This document shows positions 1-34,781 of a stretch of DNA of 34,781 nucleotides, piece after piece. The notes below the pieces were generated by a model. It did not search any database. It worked only from the letters and a program-made list of their open reading frames with translations, and was not told where the DNA came from. How positions within the stretch are numbered: position 1 is the first letter of the stretch; each line of letters begins with the position of its first letter. Source of the stretch: a virus (Duplodnaviria > Heunggongvirae > Uroviricota > Caudoviricetes); the IMG/VR virus record IMGVR_UViG_2880361019_000004, positions 1 to 34,781 of that record; one strand, 5' to 3'. Both the position numbers and the translations under genes were made by a program.

Positions 1-7558: not shown

Positions 7559-8631
7559 GTGATTTCTCCCACCGTCAGCAGCTCACTGTCTCCCGCCTGA
7601 ACTGACGTCAGCGGACTGCGCACTTCAAAATCCTCCAGATTTTTCACCCCCGCCACAGCACGCCAGAAAGACGACGGCAGAACCAGACCGCCGGGCCGGG
7701 ATTCGTTGTATAACAGGTCGGTCAGCGCCTGTTTTACGGCCGCCTGATTCTCCGGTGTTTTCGGGATGATCCTGATGCTGAAGGGCACCGGCTTATTGGT
7801 CAGTTTAAACACGGTCACCGTCGGCCCCAGAGGCTGTCCGACAGGCTGGCCGGTCGCCGGATCATCATGACTGCGGATATAATCCGCCACCCGCTGAACA
7901 TCACCGTCACCGGGGAAAATATCCGGGTTATTATCCTGAACAAACGTTACCCCCACGCTGCCCGCCTGCGGCCATTCCGGGCGGCACCATGCCCGCGTCA
8001 CGCCCGGCACTTCACGCGCCCAGCGTTCAAAATCATACTGCGTGCCGCCGGACGGTGGATTCTGCACCCGGAAAACCAGACGGGAAAGCAGCTCCGGCAC
8101 GGTTTCCACATCCGCACCACCGGTGATCCCCGTTCCTGTCACCGTGGCCGTCTGGTTGATCCCCGCCTGCGGTGTGATAAATGTCAGTTTTGTCCCTGCC
8201 GGGGCATTCCCCGCACGACCGGCACTTTCGGCTTCCACACTGACATTCAGCGTACCGGCCTTACCGGTCAGTGAGGTGGTGATACGGTAAACCACGCCAT
8301 CACTTCGCTGGAGAAGCACACCTTCCTTGATCCCCGCATCCGTGGTCAGCATCAGCTGAACCGGCCCGTCCCCCCGAGAGGCAGGCTTACGCATGACGCC
8401 CCAGAATGCACAGTGTTTCAGCAGTTCGGCTTCATCGGCTTCGGTCGGGATGATCTGACGCGCAATCCAGGCCAGATGCTCATGCTCCTGAGCAGATAAC
8501 CCTGCCTGAGCGTAAGCAATGGCATTCAGGGTGGTTTCATTCACACCCGGCTGCGAGCCGGGCAGGCGCTGGCTGATATCCTGCTGTGTCTGCGTGATTA
8601 ACTGTGCCAGCGGTAAAGGCTGATAAGGCAT
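7549..8631 (-). CDS. Baseplate J-like protein (Mu gp47-like)
   Basis: 360-aa ORF in the conserved baseplate position, start overlapping the upstream stop. Confidence 0.7.
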   Translation of the reverse strand: MPYQPLPLAQLITQTQQDISQRLPGSQPGVNETTLNAIAYAQAGLSAQEHEHLAWIARQIIPTEADEAELLKHCAFWGVMRKPASRGDGPVQLMLTTDAGIKEGVLLQRSDGVVYRITTSLTGKAGTLNVSVEAESAGRAGNAPAGTKLTFITPQAGINQTATVTGTGITGGADVETVPELLSRLVFRVQNPPSGGTQYDFERWAREVPGVTRAWCRPEWPQAGSVGVTFVQDNNPDIFPGDGDVQRVADYIRSHDDPATGQPVGQPLGPTVTVFKLTNKPVPFSIRIIPKTPENQAAVKQALTDLLYNESRPGGLVLPSSFWRAVAGVKNLEDFEVRSPLTSVQAGDSELLTVGEITWL

Positions 8632-9068
8632 TACTCCCCCTTAAGATCAGCATAAAAAATCATGGGCCTCACTGAACCATCAGGCAGGGTTATGCGCACC
8701 GAAAGCGCCAGCCGCGCGTGCCCCACACGTTCTGCATGACAGACCACGGATGACGCCACGCCATCCTGACTGAGCCAGCCCAGCGCCTCATCCGCATAGG
8801 CACGGGCACGGCTTATCACCGAGGCCAGCGTTTTTTCCCGGCGGAGAAGCCACAGACGGGAGCCAATGGGACGCGGGCGAAAACTGTCTCCCCACCATCC
8901 CCGGCGGTCACGCGTACCGTCAGGGATTTCATCCGATGCCAGCGCCCGGCGGTCAGTAAACAGCGAAATCAGAACGGCCGTCAGCAGACTGTCATCCGTC
9001 AGCAGGTCGGCACCGTTCAGTTGCAGCGAACCGCACCCCTGATCCCATACAATTGCAATATCAGCCAT
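8631..9068 (-). CDS. Mu gp46-like baseplate protein
   Basis: Start set at MADIAIVWD, where ATG overlaps the upstream stop in an ATGGCTGA junction; the longer 193-aa form would overlap gp45 by 150 nt. Confidence 0.6.
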   Translation of the reverse strand: MADIAIVWDQGCGSLQLNGADLLTDDSLLTAVLISLFTDRRALASDEIPDGTRDRRGWWGDSFRPRPIGSRLWLLRREKTLASVISRARAYADEALGWLSQDGVASSVVCHAERVGHARLALSVRITLPDGSVRPMIFYADLKGE

Positions 9069-9675
9069 TCTCCGGCGCTCCTGTCTTACTGCCTTTGCCG
9101 TTATCCTGATGCACATGGCCGGAATAGGTGATCCCGGCAATAACGGCATCAGACATCGTGAACAGCCCGTCTGATTTACCTGTACCATCAAGCACGAAAT
9201 TACCCTTAACATGCAGGTTTTTATCCACCGTCACATTGCCCGTAAAGGTGGCCTCCGGCGTATCCACCCGCATCCCCTCATCGGCGTAAATCTCCAGCAT
9301 TTTGCATGTCACAATAATGCGACCATCCTTTGTTAACCGTATCCGGTGCCCCTCATGGTGATACACCCCCGTATCTCCGGCTGTGAGTCCGGTCGGGCGG
9401 CTGCGCCGGTCTTCCACCACAAGCACCACAGTCTGATCCCGCTGTCCGCCCAGACAGGCAAAAAAGGTTTCCGCACCCGGCAGGGGAACGCTGATCTGCC
9501 CGTACTGCTGGGGACGCTCCACATCATCAAAGGTTTCGCCGTCCATGCCGGTGAGCTGCACATTCTGCATTTTCAGTTCGTCATGTGTGCCGGTCAGAAC
9601 GCCCCGGCCAAACAACAGGCGAATACCGCGCGTTACCGGGGCAATCAGGCGGCTGAACACTTCATCATTCATCAA
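9061..9675 (-). CDS. Baseplate assembly protein V / spike (Mu gp45-like)
   Basis: 204-aa ORF in the conserved position after the P-like gene. Confidence 0.65.
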   Translation of the reverse strand: MMNDEVFSRLIAPVTRGIRLLFGRGVLTGTHDELKMQNVQLTGMDGETFDDVERPQQYGQISVPLPGAETFFACLGGQRDQTVVLVVEDRRSRPTGLTAGDTGVYHHEGHRIRLTKDGRIIVTCKMLEIYADEGMRVDTPEATFTGNVTVDKNLHVKGNFVLDGTGKSDGLFTMSDAVIAGITYSGHVHQDNGKGSKTGAPENG

Positions 9676-10789
9676 AGCTGATCCCCTGTTTTTTCATCTG
9701 CTGGCGAATAAAGGCATCAACATCGTCACCGGAACCACCCCGGCCCTTACTGTCCGGCTCTGCCGGAACGATAAAGCCGTCACGCGGTGCCAGTACCAGC
9801 CGGGTGACTTCCCCGTTATGTTCATCAAGTAAAAACTCCACCTGACAGACCAGCAGTTCAGTCTGTTCTATACCGAAACGCAGGGCTGAAACACCGGTCA
9901 GCAGATTGACATCCCATAACCGGCCATCATCCCGGAACCAGCCACGCACGGTGGCAGAAAACCGTTCTGAACGGGCAATCGCACGGCGCATTTCACGCAG
10001 GGCACGCTGCCGTGCACCGGTGGTGTCTGTCTGTTGATCGGCGAGGATGATTTTCGGCCGGTAGCGGCCGATCTGCTCATCACTGATGACGCCCACAGGT
10101 GCTGCCAGACGGGCGGCGGATTCGCTGTCTCCCCGTTTGCCACCACCGCGCCCGTGTCCCCGGACACGGTATTCGCTGTATCGTCCTCGCCAGTCCGTGT
10201 TGTAATCGGCATCAAGCAGGTTATCTCCCAGCACCAGTCTGTCCGTCTGCTGGCTTCCTGCCTGGGTGAACACCAGATCGCCGTCAGCATTACTGGTCAC
10301 CAGCACCCCGCGATGCCGGGCAGCACGGGTCAGCGCATCCGCCACGGTTTCTGAGTTTTCCAGCGTAAAAGAGCTGAAGGGGCGTGCAGCCGTGTCGTCG
10401 TTAACATGCCAGCGCACGGCTATCCCGAAGGGCGCACATAAATCTGCGGCAATCTGTGCCAGCGTCCGGTTGCGCCACTGGCTGCCGGGATGGATGGCGG
10501 CACAGTCCACCAGGTCGCCGGTTTTATCCCGACCGCTGATGCTGATCTGATGACGGGTTGCACTGATCCGCTGACTGACCTGATCCAGCCAGCCACTGAT
10601 GACCGTCTGCCCGTTAATTCTGAGCGTCAGGGACTGACCGGTTCGCAGGGCTGAGGGGATGCGCTCACCGGGCAGCATCAGCCCCAGTTCAAACGACCCG
10701 GCCAGATGCTCCAGCGAGCGACGGACGCTGACCGTCAGCCAGCCGGAAAAAATACTGCCACCGATATACAGTTCAATCCTGCTGCTCAC
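9665..10789 (-). CDS. Mu P-like tail protein (gpD-like baseplate hub)
   Basis: 374-aa ORF following the N-like gene with overlapping start. Confidence 0.7.
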   Translation of the reverse strand: MSSRIELYIGGSIFSGWLTVSVRRSLEHLAGSFELGLMLPGERIPSALRTGQSLTLRINGQTVISGWLDQVSQRISATRHQISISGRDKTGDLVDCAAIHPGSQWRNRTLAQIAADLCAPFGIAVRWHVNDDTAARPFSSFTLENSETVADALTRAARHRGVLVTSNADGDLVFTQAGSQQTDRLVLGDNLLDADYNTDWRGRYSEYRVRGHGRGGGKRGDSESAARLAAPVGVISDEQIGRYRPKIILADQQTDTTGARQRALREMRRAIARSERFSATVRGWFRDDGRLWDVNLLTGVSALRFGIEQTELLVCQVEFLLDEHNGEVTRLVLAPRDGFIVPAEPDSKGRGGSGDDVDAFIRQQMKKQGISFDE

Positions 10790-12131
10790 TGATCACCTCC
10801 ACGCTGCGGCCACCCGGAACAAAAACCGGATCGGGGATATTGTTTCTGCGGACAAAATACTGCCAGCGACTGCTGTTGCCGGTGGCACGGTACAGCGTGA
10901 CCAGTGCCGGTTCGGTGGTGCGAACCATGACCTGAAAAGCACCGGGAAGATGCACGCTCCGTGTGGTTAAATCTTCTGTCAGCGCAAGCCCTGCATCACG
11001 TAATGCAAGGGCAGTCCCGGTATAGCCCTGTGCGGACAGATCCAGCACCTGTTGTTCCATGGCATCGCTCAAATCCCGGTTGATACGCTGCACATCAGCA
11101 GAACTTTCCAGCCAGGCCAGTCCGCCCGAACGGTCAGTATCCTGAACGTGCGTCGTATTCTGCCGGATGACCTGATCCAGCAGTTTTCCGAGCGTCTGTG
11201 CCTGCGACACCAGGGTTGCACTCTGCATCACGCTCCGCAGCAGACGGATATTTTTCTGTGCCGCAGGCGTCAGGCCAATCAGGCGCTGTGGATCATCCTG
11301 TTCGCTGAGGGTGTAACGCAGGGAGGAAAGTGTGCGGTACAGCTGCGGCATGGCCTGCTCTGCCATGCTGTCACGGTTTGTGGTCAGGCTGCCGGACGGC
11401 GTTCCGGCTTTTCCGGTCAGAGACAGGGAAGGATCGCCGGGCAGCCCGGTCAGCACGGCAAACATTCCGGCCAGCGATTCAGCCATGCGACGGGGCGCAT
11501 TAATCAGGGCGGCGGCATTGCCTTTCAGGGCAGTAAAACTGGCCGTAAAGGCACTGATATCCTGCACAATCCCCATCCCCGAAACGGCATTCTCCAGTGC
11601 ATCAATCTTATCGCTGATGGTGTCGGTCATGGCCTGTACATCATGCAGACCGTCTGAAATCACCGTCCAGCCGTCTGAAAGCGTGTTAAACAGCTGATTC
11701 ATTGCTGAGCCGCTTTTCTGCTCCAGCGCAGCTGCCGTATCTTCTGCCACCGCAGGGGCGGTATCGTCACTGGCGGGGATCACGTTGATCGTGAACTCAA
11801 CCGTTCCCTGCTCGCTGGCGTTATAACGGCTTTCAAAGCTGTTTATCAGCACGTTTAACGTGCCGTAATCCGGGTGCATCAGTTCACCGGCACCGGGTGC
11901 ACGCAGCGCATCACGCAGGCGGCTTCGCTGTGTCTGAAGATCGTCTCCGGTAACCAGAACCGTGAATGTGAACTCCGGGAGTTTTGGCCCCAGATCATCC
12001 GCACCGCCGCTTTCACGCAGTGGGTATTCACGGCGCACAATGTTACGTCCGCCCCGTTCCCGCTGCTCCTGATAAACCAGGAACGGTACGCCACGAAAGG
12101 AGCCACGCCCCGGCGTGTCAGTAGAGGCCAT
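10773..12131 (-). CDS. Mu N-like DNA circularisation protein
   Basis: 452-aa ORF immediately downstream of the tape-measure gene. Confidence 0.65.
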   Translation of the reverse strand: MASTDTPGRGSFRGVPFLVYQEQRERGGRNIVRREYPLRESGGADDLGPKLPEFTFTVLVTGDDLQTQRSRLRDALRAPGAGELMHPDYGTLNVLINSFESRYNASEQGTVEFTINVIPASDDTAPAVAEDTAAALEQKSGSAMNQLFNTLSDGWTVISDGLHDVQAMTDTISDKIDALENAVSGMGIVQDISAFTASFTALKGNAAALINAPRRMAESLAGMFAVLTGLPGDPSLSLTGKAGTPSGSLTTNRDSMAEQAMPQLYRTLSSLRYTLSEQDDPQRLIGLTPAAQKNIRLLRSVMQSATLVSQAQTLGKLLDQVIRQNTTHVQDTDRSGGLAWLESSADVQRINRDLSDAMEQQVLDLSAQGYTGTALALRDAGLALTEDLTTRSVHLPGAFQVMVRTTEPALVTLYRATGNSSRWQYFVRRNNIPDPVFVPGGRSVEVISEQQD

Positions 12132-14182
12132 AGTTCCCTCCGTTCCAGACGTTCACATCCAGGCCATGCTGTGCGGTATCATCCACATCAATACTGCGCG
12201 CCCGCCAGCCTTCAGGGGCCACAAGCTCCACCCGTGCGGCGGTTTTCGCGGTGGCCTGTCCGCCGTTTTCGTCACTGCCGCCACGCAGTTTCTGCCAGGC
12301 CTGCGTCAGCCAGCCCCCCAGATAATCACCGAGATAGCTGCCCACCGTGGAACCAATGGCAACCCCGACCGGACCAGCAGCCGCCCCCAGCGCGCCACCG
12401 GCGATACTTCCGGCAAGGGAACCCACGGCACCGGCTTTATCGGCTGCACTGGCGCTGCTGTCCAGCAGTACAGGAGCCGCCATGGCACCGGCCCACAGGG
12501 CACCACCACCCAGCCGACCGGCACCACGGAACAGCCCGGCAAAACGCCCCAGCCCCATGCGGTTTCCGGCCGCCGTTAGCAGACCACCGGCACGGCTCAT
12601 CATACGACCGAAGAAGCCCTGTTTACCGGCACTCTCCGCCAGTTGCTCACCGGCAGTCACGACGGTCGTGACACCCCGTCCACGTCCGGGGCCGCGTTTT
12701 TTACGGCCGCGCACGGTTTTGCCGTCACCGCTGACCACCACATCCCCGCCACCTGAGGCCAGGCCACCCGCAGGCCAGTTGGTGACCAGCACGGGCTGAA
12801 CGGCAGCCGGATTTACCCCGGTAAGGAAATTCAGGAACCGGCCAGCGCGTCCGGGCTGCGTTCCCAGTACAGTGGTCTGCGGTTTGCGGTTTGCGGAAGG
12901 GCGACGTCAGCACGGAGGTCATCGCCATGCCATAGCGTAAGGGGGTTGCGCCGAGACGTAATGCCCCCGTCCCCGCAAACCTGAGCACCTTCAGCGCACG
13001 GGAGGCGAGATACATATACATCAGGTACTTTGCGGCGGTCTGCGCACCCTGACCAATGCGATCCAGCGCATCGCCATAACCGGCGTCGCGCAGTGCCTGA
13101 AGCGTTTCCCTGACTTTCTGAATGACCCGGTAAAAGCCGGTCGCAGCGTCTCTGGCATACTCAAATCCCTGATTCAGAGCTGAGGCCGTCTGTGTGGCCA
13201 GCTTATCCTGTAAGCCGCTTTTCTGTGCCGCATCGGCATAATCCAGGAAGCCTTTCAGGCTCTTTTTCAGGCTGTCAAACGGTCCCTTTGCCATCACCTC
13301 GCGGGCAAATCCGTCCCAGACGTCGCCCATCATGGACGTCATTCCCGTCCAGGAATTCATGGCGTTTTTCTGGGCACCTTTTGCCTGTTCGGCCATCACC
13401 TGAAATAACAGGCGAATGCTGTCCGGCCCCAGTTTTCCTTTTTCGCCTTTCTCACGGATGATCTTCTGGTTTACGCCCAGCTTATCGGCCAGTAACTGGT
13501 AAACGTTAATCCCGTATCCGGTCAGAATATTGGCGTCCGCTGCCTGGATACTCTGGCGGGCAAACATCTGTTTGAGTTGCAGGGACGCACCCTGTGCATC
13601 TGACAGTGACCAGCCGTGATAGCCGCCCTGATCCTGAAGCATGGTAATAAAGCGACGGGCTTCCCTGTCACTCATGCCAAACCCGCGACTGGAGGCGTAT
13701 TCCTGCATAACCCCCGCCAGCCCCCAGGTGGTGTCTTTGGCGTTCTGTACTGCCCAGGCTTTCACTGCTTCCGTTTTTGCCGTATCGCCATGATTAATGG
13801 CGTTGAGACGCAGAATATAGTTCTCCATCTCTGCGGCCGGGCGGATAAAGGCTTTATTAAAACCGTAGACCGCAGCCCCTCCCGCCAGCATCCCGTAAAG
13901 GTTGCTTATCCGCCCGATGGTGCCGGTAATGCTGCCCTGCAGGCGGTCAAAATCTGACGTTACCGTGCGGATGCTGCCACGAACACCGGCAAGCGTTCGC
14001 TGCATACGGGAGCCGACAAGTTCTGTTTCCTGACCGGCCCGGCGGGCTGCATTTCCAAGACCACCCAGGCCTGTCCTGCCGGAACGGGAGAACGCCCCCA
14101 GCTCCTGTGACCACTGGCGGGATTTGGCGGAAATATTGCCGAGTAAATCGACAATCAGGGAGGCTTTCAGGTTTTTTGCCAT
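12118..14182 (-). pseudogene. Tail tape-measure gene, frameshifted
   Basis: Two overlapping ORFs (12725-14182 and 12118-12792) in different frames; a 7-bp tandem duplication at 12878-12896 lies at the frame switch and removing one copy restores a single ORF of about 690 codons. Confidence 0.75.
12878..12896. repeat. 7-bp tandem duplication (tgcggtt, 2.7 copies) at the tape-measure frameshift
   Basis: Read directly: tgcggtt tgcggtt tgcgg. Confidence 0.85.
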
Positions 14183-14185
14183 GGG

Positions 14186-14380
14186 TTACTGCTTCGTTCT
14201 GAGAATTTTTTCGGTCTGTCGGCAGTGCCGGTAAAGCTGCGATAAAGGGAGGTTAAGCGCCCACTCCGGGCCGCTTTTTGTCACCATCCCCAGCACAATT
14301 GCGGCTTCTTCAATCTGATCCCGGCACTGCATCTGGTCGCCCCCGTTCAGCGACCAGCTTTCCTGCCATCGCGGAATCAA
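14186..14380 (-). CDS. Possible +1-frame extension of the tail assembly chaperone
   Basis: Open frame overlapping the 3' end of the chaperone ORF and ending 3 nt before the tape-measure start; no own ATG (track start is TTG). Confidence 0.3.
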   Translation of the reverse strand: MIPRWQESWSLNGGDQMQCRDQIEEAAIVLGMVTKSGPEWALNLPLSQLYRHCRQTEKILRTKQ

Positions 14381-14789
14381 GCAGGCTTACCGCCGCCATC
14401 AGACGGGAGAGATCGCGCTCGCTGAGCTGTCCGATCTGACGCGGAGACAATGGCCCCTCAATCTGGCCAACAGCGGCAATCTGACGGCGCAGCAGTGCAA
14501 TGCCGCGCAGTGCCGGCGAGGCTATCAGAACCGGGCCGCCATTTCGGGTTTCCATAAGACGCTCGGCCTCGGTTTCCGCGTCAATGCTGTCTTTCGCCGT
14601 CAGTTCGCGGAAGGTGACGCGGTATTCACGGGATTCCCCGAACGGCAGACCGTCGAGCAGATCCACATAGCCGTTCGCCAGCTGTTCAGCCAGCCCGGCG
14701 GTGCGGGGATCGCCGTCTTCAAGTGCATCCCGGATAGCCTCCATCACGGCCTCGTCAGAAACCGCCGTTTTTTTCTTACGTGTGGTCAT
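14310..14789 (-). CDS. Tail assembly chaperone (Mu gp41-like)
   Basis: 159-aa acidic ORF between tail tube and tape measure. Confidence 0.55.
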   Translation of the reverse strand: MTTRKKKTAVSDEAVMEAIRDALEDGDPRTAGLAEQLANGYVDLLDGLPFGESREYRVTFRELTAKDSIDAETEAERLMETRNGGPVLIASPALRGIALLRRQIAAVGQIEGPLSPRQIGQLSERDLSRLMAAVSLLDSAMAGKLVAERGRPDAVPGSD

Positions 14790-14803
14790 TGCATTTTTCC
14801 TGA

Positions 14804-15169
14804 TTACTGGACACGGGTACTGGTGGCGCTGGCGAACTTCGCGGAGATATCACCGCCACCGTCAAGCGAGGCCGGTTCACTGCTCCAGGCCTTCGTCATC
14901 ATGTGGACTTCACCGGTATCGGCCACGAACTCAATCGTGACCGCAGTCCAGGTGTTGATTTCATCGGCAGCCGGTGAACCTTCTCCGCCAGCCGGAAATT
15001 TACAGTCCAGCGTCGCCTCACGGGGTTTCTCACGATAGCCATAGACTTTCGCGCCTTTCACCACTTCACGCTCAAAGCCGGACGGGGAGAACGTGGCTCC
15101 CTCAAGGGTGGCGTACTCCTGTCCGTTCACACGGATGGTGGCCGTGCCCTGATGCTGTTTTCCGCTCAT
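14804..15169 (-). CDS. Tail tube protein (Mu M-like)
   Basis: 121-aa ORF immediately downstream of the sheath gene. Confidence 0.7.
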   Translation of the reverse strand: MSGKQHQGTATIRVNGQEYATLEGATFSPSGFEREVVKGAKVYGYREKPREATLDCKFPAGGEGSPAADEINTWTAVTIEFVADTGEVHMMTKAWSSEPASLDGGGDISAKFASATSTRVQ

Positions 15170-15177
15170 GCCTTACC

Positions 15178-16680
15178 TCACAAAATGAAACGGATCTGCG
15201 CGGCCATGAAGCGGAACTGGTTAACCAGATCCGGTGTACACATCACATCCAGACGGTTACGGTCTTTTGTGTTGCGCTCCACGAGCAGATTCTTTTTAAA
15301 GGTGTCCAGATTTTCGACCAGCCCGAGTTCCACCCATTCTTCCCCCAGTGCAATCAGCTGGAGCGTCATAATCTCCGGCGTCACGATATTCTGACCGGGC
15401 CGGACGGGAGTACCGTTATCGGCCAGTTTGTGGCGCGGGAAACGCTGCGTGATAAAGGTGCGCAGGGAATAACGCAGATATGACAGGGTGTAGATGGTTT
15501 CTACATCCAGATAGCTGGGATCGCTTTCGCCGTATGCATTCTGACGGTACATCGTCACCTGACGTTCAATCTGCACCACATCAGCGGCCGCAACGGTCAC
15601 CGTGGACATGCCGGTATAAAGCAGGCTGTTTCGCTCTTCCCGCGTCAGACGATCCGGTGCTTCAGGTGCCATACGGGCAGGCAGCGCCAGTGTCTGTAAT
15701 GGTCGGGCCGGATCCGTTGACAGGGAGGGCGCACAGACCGCACAAATGGAGGCAGCCCAGACATAATCCGGCTCTGGTGCTTTAGGAATAGAAGTGCAGG
15801 TAAACAGGAAGTCATTACGGGATTCACCAAAACTGGTTGCCGTACCGAAGGTGCCGGTATGCGCCATCCAGACCATACCGTCCGACATTTTTACCGGTCC
15901 CCAGCGTTTCAGCAGTTCATCCGCCAGAATTTTGAGATTTGCCGCATCCTTATAGGGCATGACGATGTAGTTGTACTGACGATTCCCCATCCCTGAGACG
16001 CTACGGGTGATATCGGGGTTTGTTGCCTTCTGTGTTGGCGCGACGAGCTCCAGCGTAAGACCGGCCGGTGTAGTTTCACCGTCATAATAGTTCACCCGTA
16101 AATCATGAGCTGAGCATTCACCGATAAAGCGGGCGTTAACCCCCATGCTGCCTTTAAGTCCTTCAGCATTATCACCACTGACTTCAGCTGCGATAGCAGT
16201 GAATGGCGCATCAGTGTCAGCGTTAATGACCTTAGCCAGCTCTTCCACAAGCTCTTTACCTTTTTTCCCCTTACTGACGGGCAGGAGGTAACGGCGACCG
16301 CCGATGTAAACACTTAACACCCCGTCTGCCAATGCTGTTCCAATGATATTCATCACGCATGCCCTGGACTGACCTGTTCCAGCCCCCTGTGCAATGGCAT
16401 ATAACTCTGTGTCAGGGTTAATGGCGATAAATTCCTCTACCATCAGTGCAATCATGGAACCTCGCCCCCAGAGTTCTCTTGCTTGTGAAGCTCGGGTAAT
16501 ACGTACTGGTACATCAAGCTGACCGCGCCCCTGAATGGTGGTGTCTTTCATTGCAGCCTGACCAAACAACAGTACCGCCTGACGCTGTGGTGGAGTGCCG
16601 GTCACGGCCATTGAATTATTGATTTCAATCTGTACCAGCGGAATGCGATTGTTATCGCCGATATAATCAAAGTTAATCAT
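15178..16680 (-). CDS. Contractile tail sheath protein (Mu L-like)
   Basis: 500-aa ORF with sheath-protein character in the conserved position. Confidence 0.8.
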   Translation of the reverse strand: MINFDYIGDNNRIPLVQIEINNSMAVTGTPPQRQAVLLFGQAAMKDTTIQGRGQLDVPVRITRASQARELWGRGSMIALMVEEFIAINPDTELYAIAQGAGTGQSRACVMNIIGTALADGVLSVYIGGRRYLLPVSKGKKGKELVEELAKVINADTDAPFTAIAAEVSGDNAEGLKGSMGVNARFIGECSAHDLRVNYYDGETTPAGLTLELVAPTQKATNPDITRSVSGMGNRQYNYIVMPYKDAANLKILADELLKRWGPVKMSDGMVWMAHTGTFGTATSFGESRNDFLFTCTSIPKAPEPDYVWAASICAVCAPSLSTDPARPLQTLALPARMAPEAPDRLTREERNSLLYTGMSTVTVAAADVVQIERQVTMYRQNAYGESDPSYLDVETIYTLSYLRYSLRTFITQRFPRHKLADNGTPVRPGQNIVTPEIMTLQLIALGEEWVELGLVENLDTFKKNLLVERNTKDRNRLDVMCTPDLVNQFRFMAAQIRFIL

Positions 16681-16958
16681 CAGGACGTCCCCTTATCTGA
16701 TGCTGCGGTTTTTTCAGCCACCGCCGCAGTTTTTTCTGCTGCCGCTCCCGCTGGTTTTGCCGCCGCGCCGGTATTACCTGTTGTGGCAGCCGGGGCAGGC
16801 TCCTCCGTTTTATCCACCACAATGACGTCACCATCATTAAGACGGCGGCACCAGAACGGAGTGAAGGGTTTCTCTTCACCGTCCTGTGAGAGCGGAGTCA
16901 TCGTGTCGGGATCGCGAATCAGGCATCCCGGCGCAGGTTTAATAAAAATGGTTGTCAT
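16680..16958 (-). CDS. Small Ala-rich phage protein (DUF2635-like)
   Basis: 92-aa ORF with Ala/Lys-rich low-complexity tail, upstream of sheath. Confidence 0.45.
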   Translation of the reverse strand: MTTIFIKPAPGCLIRDPDTMTPLSQDGEEKPFTPFWCRRLNDGDVIVVDKTEEPAPAATTGNTGAAAKPAGAAAEKTAAVAEKTAASDKGTS

Positions 16959-16961
16959 CTG

Positions 16962-17525
16962 TTATTCCTCTGACGGTCCGGCGTTTTCACCGGCGGCAGT
17001 TGCACCAGGCAGACGGATGTGTGCCTTAAACTCCGGCGTGCCTTCCGGTTCGGTAAAGGTTTCGTAATGGCGCAGGAAATCATCCAGCGAGCTGATATCC
17101 GTCAGCGGGTCGATCATTTCCTCGCATGAGAAATACAGGGCGTACATCACGGCACCGCTGCCTGCCTGCGTTTCGGTGTAACCGTTGACCGCCTTTTCAA
17201 AGTAAAGCGGTGAGGTTTTTTCTGCTCTGAAGCCGTCCAGCAAGGTAATCAGGCGGGCCACAATCTGATAAAGCCCGGGACGGCTGACCTCACGGCCATT
17301 GAGCATGTCGCCGATGACGTAGAACACCCAGTGACTGACCAGACGCCCACGGGTACGCCCTTCACCGGCACCCAGCCAGGCAACATAGATAGCCGGGGCG
17401 TTAATCAGCATGGTACGCAGTACGCTGTCGCTCCAGTCGCCGGGATGTGTGTCAACAGACACCAGTTCATTCCCGAAATACTCACGGATACGGGCGATGT
17501 ACGCTTGCTCGGTTTCCGTAATCAT
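16962..17525 (-). CDS. Mu gp37-like head-tail joining protein
   Basis: 187-aa ORF in the conserved position. Confidence 0.55.
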   Translation of the reverse strand: MITETEQAYIARIREYFGNELVSVDTHPGDWSDSVLRTMLINAPAIYVAWLGAGEGRTRGRLVSHWVFYVIGDMLNGREVSRPGLYQIVARLITLLDGFRAEKTSPLYFEKAVNGYTETQAGSGAVMYALYFSCEEMIDPLTDISSLDDFLRHYETFTEPEGTPEFKAHIRLPGATAAGENAGPSEE

Positions 17526-17941
17526 ATAAAGCCCTTCTGGTTGCGCCCGAACACCGCCGCATCAGACTGCACCTGCGGTAAATCCCCGGATTCAGGGGCC
17601 GCACCGTCTGTATCCACGCCGACCGGCACGTTACCGTTCATGACATCTTTCAGCCAGGCCAGCGCCTCACGGTAACGGTCACGCGCCTGATCGGATGCCC
17701 GCTGATCGCACAGGTAATAAAAGGCAATCGTGCAGCAATGCTGAACAAGGACCGCCGGAACCACCGCCAGCGGCAGCGTGTAACGGGCAGACAGGTAACT
17801 GTCGATAAGGGCAGACGCGTCCGTCAGTGCCCGGTTCAGCTTGCGTGTGTCCGGCTCATCCGAACGGGGCACGGCCAGTAATGGCCTGAGCAAATCCTCG
17901 CGGTAACGTGCCCGCATATCGGTTTCGGTGGCGTAATTCAT
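17522..17941 (-). CDS. Mu gp36-like head completion protein (DUF1320-like)
   Basis: 139-aa ORF in the conserved position with overlapping stop/start. Confidence 0.55.
   Translation of the reverse strand: MNYATETDMRARYREDLLRPLLAVPRSDEPDTRKLNRALTDASALIDSYLSARYTLPLAVVPAVLVQHCCTIAFYYLCDQRASDQARDRYREALAWLKDVMNGNVPVGVDTDGAAPESGDLPQVQSDAAVFGRNQKGFI

Positions 17942-34781: not shown

What the first reader, a model, noticed from the sequence alone, without database searches (positions are those of the whole stretch)
12878..12896. Tape-measure gene broken by a 7-bp tandem duplication
The tape-measure reading frame splits exactly at tgcggtt tgcggtt tgcgg. Removing one 7-nt unit gives a continuous protein (…SPFRKPQTTVLGTQPGRAGRFLNFLTG…) joining the two partial ORFs. 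This is either a real inactivating slippage mutation in a decaying prophage or an assembly error.
Basis: seen in the sequence. Interest (0 to 1): 0.5.

Follow-up and report, generated by a model that had tools for sequence, protein, structure and literature searches.

The report
Frameshifted tape-measure gene, dead Mu-like prophage
A 7-base tandem duplication really does break the tail tape-measure gene of a Mu-like prophage in Escherichia albertii, but it is an ordinary inherited mutation in a prophage that is already crippled by insertion sequences and a large deletion.

Summary
Window 12878-12896 reads tgcggtt-tgcggtt-tgcgg, which is CCGCAAA-CCGCAAA-CCGCA on the coding (minus) strand. It splits a 685-codon tape-measure gene (14182..12118, minus strand) into a 485-aa piece and a 207-224-aa piece. 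Every orthologue examined has one CCGCAAA unit and an intact 685-aa frame: the full-length matches listed among 31 in complete E. coli genomes, 10 IMG/VR contigs and 7 further fetched records. The closest orthologue differs from the window only by these 7 bases and one substitution.

It is not an assembly error. The same duplication, always linked to the same neighbouring C>T change (P437L), occurs in six separate assemblies: CP034212.1, one draft genome and four assemblies of public read sets. Two of them differ from the window elsewhere by 1-3 bases. The host is E. albertii 2010C-3449 (CP034212.1).

The prophage is clearly decaying. An IS66-family element sits in the portal gene. An IS1-bounded deletion has removed the whole early region, including the transposase genes, together with the adjacent host genes nudI and ais.

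The mechanism is slipped-strand duplication between the CCGCA direct repeats already present in the ancestral sequence. This is ordinary pseudogene formation and of low interest.

The parts
12878..12896 (-). The 7-bp tandem duplication tract: CCGCAAA CCGCAAA CCGCA on the coding strand. Orthologues have CCGCAAA CCGCA.
   Evidence: Alignment to NZ_AP022811.1 shows a clean 7-nt gap at this point.
12725..14182 (-). 5' fragment of the tape-measure gene: a 485-aa product with 434 native residues followed by 51 out-of-frame residues and a TGA stop at 12727-12725.
   Evidence: Pfam TMP_3 matches residues 111-297.
12118..12792 (-). 3' fragment of the tape-measure gene, in the +1 frame relative to the 5' fragment. 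It gives 224 aa from the GTG at 12792, or 207 aa from the GTG at 12741 as called in public annotations. It encodes the Gly/Ala-rich C-terminal part.
   Evidence: Weak Gly-zipper match below the curated cut-off. Annotated 'hypothetical protein [Escherichia albertii]'.
12866..12866 (-). Linked substitution C>T on the coding strand (CCG>CTG, P437L). It is present in every assembly that has the duplication and absent from the 23 single-copy loci matched by the pattern scan.
   Evidence: An intact 685-aa allele with L437 exists in E. albertii (EFL5796937.1).
14186..14789 (-). Context: the gp41 tail-assembly chaperone (14789..14310) and its 64-codon extension ORF (14380..14186) in the +1/-2 frame, immediately upstream of the tape-measure gene.
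   Evidence: A -2 frameshift is reported for phage Mu (PMC5009743).
22567..25020 (+). IS66-family insertion of 2,454 bp with terminal inverted repeats GTAAGCGT/ACGCTTAC and an 8-bp target duplication TCATCAGG (22559-22566 and 25021-25028). It interrupts the Mu-type portal gene after codon 508 of 529.
32660..33427 (-). IS1 (768 bp) at the truncated left edge of the prophage. Host DNA (the ais-arnB spacer) starts at 33428. The prophage early region and 1.8 kb of host DNA (5' part of yfaZ, nudI, ais) are missing.
1..32659 (-). Mu-like prophage remnant. Gene order runs from the 32659 end to position 1: gemA/mor region, lysis genes, terminase and portal, MuF, protease, gpT capsid, tail sheath and tube, tape measure, baseplate gp43-48, tail fibre with Gin-type invertase, SASA/DUF6645 protein, Com, Mom.

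Best explanation
The window is CP034212.1:1013897-1048677, the chromosome of Escherichia albertii 2010C-3449. It holds the remnant of a Mu-like (transposable, myovirus-type) prophage inserted in yfaZ.

In its tape-measure gene, the ancestral sequence CCGCAAACCGCA contains the 5-nt direct repeat CCGCA at a 7-nt spacing. During replication the nascent strand slipped back by one register and one CCGCAAA unit was copied twice. The 7 extra bases shift the frame by +1 after codon 434. Translation then runs through 51 wrong codons and stops. The C-terminal 251 residues, including the Gly/Ala-rich hydrophobic part, are no longer joined to the N-terminal 434.

Shown here: the duplication is derived, real, and inherited by a small clade of isolates.

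Inferred from established knowledge of tape-measure proteins (lambda gpH, T4 gp29): one continuous polypeptide sets tail length and nucleates tube polymerisation on the baseplate hub. A split protein therefore cannot support tail assembly.

The element is dead regardless. An IS1-bounded deletion removed the repressor, transposase and early region, and an IS66-family element interrupts the portal gene. The duplication is thus one step of ordinary prophage decay under relaxed selection.
For: (1) Derived state. The listed full-length matches among 31 in complete E. coli genomes are 2,055-2,060 nt against the window's 2,065. Alignment to the three closest shows only the 7-nt insertion and one substitution specific to the window. 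23 loci matched by the pattern scan have one unit, including all 10 IMG/VR contigs. The intact 685-aa protein is recorded on at least 1,000 contigs.

(2) Real, not an artefact. The exact 485-aa frameshifted product is on 9 contigs. The duplication is present in CP034212.1, SRR1999998, SRR35304221, GCA_027564975.1, SRR9311802 and SRR30129656. L021 and L022 differ from the window by 1 and 3 substitutions elsewhere, so they are not the same consensus.

(3) Single origin. The duplication is always linked to T at 12866. The intact L437 allele exists in E. albertii.

(4) Slippage substrate. The CCGCA direct repeat flanks the unit in all orthologues.

(5) Host. The chromosomal flank is 88% identical to all E. 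coli genomes and 99.3-99.9% identical to AP014857.1. CP034212.1 is listed as E. albertii 2010C-3449, ST5390 (PMC10673567).

(6) Decay. There is an IS66-family insertion with a target-site duplication in the portal gene. IS1 abuts host DNA with loss of 1.8 kb of host sequence. No MuA, MuB or Gam is detectable in the window.
Against: No raw reads were inspected directly; the evidence is at the level of independent assemblies. Loss of function is inferred and was not measured. The 3' fragment keeps in-frame GTG starts, so separate expression of the C-terminal part cannot be excluded. Some of the six assemblies may be re-sequencings of the same strain: L006, L007 and L023 are identical to the window over their whole length.
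Confidence: 0.93

Rival explanations
1. Sequencing or assembly artefact: the genome really has one CCGCAAA unit and the extra copy is a consensus error.
For: A related long-read assembly (JE86-ST05, L002) does carry obvious single-base insertions in this same gene, and it is annotated 'frameshifted'. Such errors therefore do occur in this gene family.
Against: The identical 7-nt duplication occurs in six separate assemblies, including four Logan assemblies of other read sets and one draft genome. It is always linked to the same nearby SNP. A 7-nt unit duplication is not a typical homopolymer-type error.
Confidence: 0.02
2. Functional recoding or a two-part tape measure. Ribosomes shift +1 or -2 in the 185-nt overlap and make a near-full-length protein, or the two fragments work in trans, so the gene is not really inactivated.
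For: The frame needed (+1/-2) is the same kind that the Mu-type chaperone gene 1.4 kb upstream uses. The two frames overlap from about 12910 to 12725. The overlap includes a CCC-U site, and a G4 run lies within it near 12748. 'Correction' of indels by frameshifting is a known phenomenon (PMC5009743).
Against: The split is absent from all orthologues, so it is not conserved. No established slippery motif with a stimulator was seen in the overlap on manual reading of the sequence. The prophage lacks its early region and has an interrupted portal gene, so nothing selects for a working tail.
Confidence: 0.03
3. Phase-variable switch: the 7-nt repeat is a contingency locus that toggles tail production on and off.
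For: A tandem duplication flanked by 12 nt of self-homology can in principle be lost again by slippage, restoring the frame.
Against: Only two states are seen, and they sort by lineage. All six lineage members have two units with the linked SNP, and all others have one. Two to three units is far below the repeat numbers of known contingency loci. The element is otherwise defective.
Confidence: 0.02

Closest known systems
Phage Mu tape-measure protein (gp42) and its orthologues in E. coli/Shigella Mu-like prophages (e.g. WP_001107490.1)
   Same: The repaired protein differs from WP_001107490.1 at one residue in 685 (P437L). It has the same Pfam TMP_3 domain and the same position between the gp41 chaperone and gp43.
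   Different: Here the ORF is split after codon 434 by a 7-nt duplication.
Slipped-strand frameshift hotspots at short tandem repeats (classic example from my own knowledge: gain or loss of one CTGG unit in E. coli lacI, Farabaugh et al. 1978)
   Same: One repeat unit whose length is not a multiple of three is gained, at a site where the unit's first bases are already repeated directly after it.
   Different: There is no evidence that this site is a recurrent hotspot. The duplication has a single origin in one lineage. The other frameshift found in this gene (L019) is at a different site, a G run.
Defective (cryptic) prophages of enterobacteria decaying by IS insertion, deletion and point frameshifts
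   Same: Three independent lesions lie in one element: an IS66-family insertion, an IS1-bounded deletion of the early region and the tape-measure frameshift.
   Different: Nothing distinctive. The late region is otherwise 99.6% identical to intact relatives, so the decay is recent.
Programmed -2 frameshift of the Mu tail-assembly chaperone (Xu, Hendrix and Duda 2004, as cited in PMC5009743)
   Same: It lies in the same operon and requires the same frame relation (+1/-2).
   Different: That frameshift is conserved and lies in the chaperone gene at 14380-14310. The tape-measure break is lineage-specific and not conserved.

Membership tests
Phage tail tape-measure protein (Pfam TMP_3, Mu gp42 type) | Significant match to the family profile | tested here: met
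   PF20155 TMP_3 scores 66.5 bits against a cut-off of 41, over residues 111-297. Orthologues are annotated as tape measure protein.
Phage tail tape-measure protein (Pfam TMP_3, Mu gp42 type) | Position in the tail module, between the tail-assembly chaperone and the baseplate or hub genes | tested here: met
   The order is sheath, tube, Gp41_Mu, TMP, DNA_circ_N (gp43), gp44-48.
Phage tail tape-measure protein (Pfam TMP_3, Mu gp42 type) | One continuous reading frame spanning the whole ruler | tested here: not met
   The frame breaks after codon 434, giving a 485-aa ORF plus a 207-224-aa ORF. By this test it is a pseudogene of the family.
Slipped-strand tandem duplication (frameshift mutation) | Head-to-tail copies with no spacer, where the pre-existing sequence has a short direct repeat that allows misalignment | tested here: met
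   The ancestral CCGCAAACCGCA becomes CCGCAAACCGCAAACCGCA.
Slipped-strand tandem duplication (frameshift mutation) | Derived relative to outgroups, and heritable | tested here: met
   One unit in 23 loci matched by the pattern scan. Two units in six assemblies of one lineage, always with the linked SNP.
Programmed ribosomal frameshift | Frame break conserved among orthologues | tested here: not met
   All orthologues have a single uninterrupted frame.
Programmed ribosomal frameshift | Slippery motif plus stimulatory element in the overlap | tested here: inconclusive
   Manual reading of 12725-12910 found no established motif. No experimental or model-based test was run.
Phase-variable simple-sequence contingency locus | Repeat number varies among very close isolates or within populations | tested here: not met
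   All six lineage assemblies have two units. No other copy numbers were seen. Within-isolate read heterogeneity cannot be tested with these tools.
Mu-like transposable prophage | Mu-type morphogenesis, Com and Mom genes | tested here: met
   Portal_Mu, Phage_Mu_F, Mu-like_gpT, Gp36, Gp37, Gp41_Mu, Gp45, GP46, Gp48, Com and Mom are present.
Mu-like transposable prophage | DDE transposase MuA and the MuB ATPase | tested here: not met
   No tblastn match to MuA, MuB or Gam of a relative (L020) in the window. IS1 abuts host DNA where the early region should be. The element is therefore a remnant.

The most novel reading that the evidence does not exclude
The duplication does not fully silence the gene. 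Low-level +1/-2 ribosomal shifting in the 185-nt overlap, by the same ribosome behaviour that the Mu chaperone gene exploits, or slippage-mediated reversion, would yield occasional full-length tape-measure protein. The break would then act as a leaky or reversible attenuator rather than a knock-out.
Probability: 0.02. Interest if true: 0.35.

Novelty: already known. Interest (0 to 1): 0.07.

Why it matters
It matters little beyond annotation. The two ORFs (485 aa and 207 aa, the latter annotated 'hypothetical protein' in public records) should be annotated as one frameshifted tape-measure pseudogene. The prophage in E. albertii 2010C-3449 should be scored as defective: no transposase, an interrupted portal gene and a broken tape measure. 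The duplication together with the linked P437L change is a convenient lineage marker for this clade. It is also a clean textbook example of slipped-strand duplication between 5-nt direct repeats.

Tried and rejected
(1) Assembly error. Rejected after the exact frameshifted protein and the 19-nt tract were found in six separate assemblies.

(2) Recurrent hotspot. L019 also splits the gene into a 483-aa and a 207-aa piece, which at first suggested the same duplication had arisen twice. It is a different lesion (G4 to G5 at the position equivalent to window 12748) on a single-unit background.

(3) L020 joins gemA to the tape-measure gene 8 nt from the repeat. This is a 19-kb deletion at a GTAC microhomology in a proline-allele relative, unrelated to the duplication.

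(4) I first took the 385-aa ORF at 33624-34781 for an IS3-type transposase. Pfam and synteny show it is the host aminotransferase ArnB. That in turn exposed the IS1-bounded deletion.

(5) Looking up the 167-aa ORF at 32675-33178 to walk beyond the window returned only IS1 copies elsewhere.

The order of the three lesions therefore could not be resolved.

(7) A scan of the GTDB species-representative genomes for either allele found nothing.

(8) Structure prediction and the large protein-homology searches were not used. The orthologue comparison already settles the question.

Full report
**Observation.** On the + strand, window 12878-12896 reads tgcggtt tgcggtt tgcgg. The genes here lie on the minus strand, where the tract is CCGCAAA CCGCAAA CCGCA.
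- Tandem Repeats Finder reports the tract as 12874-12896, period 7.
- It is the only perfect array of period 5-10 with at least two units plus 5 nt in the 34.8-kb window. Simulated sequences with the same dinucleotide transitions contain 0.04 such arrays on average, and none of 300 had one of period 7.
- The upstream ORF (14182..12725) gives 485 aa. The downstream ORF (12792..12118) is in the +1 frame and gives 224 aa from its first GTG.

**What the gene is.**
- The N-terminal fragment matches Pfam TMP_3 (66.5 bits, cut-off 41).
- The gene lies between a Gp41_Mu tail-assembly chaperone and a DNA_circ_N (Mu gp43-type) protein, downstream of the sheath and tube genes and upstream of baseplate genes gp44-48.
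- RefSeq annotates the orthologues as 'tape measure protein'.

**Comparison with orthologues.**
- A megablast of the 2,065-nt region against 5,426 complete E. coli genomes found 31 full-length matches. Those listed span 2,055-2,060 nt.
- Alignment with the three closest (99.5-99.6% identity) shows that the window differs from NZ_AP022811.1 only by the 7-nt insertion and one C>T substitution 20 nt downstream (window 12866, P437L).
- All 10 IMG/VR contigs that match a pattern written to accept either allele have one unit.
- Among the fetched loci matched by the pattern scan, 23 have one unit with C at the linked site. Eight loci have two units with T; these represent six assemblies.
- The intact 685-aa protein WP_001107490.1 is recorded on at least 1,000 contigs. 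The intact protein carrying L437 is also on record, from E. albertii (EFL5796937.1).
- The two-unit state is therefore derived, and it arose on the L437 background.

**Real or artefact.**
- An exact-sequence look-up of the 485-aa frameshifted product found it on 9 contigs. A look-up of the 207-aa downstream product found more.
- The 19-nt tract is present in CP034212.1, in the draft genome GCA_027564975.1, and in Logan assemblies of SRR1999998, SRR35304221, SRR9311802 and SRR30129656.
- L021 and L022 differ from the window by 1 and 3 substitutions over 7.5 and 5.8 kb, so at least these are not the same consensus.

**Source and context.**
- The window is 100% identical to CP034212.1. That record is listed as the chromosome of Escherichia albertii 2010C-3449 (human, 2010, ST5390) in PMC10673567.
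- The chromosomal flank is only 88% identical to every E. coli genome, but 99.3-99.9% identical to AP014857.1.
- The element is a Mu-like prophage, with Portal_Mu, Mu F, gpT, Gp36/37/41/45/46/48, Com and Mom. It is inserted in yfaZ.

**The prophage is a remnant.**
- IS66 insertion. A 2,454-bp IS66-family element (22567-25020) has terminal inverted repeats GTAAGCGT/ACGCTTAC and an 8-bp target duplication TCATCAGG. It interrupts the portal gene after codon 508 of 529. Contig L006 ends 30 nt inside this element, which is consistent with the insertion being present in that read set too.
- IS1-bounded deletion. A 768-bp IS1 (32660-33427) directly abuts the host ais-arnB spacer. Compared with the uninterrupted locus in AP014857.1, 1.8 kb of host DNA is missing (5' part of yfaZ, nudI, ais), together with the entire prophage early region.
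- No MuA, MuB or Gam sequence is detectable in the window.
- Outside these lesions the late region is 99.6% identical to intact relatives, with no other frame-breaking indel. The decay is therefore recent.

**Mechanism.**
- Every orthologue has CCGCAAACCGCA, that is, CCGCA repeated directly at a 7-nt spacing. Slipped-strand mispairing of the nascent CCGCA on the upstream template copy duplicates one CCGCAAA unit.
- The 7-nt gain shifts the frame by +1 after codon 434. Fifty-one aberrant codons follow before a TGA at 12727-12725.
- The C-terminal 251 residues are cut off. This part includes the Gly/Ala-rich hydrophobic segment, which gives a weak Gly-zipper match.
- Loss of tail assembly is an inference from established work on lambda gpH and T4 gp29, where one continuous protein sets tail length. 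It was not tested here.

**Rivals.**
- Programmed or compensating frameshifting is not supported. The break is not conserved, and manual reading found no recognised slippery motif in the 185-nt overlap. Background +1/-2 shifting cannot be excluded.
- Phase variation is not supported. Copy number sorts strictly by lineage.

**Verdict.** This is an ordinary, lineage-specific pseudogenising mutation and is of low interest.

Noticed in passing
window 14186-14789 (-): The gp41 tail-assembly chaperone gene (14789..14310) is overlapped by a 64-codon ORF (14380..14186) in the +1/-2 frame that ends 4 nt before the tape-measure start. The overlap contains CGGGGGCGA (14345-14337). This fits the programmed -2 frameshift reported for phage Mu (PMC5009743).
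   Followed up: partly
window 22559-25028: An IS66-family element (three ORFs: 134, 115 and 512 aa) with an 8-bp target duplication TCATCAGG is inserted in the 3' end of the Mu-type portal gene. It replaces the last 21 codons with 40 IS-derived ones and separates the portal gene from the downstream late genes.
   Followed up: yes
window 32660-33427 and 33428-34781: IS1 directly abuts the host ais-arnB spacer. The prophage early region (repressor, MuA, MuB, Gam) and the host genes nudI and ais, plus the 5' part of yfaZ (1.8 kb in AP014857.1), are deleted. The 385-aa ORF at the window end is the host gene arnB, not a transposase.
   Followed up: yes
window 4501-6998: A Gin-type serine invertase (4501..5073, -) lies next to a tail-fibre gene (6117..6998, -) and an oppositely oriented tail-fibre assembly gene (5564..6085, +). 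This looks like a Mu G-segment-like invertible host-range switch. Relatives show it in the other orientation or rearranged (L017; the inverted match).
   Followed up: no
window 2361-4415 (-): A 684-aa protein with SASA (sialate O-acetylesterase-like) and DUF6645 domains lies between the invertase and the Com/Mom genes. It is conserved in all relatives. It is a possible surface-glycan-modifying cargo or tail-associated enzyme.
   Followed up: no
L019 9994 (equivalent to window 12748): In ERR11441553 the same tape-measure gene is broken by a different lesion, a 1-nt gain in a G run (G4 to G5). This yields a 483-aa and a 207-aa piece on a single-unit background with an intact portal gene. Whether it is real or a homopolymer error was not determined.
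   Followed up: partly
L020 9240-9270 (window 31893 joined to 12870): In SRR11585308 a 19-kb deletion joins gemA to tape-measure codon ~436 at a GTAC microhomology, only 8 nt from the repeat tract. It removes the lysis, head and most tail genes.
   Followed up: partly
L002 / L055 (NZ_AP022815.1): E. coli JE86-ST05 has two single-C insertions in the tape-measure gene and further frameshifts in neighbouring genes (MuF, baseplate, DUF6645). Its sister assembly JE86-ST02 is intact. The pattern is typical of long-read consensus errors rather than biology.
   Followed up: no
L022 and L023, both starting at window 14026: Two independent read-set assemblies that carry the duplication both break at the same position inside the 5' part of the tape-measure gene. 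This suggests a repeat or a second related prophage in those genomes.
   Followed up: no
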